Origin: a virus
Length of the DNA stretch: 64,000 bases
Strand: one strand, 5' to 3'
IMG/VR virus record: IMGVR_UViG_3300047372_000605
Span: 1-64,000 of that record
Position 1 is the stretch's first letter; the number at the start of each line of letters is the position of its first letter. Position numbers and translations under genes: made by a program. The notes under the pieces are model-generated. The model was given only the letters and a program-made list of their open reading frames with translations, was not told the DNA's origin and did no database searches. This document shows, in pieces, positions 1 through 64,000 of the stretch.

Positions 1-2
1 GT

Positions 3-1367
3 TCAGCTAATGCTGTAGTAACTGCCTCGGTTTCTGCTAGTACAATGACTTTTACTAAAGGTGATGCTAGCACATTTGATGTTGCTTTACCAACAAGTTC
101 TGGAGGAGGAACAGATGTTATAGCTAATCCAACAGGAAGTGCTTCTATAGCACTCTCTTCATTAAGAGTTGGAAATGTAAATTATGAAATAAGTGGAAGT
201 GGGGGAACTGATATAACATACAATTCAGATGTTTCCCAAGTAGTTCAAAATATAGTAGTACAAGATTTTGACAATGATGTTATTGTTAATTTTAATGCAG
301 GAACTTTAACATTTATATTTGGTACACCTACTGCACCAACCCCAGCATTAAATAATACAGGAGATGCTTTTGCTACAGACAGATTTAATAAAGTATTTGA
401 TACATATGATGTTGTAGGATCATTTAATTTAGGAGCTTATACATTAATAAGTGCTTCATTATTAGAAACTACAGCAGGAAGTGAAGCTACATTACAGGGA
501 CCAGTAGGAACTGGAACTAGTTTATCAGTTTCACCTAACACTACAGGATCAAGATCTTATAGATTAAATATCACTTCAAGTAATCCATCAGATGGATCAA
601 TTGTTTCATCTTCTGTAGATCTTAATTTAACTGTTACCAAATTAGCAGCAGATGTTCCAACTGTATCAACTACAGCAACAGCTCAATTAGGTGTTGGTTC
701 AAATCAAATAGAAGTAGGAGCTACAGGAACTATATCTTATACCTCATCTAGAGGTTCAAATGAAAGAAATTGGGTATTTGTTGATATGGATATGAATTAT
801 CCTCATTTCCCAGCAGGACCTGTACCATCAAATGTTAGTGGAAGTGTTAGCTTAGGCAGTTATGGAGAAGATCAACAATTCTCAATAAATGCAACAGCAG
901 CCTATTCATCTTCGGGTACAAATGGAGATGATAACTCCCCAGCATTAAAACCAAGTAATTCTGCTTTAGCATCTAGAACCTCAGCTAATACAGTTTATAC
1001 TAGAATTAGAAGTGTAAGAGTTGGAGCTTCAGCTCAAGTAGGATTTACAGATAGTGAATTATATGATTTAGCTTCTTGGGATACAACATTAGGAGGAACT
1101 ATTGGACCTATATCAAAAGGAACTACGGATCCAAATGGTTACAATGCAGATATTACATGGACAGGAGACAAATATCAATATATAGTGTATGATTCTTCTA
1201 GAGCTGATTTAGCAAGTATTAAAGAAAGATCTACTTCATTTGATGTACTACCTACTACTTTTGGAGGAGCAGTATATGCAACTGTTGGAGGATATAAAAT
1301 TTATAAATCAACAACACTACAAGCAGGATACGCAGGTACAACTGCAGAATATGTTTTAGCAACTTAA
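3..1367 (+). CDS. Virion structural/fibre-like protein, 5'-truncated by the window edge
   Basis: The frame is open from position 3 (SANAVVTASVSASTMTFTKG), so the ATG at 45 is probably internal. S/T/G-rich beta composition; shares a TAS..TFTKG..F.V...TxSGG module with the 6121 ORF. Confidence 0.6.
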   Translation, partial: SANAVVTASVSASTMTFTKGDASTFDVALPTSSGGGTDVIANPTGSASIALSSLRVGNVNYEISGSGGTDITYNSDVSQVVQNIVVQDFDNDVIVNFNAGTLTFIFGTPTAPTPALNNTGDAFATDRFNKVFDTYDVVGSFNLGAYTLISASLLETTAGSEATLQGPVGTGTSLSVSPNTTGSRSYRLNITSSNPSDGSIVSSSVDLNLTVTKLAADVPTVSTTATAQLGVGSNQIEVGATGTISYTSSRGSNERNWVFVDMDMNYPHFPAGPVPSNVSGSVSLGSYGEDQQFSINATAAYSSSGTNGDDNSPALKPSNSALASRTSANTVYTRIRSVRVGASAQVGFTDSELYDLASWDTTLGGTIGPISKGTTDPNGYNADITWTGDKYQYIVYDSSRADLASIKERSTSFDVLPTTFGGAVYATVGGYKIYKSTTLQAGYAGTTAEYVLAT

Positions 1368-1380
1368 AAAATTAAATAAA

Positions 1381-4300
1381 ATGCCAATAGTATTACCAGC
1401 GGGATTTCAAATAACTAATAATGAACCAGTAGATTCAAGGATGACAGTTGCCGATCAGGCAGCAAGATTATCTTTTAGTGCTGTAAATGTATTTAATGGT
1501 TTAATCGTATTTCAAAGAGACACAAATGAACTTTATGTATTAACAGATACAGGTTCTTACAACTTAAATTCTGGTTGGAAATTAATAGGAAGTGGATCAG
1601 GAAGTGTACCATCAGGAACAGTATCATCATCGGCACAAATAGTAGCAGGACTACCTTCTGGTACAATTTCAGGATCTTCACAATTGCCTTCAGGCATTGT
1701 TTCTAGCTCAGTACAAACAATATCTAATTTAGGAGGAACAGGAATTTTATCAGGATCAACATCAGTACCCTCAGGAACAGTATCATCATCAGCACAAATA
1801 GTAGCAGGTTTACCTTCAGGTACAGTTTCAGGTTCAGTTCAAGTATTAGGAGGAAGTGGTGTTTTGTCTGGTTCAATATCATCTCAATTACCTTCAGGGG
1901 TTGTTTCATCTTCTGTACAAACCATATCTAATTTAGGTGGAACAGGAATTTTATCAGGATCAACATCAGTACCTTCAGGAACAGTTTCAAGTTCAGCACA
2001 AACAATTGCTAACTTAGATGGTACAGGAATTTTATCAGGATCAACATCTGTACCATCAGGAACAGTATCATCATCGGCACAAATAGTAGCAGGTTTACCC
2101 TCAGGAACAGTTTCGGGTTCAGTTCAAGTTTTAGGTGGGACAGGAATTTTATCAGGATCTATTTCTTCACAATTACCTTCAGGAACAGTTTCAAGTTCAG
2201 CACAAACAATTGCTAACCTGCCTTCAGGTACAGTTTCAGGTTCAGTTCAAGTATTAGGAGGATCGGGAGTTCTATCAGGATCTATATCATCCCAGTTACC
2301 CTCAGGAGTTGTTTCAAGTTCAGTCCAAACTATAGCAAATTTACCTTCGGGCACAGTTTCAGGTTCAGTTCAAGTATTAGGAGGATCAGGAGTTTTATCA
2401 GGATCTATTTCTTCACAACTACCTTCGGGAGTTGTTTCTGGTTCAGTTCAAACAATTGCTAACTTGGGTGGAACAGGGATTTTATCAGGATCAACATCAG
2501 TACCTTCAGGAACAGTTTCAAGTTCAGCACAAACAATTGCTAATTTACCTTCAGGTACAGTTTCGGGTTCAGTTCAAGTTTTAGGTGGGACAGGAATTTT
2601 ATCAGGATCTATATCATCCCAGTTACCTTCAGGGGTTGTTTCATCTTCTGTACAAACTATAGCAAATTTACCTTCAGGCACAGTTTCGGGTTCAGTTCAA
2701 GTATTAGGAGGAAGTGGTGTTTTATCAGGATCTATTTCTTCACAATTACCCTCAGGAGTTGTTTCAGGTTCGGCACAAACAATTGCTAACTTAGATGGAA
2801 CAGGAATACTTTCGGGATCAACATCTGTACCCTCAGGAACAGTATCATCATCAGCACAAATAGCAGGATTAGGATATATAAATCAAACTGAAACAAGTTC
2901 AATGTCTGTAGCAAGTTCATCAGTTGCTGATGTTGCAATAATAGCTACTTATACATCTGAATGGACTTTAGGAGCAAATGGTTCTTCAGATTATACGTTT
3001 ACAGGGCCAGGTTTAACTGGAGCTGAAAATGATCCAATAATATATTTAATTAGAGGCCAACAATATAAGTTTACTAATAATATGGGTGCTCACCCATTTA
3101 GAATACAATCTACCATTACAGGTTCAGCAGGTACTGCTTATAATGATGGTGTAACAAATAATAATGTTTCAAATGGAACCTTATTATGGAATGTACAATT
3201 TGATACTCCAGATGTTTTATACTATCAATGTACTTCACATCCAGCTATGGGTGGTAAAATTATTATTTTAAATACTGGTTCAGGAGCATCTATCCCATCA
3301 GGAACAGTATCATCATCTGCACAAATAATAGCAGGTTTACCTTCAGGTGTAATTTCAGGATCTTCACAGTTACCTACAGGAATTATTTCGGGATCTTCAC
3401 AATTACCTTCAGGTATTGTTTCTAGCTCAGTTCAAACAATTGCTAATCTAGATGGTACAGGAATACTTTCAGGATCAACATCAGTACCCTCAGGAACAGT
3501 ATCATCATCAGCACAAACAATTGCTAACTTAGATGGTACAGGAATTTTATCAGGATCAGTTTCAGTTCCATCAGGAACAGTTTCAAGTTCAGCTCAAACA
3601 ATATCTAATTTAGGTGGAACAGGAATATTATCAGGATCTGTAACAAGTGCTTCATATTCTGTTACTTCATCTTTTATGGTATTTGATGGTAATAGAGCTA
3701 TTTCAAATCAATATCAACCTACAGGGATATATGGTGAAAATTATGGAACTAATAATGTAGTAGATTTCTTAGAACAAGCATATTTTGCAAATACTCCTCC
3801 TGTAATTGATTCTTTAGTATTTGATGTAGATGAATATTCAGCTCAAAGTACTACAGTAGGTACTATAGCATATACAGATCCAGAAGGTGTAGTAACATTC
3901 CAAACTCAAAGTTCATACACAACTGATGATTTTAGAGTAGCTAGTAATGGTGTAATATCAGTTCAAACAACTTTATTAACAGAATCCTTAGAAAATGATA
4001 ACTCACAGGGATATGATGCAGTATTATTCCCAGTTAGAGGTACTGATATAAATGGAGCTACAGTAGATAAAAATTTATATATTAGAATAGCAGGTAATAC
4101 AGCACCTGTTTTTAGAGAAACTAGTATAGGAGGTAATGTATTATCCACAAACTTTACAGCTTCATTATCAGAAAGTTCAGCTGCAGGAGCTAAATCAAAT
4201 GGCACCGTTTATTTCACAGATATAAATAGTGATACAATCACAATACAAACAGGATCCTTATCTACAGCATTTAATAATGCTTTTACTTTAACAATTAATG

Positions 4301-6099
4301 CTACTAATGTAGTTTTAACACAAACTACATCTTCACTAGATTATGATACAAACCCAAAATATGAGTTTGTTTTAACAGCAAGTGATGAACATTATCAAAG
4401 TGGACAAGACCCAACATCTATAACTTATTTACCTTATCAAATTAGAGTATTAGATAATGCTACCCCAACCATCAATGATCAACAATTTGATATTAATGAA
4501 AATGTTAATGTTAATAATGGTCAAGGTTTAGTAAGTGGTGAGTACAGAAATGTAGGACAACTTTCAGCAGATGGTAATGATGTAGGAGATGTAATTACTT
4601 ATTCAAATTTTACACTACAATCTTTATCAATAGATGGTGTAAACGTTCCTATAGGAACATATACAGGTGGAGGTCAATCGGATCCAACAGAAGATGCTTT
4701 TGAAATAACATCAGCAGGATATATTACTAGAAAAAATGGTGTATTTGTTAATTCAGATTTAATAAATAAATATGTTTACCAAGTAACAGTTAGAGATCAA
4801 TATGATCCAGGAACTGACACAGCATTAATTGATATAGACATAGATGATGATACAGCTCCTTCTATAAATAAAAATTGGAGTACAAGAGCTTATATAATAG
4901 AATCAGCAGAAACAAATGATTTTGCTTATACTAATACTAATGGATACACTGGAACAGTAGCTAGAAATACAAGTACATATAGTGTTCAAAATGAAACAGT
5001 AACATGGACTATTAATAGCCCTTCAAGCGTACTTGATTTTAATGGAACTCAACAAATATTTGCAGCTTCAGACATTAGTGGATCATATACAGACGGTGAT
5101 CTTATTAATTTTAGTGTAACAGCTTCAAACACATTTGGAACAGAAAATAGACAATCTTATACTATAGAAGTATCAGAAAATCTTGCCCCAAGTGTAGCAT
5201 TTAGTTTAGGAGCGGGTGGATTTACAGGTTCTCAATCCCCAGGAACAACAATAGGAACAATAAATGTTTCAGATTCACAAGGAGAAAATATTGAAAGTTT
5301 AACCTTATCAGGAACAGATGCAGGTAGCTTTACTCTAGGGCCTAATCCAGGTGCAGGTTCTTCAAGAACTTGGAATTTAAATGTAGGAGCTAGTTCATTA
5401 CAAACTGGATCTTACAGTTTAAATGGTGTAGGTACTGATGCTTACGGAAAATCAACTACTCAACCAATATCAATTACTATAGCAGCACCAGCTGCAGCAG
5501 ACACAGGATATGTTTATACTATGGACTTAAATGCTGATTTTGATTTTGCTTTTGGTATATCTTCTAGAAGTGGTGCAACACCTCCAGTTCCAACAGTAGC
5601 TACTACTTATGGACTTTTAGATAGTGTTGTAAACTCTGATACTTTAGGAGATGCTTCTATTAATTTTTCATATGGAGGTCCTTATCAATCAGTAAGAAGA
5701 TTAGATGATACAGGAACTACACCTGACAATTTAATATCAGGAAGTAACCTTGGAGCAGGTACAAGTGGATTCCAAAGAGTAATAGTATTTATACCTAATG
5801 GTGGAAATATGACTGAATTACCTACAAGTTTTACAACAAGTGATCCAAATTCAGGTAACTCTACTTCAGGACAATTTGTAAATTTTGTTTCTGTAGAAAA
5901 TTCATTCCAAAATTCAACTGGAGGGTTAGATAATGATATTAAAGAAACCCAAGTATTAAACTTAACATTAGGCACTGCAGTAAATGGGTATACAAACTGG
6001 TATATGATAGCAACAACAGATCGATTTAATTCAACTGATGGTAATATTTATATGAGAATGATACCTGCAAACGCAGCAAGTGGTTCTGTACCAACCTAA
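1381..6099 (+). CDS. Large virion fibre/decoration protein with Ser/Gly repeats, a cupredoxin-like motif and cadherin-like repeats
   Basis: 1572 aa; tandem (L/V)PSG(T/V)VS(S/G)S(A/V)Q and LGG(T/S)G(I/V)LSGS units; HPF...YYQCTSHPAM; NTPP/NTAP/DNATP/DDTAP/ENLAP linkers. Confidence 0.65.
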   Translation: MPIVLPAGFQITNNEPVDSRMTVADQAARLSFSAVNVFNGLIVFQRDTNELYVLTDTGSYNLNSGWKLIGSGSGSVPSGTVSSSAQIVAGLPSGTISGSSQLPSGIVSSSVQTISNLGGTGILSGSTSVPSGTVSSSAQIVAGLPSGTVSGSVQVLGGSGVLSGSISSQLPSGVVSSSVQTISNLGGTGILSGSTSVPSGTVSSSAQTIANLDGTGILSGSTSVPSGTVSSSAQIVAGLPSGTVSGSVQVLGGTGILSGSISSQLPSGTVSSSAQTIANLPSGTVSGSVQVLGGSGVLSGSISSQLPSGVVSSSVQTIANLPSGTVSGSVQVLGGSGVLSGSISSQLPSGVVSGSVQTIANLGGTGILSGSTSVPSGTVSSSAQTIANLPSGTVSGSVQVLGGTGILSGSISSQLPSGVVSSSVQTIANLPSGTVSGSVQVLGGSGVLSGSISSQLPSGVVSGSAQTIANLDGTGILSGSTSVPSGTVSSSAQIAGLGYINQTETSSMSVASSSVADVAIIATYTSEWTLGANGSSDYTFTGPGLTGAENDPIIYLIRGQQYKFTNNMGAHPFRIQSTITGSAGTAYNDGVTNNNVSNGTLLWNVQFDTPDVLYYQCTSHPAMGGKIIILNTGSGASIPSGTVSSSAQIIAGLPSGVISGSSQLPTGIISGSSQLPSGIVSSSVQTIANLDGTGILSGSTSVPSGTVSSSAQTIANLDGTGILSGSVSVPSGTVSSSAQTISNLGGTGILSGSVTSASYSVTSSFMVFDGNRAISNQYQPTGIYGENYGTNNVVDFLEQAYFANTPPVIDSLVFDVDEYSAQSTTVGTIAYTDPEGVVTFQTQSSYTTDDFRVASNGVISVQTTLLTESLENDNSQGYDAVLFPVRGTDINGATVDKNLYIRIAGNTAPVFRETSIGGNVLSTNFTASLSESSAAGAKSNGTVYFTDINSDTITIQTGSLSTAFNNAFTLTINATNVVLTQTTSSLDYDTNPKYEFVLTASDEHYQSGQDPTSITYLPYQIRVLDNATPTINDQQFDINENVNVNNGQGLVSGEYRNVGQLSADGNDVGDVITYSNFTLQSLSIDGVNVPIGTYTGGGQSDPTEDAFEITSAGYITRKNGVFVNSDLINKYVYQVTVRDQYDPGTDTALIDIDIDDDTAPSINKNWSTRAYIIESAETNDFAYTNTNGYTGTVARNTSTYSVQNETVTWTINSPSSVLDFNGTQQIFAASDISGSYTDGDLINFSVTASNTFGTENRQSYTIEVSENLAPSVAFSLGAGGFTGSQSPGTTIGTINVSDSQGENIESLTLSGTDAGSFTLGPNPGAGSSRTWNLNVGASSLQTGSYSLNGVGTDAYGKSTTQPISITIAAPAAADTGYVYTMDLNADFDFAFGISSRSGATPPVPTVATTYGLLDSVVNSDTLGDASINFSYGGPYQSVRRLDDTGTTPDNLISGSNLGAGTSGFQRVIVFIPNGGNMTELPTSFTTSDPNSGNSTSGQFVNFVSVENSFQNSTGGLDNDIKETQVLNLTLGTAVNGYTNWYMIATTDRFNSTDGNIYMRMIPANAASGSVPT
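1606..2865 (+). repeat. Coding tandem repeat array (PSGTVSSSAQ / GGTGILSGS modules); second block at about 3292-3640
   Basis: Many degenerate in-frame copies with synonymous variation, e.g. ccttcaggaacagtttcaagttcagcacaaac and ggaattttatcaggatc. Confidence 0.9.
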
Positions 6100-6120
6100 T
6101 AACTAAATAAAAATTAAAAA

Positions 6121-6804
6121 ATGGCAATATCAGTACCAGAGAATTTAGTCTTAGCCGCAAGTGCTACCGGTTCACTCCCCTTAGCGGATATTAAATATAT
6201 TAAAGGAGCCTTTAAAATATTTGAGACTGCTGCAGAAATGCAGAATGCAATTGTAGAACAAGTTACAGATAATCAAATAGTTTGGTTAGAGGCTAGTTCT
6301 TCATTATATCAGGCTACTATAAATCCAGCTAACCCACCAATTTCATTTTTCCCCACAGTAACTTGGAATTCTTTTTCATTTCCAGGTGGTGGAGGAAGTG
6401 TAAATACTGGTTCATTAATGACAACTGCATCGGCAGCATTAAATGTCCTAACATTTACCAAAGGTAATGGAGATCAATTCTCAGTTACAATAGATACTGG
6501 TTCGGGAGGAAGTGGAACACCAGGTTCACCAGCTAACTCAGTACAATTTAATGATGCAGGTAGTTTTGGAGGAGATTCTAAATTTTTATTCAATAAAACT
6601 ACAGGTTTAACTCAAATAAGTGGTAGTTTTCAAATTACTAGTTCAGTATCTGATGATGTCTTTATTATTAAGAGCGGAGATACTGACTTATTTAAGGTAC
6701 AGAATAATGGAGTAGTTGTATTTGCTTCTCAATCTTCTTTACCAACAGCGGTAGAAGGAGGAATGGTATACTCTGCTTCAGCTTTTTATGTAGGAGTAGA
6801 ATAG
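6121..6804 (+). CDS. Putative virion structural protein (fibre-associated)
   Basis: 227 aa; PGSPANSVQFNDAGSFGG module also seen in the 31918 fibre; lies in the structural block. Confidence 0.55.
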   Translation: MAISVPENLVLAASATGSLPLADIKYIKGAFKIFETAAEMQNAIVEQVTDNQIVWLEASSSLYQATINPANPPISFFPTVTWNSFSFPGGGGSVNTGSLMTTASAALNVLTFTKGNGDQFSVTIDTGSGGSGTPGSPANSVQFNDAGSFGGDSKFLFNKTTGLTQISGSFQITSSVSDDVFIIKSGDTDLFKVQNNGVVVFASQSSLPTAVEGGMVYSASAFYVGVE

Positions 6805-6922
6805 ATAACGTATTTATAATTGATATTTAAATCGATTTAATAAAAAAATTAATTGTATCAAAGTGGTACAATTACTTTTAGAAAAACAAAAAACAATTAT
6901 TAATAATTAAAATTTAACAATT

Positions 6923-8500
6923 ATGGCAACATGGAAAAAAGTAGTTGTATCAGGTAGTTCGTTAGCTCAGTTAGATAACAGTACCACCAACTACATAACT
7001 TCGGCGGGTGCACCAGTACAAAGTGTATCAGGTCAAACAGGAACTGTAACAACGACTCAGATATTAGCTGGTTCGACTGTTCTTTCAGGTTCCTTCCCAT
7101 CTGCACCTGTAACAAGTGTAGCAGGTCAAACGGGAGTAGTAACGCAAACCCAAATATTTGCAGGATCAGGAGCACTATCAGGCTCAGATTCAATGACTAT
7201 TGCGGGTAGCACAGTAGCATTAGGTGGTTCAATTACAGCCGATACTATTGCAGGTCAAATCAGTAATGACACTATTACTAACGCTCAGTTAGCGAATGAA
7301 GGAATGACCATTGCAGGTAACTCAGTAAACTTAGGTGGATCAGTTTCACAAGCAAATATATTAGCTGGTTCGACTGTTCTTTCTGGATCATTCCCATCTG
7401 CACCAGTAACAAGTGTAGCAGGTCAGACAGGAGTAGTAACACAGACTCAAATATTAGCTGGTTCAACTGTTCTTTCAGGTTCTTTCCCTACAGCACCAGT
7501 AACAAGTGTAGCAGGTCAAACAGGAGTAGTAACACAGACTCAAATATTTGCAGGATCAGGAGCATATTCAGGATCTAATTCAATGACTATTGCAGGACAA
7601 ACAGTAGCATTAGGAGGATCAATTACAGCGGATACTATCGCTGGCCAAATTAGCAACGATACTATTACCAATGCTCAATTAGCAAATGAAGGAATGACCA
7701 TTGCAGGTAACTCAGTAAACTTAGGTGGTTCAGTTTCACAAGCAAATATATTAGCTGGTTCAACTGTTCTTTCAGGTTCTTTCCCTACAGCACCAGTAAC
7801 AAGTGTGGCAGGTCAGACGGGAGTAGTAACACAGACTCAGATATTAGCTGGTTCAACTGTTCTTTCAGGTTCTTTCCCTACAGCACCAGTAACAAGTGTG
7901 GCAGGTCAGACAGGAGTAGTAACACAGACTCAGATATTAGCTGGTTCAACAGTATTATCAGGTTCGTTCCCAAGTGCATTCATTTCTTCTGTAACAGATA
8001 CTTCAGGCCAAACTGGTATTGATTTTACAGTAAATGCAGGAGCATTATCAGCAGTAGCTGTTGGATTAGGAACTAGTGATGATGTTGAATTTTCAAACTT
8101 AACAGTTTCAGGTGATTTAAGTGTAGCAGGAACTGCTTCATTTAAAAACGCTACAAACTTAAACGTAGCGGATCAATACATCTCAATGAACTCAGGTTCA
8201 GCAGGAGCTGCTAATGATTCTGGTGGTATAGTAGTACTACAAGATGGTCCTAATGGTGAATTATTCGGTTGGGCAGATGCAGCTGCATCAGCAATTGGTG
8301 GTCAAAGATGGGGTATTAAAACCAACTTTAACCCAAGTTCAACTGGTAATTTTGATCCAGATGCTTATATGGCAGCTGTATTAAAAGGACAAGATAATGT
8401 TAATAGTGCCTCAGGCATTGCAGCTATTGATAGTACTTACAACAGAAAAGGTAATATTTATGTAGCAAGTAATTTGGAGGATATTTGGATTTATTCTTAA
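6923..8500 (+). CDS. Repeat-rich fibre/structural protein (MxxWKKV family)
   Basis: 525 aa; repeats APVTSVAGQTGVVTQTQILAGSTVLSGSFP and MTIAGxxVxLGGS; N-terminus resembles that of the 31918 fibre. Confidence 0.6.
   Translation: MATWKKVVVSGSSLAQLDNSTTNYITSAGAPVQSVSGQTGTVTTTQILAGSTVLSGSFPSAPVTSVAGQTGVVTQTQIFAGSGALSGSDSMTIAGSTVALGGSITADTIAGQISNDTITNAQLANEGMTIAGNSVNLGGSVSQANILAGSTVLSGSFPSAPVTSVAGQTGVVTQTQILAGSTVLSGSFPTAPVTSVAGQTGVVTQTQIFAGSGAYSGSNSMTIAGQTVALGGSITADTIAGQISNDTITNAQLANEGMTIAGNSVNLGGSVSQANILAGSTVLSGSFPTAPVTSVAGQTGVVTQTQILAGSTVLSGSFPTAPVTSVAGQTGVVTQTQILAGSTVLSGSFPSAFISSVTDTSGQTGIDFTVNAGALSAVAVGLGTSDDVEFSNLTVSGDLSVAGTASFKNATNLNVADQYISMNSGSAGAANDSGGIVVLQDGPNGELFGWADAAASAIGGQRWGIKTNFNPSSTGNFDPDAYMAAVLKGQDNVNSASGIAAIDSTYNRKGNIYVASNLEDIWIYS
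7010..7975 (+). repeat. Coding tandem repeats (93-nt/31-aa units plus a larger duplicated block)
   Basis: Near-identical gcaccagtaacaagtgt(a/g)gcaggtca(a/g)ac...atattagctggttc units. Confidence 0.9.
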
Positions 8501-8526
8501 TATTACATAATAACAATTAACCAAAT

Positions 8527-8560
8527 AAGGGCTGTGTTGCATAAATGCAGCCCTTTTTTT
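8527..8560 (+). terminator. Rho-independent terminator
   Basis: AAGGGCTG...CAGCCCTT stem followed by a T7 tract. Confidence 0.8.
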
Positions 8561-8576
8561 AATAAAATTTTTAAAT

Positions 8577-8777
8577 ATGGGTTTTAAAGCAAAAAATATA
8601 AAATCACCTAATAAGGTATCATCATCAGTGAATTTAAAAAAAGTTAAAGTAGATTTGGATAAGCGAGAACTTAGTCTTATATTAAATGGAGTTAAAAATT
8701 CCAACTTCCAAGGTAAGGATGTTCAAGGAGTTTTTAATTTAGTATTAAAATTACAAAACGCATATTCAAAATTATAA
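8577..8777 (+). CDS. Hypothetical small protein
   Basis: 66-aa ORF in the operon; C-terminal half resembles the next ORF (FQGKDV..V..KLQ vs IKGSDA..M..KLQ). Confidence 0.6.
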   Translation: MGFKAKNIKSPNKVSSSVNLKKVKVDLDKRELSLILNGVKNSNFQGKDVQGVFNLVLKLQNAYSKL

Positions 8778-8780
8778 AAA

Positions 8781-8990
8781 ATGGAATTAAATATCAATGA
8801 TTACAGAGTCCTAATAGGAGCTGTACAAAGTCTTAATATTAAAGGATCAGATGCTATTTATATGGCAAGTTTACTAAATAAACTACAAGATCAAGTTAGC
8901 AGATTAGAGATAGAATCTCAAGAAGGAAAAGATTTTGATTCTCCAAAATCAGAAACCACACCAGAATCTAAACCTAAACCTAAAAAATAA
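8781..8990 (+). CDS. Hypothetical small protein
   Basis: 69-aa ORF, tightly packed. Confidence 0.6.
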   Translation: MELNINDYRVLIGAVQSLNIKGSDAIYMASLLNKLQDQVSRLEIESQEGKDFDSPKSETTPESKPKPKK

Positions 8991-9001
8991 TATTTATAGT
9001 C

Positions 9002-9250
9002 ATGGAAAAAACAGTTTTAAATAAAGAAGAAATTACAGAATTAAAAGAAATTCAAGATCTTCAAAATGGTTTATTATATAGATTAGGTCAAATTGAGTAC
9101 CAATTAAGAAATTTAAATAAAACTAAAGAACAAACATCTTTAGAATTATCATCCTCAGAACAAGAATCAGCTAAATTAGCGAAAAAATTAGAGGAAAAGT
9201 ATGGGGTAGGAACAGTAAATATAGAAAGCGGCGAATTTATTAAAGCTTAA
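9002..9250 (+). CDS. Small coiled-coil protein
   Basis: 82 aa, heptad-like, ends LEEKYGVGTVNIESGEF; preceded by TATTTATA. Confidence 0.65.
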   Translation: MEKTVLNKEEITELKEIQDLQNGLLYRLGQIEYQLRNLNKTKEQTSLELSSSEQESAKLAKKLEEKYGVGTVNIESGEFIKA

Positions 9251-9303
9251 TCAATTTTTACACCCTTCTCCAGTATTTATAAACAAAATAAACTTATTAT
9301 AAA

Positions 9304-11391
9304 ATGGCAGAAGTACTTTTATCCCCAGGTGTATTAGCAAGAGAAAATGACTCTTCACAAGTATCCTCACAACCAATAGAAGCTGGTTGTGCTATAGTGG
9401 GTCCTACCGTAAAAGGTCCAGTTAATATCCCAACAATAGTAACATCTTACTCAGATTACCAAAATAGATTTGGTACAGTTGTAGAAAGTGGTAGTAATGA
9501 ATATACTTACTTTACTTCTGTATCTGCATACAATTATTTTCAACAAGGAGGAGATTCATTACTAGTAACTAGAGTAGTTAGTGGTTCTTATACTAGTGCT
9601 ACTAGTTCTAAAATTGAAAACTCTGATACAGCGGTAGCAGGAGCAAAAGCAGCAGCATCATTTAATTATTTAGTTCCTGCTGTAAATTATGGATTAAATA
9701 TAAATACTCCAACAACAAATCCAATGTTTATTTCTTCTTCTTTTAGTTACAATCTTCCAGGAGCTGACTTGTATTATTATACAGGTTCACAAGCTGGATT
9801 TGTAGGTAAAGTAAATGAAATAATTGGATCTTCAGGAACTAATGAAATTATTATAAATGAAGATGGTGGAGCAGCATTATCTATAACAGCTTCAGTTGCT
9901 GGAATCTTATTTAATGGTTCAACTGTTAAATCTGGTTCACAAAATGCTTTACTTCAAGGAAATGGTGTAACAATAGCTACTTTAGCTGGAGGAACAGCTT
10001 CAACCTTTAATTCAACTTTAGAATTAGAAACATTAGCTGTAGGAGCAATACAAAACAATACTTCAACAGAAGGTTCTAGAGGACAATTAGCTAGTGGTAC
10101 TAAAGATAATGTTAGATGGGAAGTAATATCCCCAGATACATCCTCAGGTACATTTAGTCTTTTAATTAGACAAGGAGATGATATTACTAGCCAGAAAAAA
10201 GTACTAGAAACTTGGACTAACTTATCCTTAGATCCAAATGCTTCAAATTATGTATCAAGAGTAATAGGAGACCAAAAACAATCAGTAAAAACTGATGGTA
10301 CTACTTATTATTTACAAATGGAAGGACTATATGCTAATGCTTCTAGATATGTAAGAGTAAAATCAGTAAATTCTAAAACATTAAATTATTTTGACAATGC
10401 TGGAGACCCAAAATCTCAATATACTAGCTCTATTCCTGTAGCTGGTTCAGGTTCGTTTGGAGCTGCTTTAGGTATTGATTTTAATAATATAAGTGCTAAT
10501 TTTAACCAAAATATTAATGCTACTAACACTCAAGGTTTAATAGGAAGTAACTATACTACAGCATTAAATTTATTAGCAAATAAAGACGAATTCCAATATA
10601 ATGTTCTTTCAATCCCTGGATTATATAGAGAAGATTATGCATCTCAAATTTCATCAATGGTTAATAATTGTCAATTTAGAGGTGATTCAATAGCAGTAAT
10701 AGATGGTGTTGCTTATGACAAATCAATAACAGCGGCAAAAACACAAGCTGCAGGAGTTGATTCCTCATATGCTGCTATGTATTGGCCTTGGTTACAAACA
10801 ATTGATCCTGATTTAGGAGATCAAGTTTGGGTACCAGCTTCAGCAATGATGCCAGGAGTATTTGCTTATAACGATTCAGTTTCAGAAGCATGGTTTGCAC
10901 CTGCAGGATTAAATAGAGGTGGATTATCATCAGTAATAAGAGCTGAAAGAAAATTAACTAATGGTAATAGAGATGAACTATACCAAGCAAACATCAACCC
11001 AATAGCTACATTCCCAAACACAGGAGTAGTAGTATTTGGTCAGAAAACATTACAGAAAAAAGCTAGTGCTTTAGATAGAGTAAATGTAAGGAGATTATTA
11101 ATTGCTTTAAAAGGATTTATTTCTCAAATAGCAGATAATTTAGTATTCGAACAAAATACAATAGCTACAAGAAATAATTTCTTAGCACAAGTTAACCCAT
11201 ACTTAGAAAGCGTACAACAAAGACAAGGATTATATGCCTTTAAAGTAGTAATGGATGATAGTAATAACACACCAGATGTTATAGATAGAAATCAATTAAT
11301 TGGGCAAATATATTTACAGCCAACCAAAACAGCTGAATTTATATACCTAGATTTCAATGTATTACCAACTGGAGCAGTATTTCCATCATAA
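9304..11391 (+). CDS. Tail sheath protein (T4 gp18-like)
   Basis: SPGV..RE.D N-terminus; YWPW, WFAPAG..RG, INPI, GQKT, DRVNVRRLL, FEQN, PTKTAEFI motifs. Confidence 0.95.
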   Translation: MAEVLLSPGVLARENDSSQVSSQPIEAGCAIVGPTVKGPVNIPTIVTSYSDYQNRFGTVVESGSNEYTYFTSVSAYNYFQQGGDSLLVTRVVSGSYTSATSSKIENSDTAVAGAKAAASFNYLVPAVNYGLNINTPTTNPMFISSSFSYNLPGADLYYYTGSQAGFVGKVNEIIGSSGTNEIIINEDGGAALSITASVAGILFNGSTVKSGSQNALLQGNGVTIATLAGGTASTFNSTLELETLAVGAIQNNTSTEGSRGQLASGTKDNVRWEVISPDTSSGTFSLLIRQGDDITSQKKVLETWTNLSLDPNASNYVSRVIGDQKQSVKTDGTTYYLQMEGLYANASRYVRVKSVNSKTLNYFDNAGDPKSQYTSSIPVAGSGSFGAALGIDFNNISANFNQNINATNTQGLIGSNYTTALNLLANKDEFQYNVLSIPGLYREDYASQISSMVNNCQFRGDSIAVIDGVAYDKSITAAKTQAAGVDSSYAAMYWPWLQTIDPDLGDQVWVPASAMMPGVFAYNDSVSEAWFAPAGLNRGGLSSVIRAERKLTNGNRDELYQANINPIATFPNTGVVVFGQKTLQKKASALDRVNVRRLLIALKGFISQIADNLVFEQNTIATRNNFLAQVNPYLESVQQRQGLYAFKVVMDDSNNTPDVIDRNQLIGQIYLQPTKTAEFIYLDFNVLPTGAVFPS

Positions 11392-11430
11392 AAGCTAAAA
11401 AAATTAATATTTATAATAAATTAACAGAAC

Positions 11431-11919
11431 ATGCCAGTAATAGATCCAAATGAAATATTTTTTACCGCTTTTGAGCCAAAACAAGCTAATAGGTTTATCC
11501 TATACATGGATGGCATACCAAGCTTTATAGTAAAAGGGGTAAGTGCAGTATCACTAACACAAGGTGAAGTAATATTAAACCACATAAACATTCAAAGAAA
11601 AGTAAAAGGTAAAACTACTTGGAATGATATCACAATGACATTATTCGACCCAATTACACCTTCAGGTGCTCAAGCAGTAATGGAGTGGGTAAGACTACAT
11701 CACGAATCTGTAACAGGTAGAGATGGTTATTCTGATTTCTATAAGAAAGATCTAAGATTAGACGTATTAGGTCCAGTAGGTGATATAGTTTCTGAATGGA
11801 TACTAAAAGGCGCTTTTGTTAAAGAAGCAACATTTGGAGATTACAACTGGGACACTGAAAACGAAGCAAAACAAATAGAAGTAACGTTAGCAGTAGATTA
11901 TTGTGTATTAAATTTCTAA
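11431..11919 (+). CDS. Tail tube protein (T4 gp19-like)
   Basis: Directly follows the sheath; EPK..NRF, W..I..TL.D, YKKD..L..L.P.G, W.L.GAF motifs. Confidence 0.9.
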   Translation: MPVIDPNEIFFTAFEPKQANRFILYMDGIPSFIVKGVSAVSLTQGEVILNHINIQRKVKGKTTWNDITMTLFDPITPSGAQAVMEWVRLHHESVTGRDGYSDFYKKDLRLDVLGPVGDIVSEWILKGAFVKEATFGDYNWDTENEAKQIEVTLAVDYCVLNF

Positions 11920-11940
11920 TAAAGATTTAAATATTTTATT

Positions 11941-11973
11941 AAAGGGAGCTTGGCTATGTCAAGCTCCTTTTTT
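11941..11973 (+). terminator. Rho-independent terminator
   Basis: GGAGCTTG-gctatgt-CAAGCTCC followed by a T6 tract. Confidence 0.85.
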
Positions 11974-12019
11974 ATATTGATATTTATAATAAATTAAAGT
12001 TATTAATAAATAAAAGATT

Positions 12020-12760
12020 ATGGCCGAATTTAAGTTACCTACTGAAGAAGTAGAATTACCCTCAAAAGGATTATTATATCCTAAAGAAAACCCTCTATCA
12101 TCTGGTAAAATAGAAATGAAATATATGACCGCAAAGGAAGAGGATATTTTAACTAATCAAAATTACATTCAAAAAGGTGTAGTAATAGATAAATTATTAC
12201 AATCTTTAATAGTTAATAAAGATATTAATTATAATGATTTATTAATAGGGGATAAAAATGCTATAATGGTAGCTGCTCGTATTTTATCTTATGGTAAAGA
12301 TTATGAATTTATTTGGGATGGACAATCTCAAAATATTGATTTATCTATTATGCAAAATAAAGAAATAGATGAAAAATTATTTCAATCAGGAGAAAATAAC
12401 TTTTCATTTACTTTACCCAACACAGAAAATCAAATAACATTTAAGTTACTAACACATGGTGATGATAAAAAAATAGATGCTGAAATAAAAGGATTAAAAA
12501 AGATAGATAAGCAAGGGGCTCATGAAGTAACAACTAGATTAGCCCACATAATTACTTCAATTAATGGTAGTGAAGAAAAAAAAGACATTAGAGAATTTGT
12601 TAAAGGGTATTTATTAGCTAAAGATGCTAGAGAGCTTAGAAATTATTATTCTAAAATATCACCGGATGTAGACATGAAAGTTTACCTAGATACAGAAGGT
12701 GGAGGAGAGGAGGTAGTAGACCTTCCTATAGGTCTTAACTTTTTTTGGCCTGACGCCTGA
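12020..12760 (+). CDS. Baseplate hub assembly / tail assembly chaperone (T4 gp26-like)
   Basis: LPSKG..Y, MTAKEEDIL and C-terminal LPIGLNFFWP; lies between the tube and tape measure genes. Confidence 0.75.
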   Translation: MAEFKLPTEEVELPSKGLLYPKENPLSSGKIEMKYMTAKEEDILTNQNYIQKGVVIDKLLQSLIVNKDINYNDLLIGDKNAIMVAARILSYGKDYEFIWDGQSQNIDLSIMQNKEIDEKLFQSGENNFSFTLPNTENQITFKLLTHGDDKKIDAEIKGLKKIDKQGAHEVTTRLAHIITSINGSEEKKDIREFVKGYLLAKDARELRNYYSKISPDVDMKVYLDTEGGGEEVVDLPIGLNFFWPDA

Positions 12761-13088
12761 GTATAGAACATTACTCTTCCAATCAATACATGATATAGTC
12801 TTTCATGGTAAAGGAGGATTTGATTATAACACAGTATATAATATGCCTATATGGTTAAGAAATTTTACATTACGTAGAATTTCAAACCATTATGAAAAAG
12901 AACATGCTGCTGCTACCGGTAAAACTGCAAAGGAACAATCTTGGGTTGATCCTTCAATGAAAAATAAAGCTAAACAATCTAACCCAGAATCTAACCAGGT
13001 TCAAATTCCAGATTTTTTACAAAATAAAAAAGCTCAAGAAACAACCAAACCTCCTTCTAACAGTAATAAGCGAACTTCATATAAATAA
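12732..13088 (+). CDS. Downstream tail-chaperone frame (gp51-like); probably reached by frameshift or a non-ATG start
   Basis: The frame is open from 12732 (VLTFFGLTPEYRTLLFQSIHDIVFHGKGGFDYNTVYNMPIWLR), overlapping the end of the upstream gene; the first ATG is only at 12843. Confidence 0.65.
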   Translation, partial: VLTFFGLTPEYRTLLFQSIHDIVFHGKGGFDYNTVYNMPIWLRNFTLRRISNHYEKEHAAATGKTAKEQSWVDPSMKNKAKQSNPESNQVQIPDFLQNKKAQETTKPPSNSNKRTSYK

Positions 13089-13125
13089 CTATATTTTTAA
13101 ATATTTATAATAAATCCACATTCTT

Positions 13126-15594
13126 ATGGCATTAGGAAAAGACTTTAGAAACTTAAAAGGAGATTTTGAAAAATTAAATCAGGAATCTGTTCAATTTCAA
13201 AGTGATTTAGTAGATATTGAAAAAACTATTAGACAGGTTGCAAAGGGTTCTAAGGATTTTGAATCTGCTATGGGTAATGCTGCAGCAACTGTTAAACAAT
13301 CCCAAAAGTTTGCGGAGGATTTAACTAAAGCTTCTACAGAGAATTTAAAATCTCAAAAAGAAATAGATAAAATTAAAAGAAAACAAGCTAAACTTTTAGG
13401 TGTTGAACAATCTATTAATGCTAGAATTAATTCTCTACTAGCTTTAAGAGTAAAACAAGGATCTCAAGAAGAAACTAATATTAAAAATGTTGTTAAAAGG
13501 TTATACGATGCTCAAGAAAGATTAGAAAAAATAAATGATGGTTATAGTGGTATATTAGATAAATCTGATAAAATAGCAAAATCTAATCCCTTTAAAGGTT
13601 TGGCAGATTTAGTATCAGATATTCCCGTCATTAATAAGTTATTAGGTAATTTAGTAAGTGCTTCTGATAAATATAGAAATACCATAATTGAAACTAATGA
13701 TTCATTCGAAGCTTTATTAGCGGGTTCTACGGAATATTTTAAATTATTAGCAAAAACAATTGCAATTTTTTCAATTAAAATATTAAAAGATGGAATTGTA
13801 GGTATAGATAAATCTTCTAAAGCACTGGCTGCTAATTTAGGAATTTCAAACCAAAATGCAAGAAACTTAAATAGATCATTCCAAGACCAGGCTAAGTCAT
13901 TGCAAGGAATGTTTATGACTTTTGTAAAAATAAGAGAAGCTCAAATAATACTTACAGAATTATCAGGAGTTCAAAATACTTTTTCGGCAGAAACAGCTGG
14001 TACTTTTTCTATATTAACCAAAAATTTAGGAATATCAGATGCTATTAGTTCAAAATTAAATTCTACCTCTATACTTGTAGGTTCTAATTTAAAAGACCAA
14101 GTTGAGTCAACAATAGGATTAGTTAGATTTAATAATCAAAGATTCAATATTGCAGTATCAGAAAAAGTAGTAATGCAAGAAATAGCTAACATTAGTTCTA
14201 ATGTAGCTATGTCAATGGCAGCTCAAGGAAAAAATCTTGCTAGTGCTGTTTATCAAGCTCAAAAATTAGGGCTATCAATGCAACAGATAGAAAAAACAGC
14301 ATCAAGTTTATTAGAATTTGAATCATCTATTACAAATGAACTAGAAGCTGAATTATTAATAGGTAAAGATCTTAATTTAGAAAGAGCTAGATTAGCTGCT
14401 TTAAATAATGACATACAAAGGGTAACCGAAGAAATTGGTAAACAGGGTATTACTCAAAGTAGTTTCTCAAGAATGAACGCTATTCAACAATCTTCTATAG
14501 CTAAAGCCTTAGGTATGACCGCTGCAGGAATGGGAGATATGTTTGCTAAGCAAGCTACATTTAAAAGGTTAGGAGCTCAAGATATAGGAGGAGTCCAAGA
14601 AATAATCCAACAAATGAGAAAAGATGGTTTTTCTAGAAAACAAATTCAAGATAAAATAGGAAATGATGCATTGTTAGAAGCAGCCAATAATAGAACAATG
14701 CAAGAGCAAATGCAAGATTTAATTGATACTATATCTGGAAAATTTATAGATTTAATGCTATCCATTTTACAAAAATTGAAAAGTTTATTAGATTTTTTCA
14801 CAGGAGGAGATGGTCCTAATAGAGCAATGAAAGGTGCCCTTCAAGCTACGGCATTAGGAAGTGTGGGTGCTGTATCAACTGCTGGAAGAATAGCTAAATC
14901 AACAGCTGGAATGATAGGTTTAACTGGCTTAATGAGTAAATCTGCAGGTGCTAGTGCTAGTGCTGCAGGTTCTGCATTTCAAACAGGGAGATTTGCTAGT
15001 GGACCAAGAGCAGGACAACAATTTTTCAAAGTTGGTGGAAAATTTGCCAGTGAATCAAGTTTTAGGGCTGCACAAGCTGCTTCTAGAACAGGATCAACTG
15101 CAGTAAAAACAGCGTCTAATGTTGGTAGATTTGCTAAATTTGGAGGAACAGCTATGAAAGGTTTAGGAAGAATAGCAGCACCTTTAGCTATAGCAGGAGT
15201 AGGATTTGATGCTTATCAGAATTTTAATGATAAAAGTTTATCAGGAGGAGATGCAGCCTTAAAAACATTAGATCAAAATAAAGGATTAGCAGCTGGAACA
15301 GCTGCGGGATTAGCACTTGCTCCACTTACTGGAGGAATTAGTATGTTGGCAGGACCTTTAATTGGTGGAGTTATAGATATGTTTGCGGGTACTTTTGGAG
15401 ATTATGGGGATAAAAACTTAGAAGAACAAAAGAAAACAAACGAATTACTTTTAGCTAATAACCAGCAATTAATGGCTCAAACACAAGAACTATATGAAGC
15501 TATTGCAAGAGCTAGATCTGTATCTATAGATGGGGATTTATTAACTAGTAATTCTGGTATAAATAACACCGGAGGTGGAAGGAATATTCCTTAA
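13126..15594 (+). CDS. Tape measure protein
   Basis: 822 aa, helical/coiled-coil with an A/G-rich C-terminal region; canonical position after the tube and chaperone. Confidence 0.8.
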   Translation: MALGKDFRNLKGDFEKLNQESVQFQSDLVDIEKTIRQVAKGSKDFESAMGNAAATVKQSQKFAEDLTKASTENLKSQKEIDKIKRKQAKLLGVEQSINARINSLLALRVKQGSQEETNIKNVVKRLYDAQERLEKINDGYSGILDKSDKIAKSNPFKGLADLVSDIPVINKLLGNLVSASDKYRNTIIETNDSFEALLAGSTEYFKLLAKTIAIFSIKILKDGIVGIDKSSKALAANLGISNQNARNLNRSFQDQAKSLQGMFMTFVKIREAQIILTELSGVQNTFSAETAGTFSILTKNLGISDAISSKLNSTSILVGSNLKDQVESTIGLVRFNNQRFNIAVSEKVVMQEIANISSNVAMSMAAQGKNLASAVYQAQKLGLSMQQIEKTASSLLEFESSITNELEAELLIGKDLNLERARLAALNNDIQRVTEEIGKQGITQSSFSRMNAIQQSSIAKALGMTAAGMGDMFAKQATFKRLGAQDIGGVQEIIQQMRKDGFSRKQIQDKIGNDALLEAANNRTMQEQMQDLIDTISGKFIDLMLSILQKLKSLLDFFTGGDGPNRAMKGALQATALGSVGAVSTAGRIAKSTAGMIGLTGLMSKSAGASASAAGSAFQTGRFASGPRAGQQFFKVGGKFASESSFRAAQAASRTGSTAVKTASNVGRFAKFGGTAMKGLGRIAAPLAIAGVGFDAYQNFNDKSLSGGDAALKTLDQNKGLAAGTAAGLALAPLTGGISMLAGPLIGGVIDMFAGTFGDYGDKNLEEQKKTNELLLANNQQLMAQTQELYEAIARARSVSIDGDLLTSNSGINNTGGGRNIP

Positions 15595-15619
15595 TAATAT
15601 TTATAACAAAACAATAATT

Positions 15620-15856
15620 ATGGGACTACAAAAAAAATTAACAGTACAGGGTTCACCTTTATCTAAAAATAATGGGGCTAATGTATCTATTATGCCAGGA
15701 ACATCACCTTTATCAGAATTACATTATGAATATTCAATTAATGGAAATCCTAGTTTAGCAGGAAAGCCAAACCCATCAGATTTAGATTTAAATGGTTTAA
15801 AACCTTCTAATTCTTATGATGTAACAGCACCAACTGAAGGATTAGGTAGAATATAA
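15620..15856 (+). CDS. Hypothetical structural protein
   Basis: ATG at 15620, downstream of TATTTATA (15598), is a more plausible start than 15575. Confidence 0.6.
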   Translation: MGLQKKLTVQGSPLSKNNGANVSIMPGTSPLSELHYEYSINGNPSLAGKPNPSDLDLNGLKPSNSYDVTAPTEGLGRI

Positions 15857-15863
15857 TTAATAT

Positions 15864-17765
15864 ATGTCATTTTTATTAACTCTTCAAACAGATCTTAAAT
15901 CTTTAAGATTTGGAAAGGATCGTCCTGAAGGAGGCTCTAGTCAACAACCATATGTAAAAACAGCAATACCCCCTCAACAAGAAGGATATGCTGAAACAAT
16001 GAATGTACTAGGAACCCCTATAGGAACGGGGACTGATGCTTTAATAAGAGGTGGGATATCATCAGCAGAACACGTAGCTAAAGATTTAGAAAGAATAGGT
16101 AAATGGTTTTTTGATACTACAAGCCCTAGAGGACTTCAATTTGTAGCTAACCAAGGAATACTATCAGAAATATCAGTAAGAACTCAAGCTTCATTGGGTG
16201 CTAAACCAAATCAAGGTTTTTATTCTCCATTACAAACTTTATATCAAATAGGAACTAACAATGTAGGAGGTCATTCCAATAGATTTTTAAAAGGTTTATT
16301 AAATCCCCTTAAACAAACAAGAGGATATTTAGATTCAACTGGAACCCCAGGAGCATCTACTGTAACACCAAATTTTGTAACAAATCGTATTATAGGAGGG
16401 GCTGATGGGAGTGAAAATAGACTTGTATTATTAAACGAAATTAAACAACTTAACTTAAAAACAGACAAAACCCAAGCAGGTGCTTTAAAAATATCCAAAG
16501 CTTTACTTAATAATAATATTCAAATTAGTGCACCTAATGAAATATTTGAATATCAGGGAGGACCTAATTCAATTTTAGGAGCAGGAAATACCCAAATAAA
16601 GTTTGCTACTGATCAAACAGGAGCACCTTTAAGAACAGGAATTAATAATTTTAGAATTAAAGAAAGTTTAGGAAATATAGATTATAAAATAGTTAGAGTA
16701 GGTTATTCTTTAAAAGATCTTTCATCAATAGATGATTTTAGAAAACCAAAATTAAAAGACCAAAAATCTTCAATTATAATGGGTCTTTCACCTAATTATT
16801 CACAAGCTTCATCTGGAACAAATTTTACAATTGCTGGTAAATCAGATTCTAGAATTCATTATAAATCCCCAGGTCAAAGAGGAAATGTAATAGATTATAC
16901 TTTTGGTAAGACAGACCCACAAGGAAATCCTATAGGAGCTGTAGATTTAATTAATGCCCAACCTATATATAGATCAAGTGGGGTTAGAACTGATGAGGGA
17001 ATAAAAAAGAATGATTTAGTAAAATTTAGGATCGCAGCTATAGATACAGAAGACCCTAATAAAAAAGAATTTATACATTTTAGAGCATTTATAAATAATT
17101 TCACAGATAACTACCAAGGAAATTGGAGTACAGTGTCTTATATGGGTAGAGGAGAAGATTTTTATAGATATTCTAAATTTGGTAGAAATATTAATATGGA
17201 TTTTACAGTAGCTGCCCAATCAAAACCAGAAATAATGGAACAATATAGAAAATTAAACTTTTTAGTTTCTAATACTTTTCCAGATTACACAACAGCAGGT
17301 TATATGGCAGGACCTTTAGTCCAATTAACTATGGGAGGTTGGTGTTATGAATTGCCTGGTTTTTTAAATTCAATAACTTTAGATATTCCACAAGAATCCC
17401 CATGGGAAATTGGTATAAATACTTTAGGTAAGTTTGATAAATCAGTAAAAGAAATGCCTCATATGTGTAATGTAACTATGCAATTTACTCCAATTCACCC
17501 ATTTAGACCACAAAAACAAAATAATACTTATACTGAAGATAATCAAAATGAAATTGGAAAATATGGAAAGGAGCATTATATTCAATTATCCACAGGAGGA
17601 AAAAATAACAATTATGACAATGATAGATTTTTCAAACCAGACCCAAGATTTAATCTAAAACAACCACCCCCACCTCCAACTCAAGAAGAAAATGAAATGG
17701 ATGTTTTTGAAGAATTACCAAATCAAGATCTTATAAACAAGTATGGAAATTTAAATAGTTTTTAA
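15864..17765 (+). CDS. Putative baseplate / tail-tube initiator protein
   Basis: C-terminal FRAFI..F.D.Y...W....YMGRGE.FY.Y..F.R tube-like domain; baseplate context. Confidence 0.55.
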   Translation: MSFLLTLQTDLKSLRFGKDRPEGGSSQQPYVKTAIPPQQEGYAETMNVLGTPIGTGTDALIRGGISSAEHVAKDLERIGKWFFDTTSPRGLQFVANQGILSEISVRTQASLGAKPNQGFYSPLQTLYQIGTNNVGGHSNRFLKGLLNPLKQTRGYLDSTGTPGASTVTPNFVTNRIIGGADGSENRLVLLNEIKQLNLKTDKTQAGALKISKALLNNNIQISAPNEIFEYQGGPNSILGAGNTQIKFATDQTGAPLRTGINNFRIKESLGNIDYKIVRVGYSLKDLSSIDDFRKPKLKDQKSSIIMGLSPNYSQASSGTNFTIAGKSDSRIHYKSPGQRGNVIDYTFGKTDPQGNPIGAVDLINAQPIYRSSGVRTDEGIKKNDLVKFRIAAIDTEDPNKKEFIHFRAFINNFTDNYQGNWSTVSYMGRGEDFYRYSKFGRNINMDFTVAAQSKPEIMEQYRKLNFLVSNTFPDYTTAGYMAGPLVQLTMGGWCYELPGFLNSITLDIPQESPWEIGINTLGKFDKSVKEMPHMCNVTMQFTPIHPFRPQKQNNTYTEDNQNEIGKYGKEHYIQLSTGGKNNNYDNDRFFKPDPRFNLKQPPPPPTQEENEMDVFEELPNQDLINKYGNLNSF

Positions 17766-18065
17766 ATGAATAGATATTCTCAAATACCAGAAACAAGATC
17801 CCCAGGGAAAAAATTAATGTACGAAACTGTACGTTATCCTGATATCCCTAAGTCATCTGAAGATACTTATGTTTATACTACTATTGGTGATAGATTTGAT
17901 ACTCTAGCTCAACAATTTTATGGAGATTCTACTTTATGGTGGATAATTTCAATTGCTAATGATAATTTAGTTCAAAATTCTTTAACACCCCCAATGGGTT
18001 CTCAAATAAGAATCCCACCTAACCCATCTCCAATTATAGCAAAGTTTAAATTAATAAATTCCTAA
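17766..18065 (+). CDS. LysM-like baseplate protein (gp53/tail X-like)
   Basis: GDRFDTLAQQFYGDSTLWWIISIAN...G.QIRIP pattern. Confidence 0.8.
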   Translation: MNRYSQIPETRSPGKKLMYETVRYPDIPKSSEDTYVYTTIGDRFDTLAQQFYGDSTLWWIISIANDNLVQNSLTPPMGSQIRIPPNPSPIIAKFKLINS

Positions 18066-18068
18066 TAT

Positions 18069-21000
18069 ATGGCTAATTTAATAGGAGAAGGTTTTAATGA
18101 TTATGTTAGAAGACAAATAAACGATAGACAAAAAATTTATGGTTCAGGTGCTCAATCTAATACTTTAAGAACCGAAAAAGAAATTACTTATTTAAATTCT
18201 AGAACAGCCTGGATAAAAGTTGCTTCTTCTGTTTCTTTAGATGCTAAAACTGGAGAAAATGGAGATTTAACAATGGCTAAACTAAGAAGAAAAAATTTAG
18301 ATTTAGTAGGCGAAATTGCTTTAAAAAAAGATTTAGCTAAAAAATTTGTTTTATTTAATGGAGTTTCAAGTTTAAATAAAGATAGTGGTGATATTCTTAA
18401 ACAAAGGTCTGGAATTATAAATTCAAATGAAAGCCCTAAATCTGTACATAATTCTGCTTATGGTATGGGAGGATTAGAATTTGGTTTACAACCTATGCCT
18501 GGTATTATTAGTATGGATATTGAAGCTTTAAATATGGGTTCTTTAAAAAAAGCAATAATAAAAATAAAGGCTTATAATAAAGAACAATTAGCAATATTAG
18601 ATGTTTTATACCTAAGATTAGGTTACACTTTACTTGTAGAATTTGGAAATAATTTATATATAGATAAAAGTGGAGAAGTTCAAAATATAGGTTCTACTAT
18701 AATAGAAGAGAAATTCTTTACAGAAGAATTAGTAGGTAAATCTTATAGAGATTTACTTCCTGAAATAGAGAAAAAAAGATTAGAATATTGTGGAAATTAT
18801 GATGGTTTTTTTGGGAGAATAACTAATTTTAGTTGGGATTTTAACCCTGATGGAAGTTATGATATTATAATTAATTTATACAGTTTAGGAGATGTTATAG
18901 AATCTTTAAAATTAAATCAAGTAAATACCCAAGGATTATTACAAAAATATAAAAATGCAGATGAAGCCCAGCAAAAACACATGGCTGCTAGATTTAAGTT
19001 AGATTATAATGATGAAAATATATTAACTTTTTTACAACAACAAGAAAGAGAAAGAGATAAAATATATGAATATCTTAAAGAAATACAATCTTTTAATTAC
19101 TTAAAATTTACACAAGAAAGTGAGGTAACTAGAACAGCTAGAGTACAATCACAACAAACGGCTGTAATAAATGATGCATTGCAAAGTAGCCCTCACTATG
19201 GTATAGATAATGTTGATAATGATCCCCAAATCCAAAATGCAATAAATGCACAATTAAAATTAGATGAACAAAAAAGACTAGAAGATCTTATTGCTGTTGA
19301 AGTTCTCTCAGGAGATAGGTATGTTCCTAAAATTTCATTTGACCCATCTGTCCCTCCATTGTATTATAAGTTAGTACCAAATGATCCTGATTTAACTGCA
19401 ACATTTGATGATAAGACAAATCCCCCAATTACACAAGAAGAATTTGATAATTTAGGAGGAAGTTTAGATGCTTATAAAAATAAATCTTCAAATTATAATG
19501 AAGTAGAACTTACAGATTTTACAGAAGAATTTAAAGGAGTTATTTATACAGTTAAATTATATAGGTTTACTAATAGTTTTATAGAAGATGAAAAATATGT
19601 AGGAAACCAAATTAAACTTGCCTCTATTGAGGGTATGGGGACTGACTTATTAGGTAGTTCACAACAACAAAATATTGAGGCTGGATTTACACCTATTAAT
19701 TTTTTTACTAATGGTAAAGAATATTCTCTTACTTCTTTAGGTCCAAAAACTAGTGAAATTTTTGAACCTACTAAAGCTATTCAAACCCAAGGGACATCAC
19801 CTAGAAATAGAGTCCCATTCCCTTCAGATTTTGATAGAGAAATTCTTAGCAAGAATAATAACAAACTAAGACAGGCACAGCAAAAAATCCAAGCTGAACA
19901 AGATCAAATTATTGATTTAATTAAAAAGGAAAAAAGCCAAAAAACCCTACCTAAATCAAATAATGTATATATAGCTGCAACTCCCTTTAAGAAAAAAACG
20001 AAACTTGAAACTATAGGAAATATCATTAATAGATCAACAGGTTGGGATTCAACAAAACTTTACAAATCTTCATCAGATAAAGCTGATCATGTTTTTATTA
20101 AAAAGTATAATCCTATTGATAATAGTTATTTTATTAGGTTTGGAACACTTTTAGAATTTATTAAAGAAAATATTCTTTATAAAGTAGATAATGGTGGGGA
20201 CAAAAAAACTAACCCTCCTATTTTTACATTAGATACTGATATAGATTCTAATATTATGTACACATTACCTAACCATATTTCATTAGATCCTACACAAGCT
20301 ATAGTTAATATAAATGTTAAATCTATAGGTTCTAATATTAAAACTTTTGAGGGATTAGAAGAATTTCAAAATACTGAACCTTTTTATGGTAAGATAATGA
20401 ATATTTATTTATCTCATCAATTTATTTTTAATCAAATTTCTGCAAATACTGATGAAAAACATAATCTTATATTATTTGATTTTTTAGATTCTATATGTTC
20501 ACGCTTAAATGTTATTTTTGGAGGAATTAATAATCTTCACCCTTCTATAGATGAAACTACAAATTGTATTAAAATTTATGATGATACCCCAGTACCTAAT
20601 TTAGAAAAAATATCTCAATATTTAAGAGCTAAAGATCCTAAAAAATATAAATTTTTTGAAGACGTAAAGAATTTTCAATGGAATTGTAATACACTCCCAA
20701 ACCAAACAGTACCCTATACTCTTAATCTTTATGGTTATGATGGTACTTCTAATAATTCAAATTTTGTAAATAATGTAAAAATAGCAACTAAAGTAACAAA
20801 AGATATGTCTACTATGTTATCTATAGGAGCTACGGCTAATGGTTACGTAGTAGGAGAAGAATCAACAGCTTTTTCAAAATGGAATTTTGGTATGAGAGAT
20901 AGGTACTATGAAGAAATTGTTGATGCTGAATATGATGAAAAAATAAAAGCTGAATTAGCTGAAAGGCTAAAAAAAGATAATGAAGAAATTCAAAGAAATT

Positions 21001-22364
21001 ATGCTTTTATGATTTTTAATAATTTTGAATTTTCAACAAGAAAATATTATAGTGGGGCTTATGAAGTATTATCTAACCCTGTAGAAAATGAAACTGAAGA
21101 AGACAGACAACAACGTATAATAATAGAAGGAAAACCACCCCCTGAAGCAACTACTACTATAAAATATGGAGGAGGTGTAATTATGCCTTTTCAAATTGAA
21201 GAAAACCTTTCCACAGGAACTTCTTTTTACCAATATTTAATTGCTAGTGCTTCTGCTGCTTCTAATAGTACTAAACCCATTGCTAATCTTCAAGGTTTTT
21301 TGCCTATTACTTTAGATGTTAGTTTAGATGGAATTTCAGGTCCTAAAATATATCAAAAATTAAATGTTGATACTAAATTTTTACCTAATAATTACCCAGA
21401 TGCTATGGATTTTATAATTAGGGGAGTATCTCATACTTTAGATAATAATAGTTGGAGTACTAAATTATCAACTTTAGCTACTTCTCAATTATCCAATAAA
21501 ACTGTGTATTTACCAGATTTCAATTACAATATTGATTTAATAGCTGAAGAAAGTTCAAATATTGTACCTTCAGATAACCCTTATCCTAATCGTACTTCAG
21601 TAAGGAATTGGAGAGATAATAAATATCCTATAATTGTTAAATCTGAAAAAGTAAAACAAAATTATTTAAAAATTTATGGAAAAGAATTAAATAAACCAGG
21701 GTTTTTTAAAGGAGAGATTGAATTTGATAATTTTTTAATAAAACCTGGTGAGGGAAATCCAAATTCTTATACGACTAAATTTACTCAATTTTTAGAAAAA
21801 AATAGTTCTGATGTAAGAATTGCATTAAAAGGGGGATTTAAAAATACCCAAAGAAGTGAAAATCAATTAGGAAATGGAGGTGATATTCATGAAGAATTAT
21901 ATGTAGCTTTATTAAACCTATATGACCTCTTAGGAAAAGATAAATACAAACCTTATTTACCTATAACAATAACTGCAGGTAATGATGCATTCCATCATGG
22001 ATCCACACTTCCAGGTTCAGGAGGTTATAGTGATTCAGGAGCAAAGGTTCAACCTTATAACACTACTCATGTAAGAGGGTTAGCTTTAGATATTGCACAA
22101 GCAAGCCCTGCATCTAGTGATTTTAACAAGTTAAGGAATAGAGCTATTCAAGATGCACTTTGGGAAATTGGGTTTAAAGGTATTATATGGCACGAACCCC
22201 CTCACATACATGCAAACCTTTCAACAACCCCAGGTGTAAATGAAACTTTACAAGAATCTAATAATATATCTAATATTCAAAAAGATGTTCAATCCCAATC
22301 TCAAAATTTTGGTTTTAAACCCCCACAATTTATTGATGTAAATACGGGTAATATAACTTATTAA
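18069..22364 (+). CDS. Baseplate hub protein with a C-terminal zinc peptidase (M15/LAS-like) domain
   Basis: 1431 aa after the LysM gene; C-terminal HVRGLALD...HIH (HxxxxxxD...HxH). Confidence 0.6.
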   Translation: MANLIGEGFNDYVRRQINDRQKIYGSGAQSNTLRTEKEITYLNSRTAWIKVASSVSLDAKTGENGDLTMAKLRRKNLDLVGEIALKKDLAKKFVLFNGVSSLNKDSGDILKQRSGIINSNESPKSVHNSAYGMGGLEFGLQPMPGIISMDIEALNMGSLKKAIIKIKAYNKEQLAILDVLYLRLGYTLLVEFGNNLYIDKSGEVQNIGSTIIEEKFFTEELVGKSYRDLLPEIEKKRLEYCGNYDGFFGRITNFSWDFNPDGSYDIIINLYSLGDVIESLKLNQVNTQGLLQKYKNADEAQQKHMAARFKLDYNDENILTFLQQQERERDKIYEYLKEIQSFNYLKFTQESEVTRTARVQSQQTAVINDALQSSPHYGIDNVDNDPQIQNAINAQLKLDEQKRLEDLIAVEVLSGDRYVPKISFDPSVPPLYYKLVPNDPDLTATFDDKTNPPITQEEFDNLGGSLDAYKNKSSNYNEVELTDFTEEFKGVIYTVKLYRFTNSFIEDEKYVGNQIKLASIEGMGTDLLGSSQQQNIEAGFTPINFFTNGKEYSLTSLGPKTSEIFEPTKAIQTQGTSPRNRVPFPSDFDREILSKNNNKLRQAQQKIQAEQDQIIDLIKKEKSQKTLPKSNNVYIAATPFKKKTKLETIGNIINRSTGWDSTKLYKSSSDKADHVFIKKYNPIDNSYFIRFGTLLEFIKENILYKVDNGGDKKTNPPIFTLDTDIDSNIMYTLPNHISLDPTQAIVNINVKSIGSNIKTFEGLEEFQNTEPFYGKIMNIYLSHQFIFNQISANTDEKHNLILFDFLDSICSRLNVIFGGINNLHPSIDETTNCIKIYDDTPVPNLEKISQYLRAKDPKKYKFFEDVKNFQWNCNTLPNQTVPYTLNLYGYDGTSNNSNFVNNVKIATKVTKDMSTMLSIGATANGYVVGEESTAFSKWNFGMRDRYYEEIVDAEYDEKIKAELAERLKKDNEEIQRNYAFMIFNNFEFSTRKYYSGAYEVLSNPVENETEEDRQQRIIIEGKPPPEATTTIKYGGGVIMPFQIEENLSTGTSFYQYLIASASAASNSTKPIANLQGFLPITLDVSLDGISGPKIYQKLNVDTKFLPNNYPDAMDFIIRGVSHTLDNNSWSTKLSTLATSQLSNKTVYLPDFNYNIDLIAEESSNIVPSDNPYPNRTSVRNWRDNKYPIIVKSEKVKQNYLKIYGKELNKPGFFKGEIEFDNFLIKPGEGNPNSYTTKFTQFLEKNSSDVRIALKGGFKNTQRSENQLGNGGDIHEELYVALLNLYDLLGKDKYKPYLPITITAGNDAFHHGSTLPGSGGYSDSGAKVQPYNTTHVRGLALDIAQASPASSDFNKLRNRAIQDALWEIGFKGIIWHEPPHIHANLSTTPGVNETLQESNNISNIQKDVQSQSQNFGFKPPQFIDVNTGNITY

Positions 22365-22366
22365 TA

Positions 22367-23020
22367 ATGTATTATCCAAAATCCCAAATAAAATCCAATC
22401 TTTATACTAATGGGGATAAATATGCTCTTTCTACTAATCAAAAAGCATATACAGGATATTACTATTCTACTTCAGGTGGAACTAATTATACAGGTAAATA
22501 TCCTAATGATGGAAAAAATATAAGGTTAATACCTATAATTCCTCCTTCTTCTAACCAACAAGAAAATGACAATGTATTTTCTCCAAATACAATTATGGTT
22601 CAAAAAATCCCAATGGAAACTTATGGTTCTGAGGGTATAAATTATAACAATAATGTAAGTTATAGTAACCTATCCCCAAAACAAAAATCAAATGATAGGT
22701 CTCTTCCTATTCCATCCCAACCATCTCCTTTATCTAAAGATTACATTAATGGATACTTTATTAGATATTTTGTTAAAAAAAATAATGAATCACTTTATTT
22801 TGAAATATCACCTATTTATTACAATTTACTAAAACTTGAAGACCCTACGGTAGCTTTTGAACTTTACAGTTGTATAGAAGTAAAATGGAGGTTAAGGGGG
22901 AATAAAAGTGTTGTTTATGCCGTAAATAAATCATTAATTAAAAATGTAGAAAAAAAAGAAATATGGCCTGGATTTTTTAATTATTTTGATTATAATTTTT
23001 CACAATATAACTTGGAATAA
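22367..23020 (+). CDS. Hypothetical protein (end of baseplate block)
   Basis: 217-aa ORF. Confidence 0.6.
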   Translation: MYYPKSQIKSNLYTNGDKYALSTNQKAYTGYYYSTSGGTNYTGKYPNDGKNIRLIPIIPPSSNQQENDNVFSPNTIMVQKIPMETYGSEGINYNNNVSYSNLSPKQKSNDRSLPIPSQPSPLSKDYINGYFIRYFVKKNNESLYFEISPIYYNLLKLEDPTVAFELYSCIEVKWRLRGNKSVVYAVNKSLIKNVEKKEIWPGFFNYFDYNFSQYNLE

Positions 23021-23042
23021 TTAAGTTTTATAATTATATTTA
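23011..23042 (+). promoter_or_regulatory. Bacteroidota sigma-A-like promoter
   Basis: CTTG-N20-TATATTTA. Confidence 0.6.
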
Positions 23043-23046
23043 ATTA

Positions 23047-24309
23047 TTGTTTTGGCTAATTGAAAATACAGACCAATTAAAAGGTTTTTACAATAAAGGT
23101 TACAAAGAAGCTTATATAGAAGTTATACCATATTCTTATAAAACTCACCCTGTAACTAACAAAGTATCCTTAGTATATGTACATCCTTTAGATGCGCATA
23201 AGGGCTATATCATTTCAATAAACCATAGTGAATCTATGCCATTAAACAGCGAATATATTGCTGAATTAATTGGTAGTTATAATACATTGTATGTTTGGGG
23301 TAAAAAGGAATTTTTGCATTATTATGTGCATAAAAACATAATAGATATTTCTTTAACATCCCCAGAATATGAAATGGAAACTACTAAAGCTCACCAAATA
23401 TTATCACAAAGAGCTAAAAATAAGTTGGATATTAACAGAATAGTTCCTATCGTTAAACATTATGAAACGTGTGAAAAAAATTATAATAATCTAAAACAAT
23501 ATTTTAATGCACCAGTCAACGAATTTTACAATAGCAGAGTACCATTGGTATTCAACTCCATCGAAAGGAATGGTTTACGAGTTAATAGAGAACTCTTTAA
23601 AGAACACTTCAATAAAGATTGGGGAGATAAAGTTTACACACAATATAATTATAGAACAACAACAACAAGGCCCTCAAATAGGTTCGGAGGGGTCAATTTT
23701 GCCGCTTTAAATAAAGAAAATGGAACAAGAAAAACATTTATTCCTGAAAATGATAGATTGGTTGAAATTGACATTTCAGCTTATCACCCTACTCTTGCTA
23801 GCTCCCTTATTCATTATAACTTTGGTGATGACGATATTCATAGATCATTTGCGCGATTATATAACGTTGATTATAAAAAAGCCAAAGAATTAACATTTAA
23901 ACAACTTTATGGTGGTGTTTTTAAACAATATCAACACTTAGAATTCTTTCAAAAGATTCAAACTTACATAAATAAAATATGGAGTCAATTCCAAAATGAA
24001 GGTTTTATAGAATGTCCTATATCAAAATATAGATTTGAGCGGGATAAATTGGATAATATGAACCCACAAAAATTATTCAATTATTTGTTACAGAATTTGG
24101 AAACTGCAACAAATGTTTGTATATTATGGGAAATAATTAAGATATTAAAAAGCAAAAAAACTAAACTAATTCTTTATACTTACGATGCGTTTTTGTTAGA
24201 TGTACATAAGGGAGAGAAAGAGGAGATAAAATTAATACTAGATGTATTTAAAAAACATAAACTAAAAGTAAAGATTAAACATGGAAGCAACTACGATTTT
24301 ACAGAATAA
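23047..24309 (+). CDS. Compact, divergent family A DNA polymerase-like protein (TTG start)
   Basis: TTTRPSN, motif A-like EIDISAYHP, motif B-like KELTFKQLYGG, motif C-like YTYDAF. Confidence 0.75.
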   Translation: MFWLIENTDQLKGFYNKGYKEAYIEVIPYSYKTHPVTNKVSLVYVHPLDAHKGYIISINHSESMPLNSEYIAELIGSYNTLYVWGKKEFLHYYVHKNIIDISLTSPEYEMETTKAHQILSQRAKNKLDINRIVPIVKHYETCEKNYNNLKQYFNAPVNEFYNSRVPLVFNSIERNGLRVNRELFKEHFNKDWGDKVYTQYNYRTTTTRPSNRFGGVNFAALNKENGTRKTFIPENDRLVEIDISAYHPTLASSLIHYNFGDDDIHRSFARLYNVDYKKAKELTFKQLYGGVFKQYQHLEFFQKIQTYINKIWSQFQNEGFIECPISKYRFERDKLDNMNPQKLFNYLLQNLETATNVCILWEIIKILKSKKTKLILYTYDAFLLDVHKGEKEEIKLILDVFKKHKLKVKIKHGSNYDFTE

Positions 24310-24325
24310 TACTGATATTTATAAA

Positions 24326-24751
24326 ATGAATTACGACTTTGAAAGTCCTTATAATATTGGAGATTTGAATAATAAATTATTTTGTACATTTACTACATTA
24401 GATAATTTAGAGGGACTTGTATCTAGTCTCTCTTCTAAATACTCAATCATGTATAACAAAATGTTTGCGTTATATGTTAAGAGTAATGATGAATATGTTC
24501 TGACTTATAATGTAGACCAAGGTAACGTAAGTGAAATTCCTGATAACACAATATTAGTACATAGAAAAAAAGAAACAAATACTCTATATACTATAAACGC
24601 CTTAAACGAGCTAATCAAAAGCCTAAACGGAGGAGTAGTAAACACTAAATTCCCTATAGATTGGAAACACTATAGAAATTGTATACTATTAACCCAACAT
24701 AATGAGTTAAAACAACTCAATACCAAAATACACAAAATAATCGAACTATAA
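24326..24751 (+). CDS. Conserved hypothetical phage protein
   Basis: ATG at 24326 right after TATTTATA; HRKKETNTLYTINALN motif. Confidence 0.6.
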   Translation: MNYDFESPYNIGDLNNKLFCTFTTLDNLEGLVSSLSSKYSIMYNKMFALYVKSNDEYVLTYNVDQGNVSEIPDNTILVHRKKETNTLYTINALNELIKSLNGGVVNTKFPIDWKHYRNCILLTQHNELKQLNTKIHKIIEL

Positions 24752-24783
24752 TTTGGATTCCAAATAATCAGTTTGTATATTCA
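24752..24783 (+). promoter_or_regulatory. Bacteroidota sigma-A-like promoter
   Basis: TTTG-N20-TATATTCA upstream of the SSB gene. Confidence 0.6.
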
Positions 24784-24813
24784 TGTCGAAATTTTTAAAA
24801 AACAGTTATAATT

Positions 24814-25644
24814 ATGGATTTAAGCAAAATCAAAAATCGCTTGGACAACCTAAACCAGGCCTCCAAGCCCAAAAACACGGAAAAAAAGGACTATACATTA
24901 ATCTATTGGAAACCCAAATCAGAAGGAAAATTCCAAATCAGGTTTGTACCTTCGAAACTCAACAAAGACAACCCATTCCAGGAAATTTTCATGCATTATG
25001 GCATTGGAAAATTTCCAATAGTGGCATTAACCAATTGGGGAGAAAACGATCCTGTAGTTGAATTTTCCAAAAAACTAAGAACATCATCTGACTCTGAAAA
25101 CTGGAGACTAGCAAAACAACTAGATCCTAAAATGAGAGTATTCGCTCCTGTTATTGTTAGAGGAGAAGAAGAAAAAGGTGTTAGATTATTTGAATTTAGT
25201 AAAACATTATACATGGAATTATTATCAGTTGCTGATGATGAGGATTATGGTGATTTTACAGACATTAATCAGGGATTTGACTTTGTAGTAACAGCTACTA
25301 AAGTACAAGACAGACCTGGATTTGGATTAAGTCTAAGACCAAAGCCAAAACAAACACCACTTAGTGATAATGCTGATACTATTAAAACATGGTTAGAAAA
25401 TCAACCACTTTTATTAGAAGAAAGATACAAGTACACTTATGATAAACTAAAAGAAGAATTACAAACATTCATATCTGGAGGTGAAGAGCAAGAAGATACT
25501 ATAGTATCAGAACCAGCTGTAGCATTCGAATCAGAAGCACCAGCTAAAGAAGAAAAAAAATTCACATTATCAACCCAAGGTACACCTAAAAAAGCAAAAT
25601 CAGAGGAATTTGATTCACTTTTTGAGGATGATTTACCATTTTAA
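24814..25644 (+). CDS. Single-stranded DNA-binding protein (gp32-like)
   Basis: WKP..G...IRFVP, YGDFTD...G.D, acidic tail ending DDLPF. Confidence 0.8.
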   Translation: MDLSKIKNRLDNLNQASKPKNTEKKDYTLIYWKPKSEGKFQIRFVPSKLNKDNPFQEIFMHYGIGKFPIVALTNWGENDPVVEFSKKLRTSSDSENWRLAKQLDPKMRVFAPVIVRGEEEKGVRLFEFSKTLYMELLSVADDEDYGDFTDINQGFDFVVTATKVQDRPGFGLSLRPKPKQTPLSDNADTIKTWLENQPLLLEERYKYTYDKLKEELQTFISGGEEQEDTIVSEPAVAFESEAPAKEEKKFTLSTQGTPKKAKSEEFDSLFEDDLPF

Positions 25645-25654
25645 TTAGATTTAT

Positions 25655-26731
25655 ATGCCAAGAGTAAAAAAATCACTATCGGAGGCAGTCTCCAAAGAAA
25701 TAAAATCCAAGTTTAATTTAAGTTCCTTCAAAGAAAAGAAGGGACTTAAACAAAATGTCAAATTTAAAGACCAAGAATGGATTCCACTATCATCTGCATT
25801 TCAAGATGTTACATCAATACCAGGTATTCCTACAGGACATATTGTCTTACTTAGAGGACATTCTGATACAGGTAAAACAACAGCATTATTAGAATCTGCA
25901 GTATCAGCTCAAAAAAGAGGTATACTACCTGTTTTTATTATTACAGAAATGAAATGGAATTGGGAACATGCTAAACAAATGGGATTACAAGTTGATGAAG
26001 TAGTAGATAAAGAAACTGGAGAAGTTGTAAACTATGAAGGTGAATTTATTTATGCTGATAGAGAAACAATCCACAGTATAGAAGATGTTGCTAAATTTAT
26101 TTTAGATTTAATGGACGAACAAAAGAGAGGTAATTTACCATACGATTTATTATTTTTATGGGATTCAATTGGATCAGTTCCTTGTGAAATGTCTATTAAA
26201 TCAAATAAAAACAATAATGAATGGAATGCTGGAGCAATGTCTACACAATTTGGAAATAGTGTTAACCAAAGGATTACATTATCAAGAAAAGAATCATCTG
26301 AATATACTAATACATTAGTTTGTATTAATAAAGTATGGACAGCAAAAGCAGAATCACCTATGGGTAAACCCAAGCTAATGAACAAAGGCGGATTTGCTAT
26401 GTGGTTTGATTCTACATTCGTAGTTACATTTGGTAATATTTCAAATGCTGGAACATCTAAGATTAAAGCAATTAAAGATGGTAAGCAAGTAGAATTTGCT
26501 AAAAGAGTTAATCTACAAATTGATAAAAACCATATTAATGGAGTTACTACAAGAGGTAAAATTGTAATGACACCACATGGATTTATCAATGACGATGATA
26601 AAGAATTAAAAGCCTACAAAGATCAAAATGCTAAAGCATGGAAAGATATTTTAGGGGGAACTGATTTTCAAATCGTAGAAGAAGAACAAGCATACAACGA
26701 TATAACTTCCTACTCAGAGGAACCACAATAG
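25655..26731 (+). CDS. uvsX: RecA/UvsX-like recombinase
   Basis: Walker A GHSDTGKT, Walker B FLWDSIG, KNHING motif. Confidence 0.85.
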   Translation: MPRVKKSLSEAVSKEIKSKFNLSSFKEKKGLKQNVKFKDQEWIPLSSAFQDVTSIPGIPTGHIVLLRGHSDTGKTTALLESAVSAQKRGILPVFIITEMKWNWEHAKQMGLQVDEVVDKETGEVVNYEGEFIYADRETIHSIEDVAKFILDLMDEQKRGNLPYDLLFLWDSIGSVPCEMSIKSNKNNNEWNAGAMSTQFGNSVNQRITLSRKESSEYTNTLVCINKVWTAKAESPMGKPKLMNKGGFAMWFDSTFVVTFGNISNAGTSKIKAIKDGKQVEFAKRVNLQIDKNHINGVTTRGKIVMTPHGFINDDDKELKAYKDQNAKAWKDILGGTDFQIVEEEQAYNDITSYSEEPQ

Positions 26732-26737
26732 AAAATT

Positions 26738-27763
26738 ATGGACAAGAAAAACTTACTTAAACTTCTCAATGATACTGAGGAGAATGATACCGGCTCATCT
26801 AAAGGTACAAGAACACTACTTATAGATGGTTTAAATTTATTTTTTAGAAATTTCGCTATGATGAATATGGTTAATCCAAGTGGTATTCACATAGGAGGTT
26901 TAGGTGGGTTTTTCCGTTCACTAGGTGCTGAAATTCGTAGAACACAACCTGATCAAGTTTATGTTATATTTGATGGAGCAGGATCCACTACAAACAGAAA
27001 AAACATATTATCAGAATATAAATCAGGTAGAGAAGACCAACGAGTTACTAATTGGGAAGTATTTGATTCTTTAGATGATGAGCATGATTCTAAAGTAGAC
27101 CAAATAGTAAGAGTAATACATTATTTAAAAACACTACCAGTTAAAACAGTTATATTAGATAAGGTAGAAGCAGATGATATCATCGCTTATCTGTGTGATA
27201 AATTACCAAATCACCCAGATGATAAAGTATTCATAGTATCCAGTGATAAGGATTTTCTACAGTTAGTAAACAAAAATGTTATTGTTTACAGACCAATGGA
27301 AAAAAAATACTATACAGAAGAAGTATTTAAAGCTAAATACAAAATGTCTCCCCAAAACTTTATTTTACATAAAACCCTTTTGGGAGATGCTTCAGATAAA
27401 ATTAAAGGTGTTAAAGGTTTAGGTGAAAAAGGATTACTTAAAAAATTCCCTGAATTATCAGAACGTGATCTTACATTTGATGATATATTTGAAATATGTG
27501 AGAAAAAATTCAAAGACCATGTTGTATACGCTCGTATTATACAAGGTGTAGATGATTTAGAAAAAAACTACAAAGTAATGGATTTATCAAATCCTATGAT
27601 GGATAAAAATGAAAAAAAATACTTAGATGAGGTTGTTAAATTAAAAGAATTAAATTATATTCCTGAGCAGTTCATTTCATTGTATAATGAAGATCAGTTA
27701 GGTGGAATGATTAGAAATTTAGATTATTGGTTAAAAGAAAATTTTGAAAGGTTATATAAATGA
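26738..27763 (+). CDS. 5'-3' exonuclease / flap endonuclease (T4 RNase H-like)
   Basis: LIDGLN, FDG, YKSGR, EADD, SSDKDFLQL, GDASD.IKGVKGLG motifs. Confidence 0.9.
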   Translation: MDKKNLLKLLNDTEENDTGSSKGTRTLLIDGLNLFFRNFAMMNMVNPSGIHIGGLGGFFRSLGAEIRRTQPDQVYVIFDGAGSTTNRKNILSEYKSGREDQRVTNWEVFDSLDDEHDSKVDQIVRVIHYLKTLPVKTVILDKVEADDIIAYLCDKLPNHPDDKVFIVSSDKDFLQLVNKNVIVYRPMEKKYYTEEVFKAKYKMSPQNFILHKTLLGDASDKIKGVKGLGEKGLLKKFPELSERDLTFDDIFEICEKKFKDHVVYARIIQGVDDLEKNYKVMDLSNPMMDKNEKKYLDEVVKLKELNYIPEQFISLYNEDQLGGMIRNLDYWLKENFERLYK

Positions 27764-29112
27764 CATTAAAAAGTATACAAGAATACGGTCCCAAATTTCA
27801 AGTTAAAGTACTATCATCTTTACTAACCCATAAAGAGTTTTTAGTAAACATATATGATATATTAAATGAGGAAGATTTTAATAATCAAGCACATAGATGG
27901 ATTGTAAAAGAAATACTTCAATACTACGACAAATACCATACAACACCTTCATTAGATATTCTAAAGGTAGAAGTTAAGAAAGTAGAAAATGAAGTATTAC
28001 AATTATCTATAAAAGAACAATTAAGAGAAGCATACATAGCCTCAGATGAAGATTTAAAATATGTCCAAGAGGAATTTACAGGGTTTTGTAAAAATCAACA
28101 ATTAAAAAAAGCATTACTATCATCTGTAGATTTACTTAAAGCAGGAGATTATGATTCTATTAAAATAATGGTTGAAGAAGCACTAAAAGCAGGTGCTGAT
28201 AAAAACATAGGACATGAATATAATCTAGATATTGAAACTAGATATAGAGAAGACAATAGAAAACCAGTTGCTACACCTTGGCCTAAAATAAATGAATTAC
28301 TACAAGGTGGATTAGGGCAGGGAGATTTTGGTTTAATATTTGGTAATCCTGGAGGAGGTAAAAGTTGGTCATTAGTAGCATTAGGAGGACATGCTGTAAG
28401 AATGGGTTACAACGTTTTACATTATACTTTAGAATTAGGTGAAGATTATGTAGGTAGAAGATATGATTCATTTTTTACCAAAGTACCAGTTAACCATATT
28501 TCTTCTCATCAAGACCAAGTAAGAGAAATTATTCCTCAAATACCAGGTAAATTAGTTATTAAAGAGTTTCCAATGGGAAAAGCCACAATCCACACAGTAG
28601 AGTCACATATTAGAAAGTGTACTGATTTAGATATCCAACCAGATCTTGTAATAATAGATTATGTTGATCTTCTTTCATCAAGAAGGAAAAATGTTGACCG
28701 TAAGTATGAAATTGATGATATTTATACAAGCACAAAAGGTCTTGCTCGTGAACTAAATGTACCAATTTGGTCGGTTTCACAAGTTAATAGAGCTGGTGCA
28801 AAAGACGATGTCATAGAAGGAGACAAAGCAGCGGGATCTTACGATAAGATTATGATAACTGATTTTTGTCTTTCGTTGTCTAGAAAGGCAAAAGATAAAG
28901 TAAATGGCACTGGAAGGTTTCATGTAATGAAAAACAGATACGGTATGGATGGTTTAACATATGGAGTAAAAGCAGATACATCAACAGGACATTTTGAAGT
29001 TCATGATTATGATGAAGATAGCGAATTAGAATCCCCTTCAAGACCAGTTAATCCTAACTCTAATTTTGATCATTTTGATCTTAAAAAGTTAAATCAGGAA
29101 TTTAATTCCTAA
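27760..29112 (+). CDS. Replicative DnaB/gp41-like helicase
   Basis: GNPGGGKS, TLEL, IIDYVDLL, SQVNR, KNRYG. Confidence 0.9.
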   Translation: MTLKSIQEYGPKFQVKVLSSLLTHKEFLVNIYDILNEEDFNNQAHRWIVKEILQYYDKYHTTPSLDILKVEVKKVENEVLQLSIKEQLREAYIASDEDLKYVQEEFTGFCKNQQLKKALLSSVDLLKAGDYDSIKIMVEEALKAGADKNIGHEYNLDIETRYREDNRKPVATPWPKINELLQGGLGQGDFGLIFGNPGGGKSWSLVALGGHAVRMGYNVLHYTLELGEDYVGRRYDSFFTKVPVNHISSHQDQVREIIPQIPGKLVIKEFPMGKATIHTVESHIRKCTDLDIQPDLVIIDYVDLLSSRRKNVDRKYEIDDIYTSTKGLARELNVPIWSVSQVNRAGAKDDVIEGDKAAGSYDKIMITDFCLSLSRKAKDKVNGTGRFHVMKNRYGMDGLTYGVKADTSTGHFEVHDYDEDSELESPSRPVNPNSNFDHFDLKKLNQEFNS

Positions 29113-29125
29113 AATTAAATAAATT

Positions 29126-30112
29126 ATGGCTAAAACAAATTTACTCCAGGAAAGGATAGTATATAAACCTTTCGAATACCAAGAAGCAGCTGATTACTGG
29201 CTAAAACAACAGCAAGCACATTGGTTACACACAGAAGTTCCAATGATGTCAGATGTTAACGATTGGAAACAAAACCTATCAAAAACAGAAAAAAACATTA
29301 TAGGGTCAATATTAAAAGGTTTTGCTCAAACTGAAACAGTTGTAAATGATTATTGGAGTGGATTAGTAACAAAATGGTTTAGAAAACCTGAAGTTATAAT
29401 GATGGCTACTACATTTGGAGCATTTGAAACAATACATGCTGAAGCTTATTCTTTATTAAATGAAACACTAGGTTTAGAAAATTTTGCTGAATTTATGGAA
29501 GATGAAGCAACAATGGCTAAAATAGAAAATTTAACAGCCGTTAGAGACAGCTTTAATGGTGAAAAAGACATACATGAAATAGCAAAATCATTAGCTATAT
29601 TTTCTGCATTTACAGAAGGTGTAAATTTATTTTCTTCATTTGCAGTTTTACTATCTTTTAAAATGCAAAATAAACTTAAAGGAGTAGGTCAGATAGTAGA
29701 ATGGAGTATTAGAGATGAATCATTACACTCAGAAGCTGGATGTTGGTTATTTAGAACATTAATAGCTGAAAACCCAAAAATAAAAACACCAGAATTAGAA
29801 GCAGCAATAAATGAAGCAGCTTTATTATCACTACAATTAGAACTTGATTTTATAGATAAAGTATATGAACTTGGTGATTTAGAAGGATGTTCAAAATATG
29901 ATTTAGTTAATTTTATAAAAAACAGAGTTAACACAAAATTAGGAGATTTAGGATACAATCCTATAATAGGAGATGTAGACATGACAGCGGTAAATAATAT
30001 GAAATGGTTTGATGCTTTAAGTGCAGGTAAACAACATACAGATTTTTTCGCTTCAAGAGTAACAAATTATGCAAAAGGTACTAAAGACTGGGATGCAGCA
30101 ACATTATTTTAA
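29126..30112 (+). CDS. nrdB: Ribonucleotide reductase class Ia beta subunit
   Basis: ETIHAEAY, EGVNLFSSF, RDESLH, DFF motifs. Confidence 0.95.
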   Translation: MAKTNLLQERIVYKPFEYQEAADYWLKQQQAHWLHTEVPMMSDVNDWKQNLSKTEKNIIGSILKGFAQTETVVNDYWSGLVTKWFRKPEVIMMATTFGAFETIHAEAYSLLNETLGLENFAEFMEDEATMAKIENLTAVRDSFNGEKDIHEIAKSLAIFSAFTEGVNLFSSFAVLLSFKMQNKLKGVGQIVEWSIRDESLHSEAGCWLFRTLIAENPKIKTPELEAAINEAALLSLQLELDFIDKVYELGDLEGCSKYDLVNFIKNRVNTKLGDLGYNPIIGDVDMTAVNNMKWFDALSAGKQHTDFFASRVTNYAKGTKDWDAATLF

Positions 30113-30115
30113 GAT

Positions 30116-31825
30116 ATGGATAACAATTTAATAGCAGACACAACAAATTGGGAAAAGGGTAAAGATTATCCTGAGTGGATGAATGAAGTAGCACTAGCAA
30201 CTATTTCTAAAGGATATTTAATCCCTGGAGAAACACCTAGAAAAGCCTATAAAAGAGTATCAGGTGCAATATCTTCAAAATTAAACAGACCAGATCTAGA
30301 AAGCAAATTTTTTAAGTATATTTGGAATGGTTGGATTGGTTTAGCATCACCTGTTTTATCTAACACAGGAACAGATAGAGGTTTACCTATTTCATGTTAT
30401 GGTGTTGATACGCCCGATTCAATTAGAGGTATAGGTTTAACAAATGCAGAATTAATGAAACTTACCTCAGCAGGAGGAGGTGTTGGTATTTCTTTATCAA
30501 GAATTAGAGAAAGAGGTGCACCTATAAAAGGAAACGGCCAATCTGAAGGAGTAGTTCCATGGGCTAAAATATATGATTCAACTATAATAGCTACTAACCA
30601 GGGTAGTGTACGAAGAGGTGCTGCTAGTGTTAATTTAGACATTAATCACCCTGATATTAGTGAATATCTTCAAATTAGAAGACCAAAAGGTGACCCAAAT
30701 AGACAATGTTTAAATTTACATCAATGTGTAGTAGTAGATGATGCTTTTATGAGAAAGCTAAACGACAGAGATGAAGAAGCTATGGGATTATGGTTAGAAA
30801 TTTTAAAAGCTAGAGTTGAAACAGGTGAACCTTACATAATGTTTAAAGATAATGTTAATAAAGATAATCCAATGGCTTATCTAATGAATAATTTAGATGT
30901 TTCAATGACTAATATTTGTTCTGAGATTACATTACATACAGATGAAGAGCATAGTTTTATATGTTGTTTAAGTTCTTTAAATTTAGCTAAATACGATGAA
31001 TGGAAAGATACAGATGTAGTAGAAACTGCTACATATTTTTTAGATGGTGTAATGCAAGAATTTATTGATAAAACCAGTGGTCAAGAATCAATGAAACGAA
31101 CACATAGACATGCTGTTAAAGGAAGAGCATTAGGTTTAGGTGTAATGGGTTGGCATACATTTTTACAGAAAAAGGATTTACCATTTAATTCAATAGCATC
31201 TACAGCTTGGACACATACTATATTTTCTCAAATAAAATTAAAAGCTGAAACAGCATCTAGACAATTAGCAGATGAATATGGAGAGCCTTTATGGTGTAAA
31301 GGAACAGGTATGAGGAATACTCATTTACTAGCAGTAGCACCAACAGTATCAAATTCAAGAATATCAGGATGCTCAGCAGGGATAGAGCCACAACCTGCAA
31401 ATGTTTATACATTTAATGGAGCTAAAGGTACTTTTATAGTTAAAAATCCAGAATTAGTAGCTAAATTAAAAACTACTAAAAACAATACTGATAAAATATG
31501 GGATCAAATTTTAGCAGATAATGGTTCAGTACAAAATTTACCTGCAGAAGTACTACCTGAAGAAGATAAAGAAGTATTTTTAACATTTTCTGAAGTAAAT
31601 CAATTAGGTTTAGTTCAGCAAGCAGCTATAAGACAAAAATACATAGATCAAACACAATCATTAAATCTATGTTTTGATCCTACAGATTCTCCTCGATGGA
31701 TTAATCAAGTTCATTTAGAAGCTTGGAAATTAGGAGTAAAAACATTATATTATTTAAGAACAGATTCAGTTATTAAAGGAGATTTAGGATCTCGTGTAGC
31801 AGATTGTGTATCTTGTGATGGATAA
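30116..31825 (+). CDS. nrdA: Ribonucleotide reductase class Ia alpha subunit (short, no apparent ATP cone)
   Basis: PISC, GGGVG, TNICSEI, CCLSS, APTVS, KTLYYLR, C-terminal CVSCDG. Confidence 0.95.
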   Translation: MDNNLIADTTNWEKGKDYPEWMNEVALATISKGYLIPGETPRKAYKRVSGAISSKLNRPDLESKFFKYIWNGWIGLASPVLSNTGTDRGLPISCYGVDTPDSIRGIGLTNAELMKLTSAGGGVGISLSRIRERGAPIKGNGQSEGVVPWAKIYDSTIIATNQGSVRRGAASVNLDINHPDISEYLQIRRPKGDPNRQCLNLHQCVVVDDAFMRKLNDRDEEAMGLWLEILKARVETGEPYIMFKDNVNKDNPMAYLMNNLDVSMTNICSEITLHTDEEHSFICCLSSLNLAKYDEWKDTDVVETATYFLDGVMQEFIDKTSGQESMKRTHRHAVKGRALGLGVMGWHTFLQKKDLPFNSIASTAWTHTIFSQIKLKAETASRQLADEYGEPLWCKGTGMRNTHLLAVAPTVSNSRISGCSAGIEPQPANVYTFNGAKGTFIVKNPELVAKLKTTKNNTDKIWDQILADNGSVQNLPAEVLPEEDKEVFLTFSEVNQLGLVQQAAIRQKYIDQTQSLNLCFDPTDSPRWINQVHLEAWKLGVKTLYYLRTDSVIKGDLGSRVADCVSCDG

Positions 31826-31855
31826 CCGTATTTATAAACATATAAAAATAAATTT

Positions 31856-31900
31856 GTTGGCCCTAATAAAGGGAAGTGGACTTCACCGTAAGTAGCCAAC
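31856..31900 (+). ncRNA. Putative structured RNA leader (three-way junction)
   Basis: GTTGG/CCAAC closing stem enclosing CCCT-aataa-AGGG and GTG-gactt-CAC; GC-rich island between TATTTATA and the ATG. Confidence 0.5.
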
Positions 31901-31917
31901 CGCAAAAATAAAAAATT

Positions 31918-33717
31918 ATGCCAAACTGGAAAAAAGTAGCGATATCTGGGTCCAATGTATCGCAATTCAATAACGACGGAACTTATATAAAAATGAATGG
32001 GAATACCACAAATGGTCTCCTAACATTTGAAGCTGCAGATTGTGCAACAGTAGAATCTAAAGCAACTTATAATGGTACAACCCAAGAATTAAATAATCAT
32101 GGTAAAATAGTAGCATTTTCAGGTTCACAATTTTCAACTGCTTCTCCACCTGCTGGGAATGGGGCTTTAGTAGGTTTCAAATCCCCACTTGTAGGTTCAC
32201 CTTGGTCCCCTATTTCAGGTTCAAGAAATCATTCTATATCAGCTACTACTAGATATACTAATTTTGGTAGTGGTAATCAATGCGCTGCTACATTAGGTAT
32301 AACAGCTCAAAAAGGAGTTTCTGATAAAAATGCAACTGTAGAATTAACTAGTATAGCAAAAGAAGATGGATGCCATGATGCTATATTTTCATTAGCTGTA
32401 AAACAAGATGCAGGAGCTGGTGCTGGTTTCCATCCAGTAAGAGAATTATTTAGAATAGATGGTAGAGATGAAACTATTTTTCTTTCAGGTTCATTATCTA
32501 TTAAAACTTCTAAAATGGCAACTACTGCTTCGGCGGGAAATATATTAGTTTATGATAATTCCACAGGGCAAATAAAAAAATCATCAGCTACAATTAATAC
32601 AGGAACTGCAGTAAATAGTGTAAACGGAGCAACTGGAACAGTAACTACAACACAAGTATTAAATGGTTCAACTGTTCTTTCAGGTTCATTCCCATCTACT
32701 TCACCTGGAGGAGCTTCAGGAAATGTTCAATATAATGATGGGGCTAGTGGGTTTGCTGGTGAAGCAGCTTTTACATGGAATTCAACTACAGATAAATTAA
32801 CAGTTAAAAATCCTGGATCAGGTGCTGGTGGTTTAGTAACAAATAATATTGAAGGTGGTGGAAGTACATTAACTATTAGTGATGGTGGAAATGATCAAAA
32901 TATGTTATTATGTGTTGGGGATGCAAACATTAATATTTGCAACTATGGAAATAATATGGTATCAATGGGAGACTCATCAATTTCTATTTGCCAACAGGTA
33001 AAGTTACCTGATTTATCCCTTAATGCAGAAACACATTGTATAGTTAAGATACATGCAACTACAGGAGAACTTTATTGTGCTGCACCATCTGCAGGAACAA
33101 CACCAACTTTAGATGCAGTAACTACACAAGGTAATACTACTACAAATGGTATGTGTATGACAGGACAAATTTGTGTAGGAGATGGTTCTACTTCTAGCCC
33201 TTCTATAGTATTTGCTAGTGATAGTAGTGTTGGATTTTCGAGACCTGGAACTGATTGTTTAAGAGTAATAGTTGGAACATCGGCACAAAGTTTAGCTACT
33301 TTTAATACTGATGGGTTAAATATGTGTAACGGAGCTTTATCAGTGGGTAATATAAGCACTTCAACAACAACAGGTAGAATAGATGCTTCAAATGATATAG
33401 TAGCATATTCAACTTCAGACTGTAGGTTAAAGAAATATGTTAAACCTATTAAAAATGCTTTAGATAAAATTGATAAAATTAGAGGTGTAGAATTTGACTG
33501 GAAAGTTACTGATGAAAAGATGAAAGAAGAAGTACACTCATTTGAAGGGCATGATATAGGAGTTATAGCACAAGAGGTAGAAGAAATACTCCCAGAAGTA
33601 GTTGCAACAAGGGATAATGGGTATAAAGCAGTTAGATATGAAAAAATAGTTCCATTATTAATTCAAGGTATAAAAGAATTAAAAGAAGAAGTAGAAATCA
33701 TCAAATCTAAAATATAA
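31918..33717 (+). CDS. Tail fibre with C-terminal intramolecular chaperone (peptidase S74)
   Basis: SDCRLK...I.NALDKI..IRGV.FDW...GVIAQEVE..LPEVV...V.YEKIVPLLIQGIKEL. Confidence 0.9.
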   Translation: MPNWKKVAISGSNVSQFNNDGTYIKMNGNTTNGLLTFEAADCATVESKATYNGTTQELNNHGKIVAFSGSQFSTASPPAGNGALVGFKSPLVGSPWSPISGSRNHSISATTRYTNFGSGNQCAATLGITAQKGVSDKNATVELTSIAKEDGCHDAIFSLAVKQDAGAGAGFHPVRELFRIDGRDETIFLSGSLSIKTSKMATTASAGNILVYDNSTGQIKKSSATINTGTAVNSVNGATGTVTTTQVLNGSTVLSGSFPSTSPGGASGNVQYNDGASGFAGEAAFTWNSTTDKLTVKNPGSGAGGLVTNNIEGGGSTLTISDGGNDQNMLLCVGDANINICNYGNNMVSMGDSSISICQQVKLPDLSLNAETHCIVKIHATTGELYCAAPSAGTTPTLDAVTTQGNTTTNGMCMTGQICVGDGSTSSPSIVFASDSSVGFSRPGTDCLRVIVGTSAQSLATFNTDGLNMCNGALSVGNISTSTTTGRIDASNDIVAYSTSDCRLKKYVKPIKNALDKIDKIRGVEFDWKVTDEKMKEEVHSFEGHDIGVIAQEVEEILPEVVATRDNGYKAVRYEKIVPLLIQGIKELKEEVEIIKSKI

Positions 33718-34583
33718 TGACTTTACCTGCTTCAGGGCAAATATCAGTATTACAAGCAGCTGATGAATTAGGTCTTCCTACTCAATCAGTTGGAACAACT
33801 TGTCCCCATGCTGGAGTTTCAATAGAAGTTATGGGTAAAATGATTGATGACCAGCAAGGATCATCAACTACATATAATTTTCCTCAAGATGGTTTTTATG
33901 GGTATGATTTTAGTGGTGATTGTATAGCAGCTTTTGATGCTAGAGATGCTAGATCTAAAAAATCAGGTGTATCTACTTGGTATGATTTATCAGGAAATGA
34001 GAATAATATGACCATTCTTAATTCTCCCTTATTTTATACTAATGCTAATGCCGCTGGTGGATCTTTTTACTTTTATAGTAGTAATTATGGAACACTTTCT
34101 GGTTTAAATAATGAAAATGAAACTATTGCATCAACGGGTTTAACTATTGAAATATGGTCACAAAGAACTTCTGGAACAAATGCTCAATATTTATGGGATG
34201 CCAGAGGTACTAATGGACAATCAACAGGTTACATGTTAACTGAATATGCAGGTTATGATTGGAATTGGGCAAATGCAGTTAGATATAATTCTAGCAATGG
34301 ATATAATAATTGGCACCAATGGGCAATAAGTATGAGTCCTACATTTAATGAGGCAAGAGGAGGATATCCAGCCACAGGATATCTCAACGGGACTTCAGTT
34401 GCAACTGGGTATCAATCTCAAACACCAGCTTTACCTAATACTTTTTATATGGGAAAAAGATTCTCTGGTACTGGTTATCTTACAGGTTATGTTCAAATTT
34501 TTAAAATTTATAGCAAACAATTATCTGCTAAACAAATACAGGGTTCATATGATTTTTACAAAGGAAGATTTGGTTTAACTTAA
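33717..34583 (+). CDS. Concanavalin A-like lectin/LamG-domain fibre-associated protein
   Basis: MTLPASGQIS N-terminus; WYDLSGN.N, TIEIW, Y.NG, IYSKQLS..QI motifs. Confidence 0.75.
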   Translation: MTLPASGQISVLQAADELGLPTQSVGTTCPHAGVSIEVMGKMIDDQQGSSTTYNFPQDGFYGYDFSGDCIAAFDARDARSKKSGVSTWYDLSGNENNMTILNSPLFYTNANAAGGSFYFYSSNYGTLSGLNNENETIASTGLTIEIWSQRTSGTNAQYLWDARGTNGQSTGYMLTEYAGYDWNWANAVRYNSSNGYNNWHQWAISMSPTFNEARGGYPATGYLNGTSVATGYQSQTPALPNTFYMGKRFSGTGYLTGYVQIFKIYSKQLSAKQIQGSYDFYKGRFGLT

Positions 34584-34588
34584 ATAAA

Positions 34589-34858
34589 ATGGAAACACTT
34601 GATCATATAATTTTTGCTACTTTATCTAGTTCATACTTAGAACAGATAAATTATTCTCAGATATTAGAAACAAATTCTACAACAGTAGGTAAATCAATAG
34701 ATGAGTCTTTATTTTCTATATCCTGGTATACCAGTAGTATTCCTACATTTATAAGTGATAACTCAGTTGAATTAAACTGGTCTGGATCTTATACTAATTG
34801 GTTAGATATAAGAAGTAGCACATCTTGGACTCCTTTAGACCCTGAAGCTGAAGAATAA
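34589..34858 (+). CDS. Hypothetical protein (possible fibre assembly factor)
   Basis: 89-aa ORF after the LamG gene. Confidence 0.55.
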   Translation: METLDHIIFATLSSSYLEQINYSQILETNSTTVGKSIDESLFSISWYTSSIPTFISDNSVELNWSGSYTNWLDIRSSTSWTPLDPEAEE

Positions 34859-34890
34859 TTTGGTATCTTTAAATTAATTTATTATATTAT
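34859..34890 (+). promoter_or_regulatory. Bacteroidota sigma-A-like promoter
   Basis: TTTG-N20-TATATTAT. Confidence 0.55.
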
Positions 34891-34904
34891 ATTAAAATTA
34901 AGTT

Positions 34905-35789
34905 ATGTCAAAGTATTCAATATTCCATATTGAAGGTGGATTAGGTAAACATGTAGCAGCAACCGCTGTAGCTAAATGTATAAAAAACAACCACCCAAAT
35001 AGAAAATTAATAATAGTTTGTGGATGGCCTCAAGTTTTTTTAGGGCTTGATTTTGTAGAAAAGGTTTATAGACATAACATGACTCCTTACTTTTATGAGG
35101 AATATATAGAAAATAAAGATTCCATTATTTTTAGACACGAACCTTATTTTACCACAGAACACATAGTAAAAAGAAAACCATTAATAGAAAATTGGTGTAG
35201 GCTATATAAGCTAAAATATACTAATGAAACCCCAGAGTTAAAGTTTAATTTAAGACAAAAACAAATAGGGGCTAATAAATGGAGAAGAGATAAACCAGTA
35301 TTATTAATCCACACAAACGGTGGACCTTTACAGGGTCAAAAACATGACTATGCTTGGACAAGAGACTTACCAGGAAAAAATATAGTAGAAGTAGCAAATC
35401 ATTTTTTAAAAAAAGATTATCACATAATTCAAATATGTAGAAAAAAGGAACAATGTATAGAGGGTATTGAACACGTTTATGAATCGATAGACAATCTAGA
35501 ACTTTTCCAGTTACTAGCCTATGCAGATAAACGTTTACTTATTGATTCGTGTTTACAACACGCTGCTTATGCGATGAATTTACCTTCTACAGTATGTTGG
35601 ATAGGAACACCTCATACTATATTTGGGTATGATTTCCATAAAAATATCCAGGCTACATTACCTAAATATAATTTCCCAGATAGGTATATGTTTGATTCTC
35701 AATTTACAGGAGAAACAATGGAATGTCCTTTTGAAAGCGATAACATATTAGATAGTGCACAAATTATTAAATCATTGGAAGAACAATGA
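34905..35789 (+). CDS. Glycosyltransferase, GT9/heptosyltransferase-like
   Basis: GGLGK.V..T N-terminus; IDSCLQHAAYAMNLPSTVCW motif. Confidence 0.7.
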   Translation: MSKYSIFHIEGGLGKHVAATAVAKCIKNNHPNRKLIIVCGWPQVFLGLDFVEKVYRHNMTPYFYEEYIENKDSIIFRHEPYFTTEHIVKRKPLIENWCRLYKLKYTNETPELKFNLRQKQIGANKWRRDKPVLLIHTNGGPLQGQKHDYAWTRDLPGKNIVEVANHFLKKDYHIIQICRKKEQCIEGIEHVYESIDNLELFQLLAYADKRLLIDSCLQHAAYAMNLPSTVCWIGTPHTIFGYDFHKNIQATLPKYNFPDRYMFDSQFTGETMECPFESDNILDSAQIIKSLEEQ

Positions 35790-35826
35790 TTTTTTTAGTA
35801 TTTATAATAAATCAAAAAAATAAAAA

Positions 35827-36057
35827 ATGAAATATTTAAAAAGATTTTGGAACTGGTTACTAGGAAAAACTACTATTGACGAGAAGATTGAAGCTAAAGT
35901 AGACGAAGTTGTCGAAGAAGTAAAAGAACGAGTTAGTAGAGTAAAAGAAGAAGTTGCTGATGTAAAAAAAGCAGCTAAAGAAGTAGCTGACCAAGCAAAA
36001 GATGTAGTTGATGCTGCCAAAGGTAAAAAAAGAAGAGGCAGACCAAAGAAAAAATAA
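35827..36057 (+). CDS. Small amphipathic/coiled-coil protein with a basic RGRP tail
   Basis: 76 aa; first gene after TATTTATA at 35799. Confidence 0.6.
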   Translation: MKYLKRFWNWLLGKTTIDEKIEAKVDEVVEEVKERVSRVKEEVADVKKAAKEVADQAKDVVDAAKGKKRRGRPKKK

Positions 36058-36091
36058 TCAATTAAATTAATAAGTTTTAAAAAATAGTTTT

Positions 36092-36361
36092 ATGAATAGA
36101 ATTACAAATTATATAAAACATAAACTTATGTCATTTAGGAATATTTTTAAGGATGAAAACGACATCAATGAAAAAAATGTAGTTGGATTTGCAGCATTTA
36201 TGGTAATGGTAGTATTTGCCGCAGTAGATATTATTACAGGAATTTCAGGCAAACATTTAGAAATTCAAGAATATATTTACAATTCATTTGTTATAATCGC
36301 ACTAGGTAGCTTTGGTATAGCTGAAGCAGGAAAAATATTTAGTGGTAAAAAAGAAGAATAA
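36092..36361 (+). CDS. Putative holin (2 TM; start may be 36128)
   Basis: Two hydrophobic segments and a charged C-terminus, directly upstream of the endolysin. Confidence 0.6.
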   Translation: MNRITNYIKHKLMSFRNIFKDENDINEKNVVGFAAFMVMVVFAAVDIITGISGKHLEIQEYIYNSFVIIALGSFGIAEAGKIFSGKKEE

Positions 36362-37308
36362 TGCTATTAAAAAAAGGGTCTAAAGGACCAGATGTTAAAG
36401 ACTTGCAAGAGGCCTTAGGACTAGCAGCTGATGGTATATTTGGCTCTGGTACAGAAGCAGCAGTAAAAGAATTTCAAAAAGAAAATAACTTAACCGTTGA
36501 TGGTTTAGTAGGTAGAGGAACTTGGGAAATGCTAGGTTTAGATACTGATGAATCAGGATGGGATGCTGCAACTGATAAAGATGATAAACTAGAACGTTTA
36601 GGTAAATATACAACTAAGGGTGGTTTAGAAATAGATAGAGCTTATTTAGATGGAGATGAATTTGTTAGAGACTATGGTAAGATAGAACCATTAGGGTTTT
36701 TTATTCATCACACAGCTGGTTGGGATAATCCTTACAACACAATTAATAACTGGAACCGAGACACAAGAGGTAGAGTAGCTACACAATATTGTATAGGTGG
36801 TACTAATGTAAAAGGTAAAGATGCACCTCATGATGGTGTAGTAGTAGAATGCTTCCCAAATAACTATTTAGGATGGCATTTAGGTAAAGTAGGAGGATTT
36901 GCTATATCTAAATTTTCAGGAGGTGTAGAATTAAATAATTTTGGTTATTTGACTAAAAAAGGAGATAAATACTACACTTATGTTAATACAGAAGTAAAAC
37001 CAGAATATGTTTGTGATTTAGGATATAAATTTAGAGGTCACCAATACTGGCATGCTTATTCAGATAAGCAAATAGAAAGTTTAAGACTACTTATTTTACA
37101 TTTAAAAGACATTTATCCAAAAATGGACTTAGAAAATGGTATTCCTAAAATGTTAAAAGAAGGAGTACACCCAAAAGAAGCATTTGAATTTAATGAAGAT
37201 GCTTATAATGCAAAACAATTTGGGTTATGGTCACACACATCTGTAAGAAAAGACAAGTTTGATTGTTTTCCTCAAGAGGAACTTGTCAATATGCTAAGAA
37301 ATTTGTAA
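36361..37308 (+). CDS. Endolysin: peptidoglycan-binding domain plus N-acetylmuramoyl-L-alanine amidase
   Basis: LQ.AL...ADGIFG.GT..AVK.FQ....L..DG.VG; IHHTAG, WHLG, SHTSVRKDKFDC. Confidence 0.9.
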   Translation: MLLKKGSKGPDVKDLQEALGLAADGIFGSGTEAAVKEFQKENNLTVDGLVGRGTWEMLGLDTDESGWDAATDKDDKLERLGKYTTKGGLEIDRAYLDGDEFVRDYGKIEPLGFFIHHTAGWDNPYNTINNWNRDTRGRVATQYCIGGTNVKGKDAPHDGVVVECFPNNYLGWHLGKVGGFAISKFSGGVELNNFGYLTKKGDKYYTYVNTEVKPEYVCDLGYKFRGHQYWHAYSDKQIESLRLLILHLKDIYPKMDLENGIPKMLKEGVHPKEAFEFNEDAYNAKQFGLWSHTSVRKDKFDCFPQEELVNMLRNL

Positions 37309-37317
37309 ATTAATCTT

Positions 37318-38481
37318 ATGATTAAAAAAATAACAGATAGGATATTCCCTGCTTTAATAGCACTATCGGCACTTTCCGTATCTGCTTCGGCAGCATTTTA
37401 TTCAATTAGTGGGTTAAGTAAATTATTTGCAGGAGCAGCATTTGCAGTTATAGTAATGGCAGCTTCATTGGAGATAGCCAAATTAGTAATAGCATCTTTA
37501 CTTTACCAATATAGAAAAACACTACCTTTTTTACTTAAAGCTTATTTATCAATTGCTTGTGTGGTATTAATATTAATTACTTCAATGGGCATATATGGGT
37601 TTTTATCTGCTGCTTACCAAGATACAGCAAATAAAGAAGGTAATGCTGAAGCCCGAATAGTGCTTATAGAAACTAAAAGAGATAATGTTAAAGAACAATT
37701 AGAAGTTTATACTGAAGAAAAAACATCTATAAATGAAGCAGTAGCTGAACTTAGAAAAGGTTTATCTAATAATAAAGTTCAATGGAGAGATAAAGAAACT
37801 AATCAAATTATTACTTCAACTTCTAGTAGAACTAGAAAAGCACTAGAAAAACAATTAGATCAAGCTATAATCAGACAAACAGAAATAAATGCTAAGGTAG
37901 ATGTTTTAAATGAAAAAATATTTGAATATGAAACCGAAATAGTAGAAACAAGAATAGGAGATGGTTCTACAAGTGAATTAGGCCCTCTTAAATATCTTTC
38001 AGGTTTAACAGGTTTACCTATGGATAAAATAATAAATTATCTTTTATTAACAATAATATTTGTGTTTGATCCTTTAGCAATAGCACTAGTAATAGCAGCT
38101 AACTTCGCATTTGCTAGATTAAGAAAACCAACTAAAGAAAATTTATATGGCGAGACAGTAGAATGCTCTGTGCCCGAAGGTAGAGAATTTAATACTCCCT
38201 ATGATATAGATGATTTAATACCTAATACTCCTTATACAGAAAAAGAAGTTAATAAAGTTATAAAAAATGAAGTTGAAAAAATAGAAAAAGAACCACCTGT
38301 TGATTTTGATGATGATTCTCAAACAATAAGTGATACTGGATCCAAAATTAAATCATTAGAATCTCAAAAAGAAAAAATCCAAAGAAATGGAGGTACTGCT
38401 AAAAAAGTAGGAGATGCTTTAGCTCAAATAGATAAAAAAATTAAAAAATTAAGAGACGAAGATAATACAATTACTTATTAA
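37318..38481 (+). CDS. Multi-TM membrane protein with a long coiled coil
   Basis: Three N-terminal hydrophobic helices, a coiled coil, then a fourth TM (IIFVFDPLAI). Confidence 0.65.
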   Translation: MIKKITDRIFPALIALSALSVSASAAFYSISGLSKLFAGAAFAVIVMAASLEIAKLVIASLLYQYRKTLPFLLKAYLSIACVVLILITSMGIYGFLSAAYQDTANKEGNAEARIVLIETKRDNVKEQLEVYTEEKTSINEAVAELRKGLSNNKVQWRDKETNQIITSTSSRTRKALEKQLDQAIIRQTEINAKVDVLNEKIFEYETEIVETRIGDGSTSELGPLKYLSGLTGLPMDKIINYLLLTIIFVFDPLAIALVIAANFAFARLRKPTKENLYGETVECSVPEGREFNTPYDIDDLIPNTPYTEKEVNKVIKNEVEKIEKEPPVDFDDDSQTISDTGSKIKSLESQKEKIQRNGGTAKKVGDALAQIDKKIKKLRDEDNTITY

Positions 38482-38486
38482 AATTA

Positions 38487-38518
38487 TTTGGCTTCCCCAA
38501 TAAAGGTTCGTATATTTA
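38487..38518 (+). promoter_or_regulatory. Bacteroidota sigma-A-like promoter upstream of the deazaguanine operon
   Basis: TTTG-N20-TATATTTA. Confidence 0.65.
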
Positions 38519-38521
38519 AGC

Positions 38522-39034
38522 ATGACTAAAAATTATATTTACGATGTAGATGAAGATACAGTTTTAGAAAAAATATCACAACTGCAACCCCTTAATTATA
38601 ATCAATTTAGATGGTGGAGAAGATTTGATTCTCCAAACAAACCATTACACAAATATTCTGATTTACTAGATAAAATCCAAAATGGTGATTATGAATTCTC
38701 TCATTATTACTGGCAAGCAAGATATGCCGAAATGGAAATAAATCATTTACACCATGAAACATATCCCGATGCTGTTTTATTTAATGAAAAAAATGCTATG
38801 AACGGTGCTAGAAGAAAACGTTTGTGGGATGATTTTGAAAAAGACGAAAAAGAACGTATTAATAGTATTGAAAAAGATTTCTATATGAAGTTCAAAATGT
38901 CTCGAAAGCAAGTAAAAGAAGAAATGGGAGGGTTTGGAGGTACACTAGAAAATTTTTATCATTATTGTGATAAAGAATTTGGAACAAGACGAGAAAAATT
39001 ACAAACACGAGGAAGACCAAGAAAAGTTATATGA
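38522..39034 (+). CDS. Hypothetical protein
   Basis: 170 aa, ends RGRPRK; ATGA-coupled to the next gene. Confidence 0.65.
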   Translation: MTKNYIYDVDEDTVLEKISQLQPLNYNQFRWWRRFDSPNKPLHKYSDLLDKIQNGDYEFSHYYWQARYAEMEINHLHHETYPDAVLFNEKNAMNGARRKRLWDDFEKDEKERINSIEKDFYMKFKMSRKQVKEEMGGFGGTLENFYHYCDKEFGTRREKLQTRGRPRKVI

Positions 39035-39822
39035 AAGTATCACATGAAGCACCAATTCCCTACATGAAACAAGTTAGGGGGTTAATTGATTATGACTATT
39101 GTTTACCACACTTGCTAGATGAAAGCGAAGAATATAAACAATATTTTCAAGAATCTAAAGAAATGCAACGTTATATTATTATGGATAATTCCTTACATGA
39201 ATTAGGAGAACCATATGATTCAGAACGCCTAGCCCATTGGTTATATTATTTTAAACCTGATGAATTTATAGTACCAGATTACTGGCAAGATAAAACAGCT
39301 ACATTAGTATCAGCTAAAGAATGGGTTAATAAAAAATATCCTGAAAATACAACCCCAGTAGCTGTAGTACAAGGTAAAAATGAAGGTGAAGCTAGAGAAT
39401 GTTATAGAATATTAAAATATCAAGGTTATGAAAAAATAGCATTTAGTTATGGTGCAGATTGGTATTATGGTAAGGGAAAAGAAACATCTAAAAATATAGA
39501 AAATATAACAGTAACAAAAGCTCATGGTAGATATAACTTTATAAAAGAATTATATGAAGAAGATACTATTAAAAAATCAGATAGAATACATTTATTAGGA
39601 TGCAATATTCCTCAAGAATTTAAATGGTATAAAAATATGCCATTTATTAAAACAATAGACACATCAAACCCAGTTATACATGGTTTATCAGGAATAAAAT
39701 ATGAGCCCTGGGGATTGGATAACAAAATATCTACTAAGGTAGATAAATTTAAAGGAGAAGCTGAACATTGGGAAACAGCAATTTATAACATACAATTATT
39801 TAAAACATTTATACCAACATGA
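39031..39822 (+). CDS. TGT-fold transglycosylase, probable DNA 7-deazaguanine insertion enzyme (DpdA-like)
   Basis: IMDNS, VAVVQG, IHLLG, IDTSNP motifs of TGT/DpdA TIM barrels; overlaps queC. Confidence 0.7.
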   Translation: MKVSHEAPIPYMKQVRGLIDYDYCLPHLLDESEEYKQYFQESKEMQRYIIMDNSLHELGEPYDSERLAHWLYYFKPDEFIVPDYWQDKTATLVSAKEWVNKKYPENTTPVAVVQGKNEGEARECYRILKYQGYEKIAFSYGADWYYGKGKETSKNIENITVTKAHGRYNFIKELYEEDTIKKSDRIHLLGCNIPQEFKWYKNMPFIKTIDTSNPVIHGLSGIKYEPWGLDNKISTKVDKFKGEAEHWETAIYNIQLFKTFIPT

Positions 39823-40688
39823 AACAAGCAGTATTAAGTTTAAGTGGTGGAATGGATAGCAGTACACTATTACTTCACCTATTAGCAAACGATTATAAAG
39901 TAACAGCTCTTAGTTTTGATTATGGTCAAAAACATAGAGTTGAATTAGAAAGAGCACAACAATTAGTAGATTACTTAAATAGTAAAGCAAGTGAAACTTT
40001 AGCTAAAAATGATTTAGGAGAAACTATTAAACATAATTTTGAGCCTATTACATATCAATCTATTAAATTAGACGGTTTAACATCACTATTAGATTCAGCT
40101 TTAGTAGAAGGTGGAGATGATGTTCCTGAAGGACATTATGAAGAAGATAATATGAAAGCAACAGTAGTGCCTAATAGAAATAAAATATTTTCATCACTAA
40201 TACAATCTGTAGCATTATCAATTGCTAACAAAACAGAATCAGCGGTAAAAATAGCAATGGGTATTCATGCTGGAGATCATGCAATTTATCCTGATTGTAG
40301 ACAAGAATTTAGAGATGCAGATTATAAAGCATTTTCGGAAGGTAACTGGGAAGCATCAAGGGTATCATTATACACACCATATTTAAATGGAGATAAATTT
40401 GATATTTTAAAAGATGGAGAAGTATGTTGTAAAGAATTAGGGATTGATTTTAATGAAGTATATAAAAGAACTAATACATCATATAAACCAACAGCTGAAG
40501 GATTATCAGATTATAAATCAGCATCTTCAGTAGAAAGGATAGAAGCATTTTTAAAACTAGGTAGAAAAGACCCTGTCATATATGTAGATGGTTGGGACAC
40601 AGCAAAATCTCATGTTGAAAAATTATTAGCCGATCATGCAAATAAGCCTAACATGAATGATACTATCGACATGGTAAATAATATGTAA
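39819..40688 (+). CDS. queC: 7-cyano-7-deazaguanine synthase
   Basis: SGGMDS, FDYGQKH..E, VPNRN, YPDCR.EF; the C-terminal Cys zinc ligands appear replaced by Ser (TSY...KSASS.ER). Confidence 0.92.
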   Translation: MKQAVLSLSGGMDSSTLLLHLLANDYKVTALSFDYGQKHRVELERAQQLVDYLNSKASETLAKNDLGETIKHNFEPITYQSIKLDGLTSLLDSALVEGGDDVPEGHYEEDNMKATVVPNRNKIFSSLIQSVALSIANKTESAVKIAMGIHAGDHAIYPDCRQEFRDADYKAFSEGNWEASRVSLYTPYLNGDKFDILKDGEVCCKELGIDFNEVYKRTNTSYKPTAEGLSDYKSASSVERIEAFLKLGRKDPVIYVDGWDTAKSHVEKLLADHANKPNMNDTIDMVNNM

Positions 40689-40689
40689 T

Positions 40690-40845
40690 ATGAAGCAACC
40701 AGACGCAAAAAAGCATCAAGTAATAAGTTTTATAAAATCAGGAATTCGTATCTTAGGATATGGATTTCTTGTAATTAATTTGCCTATTGCAGTAATTTTA
40801 CTTATATTAAGTGAAGCAGTAGGAATAATAGAAGAATTAGTATAA
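40690..40845 (+). CDS. Small membrane protein (51 aa, absent from the ORF track)
   Basis: MKQPDAKKHQVISFIKSGIRILGYGFLVINLPIAVILLILSEAVGIIEELV; TAATG overlap with queD. Confidence 0.7.
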   Translation: MKQPDAKKHQVISFIKSGIRILGYGFLVINLPIAVILLILSEAVGIIEELV

Positions 40846-41309
40846 TGGGAAAATTTCAATCAAGTAAAGTTTTTGACGGGTTTAGTACAGTGTTTCGTCA
40901 ATGGAAAGCTGAAGATACACACTGTAGGTTTTTACATGGGTATGGTATTTCATTTAAAGTATATTTTGAAGGTGAATTAGATGGTAGAAATTGGGTTTGG
41001 GATTTTGGAGGAATGAAAAGAGCCAAAACTAAAATTGATGGTAAATCTCCTAAAGAATGGTTTGATTTTATGTTTGACCATACTGTAATAATAGCAGAAG
41101 ATGACCCAGGAATGGGTGGTTGGGAAACAATGAATAAATTGGGAGTTATTCAATTAAGAGTTATTGAAGCAACAGGAGCAGAAAAATTTGCAGAGTTTAT
41201 CTTTAATAAAGTAAATGATTTTGTCCATGAAGAAACTGAAGGTAGAGTAAGAGTTACTAAGGTTAAATTTATGGAACATGGTAAAAATGCAGCTTACTAC
41301 TGTGAATAA
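40845..41309 (+). CDS. queD: 6-carboxy-5,6,7,8-tetrahydropterin synthase
   Basis: [20 protein letters not shown] motifs. Confidence 0.9.
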
Positions 41310-41316
41310 AAAAATA

Positions 41317-41401
41317 GGAAAGATGGCAGAGCGGTCGAATGCGCTGGTCTTGAAAACCAGTTTACTGAAAAGTAACGGGGGTTCGAATCCCTCTCTTTCC
41401 G
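41317..41401 (+). tRNA. tRNA-Ser (UGA)
   Basis: GGAAAGA/TCTTTCC acceptor stem, CTGGT-CT-TGA-AA-ACCAG anticodon arm, long variable arm, GTTCGAATC; no encoded CCA. Confidence 0.95.
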
Positions 41402-41408
41402 CAAAAAT

Positions 41409-41479
41409 TACCGGGTCGTCTAGTGGCAGGACATTTGGTTTTGGTCCAGAGAACGGAGGTTCGAATCCTTCCCCGGTAA
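41409..41479 (+). tRNA. tRNA-Gln (UUG)
   Basis: TACCGGG/CCCGGTA acceptor stem, TTTGG-TT-TTG-GT-CCAGA anticodon arm, GTTCGAATC. Confidence 0.9.
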
Positions 41480-41488
41480 CTATTAAAT

Positions 41489-41565
<77 letters not shown>

Positions 41566-41579
41566 CTAAAATTAAATAA

Positions 41580-42350
41580 ATGAAAAGAATAGAAGATTAT
41601 AATAAAGTATTACCAGTTTTAGAAGTATATAGGTGTGTACAATCAGAAGGATCTAGATTTGGTAGACCTACAATAGCAGTTAGAACAACAGGTTGTACTC
41701 ACAGATGCTATTTTGGAGAAGGTGGTTGGTGTGATTCTTGGTATACAAGTATACATCCAGAAAAAGGTACATTTACATTTAATGATATTATTAAAATATA
41801 TGATGATAATCCTCATGTAAAAGAAATGATGTTAACAGGTGGTTCACCTACAATGCACCCTGCTTTAGTAAATGAAATAACACACTTTGCAAATGAAAGA
41901 AATATACTTGTTACAATTGAAACTGAAGGTTCTCATTTTCTTGAAACCGATTATCCCTTGGATCTTATTAGTCTTAGTCCTAAGTTTTCTAATTCAGTTC
42001 CTGTAATAGGAGCTATTACACCTAATGGAGCAGTAGCAGATGAAAGAATGATTAAAGTCCATAACAGACTTAGATTAAATAAAGAAGCTATAGGAAAAAC
42101 AATTGCATACCATAAAGACTATCATTTTAAACCAGTATGGGATGGCACAGATAAAAATTTAGAAGAAATAGAGGCATTTAGAGTTGAAATGGATATACCA
42201 AAGGACAAAACATTTATTATGCCAGCTGGAGATACTAGAGAAACACTAATAAAAATGTATCCTTTAGTATTTGAATTATGTGCTGAAAAAGGATATAATA
42301 TGACAGGTAGAGACCATATTATAGCATTTGATACAGAACGAGGTGTCTAA
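41580..42350 (+). CDS. queE: 7-carboxy-7-deazaguanine synthase (radical SAM)
   Basis: QSEG...G.P...VR..GCTHRC......WCDS, TGG.P, ETEG, LSPK. Confidence 0.9.
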   Translation: MKRIEDYNKVLPVLEVYRCVQSEGSRFGRPTIAVRTTGCTHRCYFGEGGWCDSWYTSIHPEKGTFTFNDIIKIYDDNPHVKEMMLTGGSPTMHPALVNEITHFANERNILVTIETEGSHFLETDYPLDLISLSPKFSNSVPVIGAITPNGAVADERMIKVHNRLRLNKEAIGKTIAYHKDYHFKPVWDGTDKNLEEIEAFRVEMDIPKDKTFIMPAGDTRETLIKMYPLVFELCAEKGYNMTGRDHIIAFDTERGV

Positions 42351-42477
42351 GGAGGAAGCATTAGAAATATTAGAAGAAATAAAAGAAAACGTAAACGTTT
42401 GTTGTGCCATTACTATGGAACCAGACGAAGTATTAGATTTAATAGAAAAATTAGAAGAATATTTAAGAAATGAATAA
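42343..42477 (+). CDS. Small acidic protein (44 aa, GTG start, absent from the ORF track)
   Basis: MSKEEALEILEEIKENVNVCCAITMEPDEVLDLIEKLEEYLRNE fills the gap and overlaps both neighbours. Confidence 0.55.
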   Translation: MSKEEALEILEEIKENVNVCCAITMEPDEVLDLIEKLEEYLRNE

Positions 42478-43045
42478 AATAAAAATAACATTAATTTTAA
42501 TACTTAGCAGTGTTTTAAATTATAGTCAAGTAATAAAAACTGACATATTTACAGTTAAATATTCTGAAGAATATCAACAACCAATTTGGTTAGAATATAC
42601 AATACAATGCCCAAACGGACACGCTGAAAGAACAGGTATGAATTTTTGGGTACCTAAAGGGGTAAAAACATCAGATGATGCAGATTATGTAGATAATATT
42701 TACGATAAAGGTCACTTAGCACCTGCGGCAGCATTTAACTGTGATAAAGAAACCCTACTTAAAACATTTTCATACTTAAACTCAGCTTTACAACATGAAG
42801 GACTAAACAGAGGACAATGGGCAAGACTAGAATCATTTGAAAGAAGTTTAGCTAATTTCTTTGATAAAGAAGTAAAAGTAAGAGTAGATGTCTTATTCGA
42901 AGGTAAATTAAAAAAGGTAAAAGGTGGAGCTACAATACCTAGTGGCTTTAGAAAAACAATAATAATGGGAGATATTAAAAAAATATTTGAATTTCCAAAC
43001 GCCGATACAAAAGGTACAAGTTGGATAGAATATCTCAAAAAATAA
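42470..43045 (+). CDS. DNA/RNA non-specific endonuclease (NucA-like) with a signal peptide
   Basis: YDKGHLAPAA, TF...N...Q...LNRG.W..LE; hydrophobic N-terminus. Confidence 0.88.
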   Translation: MNKIKITLILILSSVLNYSQVIKTDIFTVKYSEEYQQPIWLEYTIQCPNGHAERTGMNFWVPKGVKTSDDADYVDNIYDKGHLAPAAAFNCDKETLLKTFSYLNSALQHEGLNRGQWARLESFERSLANFFDKEVKVRVDVLFEGKLKKVKGGATIPSGFRKTIIMGDIKKIFEFPNADTKGTSWIEYLKK

Positions 43046-43051
43046 AAAATT

Positions 43052-43207
43052 ATGAAAGTAACAAATTTATGGAATAAACTTAGAATATTAAGTGGTAATA
43101 TTTTAGAAATTAAGATTAGGATAAGTAAATTTATAATATTAGATTTATTTGTAAGTACAAACAGATTTAAATTAATGATTTTAAATATTGGATTTGAAAG
43201 CAAGTAA
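43052..43207 (+). CDS. Small hypothetical protein (51 aa, absent from the ORF track)
   Basis: MKVTNLWNKLRILSGNILEIKIRISKFIILDLFVSTNRFKLMILNIGFESK; A-rich AAAAATTATG start context. Confidence 0.55.
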   Translation: MKVTNLWNKLRILSGNILEIKIRISKFIILDLFVSTNRFKLMILNIGFESK

Positions 43208-43763
43208 AATATTACTTATACTTTTAGTTTTAATAGGTTGCAATAAAGAAGATGAAGATGGTTATAGAGTTTATACTATAGATAGAGGTAACCATTACTC
43301 AGATGGCCCTATAGATAAATTATTTGGTAATAATAATAGAGCTGAATCATGGGAATGGGAAGTTATATTTGAACCATCTTGTATTTACTCAGAATCAGAT
43401 TTATTTAATCCCTCAAATTATTTAGACGTTAATAAATTAATAGGTTTTTCAGATTGTGACAGACACCATTCTCAATATTCATGTAGAATAGGTTGGAGAG
43501 CATCAGGTGATTCTATTGAATTACTAATATATAAGAGGGATGATAATAATATAGAATTTAAATCCCTTAAAAAAGTATACCCAGACCAAATAGTAAACGT
43601 TACTTTAGATTTTAAAGACACTATTTACACATCTTGTATAGATGGAACTTGTGATACGTTAATAAGACCTTGTCCAGATTGGTCAGGTAGAAAATATTCA
43701 CTGTTTCCATTCTTTGGTGGTCAAGAAACGGCACCACATAAAATGAAAATTAGAATAAAATGA
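43188..43763 (+). CDS. Predicted lipoprotein
   Basis: KILLILLVLIG-C lipobox followed by NKEDED. Confidence 0.7.
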   Translation: MDLKASKILLILLVLIGCNKEDEDGYRVYTIDRGNHYSDGPIDKLFGNNNRAESWEWEVIFEPSCIYSESDLFNPSNYLDVNKLIGFSDCDRHHSQYSCRIGWRASGDSIELLIYKRDDNNIEFKSLKKVYPDQIVNVTLDFKDTIYTSCIDGTCDTLIRPCPDWSGRKYSLFPFFGGQETAPHKMKIRIK

Positions 43764-44197
43764 AAAAATACAATGTAGATTGGGATGAAATAAAAGCTTT
43801 AGTATTCAGGCTATCCCATAAAATAATTACCAACGATTTAGAATTTAAAAACATATATGGTTTACAAAGAGGAGGTTTAATACCTGCAGTAATGTTATCT
43901 CACCAATTAGGAATACCTATGGCTAAAGGTGATATAGGACCTGACACTTTAATAGTAGACGATATTTGTGATAGTGGAGAAACACTAGATAATTTAGTAA
44001 AAAAATATCAAACATTATATTCTTACCCATTTAACCTTAAAACAGCAGTTTTACATTATAAACCTCATACTTCATGTTTTGAACCAACTTTATATGCCGA
44101 AAAATGGAATAAGGATGTTTGGTTAATATATCCTTGGGAAAAAGAAGATTCAGAAGCTATACAAGATTACAAAGTAAAAGTTGGAGAATTGCAATAA
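43760..44197 (+). CDS. Purine phosphoribosyltransferase (Gpt/Xpt-like)
   Basis: RGGLIPA, LIVDDICDSGET PRPP-binding loop, W..YPWE. Confidence 0.88.
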   Translation: MKKYNVDWDEIKALVFRLSHKIITNDLEFKNIYGLQRGGLIPAVMLSHQLGIPMAKGDIGPDTLIVDDICDSGETLDNLVKKYQTLYSYPFNLKTAVLHYKPHTSCFEPTLYAEKWNKDVWLIYPWEKEDSEAIQDYKVKVGELQ

Positions 44198-44211
44198 TTT
44201 TATTATATTAA
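44180..44211 (+). promoter_or_regulatory. Bacteroidota sigma-A-like promoter
   Basis: GTTG-N20-TATATTAA upstream of folE. Confidence 0.5.
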
Positions 44212-44226
44212 CGTAAAAATTAGTTA

Positions 44227-44922
44227 ATGGAGAACAAACGAAGAAAAATACACGAGGAGTTAGAAGTAGTAAAAGAAGGTTTTGCAAACGGAGTTGCACC
44301 TGGTTTTCCACTCCCACAATCTGAAAAAGATAAGATGATAGATAAAGCAGAATTGGCGTATGGTCAATTTTTAGATGCTTTAAAATGTGATTGGAGAAAT
44401 GATCCAAATTCAATGGAAACACCTAGACGTGTAGCTAAAGCTTATGTTAATGATTTATGGGCGGGTAGATACACAGCAATGTCTCCTATTACATCTTTTC
44501 CTTCTGATGGTTATGATGGTATTATTATAGAAAGAAACATACCTTTAACATCAATGTGCTCTCATCATCATCAAACAATTGGAGGTGTAGTTCATATTGG
44601 TTATATAGCAGGAGAAGGTGGTCAAGTAATTGGGTTATCAAAACTAAACAGAATTGTAGAATTATTTGGTAGAAGAGGAGCAATACAAGAGCAACTAACC
44701 TCAGCAATTCATAATGCCGTATCTAAAATTACAGAAGGTAATAAAGGTGTTATAGTTACAATAGTAGGTACTCATAATTGTGTTAGTTGTAGAGGAGTAA
44801 AACATCAAGGAGCAGCCATGGTTACAACTAAAGCTTCAGGTGTGTTTAGAGAAAACGATAATTTAGCTAGAAAAGAATTTTTTGACAGCCTAAAGATTAA
44901 CAACGGAGGGCATAATATATAA
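44227..44922 (+). CDS. folE: GTP cyclohydrolase I
   Basis: ETPRRVAK, SMCSHH, GLSKL.R, QEQLT, H.CVSCRG. Confidence 0.95.
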   Translation: MENKRRKIHEELEVVKEGFANGVAPGFPLPQSEKDKMIDKAELAYGQFLDALKCDWRNDPNSMETPRRVAKAYVNDLWAGRYTAMSPITSFPSDGYDGIIIERNIPLTSMCSHHHQTIGGVVHIGYIAGEGGQVIGLSKLNRIVELFGRRGAIQEQLTSAIHNAVSKITEGNKGVIVTIVGTHNCVSCRGVKHQGAAMVTTKASGVFRENDNLARKEFFDSLKINNGGHNI

Positions 44923-44925
44923 ACA

Positions 44926-45567
44926 ATGAGTAAACAAAGAACATTAAATGAGCTGAGACAAACTAAGGATGCACATTATATTCCAAAGTATGATCCTCAA
45001 ACAGGAGATAAAAATCCTCATTATAAAGAACTAACAGGTGAAGAACTTGAAGAGATGATGAATGAAACAGATGCACCTCCAGGAGTTCAATTTGTAAATG
45101 AAGTAGAAATATTTAATGCCACATTTGGTAAACCAAACAACTATGTCCCAACAATCCCAGAAAAGAAAGAAACAGATTTCGTCTACGACTTTTGTATCGA
45201 AGAAATCACAGAATATCAAGAAGCTTGCAAAAACGGAGACATCGTGGAAATTTTGGATGCTATTTGCGATATTGCTTATGTTACCTTGGGGAATGCCACT
45301 ATGTTACATGGCCTTAAAGATAAGATTTGGCCAGCGTATAAAGAAGTCCAGGCGTCAAATATGTCTAAGTCTTGCAAAACTGAAGAAGAAGCAGCACAAA
45401 CTGTCACTCAAAGAGCTAAGGAACAAGGTGAAGAATGCCATTTTGAAAAAGTAGGAGATAGATATGTTGTATACAGAACAAGAGACAGAAAGGTTATGAA
45501 ATCTATTAACTATTTTAGACCAGATTTAAAGCAGTTTTTCACTGAAGAGGAATTAAAAAATGTTTAA
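44926..45567 (+). CDS. MazG-like all-alpha NTP pyrophosphohydrolase
   Basis: EEITEY...EILDAICDIAYV...EVQASNMSK pattern. Confidence 0.8.
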   Translation: MSKQRTLNELRQTKDAHYIPKYDPQTGDKNPHYKELTGEELEEMMNETDAPPGVQFVNEVEIFNATFGKPNNYVPTIPEKKETDFVYDFCIEEITEYQEACKNGDIVEILDAICDIAYVTLGNATMLHGLKDKIWPAYKEVQASNMSKSCKTEEEAAQTVTQRAKEQGEECHFEKVGDRYVVYRTRDRKVMKSINYFRPDLKQFFTEEELKNV

Positions 45568-47236
45568 AAAAGCATTTGCACGAAGAATAGGAGGAAACAA
45601 ACATTTAATACATCTTTGGACTGACACAGGTTATGAGAAAGTTGAATGGACAAACTTTGCCTATAAAGAATGCAGTGAAGCAGATGCTGATTATATAGGT
45701 TTAAATGGCGAACCACTAAGAAAGACTAGTAAATGGGGTCCTGATGATTCAGGACTCCATTTTCATGACATGAAAGCATATCAAAAATTCTTAATTGAAA
45801 AATATGGTACTAATGATGAACCATCTACTACACACAGAGAATTATTTTTTGATATTGAAACTGAAATGGGTGATGCTTTAACACCTGAATACATTCAAAA
45901 TGCACCTAAAAAAGTTACATCTATAGCTTGGTATGATAAACAAGTAGATGAATGGGGTATATTAATTTTAGATACTAAAAACCAATTAGAACATACTAAA
46001 GCTAGAAACAAAGAAATTACACCTTGTAAAACCGAAAGTGATTTACTAGCTAAATTCTTAGAAAAATTTAGAGAAATCGATCCTGATATTATAATAGGAT
46101 ACAATAGTGATTATTTTGATATACCATACCTATACTACAGAATGTGTAATGTATTAGGTGAAGATTGGGCTAGACATTTATCTCCTATTGGTTATGTAAG
46201 AGAAACACCTTGGTTTAAAGACCAATATATTCAAATAGCAGGTGTTGAATCTCTTGATTACATGCGTTTACATAAAAAGTTTAGTTGGAAAGATGAACCA
46301 TCATGGAAATTAGATGCTATTGGAGAAAAATATGCAGGTATAAATAAAGTTGAATATGAAGGTAATTTAGATTCTTTATTTGAAAGTGACATAAATAAAT
46401 TCATCCAATATAACTTTGTTGATGTTGAAATACTAGTTGAATTAGATAAAAAATTAGAATATTTAGCTTTAACTAAAAATCTATCACATAAAGGTAAACA
46501 TAACTATAGTGAGGTATATGCTAATACAAATACCCAAGATGGTGCTATTTCGGCTTACTTATTATCCCAAAATATTATCCCACCTGCTAAAGACAAAGAC
46601 TTAAAAGCAGAAAAAGGATATGCTGGAGGTTATTTATTTTGCCCTAAAGCAGGAATATACAACTATATGTTTGATGAGGATTTAACTTCACTATATCCCT
46701 CAATTATTATGTCTCTTAATATAGGTAAAGAAACATTAAAAGCAAGAATCATAGATGCTGATGATAGAAATAATAGATTAGGATTAAATGATTTAAAAGC
46801 TAAAGACCCAGATAGTACTATTATTATTAAAAACCATAAAGGCAAACGAGCTGAAGTTACAATAGCTAACCTATTAAAATTTATAGAAGGAAATCAATTT
46901 ACTATATCAGCTAATGGTACTATGTTTGCTACAAATAGACAATCAGTACTATCAACTATACTAGCTAAATGGTTTGGTGAAAGAGTATTATATAAAGGTA
47001 AAATGAAAAAAGCATACCAAGCTAAAGATAAAGAAGCAGGAGCTAAATATCATTTACTACAATATACAATGAAAATTTTATTAAATAGTTTATATGGTGC
47101 AACAGCATTACCTAGTTTTAGATATGGTAATGTTAATTTATCAAAAGCTATAACACTTTCAGGACAAAGAATTATTCAAGAATCAGCTTTAATAGCAAAT
47201 AAAAAAATGAACGAGGAGATAAAAAATGTTAAGTAA
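45560..47236 (+). CDS. Family B DNA polymerase, N-terminal part (3'-5' exonuclease, motifs A and B)
   Basis: FDIET, GYNSDYFDIPY, YNFVD, DLTSLYPSII, KILLNSLYG; stops before motif C. Confidence 0.92.
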   Translation: MFKKAFARRIGGNKHLIHLWTDTGYEKVEWTNFAYKECSEADADYIGLNGEPLRKTSKWGPDDSGLHFHDMKAYQKFLIEKYGTNDEPSTTHRELFFDIETEMGDALTPEYIQNAPKKVTSIAWYDKQVDEWGILILDTKNQLEHTKARNKEITPCKTESDLLAKFLEKFREIDPDIIIGYNSDYFDIPYLYYRMCNVLGEDWARHLSPIGYVRETPWFKDQYIQIAGVESLDYMRLHKKFSWKDEPSWKLDAIGEKYAGINKVEYEGNLDSLFESDINKFIQYNFVDVEILVELDKKLEYLALTKNLSHKGKHNYSEVYANTNTQDGAISAYLLSQNIIPPAKDKDLKAEKGYAGGYLFCPKAGIYNYMFDEDLTSLYPSIIMSLNIGKETLKARIIDADDRNNRLGLNDLKAKDPDSTIIIKNHKGKRAEVTIANLLKFIEGNQFTISANGTMFATNRQSVLSTILAKWFGERVLYKGKMKKAYQAKDKEAGAKYHLLQYTMKILLNSLYGATALPSFRYGNVNLSKAITLSGQRIIQESALIANKKMNEEIKNVK

Positions 47237-47489
47237 ACAATCCATAAGAAAAGAACACATTATACTTTTAAATAGAGTAAAAATGTCAAAAGATGAAATC
47301 ATAGAAATATCTAAAGATTTCACAGAACCTGAAGAACAACGATTTAGAAAAATATTACAACAAGGTGGTAAAATTTCTATTCAAGGTAAAAAATTTGAAA
47401 TAGTAAAAGATTTAAAAGACTATGCTAGAAATAGTAAAGGTGAATATGAAGCTCCAGCTAAACCTCATAGAAACGAAGACTGGGAATGA
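47226..47489 (+). CDS. Hypothetical 87-aa protein between the polymerase halves
   Basis: Overlaps the upstream stop by 11 nt and the downstream start by ATGA. Confidence 0.65.
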   Translation: MLSKQSIRKEHIILLNRVKMSKDEIIEISKDFTEPEEQRFRKILQQGGKISIQGKKFEIVKDLKDYARNSKGEYEAPAKPHRNEDWE

Positions 47490-48463
47490 AGCATTTAGAA
47501 GACACACCATGGTGGATATGTGATCCTGAAGATACTAACTATTGTGCTTATGTAGACACAGATAGTAATTATTTTCATGCTGAACCTTTATTAAGACATA
47601 GATTTCCTAATTTTGATGGAATGTCTGATAAGGAAAAGGATACTGAACTAGAAAAAATTGCCCTAGAATATCAAGATATTATTACAGACCATTACAATAA
47701 TGTAGCTAAGGACGTTTTTAATATAAATCAATTTGAATGGTTTGATAAGCCACATTGGTTAGAAATGAAAACTGAATGTGTAATAAGATCAGCTTATTTT
47801 AGAGCAACTAGAAGGTATGCACAATGGATCACTAAACAAGAAGGTGTTGAAAAAGAAACACTTGATATTAAAGGTTTAGAGTTCCAAAAATCTAATTTTC
47901 CACCTATACTAGGTAAATTCTTTAATGATGTTTTAGTAGACGTTTTAAAAGGTGAAACACAAGATGATATAGATGCTAGAGTAAAAACATTTAAAAAGCA
48001 AGTATTAGATGGAACCATACCATTAACAGATTTAGGTAACCCAACATCAGTAAAACAAATAGGTAAACATCAAGGCAAACCAGCCAGAAAAGGAGAAATG
48101 TTATCAACATTTAATCATGTAGAAAATAAAGTAGGCAGAAAATTAGGTGCACCTGCAGCAGTAAAAGCAGCTATTAGATATAACGATTTACTTAGATTTT
48201 GGAAATTAGATAGCAAATACGAATTAATTACCAATGGTACTAAAATAAAATGGATTTATCTTAAAAATAACCCATATCAAATTGAAGAAATAGCATTTCT
48301 AGATTATGATATGCCAGAAAAAATTCGTACATTCATTGAGCAGTATGCTGATAGAAAAAAAGTATTTGAAAGTATTTTATTAAATAAATTAGAGGGATTC
48401 TATGGTGATTTAGAATGGAACTTAAACTTAAACCCCTACATTAATCAATTTTTTGACTTATGA
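47486..48463 (+). CDS. Family B DNA polymerase, C-terminal part (motif C, thumb)
   Basis: YVDTDS, RRYA, KGLE; ends NQFFDL (clamp-binding-like). Confidence 0.9.
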   Translation: MKHLEDTPWWICDPEDTNYCAYVDTDSNYFHAEPLLRHRFPNFDGMSDKEKDTELEKIALEYQDIITDHYNNVAKDVFNINQFEWFDKPHWLEMKTECVIRSAYFRATRRYAQWITKQEGVEKETLDIKGLEFQKSNFPPILGKFFNDVLVDVLKGETQDDIDARVKTFKKQVLDGTIPLTDLGNPTSVKQIGKHQGKPARKGEMLSTFNHVENKVGRKLGAPAAVKAAIRYNDLLRFWKLDSKYELITNGTKIKWIYLKNNPYQIEEIAFLDYDMPEKIRTFIEQYADRKKVFESILLNKLEGFYGDLEWNLNLNPYINQFFDL

Positions 48464-49200
48464 TAAGTAAAACACAATTACAATCAATAATATCTAAATA
48501 CCATTTAGGTGAAATAGAACAAATCAAATGGGAAATCGAAGACAACCATTTACAAATAAATTTTATAGCACCATCAAATATGGTATTAGGATCAGTTAAA
48601 TGCAACGATTTCCAAATGCAAGATGCAGATTTAGCTATATACAACACAAAAAAATTAGCTAATTTAATTTCAATATGTAGTGGGGATTTAGTATTAGATT
48701 TAGAAAGACAAAGAGAAATAATTACTAAATTAAAAATAGCTGATTTGAACTTTAATTTAGAATATGCTTTATCAGATCCTTTATTAATCAAAAAAGTAGG
48801 TAAAGCTAAACCAGTAGATAGTTGGTATGTTGAACTACAATTAAGTAGTGAAGAAATATCTAACATATTAAGAGCTAAAAGCGCTATGTCAGAAGTAGAA
48901 CAATTTTTAGTTACCACTACAAAAGATTTAGATAATATGGATGTATGTGAACTTATATTTGGAGATGAAATAGGTCACAACAATAAAATATCATACCAAT
49001 TACAAGGTACGATAAATAAAGAATTTATGAAAATAAAATATAACTCTAATATGATGAAAACTATATTAAATGCAAATAAAGATATGGATGAAGGTACATT
49101 CAAAATATCTAATGCAGGTTTAATGTATTTACATTTTACAGATGGTGTTATAGAAAGCGAATATTACATGGTTCCTACAGAGGACGGTATTATTTCTTAA
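48460..49200 (+). CDS. Sliding clamp (gp45/PCNA-like)
   Basis: 246 aa, coupled to the polymerase gene; C-terminal IS..GLM...F......YY pattern. Confidence 0.65.
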   Translation: MISKTQLQSIISKYHLGEIEQIKWEIEDNHLQINFIAPSNMVLGSVKCNDFQMQDADLAIYNTKKLANLISICSGDLVLDLERQREIITKLKIADLNFNLEYALSDPLLIKKVGKAKPVDSWYVELQLSSEEISNILRAKSAMSEVEQFLVTTTKDLDNMDVCELIFGDEIGHNNKISYQLQGTINKEFMKIKYNSNMMKTILNANKDMDEGTFKISNAGLMYLHFTDGVIESEYYMVPTEDGIIS

Positions 49201-49219
49201 TTTTCATATATTTATAGAT

Positions 49220-49748
49220 GCAAACTTAGGATGCACAAACAGCTCACCAAAATGGGAGCTTAGTAATTTAATAACAGGGTAGTTTAAACACCCACAAAAC
49301 TAAATGATATGAGTACATTATTTCACGAACGAACACCGTTCGACATTTTATTCAAAAACTTCTTTCAAGCAGAAGGAAAATTTCAACCAACAACATTCGA
49401 AAACAAACAACCTCACCCACTAGATATATTCTATAATGATGATGGTCTCAATTTTGAGATTGCCTGTACAGGTTTAACTAAAAAAGATATACAATTAAAA
49501 ATTGATGGAGATCAATTAAATATATCTTATGATAAACCATCAGAAGAAGAATCATATGAGGGTTATATCTATAAAGGACTAGCTAAAAGGTCTTTTAAAC
49601 TAGGATATAAAATAGCAGCTAAATTTGATTTATCAAAAATAGAAGCTAAAATGGAAAATGGTTTACTCCATTTATTCATCCCAACAGCCGCAGATAAAAA
49701 ATCAAAAATAGTAACAATAAAATAAAAAAAACTGCATCCTAGGTTTGC
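49220..49748. repeat. Long-range inverted repeat enclosing hsp20
   Basis: GCAAACTTAGGATGCA (49220-49235) / TGCATCCTAGGTTTGC (49733-49748): 15 Watson-Crick pairs plus 1 G:U. Confidence 0.85.
49309..49725 (+). CDS. Small heat-shock protein Hsp20
   Basis: P.DI, EIA..G..K.DI, Y.GLA.RSF, A.MENGLL.L.IP. Confidence 0.92.
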   Translation: MSTLFHERTPFDILFKNFFQAEGKFQPTTFENKQPHPLDIFYNDDGLNFEIACTGLTKKDIQLKIDGDQLNISYDKPSEEESYEGYIYKGLAKRSFKLGYKIAAKFDLSKIEAKMENGLLHLFIPTAADKKSKIVTIK

Positions 49749-49772
49749 TTATTAAACTATTTTTATTATATT
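49744..49772 (+). promoter_or_regulatory. Bacteroidota sigma-A-like promoter upstream of groES
   Basis: TTTG-N19-TATATT. Confidence 0.5.
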
Positions 49773-49800
49773 ACCCACAAACATTAAATTAAATTAAGTT

Positions 49801-50166
49801 ATGGAATTAGAAGCATTATTCGATGCCGTTATTGTTAAACCTCAAGAAGAGGAAGAGACACAATATGGATCAATAGTAGTACCCGATTTAGGAAAAGACA
49901 GAAACGAACATGGAGAAGTAGTTGCTGTGGGTCCTGGAAGACAAGTAGCAGGAATTGGCTTTGTAGAAACTAATATTAAAGTTGGAGATAAAGTAATTCT
50001 ACCAACAATAGGTTTTACTAAACTTGAACATAAAGGAGATGAATATTATATCGGTTCTGAAAATCAAATATTAGCAAGAATAAATAATACAACATCAGTA
50101 GAGGATGTTTTAGCAGAAACAGAAGTATCAGAGGAAGATTTTGATGCTCTTAAATCAATAGATTAA
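49801..50166 (+). CDS. groES: Co-chaperonin GroES
   Basis: L.D.VIV, G.IVVPD, GEVVAVGPG, VGDKV; extra acidic C-terminal tail. Confidence 0.92.
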   Translation: MELEALFDAVIVKPQEEEETQYGSIVVPDLGKDRNEHGEVVAVGPGRQVAGIGFVETNIKVGDKVILPTIGFTKLEHKGDEYYIGSENQILARINNTTSVEDVLAETEVSEEDFDALKSID

Positions 50167-50167
50167 G

Positions 50168-51775
50168 ATGAGTAAAATTATAGAATTTGGCCCTGAAGCC
50201 AGAAAAAAACTAGTAAAAGGAATAGACCAAATAGCAGATGCTGTAGTATCTACATTAGGTCCAAATGGTAGGAATGTTGTTATTTCTAAACCAGGCCAAA
50301 CACCACAATCAACAAAAGATGGTGTAACAGTAGCAAAAAATATTTCATTAGAAGATCCAACTGAAGAGTTAGGAGTTCAAATGCTTAAACAAGCAGCTAT
50401 TAAAACCGCAGATAAAGCAGGAGATGGTACAACTACTTCTACTCTATTAGCTAGAGAAATGGTTAAAGCAGGTTTATCAGCTTTAGATAGTGGAGCAAAT
50501 GCTGTTGATATTAAAAGAGGAATTGATAAAGCTGTAGAACAGGTAATTCACCATTTAACCCCATTTCAAGAAGATGTCTCATCTCAAGAACAATTAGAGC
50601 AAGTAGCTACTATTTCAGCTAATAACGATGAAACTATAGGTAAATTAATTGCTACTGCAATGGAAAAAGTAGGTAGAGAAGGGGTAGTACATATTGAAGA
50701 ATCTAAAACAGGTGAAACTTATCTTGAAACCGTAGAGGGTATGCAATTTGATAGAGGTTATAAATCTCCTTATTTTGTTACTGATAATAATACTATGTCT
50801 ACTACTTTGAATGATTGTTATGTTTTAATAGCAGATCATACTTTTACCCAAGTAAAAGAATTATTACCGATATTAGAAAGTGTATCAAATACAAATAAAT
50901 CCCTTTTAATCATTGCCAAAGACATAGACAATGAAGCATTAGCTACCCTTATTGTAAATAAAATGAGAGGTTCATTAAAAGTATGTGCTGTTAAAGCTCC
51001 TGAATTTGGAGATAGACAAAAATTAGTTCTAGATGACATAGCTGTTCTAACTGGAGGTCAAGTATTCAGTAAAGAAAAAGGTATGAAACTAGAAAAGTTT
51101 AGTTGGGAATGGTTTGGTGAAGCTAGAGTATCTACTATTACTAAAGAAAAAACTACAATTGTAGATGGTAAAGGTTCAGAAGAAGCAATTACTGCTAGAG
51201 TAGAAGAATTATCTCAACAAATAGAAAGAGCTGATACACCATTTGCAATGGAAAAGTTACAAGATAGAATGTCTAAATTCGTAGGTGGAGTAGCAATTGT
51301 TCATGTAGGTGGAAATACTGAAACTGAGATGAATGAAAGAAAAGATAGAGTAGATGATGCCCTTAATGCCACAAAAGCAGCTATTGAAGAAGGTATTCTA
51401 CCAGGAGGAGGAGTTGCAATAGCAAGAGCTACACAGTGGGTAGAATATAATGGTAATGTAGATTTTAACATTGGAGTAGATATTGTTAAAATAGCATGTC
51501 AAAAACCATATGAACAAATCTTAAAAAATGCTGGAATAAATGAAATTCCTGAATTGGCAGAAGATGGAGAGTGGGAAGGATTTGATATTAGACAAAATAA
51601 AATGGTAGACTTTAAAGAAGCGGGTATTATAGATCCATTTAAGGTTACTAGAAGTGCATTACAAAATGCTGCATCAATAGCTGGAACTATTCTGTTAACA
51701 GAAGCCACAGTTGTTGATAAACCATCAGAAAATACAACACCAGAAATAGATCCATCCATGATGGGTATGATGTAA
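50168..51775 (+). CDS. groEL: Chaperonin GroEL
   Basis: TLGPNGRNV, TKDGVTVAK, AGDGTTT, EGMQFDRGY.SPYF, KAPEFGD, C-terminal MMGMM. Confidence 0.97.
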   Translation: MSKIIEFGPEARKKLVKGIDQIADAVVSTLGPNGRNVVISKPGQTPQSTKDGVTVAKNISLEDPTEELGVQMLKQAAIKTADKAGDGTTTSTLLAREMVKAGLSALDSGANAVDIKRGIDKAVEQVIHHLTPFQEDVSSQEQLEQVATISANNDETIGKLIATAMEKVGREGVVHIEESKTGETYLETVEGMQFDRGYKSPYFVTDNNTMSTTLNDCYVLIADHTFTQVKELLPILESVSNTNKSLLIIAKDIDNEALATLIVNKMRGSLKVCAVKAPEFGDRQKLVLDDIAVLTGGQVFSKEKGMKLEKFSWEWFGEARVSTITKEKTTIVDGKGSEEAITARVEELSQQIERADTPFAMEKLQDRMSKFVGGVAIVHVGGNTETEMNERKDRVDDALNATKAAIEEGILPGGGVAIARATQWVEYNGNVDFNIGVDIVKIACQKPYEQILKNAGINEIPELAEDGEWEGFDIRQNKMVDFKEAGIIDPFKVTRSALQNAASIAGTILLTEATVVDKPSENTTPEIDPSMMGMM

Positions 51776-51776
51776 T

Positions 51777-52040
51777 ATGAAAACAGAAGTTATAGAAAGA
51801 AATGAGTTAATAGCTACTAGAGTTCCACCTGGAGACAGATGGAATCTAGTAGATGACTCAAAAAAAGTTATTCACAAAAGTTTAACAGATGCTTTGGAAG
51901 CCTACCTAGGAGTTACTAACTTTAAGGGTGAGTATAGATTAGATCCTATTGGGAGTAAATTATATGCTATTAAAACTTCTGAAGAAGAGGTTAAACCTGA
52001 ACCAATAAAGAAGTATAACATTTATGGAGATGAATATTAA
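51777..52040 (+). CDS. Hypothetical protein
   Basis: 87 aa directly after groEL. Confidence 0.65.
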   Translation: MKTEVIERNELIATRVPPGDRWNLVDDSKKVIHKSLTDALEAYLGVTNFKGEYRLDPIGSKLYAIKTSEEEVKPEPIKKYNIYGDEY

Positions 52041-52373
52041 AATTGATGAGTCCTAAATTACCTAAAAAACAACGCTTATGGAAAATTTAGATATAATTAT
52101 AGGAACCCTGATTGGATCAGGTTTAACTACTTTAGTGGCATTTTTTATTACTAGGGTTTCAAATCGATTCAAACAGATAAATCAAGATTTACATGATGTA
52201 AATCAAGAACAATCAGCTCAATTGAATGAGATGTACGAAAGTACTTCAAAAGAAATTGAGAATTTACATAGAGAACTTGATTCTCAAATTAATAAACTAG
52301 AATCTAGATTGGTAAAACAATTTAAAGATTATAATTACAATAAATAATTAACCAATTTAGGACTCTCAATTTT
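52039..52373. repeat. Long-range inverted repeat enclosing ORF 52078-52347
   Basis: AAAATTGA(T)GAGTCCTAAATT (52039-52059) / AATTTAGGACTCTCAATTTT (52354-52373): 20 bp with one bulged T. Confidence 0.85.
52078..52347 (+). CDS. Single-TM coiled-coil protein
   Basis: N-terminal hydrophobic helix followed by heptad repeats. Confidence 0.7.
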   Translation: MENLDIIIGTLIGSGLTTLVAFFITRVSNRFKQINQDLHDVNQEQSAQLNEMYESTSKEIENLHRELDSQINKLESRLVKQFKDYNYNK

Positions 52374-53297
52374 ATGAAAGAACATTCATTATTAGTAGAA
52401 AAATATAGATCAAAAGATTTAACAGAGTATGTAGGAAATGAACACATTAAAACACAAATACAAAAATATCTAGACCAAGATGATATTCAAAACTTTATAT
52501 TCTATGGTCCTGCTGGTACTGGAAAAACAACCCTTGCTAAACTTATTGTTAATAATCTGGAGTGTGACTACCTTTACATCAACGCTTCTGATGAACGAGG
52601 TATCGAAACTATTAGGGATAAAGTCACAAGTTTCTCAAGCACTATATCGTTTAAAAAGATTAAAGTTGTCATCCTTGATGAGGCGGATTTTCTCACCATC
52701 CAAGCACAAGCATCTCTAAGAAATACAATTGAAACGTTTTCAAGAACCACACGTTTCATCCTCACTTGTAATTTTATAGAGCGTATTATAGATCCGCTTC
52801 AATCAAGGTGTCAAACATTAAAAATAGTACCACCAAGCAAAAAAGAAGTAGCAAAACATATAAAAGGGATACTAGACAAAGAACAAACAAAGTTCAAAAT
52901 TGAAGCTCTTGTTAACATAGTTAATAAACATCATCCGGATATACGAAAAATGTTAAACACTATTCAGTTATCAACACAAAATAATGAATTAGTATTAGAT
53001 GAATCTATTTTAGTATCATCCAATTATATTAAACAAATTATAGAAGAACTAAAACAGAAAAAAACCGATTTTAGAAAACTAAGGCAAATAATAGCCGATT
53101 CTCAAGTACGTGATTTTGAAGAATTATATAGAGCATTATTTGATCATGCCTCCGAATATGCCATTGGTAGAGAAGGAAGTGTAGCCATAATTTTAAATGA
53201 GCATCAATATCATTCTAACTTTCGTATTGATAAGGAAGTCAATATAGCGAGTGCATTAGCCAAAATAATTGAAATAAAAAAACCTCAAGTAATATAA
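52374..53297 (+). CDS. Clamp loader ATPase subunit (gp44/RFC-like)
   Basis: VEKYR, GPAGTGKTT, INASDERGI, ILDEAD, SRC. Confidence 0.95.
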   Translation: MKEHSLLVEKYRSKDLTEYVGNEHIKTQIQKYLDQDDIQNFIFYGPAGTGKTTLAKLIVNNLECDYLYINASDERGIETIRDKVTSFSSTISFKKIKVVILDEADFLTIQAQASLRNTIETFSRTTRFILTCNFIERIIDPLQSRCQTLKIVPPSKKEVAKHIKGILDKEQTKFKIEALVNIVNKHHPDIRKMLNTIQLSTQNNELVLDESILVSSNYIKQIIEELKQKKTDFRKLRQIIADSQVRDFEELYRALFDHASEYAIGREGSVAIILNEHQYHSNFRIDKEVNIASALAKIIEIKKPQVI

Positions 53298-53840
53298 ATG
53301 GATTTTTATTATCAAATAGGTCCTGTTATAACAACTACACCATGGATAACCCCTCCTCCATTAGATAAAGTAAATGATTGGTGGAATGATTTTTCTAAAA
53401 ATAGTTTTGAAGACTATAATGTATGGATAGGAGGAAAATATGTTATTGATCCAGATAATACTAATGACGTAGATATAATACTAACAGGACCTGTCTATGA
53501 TTATATTAGATTATTTAACTTATTTAAAAATGCAACAGAATTAGGATTCAAAAACCAAATACTAATAGACATATGTCATTATGATAGTATAGATTTTTTT
53601 AAATATCCTAGGAATAAAGATTTTATAAGGTATCATTTAAGGACAAAATTAAGTGGGAAAGAAATTAAAAAAATAGATGGTAAAACTGTTTTAGAAAATG
53701 AATCTACAACATCACTATTAAACCACAATATTCCAAAGGAATTAGCAGTTAATTTAATTAAATTTCCTATGGAAAAACAAATAGAAGATAGTAGGATATA
53801 TGATCCTATATTATTAAATAGAAAAAAAATAAATAAATGA
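53298..53840 (+). CDS. Possible Pol-beta-superfamily nucleotidyltransferase
   Basis: WIGG-x10-DVDII and a later LIDI, matching hG[GS]x9-13DhDh...hD. Confidence 0.45.
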   Translation: MDFYYQIGPVITTTPWITPPPLDKVNDWWNDFSKNSFEDYNVWIGGKYVIDPDNTNDVDIILTGPVYDYIRLFNLFKNATELGFKNQILIDICHYDSIDFFKYPRNKDFIRYHLRTKLSGKEIKKIDGKTVLENESTTSLLNHNIPKELAVNLIKFPMEKQIEDSRIYDPILLNRKKINK

Positions 53841-54082
53841 AAAATCCACAACAACAAGGAATGAATATTGACTTTAAAAACACAACCTCAATTGAAGGAT
53901 TCGATGGAGGTTTATTATTTGGTCAAGCATTTGTATTAAGAAAAGTATCAAAATTCGTAGCAGGAACAGATGAAGATGCAATGCTTCCAATACCTGTATT
54001 TTATGATTTAGAGACTAAAAAAATAATAGCTGATTCTTTACCAAAAGAAATTAGAGAAGATTATAAAGATATTACGATATGA
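53837..54082 (+). CDS. Hypothetical protein
   Basis: 81 aa; LRKVSKF..GT..D...PIPVF. Confidence 0.65.
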   Translation: MKNPQQQGMNIDFKNTTSIEGFDGGLLFGQAFVLRKVSKFVAGTDEDAMLPIPVFYDLETKKIIADSLPKEIREDYKDITI

Positions 54083-54171
54083 TATATGTAGGAATTACAT
54101 TTGCGATAGGATTAATTTTAATAGGAATTTGGGTATACAAAGGTGAGCAAGAACGAAAAGGACAAGATTAA
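54079..54171 (+). CDS. 30-aa single-TM peptide (absent from the ORF track)
   Basis: MIYVGITFAIGLILIGIWVYKGEQERKGQD; ATGA overlap with the upstream stop. Confidence 0.5.
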   Translation: MIYVGITFAIGLILIGIWVYKGEQERKGQD

Positions 54172-54580
54172 AAATATTTTTGACTGGTTACAACATATAA
54201 CGTTGTATAAGACACCTGCTTCAGAATTCACGGATAACGACTGGGAAAAATTTAATTCATATATGGTGCATAGATTTGTTAGTATGCACGTATATTACGT
54301 TGAAATCGCAGATTATGCGCAAAGTATGTTACCAACTATGAAAAAACAAATATATAATTTTTATAAAGAAATGTTACCTAAAAAGAAAGTATGGTTACAA
54401 TATATAAAGTCAAAAACTGAAAACATTAACAAAGATTTAGTAGAAGACATAGCAAAATACTATGAAGTTGGAGCAGCAGATGCTCTTTCATATATTACAG
54501 TAATGACTAAAGAAGAAATACCCATTATATTACGTGAAATGGGTAAAGACGAAAAAGAAATTAAAAAATTACTAAAATGA
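54143..54580 (+). CDS. Clamp loader small subunit (gp62-like)
   Basis: IFDWL..I...K...FNSYMVHRFVSM...PKKK.W..YIK; near the gp44-like gene. Confidence 0.65.
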   Translation: MSKNEKDKIKNIFDWLQHITLYKTPASEFTDNDWEKFNSYMVHRFVSMHVYYVEIADYAQSMLPTMKKQIYNFYKEMLPKKKVWLQYIKSKTENINKDLVEDIAKYYEVGAADALSYITVMTKEEIPIILREMGKDEKEIKKLLK

Positions 54581-54729
54581 GCAGGTTAGAAGAATTACTT
54601 TATAGTGCTGAAGAACATGGCAAACGACAACAAATGTTTGAAGAAATTTTAAAAGTAAGAGATCAAAATCCTAAATTCACTTTAGAACAACAGTACGAAC
54701 AAGCATATCAAAATGTAATGAAAACATGA
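54577..54729 (+). CDS. Small hypothetical protein (50 aa, absent from the ORF track)
   Basis: MSRLEELLYSAEEHGKRQQMFEEILKVRDQNPKFTLEQQYEQAYQNVMKT; ATGA overlaps at both ends. Confidence 0.7.
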   Translation: MSRLEELLYSAEEHGKRQQMFEEILKVRDQNPKFTLEQQYEQAYQNVMKT

Positions 54730-54953
54730 AAAAAAGTAAAGTTATACAAGCTTTAACTGCACAGGCTAATGCAGATAAAGCAAAAGCCATGATGGCACTA
54801 GATTTATTAGAAAACCAGGCAGTAGGAATTGGTGATCACACAGTAAATGATTTTATGAAAGATGCTACAGAAGCATTAGAATTATTAACTGATGCAGATG
54901 ATAGATTAGAAACATTAAATAAATATTGGGGTGAACAACCTCTACCTTTTTAA
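54726..54953 (+). CDS. Hypothetical protein
   Basis: 75 aa; VGIGDH motif. Confidence 0.65.
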   Translation: MKKSKVIQALTAQANADKAKAMMALDLLENQAVGIGDHTVNDFMKDATEALELLTDADDRLETLNKYWGEQPLPF

Positions 54954-54954
54954 T

Positions 54955-55329
54955 ATGAATAAGGAAGAATTAATAAAAGAATTAGAAGAATCAGACCACA
55001 TAGTGGCTCATTTTGAAAAAGAATATCCTGAATTATCTCAGGAATTTAAAATAATCCAGGATGAAATGTATAGAATGTTTGCTGCTAAACATATGGATTA
55101 TGGTTTGCAAAACATTTCATTAGGAGGAGATTTAACTAAAGAAAACGATAAAAAATTTTCATTAACAGGTTTAGCTATTAGGTTAACAGATAAAATTTCA
55201 AGATTAAGAAATTTACTTACTAATGGTAGGAATTTTGTTAAAGGTGAAGGAATGGAAGACACGTTTATAGACATAGCTAATTATGGTATAATTGGTTTAC
55301 TAGTAGGACGTGACAAGTGGAAAAAATAA
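54955..55329 (+). CDS. Nucleotide-modification-associated domain protein (DUF1599/Nmad1-like)
   Basis: K..DYG..N, IRL.DKISRL.NL, DTF.DIANYGII; the ATG at 54955 is preferred over 54931. Confidence 0.7.
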   Translation: MNKEELIKELEESDHIVAHFEKEYPELSQEFKIIQDEMYRMFAAKHMDYGLQNISLGGDLTKENDKKFSLTGLAIRLTDKISRLRNLLTNGRNFVKGEGMEDTFIDIANYGIIGLLVGRDKWKK

Positions 55330-56277
55330 ATGGCTAAAACACCTGCAATAGTAAAAGAGATACAACTAGCTCCTAAAAGGGAATTAGATTATTCTTATCA
55401 AAAGAACATTTCATATTCACAATATACAATGTGGAAAAAATGTCCTAAACAATGGGCATTACAATATAGAGATGGTCACAAAGTATATAAACCAAGCATT
55501 CACACAGTATTTGGAAAAGCATTACATGAAGCATTTCAACATTATATTCAAACAATGTATGAAACAAGTGCAGCAGCAGCTGATAGGGAAGATATTAATG
55601 AAATGCTTAAAGACCAACTTAGAGCACACTATCAAGATGAATATAAGAAAAATAACAAACAACATTTTTCTAACCCAGGTGAATTAAGTGAATTTTATCA
55701 AGATGGTGTTGAAATATTAAATTACCTAAAAAAACATAGAGGTAAATATTTTTCTAAACGAGGTTGGCATTTAGTAGGAATAGAAACACCTATATTAATG
55801 CCTCCTGTAAAATATAACCCTAATATTTTATTCATGGGTTATTTAGACATTGTAATGTACAATGAAAAATTAAATAAATTTAAAATAATAGACATTAAAA
55901 CCTCTACTAATGGTTGGAAATTAGATTATGTTAAAAAAGACGAAGACAAACAATTCCAACTTATACTATACAAAAAATTCTTTGCAGAACAATTTGGAGT
56001 AGACGAAAAAGATATTGATATTGAGTTTTTTATTACAAGAAGGAAAGTATACGAAGAAGGAGATTTCCCACAGAAACGATTCCAAATGTATTCTCCCCCT
56101 TCAGGTAAGATAAAAATAAGTAGGGCAACTAAAGCAATAGAAGAATTTATGAGTGAATGTTTTATAAAAAATGAACACTCAACAAAAGAAATGTTACCTA
56201 ACCCAAGTAAATGGAACTGTACTTTCTGTGCTTTTAAAGAAGACAAAAAACTATGCGGTTTAGGTGCATTTTTATAA
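55330..56277 (+). CDS. PD-(D/E)XK exonuclease (Cas4/RecB-like, 4-Cys)
   Basis: ISYSQ...KKCP, G..LH, GYLD, IIDIKTS, QL..Y, CTFC...C. Confidence 0.85.
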   Translation: MAKTPAIVKEIQLAPKRELDYSYQKNISYSQYTMWKKCPKQWALQYRDGHKVYKPSIHTVFGKALHEAFQHYIQTMYETSAAAADREDINEMLKDQLRAHYQDEYKKNNKQHFSNPGELSEFYQDGVEILNYLKKHRGKYFSKRGWHLVGIETPILMPPVKYNPNILFMGYLDIVMYNEKLNKFKIIDIKTSTNGWKLDYVKKDEDKQFQLILYKKFFAEQFGVDEKDIDIEFFITRRKVYEEGDFPQKRFQMYSPPSGKIKISRATKAIEEFMSECFIKNEHSTKEMLPNPSKWNCTFCAFKEDKKLCGLGAFL

Positions 56278-56320
56278 AAATTAGTATATTTATATATAAA
56301 GTTTTAATAAATTAAAGATT

Positions 56321-56509
56321 ATGAATAATAAAAAAGAAAAAACACTAACCAGTGTTAAAATACAAAGTGATTTATTTCAAGATTTCAAAATAGAGTGCGT
56401 AAAACGTAAATTTTCCTTCCAGAAACTTGCCGACCGTGCTATTTATTTGTATCTTACAGATGAAGATTTTAGAAGAACGATTAGTAATCAAACCAATTTA
56501 GAATTATAA
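56321..56509 (+). CDS. Small ribbon-helix-helix-like DNA-binding protein
   Basis: LTSVKI...LF..FK.......SFQKL..RAI..YL pattern; first gene after TATTTATA at 56287. Confidence 0.55.
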   Translation: MNNKKEKTLTSVKIQSDLFQDFKIECVKRKFSFQKLADRAIYLYLTDEDFRRTISNQTNLEL

Positions 56510-56510
56510 A

Positions 56511-57968
56511 ATGAATAAAGATTATAAGTACCTTCCTAAAGACCAAAGGAAAAAAATACTACTAATATGCGATGATATTAGAGTACATTCAGGGGTAGCA
56601 ACTATAGCCCAACAAATTGTTAAAAAAACATGCCAACATTATAATTGGGTTCAAATTGCAGGGGCAATTAAACACCCTGATCAAGGTAAAAAATTATCAC
56701 TAGATAAAGAAATGGCAAAAGAGACAGGAGTAAAAGATCCAAGTATAATGTTATATCCAGTACATCAATATGGTGATAGCACTTTTCTTAGACAAATTAT
56801 CAACCACGAAAAACCAGATGCTATAATGATATTTACAGATCCTAGATATTTTGCTTGGTTATTTGCTATAGAAAATGAAATTAGAAAAAATATCCCTATT
56901 ATATACCTTAATATTTGGGATGATTATCCAGCTCCTTTATATAATAAAGAATTTTATGAGTCGTGTGATTTATTATTTGGAATTTCAAAACAAACAGTAA
57001 ATATAAATAAAATTGTTTTAGGAGATAAGGCAGCGGATAAAATTATAGAATACCTTCCACATGGTTTAGACCATACTGATTATAAACCTTTATCTGAGTA
57101 TAATGAAGAAGAAAGTAAGGGGTTAGAAAAAATGAAAAAGTATTTTTTTGGTAAAGATGAAGTAGATTTTTGTTTATTTTTTAATTCTAGAAATATTAGG
57201 AGAAAGCAAATTCCTGATACATTATGGGCTTTTAGAATGTTTTTAGATAATTTACCTAAAGAAAAAGCAGATAAATGTAGATTTTTATTACATACAGAGA
57301 TGGTATCTGAAGCAGGAACTGATTTAAGAGCTGTAGCTGAATTATTATTCGGAGATGGTAAATATCCTAAAGCTATTATTTTTGATACTAAAAGATGGGA
57401 AGTTAAAGACTTAAGATACTTATATAATATTTCAGATTGTCAAATTCTTTTAACATCAAATGAAGGATGGGGATTAACAATAACAGAGGGGATACTTTCA
57501 GGTAACCCTATTATAGCTAATACAACAGGAGGAATGCAAGATCAAATGAGATTTAAAGATGAAAAAGGAAAATGGTTTACACCATCACCAGAAGTACCTT
57601 CAAATAATACAGGCAAATATAAAAAACATGGTGAATGGGCATTTCCGGTTTATCCAACTTCTAGATCACTTCAAGGATCACCTGTTACACCTTATATTTG
57701 GGATGATAGATGTAAACCTGAAGATGCAGCTGATAGAATAAGAGAAGTATATGATTTAGGACCAGAAAAGAGAAAAGAAGCAGGTCTTAAAGGTAGAGAA
57801 TGGGCACTCAGTGATGAAGCTGGATTTACAGCTGAGGCACAAGGTAAAAAATTTATCGATGTTACTGATAAATTATTTAATACCTGGGAGTCAAGAGAAG
57901 CTTTTGAAGTAATAGATACTGATGAAGCTAATATTTTAAGAATTCAAACACATGATTTAGTATATTAA
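56511..57968 (+). CDS. Glycosyltransferase (GT-B, GT4-like)
   Basis: SGVA, PHG.D, RNIRRKQ, EGWGL...E....G.PII....GG. Confidence 0.85.
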   Translation: MNKDYKYLPKDQRKKILLICDDIRVHSGVATIAQQIVKKTCQHYNWVQIAGAIKHPDQGKKLSLDKEMAKETGVKDPSIMLYPVHQYGDSTFLRQIINHEKPDAIMIFTDPRYFAWLFAIENEIRKNIPIIYLNIWDDYPAPLYNKEFYESCDLLFGISKQTVNINKIVLGDKAADKIIEYLPHGLDHTDYKPLSEYNEEESKGLEKMKKYFFGKDEVDFCLFFNSRNIRRKQIPDTLWAFRMFLDNLPKEKADKCRFLLHTEMVSEAGTDLRAVAELLFGDGKYPKAIIFDTKRWEVKDLRYLYNISDCQILLTSNEGWGLTITEGILSGNPIIANTTGGMQDQMRFKDEKGKWFTPSPEVPSNNTGKYKKHGEWAFPVYPTSRSLQGSPVTPYIWDDRCKPEDAADRIREVYDLGPEKRKEAGLKGREWALSDEAGFTAEAQGKKFIDVTDKLFNTWESREAFEVIDTDEANILRIQTHDLVY

Positions 57969-57969
57969 T

Positions 57970-59292
57970 ATGAAAAAAACAGTTATAATAAGTTGTCCTA
58001 TAGACACATACTCAGGTTATGGAGCAAGAGGAAGAGATGTAGTTAAAGCATTTTATGAGTTAGATAATTACGATGTAAAAGTATTACCTCAAAGGTGGGG
58101 AGATACACCTTGGGGTTTTATAGATGACCATGAAGAAGAGTGGGGTTTTTTAAATCCTCTTTTAATAACCCCAGAAACGGGTCAATTACAACAGCCTGAT
58201 ATTTGGGTGCAAATAACAATACCTAATGAATTTATGCCTCAAGGAAAATTTAATATTGGTATTACTGCAGGGATTGAATCTAATTTAGCACCTGCTGATT
58301 GGCTAGTAGGATGTAATAGAATGAATTTAGTATTAGGTTCATCTAAACATACAATTGAGGTTCTTAAAGCTAGTAAATGGGAACAACAAGATAAAAGAAC
58401 AGGTCAAAAACAATCAGTAATGGTAAACCCTAACTTACCTATGGATATTTTATTTGAAGGTTTTAATGAAAAAAATTATAAAAAAACAACTGATAAATTA
58501 GATTTGCCCGAAATTAAAGAACAGTTTTGTTTCTTATTTACTGGAATGTGGATTCAAGGAGACTTTGGACATGATAGAAAAAATATAGGAGTAATGATAA
58601 AAACATTTTTAGATACTTTTAAAAATAAACAAAAACAACCAGCTTTAATTCTTAAAACAAGTGCTGGAAGTGCTTCTTATTCTAGTAGACAACAAATATT
58701 AAAAAGAATTAATGATATTAAATCTCAAGTAAAAGGCAAATTACCTAAAATATATTTAATTCATGGAGATCTTACTGATGGAGAAATGAATCAGTTATAT
58801 AACCACCCTCAGGTAAAATGTATGGTTAGCGCTACAAAAGGAGAAGGATTTGGTAGACCATTACTTGAATTTACCCAAACTAAAAAACCTATAATAGCTT
58901 CAGGTTGGTCAGGTCATGTTGATTTTCTTAAACCAGATATGAGTTATTTAGTTCAAGGGAAATTACATAATGTTCATCCAAGTGCAGCTAATAAATGGTT
59001 AGTTAAAGAATCTCAATGGTTTGACATTGACACAGCAGCTTTAAATAATGCTTTTAAAACGATATATTTAAAATATAAAGACTGGGTTGTAAGAGCTAAA
59101 AAACAGGGAAACTTTACTAAAGAAAATTTTAGTTATACAGCTATGAAAGAAAAATTAGGTAATATTTTAAAAGAAAAAACTGGGAATATGCCTCAACAAG
59201 TTGGGTTGAGTTTGCCTAAACTTAAAAAAGTAGGAAAAAATGATAAACCTGAACTTCCTAAATTAAAACTACCCAAACTTCAAAAATTGTAA
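57970..59292 (+). CDS. Glycosyltransferase (GT-B, GT4-like)
   Basis: SGYG, DRKN, KGEGFGRPLLE....KPIIASGWSGH.DF. Confidence 0.85.
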   Translation: MKKTVIISCPIDTYSGYGARGRDVVKAFYELDNYDVKVLPQRWGDTPWGFIDDHEEEWGFLNPLLITPETGQLQQPDIWVQITIPNEFMPQGKFNIGITAGIESNLAPADWLVGCNRMNLVLGSSKHTIEVLKASKWEQQDKRTGQKQSVMVNPNLPMDILFEGFNEKNYKKTTDKLDLPEIKEQFCFLFTGMWIQGDFGHDRKNIGVMIKTFLDTFKNKQKQPALILKTSAGSASYSSRQQILKRINDIKSQVKGKLPKIYLIHGDLTDGEMNQLYNHPQVKCMVSATKGEGFGRPLLEFTQTKKPIIASGWSGHVDFLKPDMSYLVQGKLHNVHPSAANKWLVKESQWFDIDTAALNNAFKTIYLKYKDWVVRAKKQGNFTKENFSYTAMKEKLGNILKEKTGNMPQQVGLSLPKLKKVGKNDKPELPKLKLPKLQKL

Positions 59293-59294
59293 AA

Positions 59295-59756
59295 ATGGAA
59301 TCAGATAAATTACAAATTTGTCCCAGATGCGGATCCGACGCTTGTTATGTTACTGAGGTAAATCAAGATATAAATAATTATTATTGTTATGGTTGTGGTT
59401 TTCAATCTAATACTTTATTAAGAGAAGGAGAATTATTATTTGATGAACAAATGGAAACTTTACCAGAATTGTATAAAGATCTTAAATTTGAAGATAAAAA
59501 TGGTCAAATGTGGTTTCCTACAACTGTAAATTTAACTGAGCAAGGAATGGTATTTGCAAATGGCTCTTCAACCGAAAACTGGAAATGGGGAGCAGTTTTA
59601 GCAATTGAAGTAACAGAAGAAGAAAAACATAAATACCCTATCCCCGGAAAAGAAAATGAGTTTTATAAATGGAGAATGGATATGAGTACATTAAAACAGT
59701 TTGAAGAACGTGATTTTATGGAAGCTCTTTCGTATATTGGAGTATTACCAAGTTAA
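59295..59756 (+). CDS. Zinc-ribbon protein
   Basis: CPRC...CYGCG. Confidence 0.65.
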   Translation: MESDKLQICPRCGSDACYVTEVNQDINNYYCYGCGFQSNTLLREGELLFDEQMETLPELYKDLKFEDKNGQMWFPTTVNLTEQGMVFANGSSTENWKWGAVLAIEVTEEEKHKYPIPGKENEFYKWRMDMSTLKQFEERDFMEALSYIGVLPS

Positions 59757-59759
59757 GAT

Positions 59760-60383
59760 ATGAAAATAAGTTATGCAATTCCAGTTTGTAATGAATTTGT
59801 AGAAATTCAACGTTTATTAGGTTTTTTAATGCAAAATAAACGTAAACAAGATGAAATTATAGTATTATATGATACTAATAATGGTACAATTGAAGTAGAA
59901 AAAATTTTAAATCATTACTTGCAATTAAACCAATATTCTTTATATAAATCACCTTTTAATAAACATTTTGCAGAGTGGAAAAATCAATTATCTTCTTATT
60001 GTACTGGGGATTATATTTTTCAAATAGATGCAGATGAAATGATTACAGAAGTTTTAATTGGTAATTTACCTACTATACTAGAAAATAATCCCAATAATGA
60101 AGTTTATTTAGTCCCCAGAGTAAATACAGTATCTGGTTTAACTCAAGAACATATTACAAAATGGGGATGGAATGTAGATAAAGAAGATAGGGTAAATTGG
60201 CCTGATTATCAATGGCGTATTTGGAAAAATAAACCTGAAATAAAATGGGTAAATAAGGTACATGAAAAATTAGAAGGATTTAACACTTATGCTCCACTTC
60301 CTCAAAATCCTGAATTAGCTCTACAGCATCACAAGACAATAGAAAGACAAGAAAAACAAAATAATTATTATGACACATTATGA
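59760..60383 (+). CDS. Glycosyltransferase (GT-A, GT2-like)
   Basis: ISYAIPVCNE, YIFQIDADE, W...VHE. Confidence 0.85.
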   Translation: MKISYAIPVCNEFVEIQRLLGFLMQNKRKQDEIIVLYDTNNGTIEVEKILNHYLQLNQYSLYKSPFNKHFAEWKNQLSSYCTGDYIFQIDADEMITEVLIGNLPTILENNPNNEVYLVPRVNTVSGLTQEHITKWGWNVDKEDRVNWPDYQWRIWKNKPEIKWVNKVHEKLEGFNTYAPLPQNPELALQHHKTIERQEKQNNYYDTL

Positions 60384-60673
60384 AAATTTATGTAGATATT
60401 GATGAGACAATATGTTTTTATGATGGAGAACGTGAATACCCCAACGCTATACCTAGTAAAGAAAATATAGCTAAAATAAATAAGTTATATGATGAAGGTC
60501 ATGAAATAACTTATTGGACAGCAAGAGGAACTGTTACGGGCATTAATTGGTTTAATTTAACAAAAGAACAACTTACAAAATGGGGATGTAAATGGCATAG
60601 TTTAGTTGTTGGTGTAAAACCTGCTTATGATTTACTGATATGTGATAAAACTAAAAGAATAGAAGAAATATGA
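60380..60673 (+). CDS. HAD-superfamily phosphatase (capsule-biosynthesis type)
   Basis: DIDETI, WTARG, KP.YD..ICDK. Confidence 0.8.
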   Translation: MKIYVDIDETICFYDGEREYPNAIPSKENIAKINKLYDEGHEITYWTARGTVTGINWFNLTKEQLTKWGCKWHSLVVGVKPAYDLLICDKTKRIEEI

Positions 60674-61371
60674 AAAATGAAATATTAGATAATTTAAATA
60701 AAGTAGGAATATGTGTAATTGAAGATTATTTCAATTCGGATTGGTGTGATAAAGCAGTATTAGACTTAGAGGATTCTTTAATAACTTATAAAGATAAGAT
60801 ACAATCTGAAGCTAAAGAGGAAACATCTGGGGATTTTAGAATATTTAAGATGGAAAATCAATATGATACTGCTAAAACATTTGCTAATGATAATTTTTTA
60901 TTAGATATTGGTAGTGAATATTTTGGTTATAAAATAGTTAGTCATTTTGTATTAGGAGGAAAAGTTCAATATAATCCAAATCAAATAACTAATAGTGGAG
61001 GAGGATGGCATAGAGATAATAGAGGTAAACAGATAAAAACAATTGTATATCTTACAGATGTAGAAGAAACATCGGGTCCTTTTTCATTTTTACCTTTATC
61101 TAATCAGTTCGATCTACAAACTAGAGATGGTATTGGAAAAGCAACAAGATATGATGATGATATAGTTAATGAATTTTGTAAAAAAAATAATATAGAACCT
61201 TTTAAGGTAATAGGAAAGAAAGGAACTATAATTTTTGTAGATACATCTTACATACACAGAGGTTTAAATATCCAATCAGGTTCTAGATATACTTACACTA
61301 ATTATTATTTTGAGGATCATCCCCAACGATTCCAACTAACAGAAGATAAATGGGGTAAAATGTTCATATAA
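60670..61371 (+). CDS. 2-oxoglutarate/Fe(II) dioxygenase (PhyH-like)
   Basis: WHRD, YLTDV....GPF, G.KGT..F.DT..IHRG, distal R. Confidence 0.8.
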   Translation: MKNEILDNLNKVGICVIEDYFNSDWCDKAVLDLEDSLITYKDKIQSEAKEETSGDFRIFKMENQYDTAKTFANDNFLLDIGSEYFGYKIVSHFVLGGKVQYNPNQITNSGGGWHRDNRGKQIKTIVYLTDVEETSGPFSFLPLSNQFDLQTRDGIGKATRYDDDIVNEFCKKNNIEPFKVIGKKGTIIFVDTSYIHRGLNIQSGSRYTYTNYYFEDHPQRFQLTEDKWGKMFI

Positions 61372-62432
61372 TGGCTCATATTTTTAAATATCCTAAAGAT
61401 AATAGTAAAGGTATTATAGTTTTTACTCATAAGGAATGGCCTTGGTTGCTACAAAATGCTTTATCAACCCTCCAGGATTTAAAACAAATGTTTTACTTAG
61501 GTTGGAACCAAGGAACATATTTTGGAGAAATTCAAATGCCTAATATTGTTGATTTTTCATTCTCATCTCCTTCTACTCTTACTTATAAAGATAATGGAAA
61601 TACTTTATATATTCCTTTATGTGGGAGAAATTTTTTAACTAGTGATTTTAAGAATTTAGATATTAAAGAAAAAAATTTTGATATAATATCAACTAGTAGA
61701 GCAGTTAAAATTAAACAACTCCCCCCATTATTACATTCTATTAAAAAGTTAAACAATAGAGGAATATATCCTAAAACTTTATTTATAATTCCCACAGCCG
61801 AAAATGAAACCCCAGAATATGCTGATATTAATATTGTAAAAACTTTTAATGAATTATTTACTGTTGAAGAGAAAAAACATATAACTATGATGAGGCTCTC
61901 TCCAGAATTAGGTTTTTTAGGAATTAATCAACAAACTTTAAATTGGTTTTATAATAATAGTAAAATACTTTACATAGGATCTAAAAGTGAAGGAAATTGT
62001 AGAGTAGTTCATGAAGCTCTTATGGGTGGATGTAATATTGTTTATTATAAAAACCATAAGGGAGCTTTAGTGGATTATTTAGATAAAACTAATAGTACAT
62101 CATATGATACCCATGAAAATATTGATATCGCATTAGAAAAGGCTTTAAAAAGTTATACTTACTCAAAAATAAAAACAGATTCTTATGAAGACATTTTAAG
62201 TGAGAGAACTTCATTGAAAAAATTAATCCCCTATTTTGAAAAATTATATGAGTTAAATAATTCAAAATTTGATGGAGAATTAATAAATTATGATAATTTA
62301 TCCAATAGATTCCCAGCTCATTATTTAGATGTTCCTTGGAATAGCAAAGATCCTAAAGTCCCAACGGCTGATATTAAAACTCTAGATCAGTTAACTATTT
62401 TCATAAATTATATAAATGGAAATTGGAATTAG
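61371..62432 (+). CDS. Putative glycosyltransferase (GT-B-like)
   Basis: YN.SK.....S..EG..RVVHEALMGG. Confidence 0.6.
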   Translation: MAHIFKYPKDNSKGIIVFTHKEWPWLLQNALSTLQDLKQMFYLGWNQGTYFGEIQMPNIVDFSFSSPSTLTYKDNGNTLYIPLCGRNFLTSDFKNLDIKEKNFDIISTSRAVKIKQLPPLLHSIKKLNNRGIYPKTLFIIPTAENETPEYADINIVKTFNELFTVEEKKHITMMRLSPELGFLGINQQTLNWFYNNSKILYIGSKSEGNCRVVHEALMGGCNIVYYKNHKGALVDYLDKTNSTSYDTHENIDIALEKALKSYTYSKIKTDSYEDILSERTSLKKLIPYFEKLYELNNSKFDGELINYDNLSNRFPAHYLDVPWNSKDPKVPTADIKTLDQLTIFINYINGNWN

Positions 62433-62453
62433 TAAAAATTTATCGTATATTTG
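62422..62453 (+). promoter_or_regulatory. Bacteroidota sigma-A-like promoter
   Basis: ATTG-N20-TATATTTG; the -7 box is an exact TAnnTTTG match. Confidence 0.7.
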
Positions 62454-62493
62454 AAAAGCAATAGTTTAGTATAAACAAATAAAAAATAAAAAT

Positions 62494-63957
62494 ATGTTAT
62501 ATATATTTGAAATGGCAAATAATCATATGGGTAGTGTTTCCCATGCCAAAACTATCATTGATGAATTTGCAAATTTATCAAAAAAATGGAAAATAACAGC
62601 AGGAATTAAATTACAATTTAGAAATCTAGATACTTTTATTCATCCTGATTTTCAACAGCGTAATGATTTAAAATATGTTAAAAGATTTAATGAAACTAGA
62701 TTATCTAAATCAGAATTTAAAGAAATAGTTGATTATATTAAATCTACGGGATTATTAGCCATTACAACTCCTTTCGATAATGAATCAATCCCTATGACTT
62801 CAGAATTAAATATTGATGTATTAAAAGTAGCAAGTTGTTCTGTGGATGATTGGCCCTTATTAGAAGAATTATCAAATATAAATAAAAAAATAATTATATC
62901 AACTGCAGGGGTTGAGTTAAATACTTTACGTAAGGTTTATAGAATATTTAAACAAAAAAGAAGAGATTTTGCATTTATGCATTGTGTTGGTGAATACCCA
63001 ACAGCTAACGAAGTTGCAAATTTAAATAGAATTAAAGAATTAAAAAATGAATTTCCTGATATAGAAATAGGATTTTCAACACATGAATCTCCTTTAGAAA
63101 AATCAATGACTCCTTATGCTGTAGCTATGGGATGTACAATAGTTGAAAAACATGTTGGGGTGCCTACAGATGAATGGTCTTTAAACGCTTATTCATTAAC
63201 CAGTAATCAAATGGATAAGGTATTGTTTGAAATTGATGAATTATTAAGAGCATCAATAGGTAAATCTAATGAGCAAATTAAATCATTAAAATCTTTAAAA
63301 CGTGGAGTTTATGTAAAAAATGATCTAAAAAAAGGCCATAAAATTAGTAAAAATGATATATATTTTGCAATGCCAGTTCAAGATGGTATGCTAGATGCTT
63401 CTAACTATTATGATATTTTAAATTCTCATATTAAAACAGATAAAGTAAAAAATGAAGGGTTATATTTAAGTAATGTTGTAAATTTAGATCGAAAAGAAAT
63501 AATAGAAAAAATAAAATCCCAAGTTAAAAAACAACTATCAGAAGCTAATGTTACAATTACGGATAAGGATGATATAGAAATTTCATCTCATTATGGGTTA
63601 GAATCATTTTTTGAAACAGGTTGTGTTATTATTTCAAAAATCAACCGTAAATATTGTAAAAAAATATTAGTAGTTTTACCAAATCAATCTCATCCTACCC
63701 ATAGACATATGATAAAAGAAGAATCATTTGAATTATTATCTGGAGATTGTAAATTAGTTTTAAATGGAAGGGATATAGATCTTAAATTAGGGGAACCAAA
63801 GCTTATTAATACAAAAGTTGATCATTCTTTTAGTAGTAAAAAAGGATGTGTAGTAGAAGAAGTGTCAACAACTCATATTCCTGGGGATTCTATATATCAA
63901 AATCCTGAGATAAATAAATTATCTTTAAGTGAACGTAAAATTAAAATATCTTTATAA
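62494..63957 (+). CDS. neuB: NeuB-family nonulosonic acid synthase with SAF and C-terminal cupin domains
   Basis: EMANNHMG, KLQ, TPFD, KVAS, ISTAG, HCV..YP, GFSTHE, EKH; C-terminal HP.H.H..KEESF. Confidence 0.88.
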   Translation: MLYIFEMANNHMGSVSHAKTIIDEFANLSKKWKITAGIKLQFRNLDTFIHPDFQQRNDLKYVKRFNETRLSKSEFKEIVDYIKSTGLLAITTPFDNESIPMTSELNIDVLKVASCSVDDWPLLEELSNINKKIIISTAGVELNTLRKVYRIFKQKRRDFAFMHCVGEYPTANEVANLNRIKELKNEFPDIEIGFSTHESPLEKSMTPYAVAMGCTIVEKHVGVPTDEWSLNAYSLTSNQMDKVLFEIDELLRASIGKSNEQIKSLKSLKRGVYVKNDLKKGHKISKNDIYFAMPVQDGMLDASNYYDILNSHIKTDKVKNEGLYLSNVVNLDRKEIIEKIKSQVKKQLSEANVTITDKDDIEISSHYGLESFFETGCVIISKINRKYCKKILVVLPNQSHPTHRHMIKEESFELLSGDCKLVLNGRDIDLKLGEPKLINTKVDHSFSSKKGCVVEEVSTTHIPGDSIYQNPEINKLSLSERKIKISL

Positions 63958-63961
63958 AAAT

Positions 63962-64000
63962 ATGGGTACTCATTTCATAATACCTGCTCGAAAAAATTCA
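63962..64000 (+). CDS. Start of a NeuA-like cytidylyltransferase (truncated by the window edge)
   Basis: MGTHFIIPARKNS matches the IPAR.xSK N-terminal motif; follows neuB. Confidence 0.6.
   Translation, partial: MGTHFIIPARKNS

Follow-up and report, generated by a model that had tools for sequence, protein, structure and literature searches.

The hsp20 gene of one phage is enclosed by a 16-nt inverted repeat, and both arms of the repeat sit in the intergenic spacers that flank the gene. Do the two arms pair with each other in the hsp20 message, and what would such pairing do? The window, i.e. the whole stretch of 64,000 nucleotides analyzed here, is the first 64 kb of a 92,958-bp IMG/VR virus record, which is ~59% complete. 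The G+C content of the window is ~30%, and every gene is carried by the + strand. One family B DNA polymerase gene is located upstream of hsp20, whereas groES and groEL are located downstream (Table 1). At the DNA level, groEL is nearest to that of Flavobacterium phage vB_FspM_immuto, with an identity of 70.7%. Relatives of hsp20 were found on only four MAG contigs among 185,579 species genomes; two of these contigs are labeled as Flavobacteriaceae, one as Bacteroidetes and one as unclassified bacterium. Based on the groEL match and the labels of the four contigs, the phage is an uncultured marine phage, probably with Flavobacteriaceae as its host group. No cultured phage with a related hsp20 was identified among 50,697 phage records at E ≤ 1e-8.

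Table 1. Positions of the hsp20 closing helix, the second bracket and the neighboring genes and motifs (window numbering unless G000 is given)
Feature	Position	Strand	Basis or remark
Promoter-like region before hsp20	49203-49219	+	motif enrichment; sequence
5′ arm of long-range helix, GCAAACTTAGGATGCA	49220-49235	+	sequence, fold, conserved in window-like lineage
Leader hairpin 1, AGCUC-a-CCA-aaa-UGG-GAGCU	49241-49260	+	in minimum-energy folds
Leader hairpin 2, GGGTAGTttaaACACCC, conserved bulged A	49277-49293	+	ends 15 nt before AUG; in minimum-energy folds
Mini reading frame AUG-AUA-UGA	49304-49312	+	stop overlaps hsp20 AUG; read from sequence
hsp20 CDS	49309-49725	+	138 aa; Pfam PF00011, E 3.7e-12
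hsp20 stop codon TAA	49723-49725	+	
3′ arm of long-range helix, TGCATCCTAGGTTTGC	49733-49748	+	7 nt after hsp20 stop
Putative groES promoter-like element: TTGCTT (49745-49750), 16-nt spacer, TATATT (49767-49772)	49745-49772	+	
groES	49801-50166	+	next gene after hsp20 in the window
groEL	50168-51775	+	after groES
Second bracket, 5′ arm, AAAATTGA-bulged t-GAGTCCTAAATT	52039-52059	+	starts inside TAA of the upstream 87-aa gene
Bracketed 89-aa gene	52078-52347	+	hydrophobic N-terminus; weak coiled-coil-like Pfam matches
Second bracket, 3′ arm, AATTTAGGACTC-TCAATTTT	52354-52373	+	abuts clamp-loader AUG at 52374
GTTCGTATATT(C/T)AC, examples in the window	24752-24813, 38482-38521, 62433-62493		
GTTCGTATATT(C/T)AC, examples in G000, among others	69183-69227, 72668-72747, 85419-85498, 88119-88492		
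TATTTATAAT(A)AA	9251-9303, 11392-11430, 11920-12019, 13089-13125, 35790-35826		ending 13-30 nt before start
TATTTATAAT(A)AA	6805-6922, 31826-31917		~80-100 nt upstream of start

The arms have the positions and the spacing that an earlier note on this DNA had given them; the 5′ arm begins 3 nt after TATTTATA (49209-49216) and the 3′ arm 7 nt past the stop codon. On the + strand, they form 15 Watson-Crick pairs and one U:G pair, between U49226 and G49742, confirming that the sole non-Watson-Crick pair is a wobble of the + strand transcript. With 16 bp, the complementarity between the leader and the sequence after the stop is above the ~10 bp or more that we took as the mark of a 5′UTR-3′UTR interaction. 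The closing helix lies 73 nt upstream of the hsp20 AUG. In both the minimum-energy and the centroid folds of the 535-nt RNA (49218-49752), the 16-bp helix is present together with the two leader hairpins. The energy of this fold is -119 kcal/mol, compared to -77 ± 5.5 kcal/mol for shuffled sequences (z -7.5). Several helices were also predicted within the hsp20 coding region of the same RNA. When folded alone, the 3′ spacer is without significant local structure (z -0.02); therefore, the 3′ arm has only the 5′ arm as its partner. Comparison of the region with the Rfam families gave no match. The best hit, RF01091, scored 23.9 bits (E 0.4), below the gathering threshold of 36 bits, and was rejected as a chance match.

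On this genome alone, the evidence for the repeat is moderate and only suggestive, with a p value of about 0.03-0.1 against shuffles. Allowing up to one mismatch and an arm distance of 50-2000 nt, we counted 9 clusters of 16-nt inverted repeats, compared to 5.9 ± 2.5 in dinucleotide shuffles; such repeats are frequent in DNA as AT-rich as this. Within this class, 7 or more G/C are found only in the hsp20 repeat (0.12 expected), and a repeat of that kind is present in 10% of the shuffles. The spacers make up 5.8% of the genome; among the ungapped helices that connect spacers within 4 kb, the hsp20 helix ranks top with a score of 38, which was reached by 1 of 30 shuffles. Single-genome statistics of inverted repeats are weak, and it is comparative data that decide such cases. 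For the hsp20 repeat, the data from relatives make a chance origin untenable.

Protein-guided scans for relatives yielded 15 and then 39 viral contigs, four genome contigs and, from a total of over 500 metagenome contigs, the best 80. Both flanks were present in 105 loci of uncultured marine phage contigs, giving 87 distinct flank pairs. In 85 of the 87, the leader and the 3′ spacer share at least 10 contiguous Watson-Crick or G:U pairs; the exceptions are L082, bulged by the insertion of one base, and L120, apparently a recombinant between two types of arm. In most lineages the helix is composed of two parts, one inner G+C-rich segment of 10-13 bp and one outer A/U-rich segment of 5-8 bp, with an internal loop between them that has 1-6 nt in its 5′ strand and 1 nt in its 3′ strand. 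Different from these, the helix of the window's own lineage is continuous and has no internal loop. L131 has a continuous helix of at least 18 bp.

The largest class contains 64 distinct flank pairs. Its nine inner positions -5 to +3 are paired in every cell except for a single A:A at -4, and five of these positions vary (G:U/A-U/G-C, A-U/G:U, C-G/U:G, C-G/U:G/U-A and A-U/G:U). The outer helix of this class exists in 20 distinct arm-pair versions, including UAAUAUUG/CAAUAUUA, AAAAUG/CAUUUU, AAGAUG/CGUCUU, AACAU/AUGUU and AUAGU/ACUAU. Cognate outer partners pair at 6.05 of 7 positions, compared to 4.68 ± 0.23 for permuted partners; none of 2000 permutations was as high. In the MAFFT alignment A4 (30 sequences), 91.4% of the cells are paired, whereas only 33-58% are paired after the partners are slid by 1-3 columns. 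Nine pairs of the closing helix are altered on both sides in A4, and the covariation score is 0.194, a value that none of 500 shuffles reached (0.131 for shuffled data). When the whole region was aligned with plain MAFFT, two lineages, the window-like one and L030, were shifted relative to the rest, and the 5′ strand of the outer helix was left-justified; the A4 values hold despite the misplaced part of that strand. Because of this misregistration, the outer helix was scored on an anchor-based alignment in Python; the MAFFT-based count, 78%, understates it.

In more distant lineages, both helices are replaced as a whole. L030 carries ACUUUAGGGCGU/ACGCCCUAAAGU with AAUCA/UGGUU, and L148 carries CUCCAGGGCG/CGCCCUGGAG with AACCAAC/GUUGGUU. 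In L148 the apparently fixed core YUAGGG/CCCUAR is altered in a compensatory manner, from CUAGGG/CCCUAG to CCAGGG/CCCUGG. The covariation in homologues that the earlier note had proposed as a check was therefore observed; both segments change sequence between lineages yet stay complementary. Inside the window's own lineage, the GCAAAC/GUUUGC part is invariant and without covariation. Pairing is weakened in a few relatives, namely L120, L082 and the outer helix of L121. In L045, L120 and L121, arms of two different lineages appear to have been joined by recombination, one lineage providing the 5′ arm and the other the 3′ arm. The arms of L120 pair poorly; those of L045 and L121 do pair, with the help of wobbles or at the cost of one mismatch. 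L056, whose hsp20 is 27% identical, has ordinary local hairpins at both ends instead. The arms accompany hsp20 where the upstream or downstream neighbor genes differ.

Among the non-Watson-Crick cells of both helices, there are 106 G:U on the + strand and 10 A:C. Since G:U far exceeds A:C, the paired molecule is the sense RNA, not DNA. The relatives thus show both compensatory changes and a sense-strand G:U bias, the two marks of selection at the RNA level, and the proposal that the arms pair in the + strand transcript is upheld by covariation and G:U asymmetry in more than 80 relatives. Taken together, these observations indicated that, very probably, a selected sense-strand RNA helix joins the hsp20 leader to the 3′ UTR.

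The hsp20 leader is structured in itself, as both of its local hairpins, which the earlier note had placed correctly, covary. Hairpin 1 is specific to the window's lineage; within this lineage, relatives carry GACUU...GAGUC or GAAGUC. Two of its pairs are altered on both sides, and a third pair occurs as C-G, U:G and U-A. Hairpin 2 is 100% paired in 30 relatives, with 3 of its 5 pairs altered on both sides. Its loop is UUCG in most relatives, and the variant GAGUAGC...GCACUC exists in the window's own lineage. In the fold, neither the two hairpins nor the closing helix covers the hsp20 AUG and the A-rich stretch that precedes it. At the hsp20 start, TGATATGAGT is invariant in alignments A2 and A4 and in every hsp20 lineage. 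The mini reading frame located there, the first codon of which is GTG in the L030 lineage, could be either a start-stop element or an initiation context that has been conserved.

Two overlapping motifs precede the 5′ arm. TTCATATATT (49203-49212) matches GTTCGTATATT(C/T)AC, a motif that is 8-13 fold enriched in spacers, mostly at a distance of 18-50 nt from the start codon downstream, and that probably represents the principal class of early or middle promoters in this phage. TATTTATAGAT (49209-49219) overlaps TTCATATATT and resembles the TATTTATAAT motif preceding structural genes. This second spacer motif, TATTTATAAT(A)AA, which takes the form TATTTATAAAC in two spacers, is probably a late promoter class. 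TATTTATA before hsp20 also resembles TATTTATAAT(A)AA. The motifs suggest that the hsp20 transcript starts within 49219-49226, on the edge of the 5′ arm or slightly within it. If the usual spacing of 7 nt applies, TTCATATATT would place the start at ~49219-49220, the initial base of the arm, and TATTTATAGAT at ~49225, five bases further in. With TATAGA as the -10 element, the start would be ~5 nt inside the 5′ arm, and so only ~11 bp would form in transcripts from the gene's own promoter. In the largest class of relatives, one TATAAT-like element precedes the outer helix, at a distance of exactly 6 nt from its first base. The hsp20 leader is ~85-90 nt in length, compared to motif-to-ATG distances of mostly 10-50 nt for other genes. 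On the other side of the gene, TTGCTT of the putative groES promoter overlaps the end of the 3′ arm. The overlap of the arm with a groES 'TTTG box', to which the earlier note had drawn attention, turned out to be lineage-specific; most relatives have a non-groES gene downstream and a different 3′ arm.

What would the helix do for the message? In the reading that we favor, to which we give a probability of roughly 55%, the closing helix is a stem that defines or protects the ends of the message, acting as a substrate of RNase III type or as a 5′/3′-UTR clamp like that of hbs. It is favored because pairing of this kind protects the hbs mRNA and creates an RNase III site in the icaR mRNA. The first nucleotides of the leader would pair with the 3′ UTR just past the stop, looping the ~500-nt message, and the resulting duplex of 16-20 bp would define and protect both termini of a monocistronic hsp20 mRNA. 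In longer transcripts, begun further upstream or continued into the downstream neighbor, the duplex would be a substrate of the double-strand-specific RNase III of the host. Cut or uncut, the 5′ and 3′ ends would stay base-paired and poorly accessible to end-dependent RNases, and the pairing of the ends would set the stability of the hsp20 message. Both arms would have to be on one transcript, with cleavage or stabilization as the predicted outcome; as to co-transcription, all genes are co-directional and the promoter-like motif is ahead of the 5′ arm.

A classic RNase III site is a nearly unbroken duplex two turns or roughly 20 bp long. With 16 bp, the window's helix is short by this measure, which counts against the RNase III version of the favored reading; most relatives have 7 + 12 bp, interrupted by an internal loop. 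Further points against the favored reading are the ~11 bp left to transcripts that would start from TATAGA, the invariance of GCAAAC/GUUUGC in the window's own lineage and the weakened pairing in L120, L082 and L121. We found no phage-encoded RNase III in the 93-kb record, while the control genome, B. thetaiotaomicron, encodes RNase III. No RtcB or RNA ligase was found in the 93-kb record either, so the suggestion that the repeat is a circularization signal gains no support, and the circular RNA reading was rejected. As the record is ~59% complete, the absence of RNase III, RtcB and RNA ligase is not conclusive.

The main rival to the end-stem is a hok-type fold-back or kinetic switch, in which one local 5′ hairpin would hold the 5′ arm until the complete transcript refolds end-to-end, and translation or decay would be gated by transcript completion. 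In the largest class of relatives, the local stem GAACAUAA/UUAUGUUU and its variants do enclose the 5′ arm (L087:184-220; A4 columns 27-70). This stem is 91% paired, compared to 39-63% after sliding, one of its pairs occurs as C-G, U-A and A-U, and it is the minimum-energy fold of the L087 leader alone. However, the window's lineage lacks the stem and has only one 4-bp UGCA/UGCA hairpin, the 5′ strand of the stem is largely upstream of the predicted transcript start, and neither of the two conformations covers the AUG and the A-rich region upstream of it; we consider the switch unlikely. The exposed start region also bears on the RNA thermometer, the temperature-sensitive switch put forward in the earlier note, in which heat would melt the closing helix or a leader hairpin and turn hsp20 on. 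hsp20 is a heat-shock gene, and the relatives have conserved a number of G:U pairs in their inner helix. Nevertheless, no heat-labile stem holds the start region; the helix is located 73 nt further upstream, and in the fold the AUG and the A-rich region before it are paired neither by the helix nor by the hairpins. Between 10 and 65 °C, the predicted pair probability of the helix averages more than 0.95 for both the window and L091; for hairpin 2, which has a UUCG loop in most relatives, it exceeds 0.9 at temperatures up to 55 °C. Helix and hairpins are thus predicted to be stable from 10 °C to 55-65 °C, with the helix intact over the whole range, and this makes the thermometer very improbable.

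The arms could also be the two halves of a gene-spanning intrinsic terminator, with the 5′ arm as the upstream half of the stem and a U-rich tract after the 3′ half. In a self-contained cassette of promoter and gene, the terminator would be expected at the position of the 3′ arm, and in some relatives the stem is followed by GUUUGC-UUUUU or AUGUUUUUUU. An ordinary terminator hairpin is absent after hsp20, because the 3′ spacer alone is without local structure; a consensus scan revealed no site resembling a terminator between these genes either. In the window, where the tail reads UUAUUAAAC, and in most lineages (AUUCGUAUAUU), however, the helix is followed by no proper U-tract but largely by the next promoter motif. 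In addition, what the covarying outer helix reveals is selection on pairing rather than on U content, and a helix across 500 nt would hardly form within the time of a transcriptional pause. A terminator of this kind is thus highly unlikely. At the DNA level, the arms might serve the recombination of an invertible segment, delimit a mobile cassette or be two copies of a regulator's operator that the chaperone promoters share. Arms of 16 bp at a distance of ~500 bp resemble Bacteroidota invertons, and the promoter-arm-gene-arm unit is found in different gene contexts. Against such elements, the departures from complementarity are strand-asymmetric (G:T to A:C on the + strand, 106 to 10), and the loops between the helix segments are unequal (1-6 nt vs 1 nt), so that the 'copies' would differ in spacing. 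The orientation of hsp20 relative to the outside promoter motifs is constant in 87 of 87 distinct flank sets, and the gene after the 3′ arm does not encode a chaperone in most lineages. The chance that the repeat is a DNA-level element is very slight.

The earlier note had also pointed to a second gene with the same architecture 2.3 kb downstream, and had seen a recurring system in the two. The second bracket is real and conserved. As RNA, AAAATTGA-u-GAGUCCUAAAUU pairs with AAUUUAGGACUC-UCAAUUUU around the 89-aa gene, giving a helix of 8 + 12 bp with one bulge, which is the strongest spacer pair in the genome (z -9.8). Among its relatives there are one compensatory change from G-C to A-U (L139, L144) and one change from U-A to U:G (L142). 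In L142 and L143, the promoter-like TTTCGTATATT and ~30 nt are inserted between the second 3′ arm and the clamp-loader ATG; due to this insertion, occlusion of the clamp-loader start is not conserved. The core TTAGGA/TCCTAA is common to both brackets. We regard this sharing as a coincidence, because the chance of a shared hexamer is ~0.1 by rough estimate and the hsp20 core covaries in L148.

Genome-wide, helices between spacers with a score of at least 24 are not enriched, with 10 observed and 10.5 in shuffles, and the remaining top spacer pairs are AT-rich or near-identical direct repeats. The recurring system therefore shrinks to two conserved cases, hsp20 and the 89-aa gene, in a genome whose helix count equals the shuffle expectation. 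The longest inverted repeat listed by the repeat finder is one 39-nt quasi-palindrome (CAGTTTCACAAGCAAATATATTAGCTGGTTC...), which occurs twice (7338-7376 and 7731-7769), 354 nt apart, inside a 525-aa ORF (6923-8500).

Pairing around a gene-sized RNA has precedents. Leader-trailer stems around 16S and 23S rRNA loop out gene-sized RNA. The hsp20 helix likewise encloses gene-sized RNA; different from the rRNA stems, the loop is a protein-coding message and belongs to a Bacteroidota phage. In the hok mRNA of plasmid R1, the extreme 5′ end pairs with the full-length 3′ end through the tac/fbi fold-back. Like hok, hsp20 pairs its 5′ end with its 3′ end, and the local 5′ hairpin of the relatives may compete with this pairing, as do the metastable structures of hok. 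Unlike hok, hsp20 shows no sign of a toxin, an antisense RNA or 3′ trimming, and the competing hairpin is absent in the window's lineage. The RNase III sites of T7 are ~20-bp intergenic processing stems with an asymmetric internal loop, which the largest class of relatives resembles in its order of 7 bp, loop and 12 bp. However, the T7 sites are local hairpins between genes, whereas the hsp20 pairing spans the gene.

In B. subtilis, the mRNA targets of RNase III have duplexes of 10-36 bp with arms up to 505 nt apart (PMC11780869). The length and span of the hsp20 duplex are within this mapped range (PMC11780869), with the helix at its short end; the B. subtilis duplexes are mapped targets, whereas that of hsp20 is a candidate. 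The hbs mRNA of the same species is protected from RNase Y by 14 bp of pairing between its 5′ and 3′ UTRs (Braun, Durand and Condon 2017, PMC5737220). Like hbs, hsp20 has a short monocistronic message and a leader/3′-UTR duplex of similar size (16-20 bp vs 14 bp), and the hbs duplex modulates RNase access. The hbs duplex overlaps a mapped RNase Y site and is backed by mutagenesis, while our knowledge of hsp20 comes from the comparison of sequences. Different from hbs, the 5′ arm of hsp20 is at the very start of the leader, and the pairing has phylogenetic support at a scale that hbs lacks. In S. aureus, the 3′ UTR of icaR pairs with its own 5′ UTR, creating an RNase III substrate (PMC3868564, PMC7821165). 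The hsp20 3′ UTR also pairs with the 5′ UTR of its own mRNA. The icaR 3′ UTR masks the ribosome-binding site; the start region of hsp20 is free, as the pairing lies 73 nt upstream of the AUG.

By its phylogenetic record, the hsp20 helix is a new and well-supported member of the small class of 5′/3′-UTR interactions. To our knowledge, almost none of these interactions has phylogenetic support. For one phage chaperone gene, there are dozens of independent versions of a two-helix clamp, with a second conserved clamp 2.3 kb away. They constitute a natural mutational series for the effects of a clamp on mRNA ends, decay and RNase III processing, and the phylum concerned, Bacteroidota, is one whose mRNA biology is poorly known. 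A bolder reading, which we think distinctly unlikely, is that a portable 'message-ends module' on promoter-gene cassettes replaces the terminator hairpin in marine Bacteroidota phages, senses transcript completion and fixes both mRNA ends. The local 5′ hairpin would then yield to the closing helix only after the 3′ arm is made. If this is true, the second bracket would also couple translation of the upstream gene to the abutting clamp-loader start codon, and the module would be a general way to build autonomous phage cassettes in hosts that do not rely on Shine-Dalgarno pairing.
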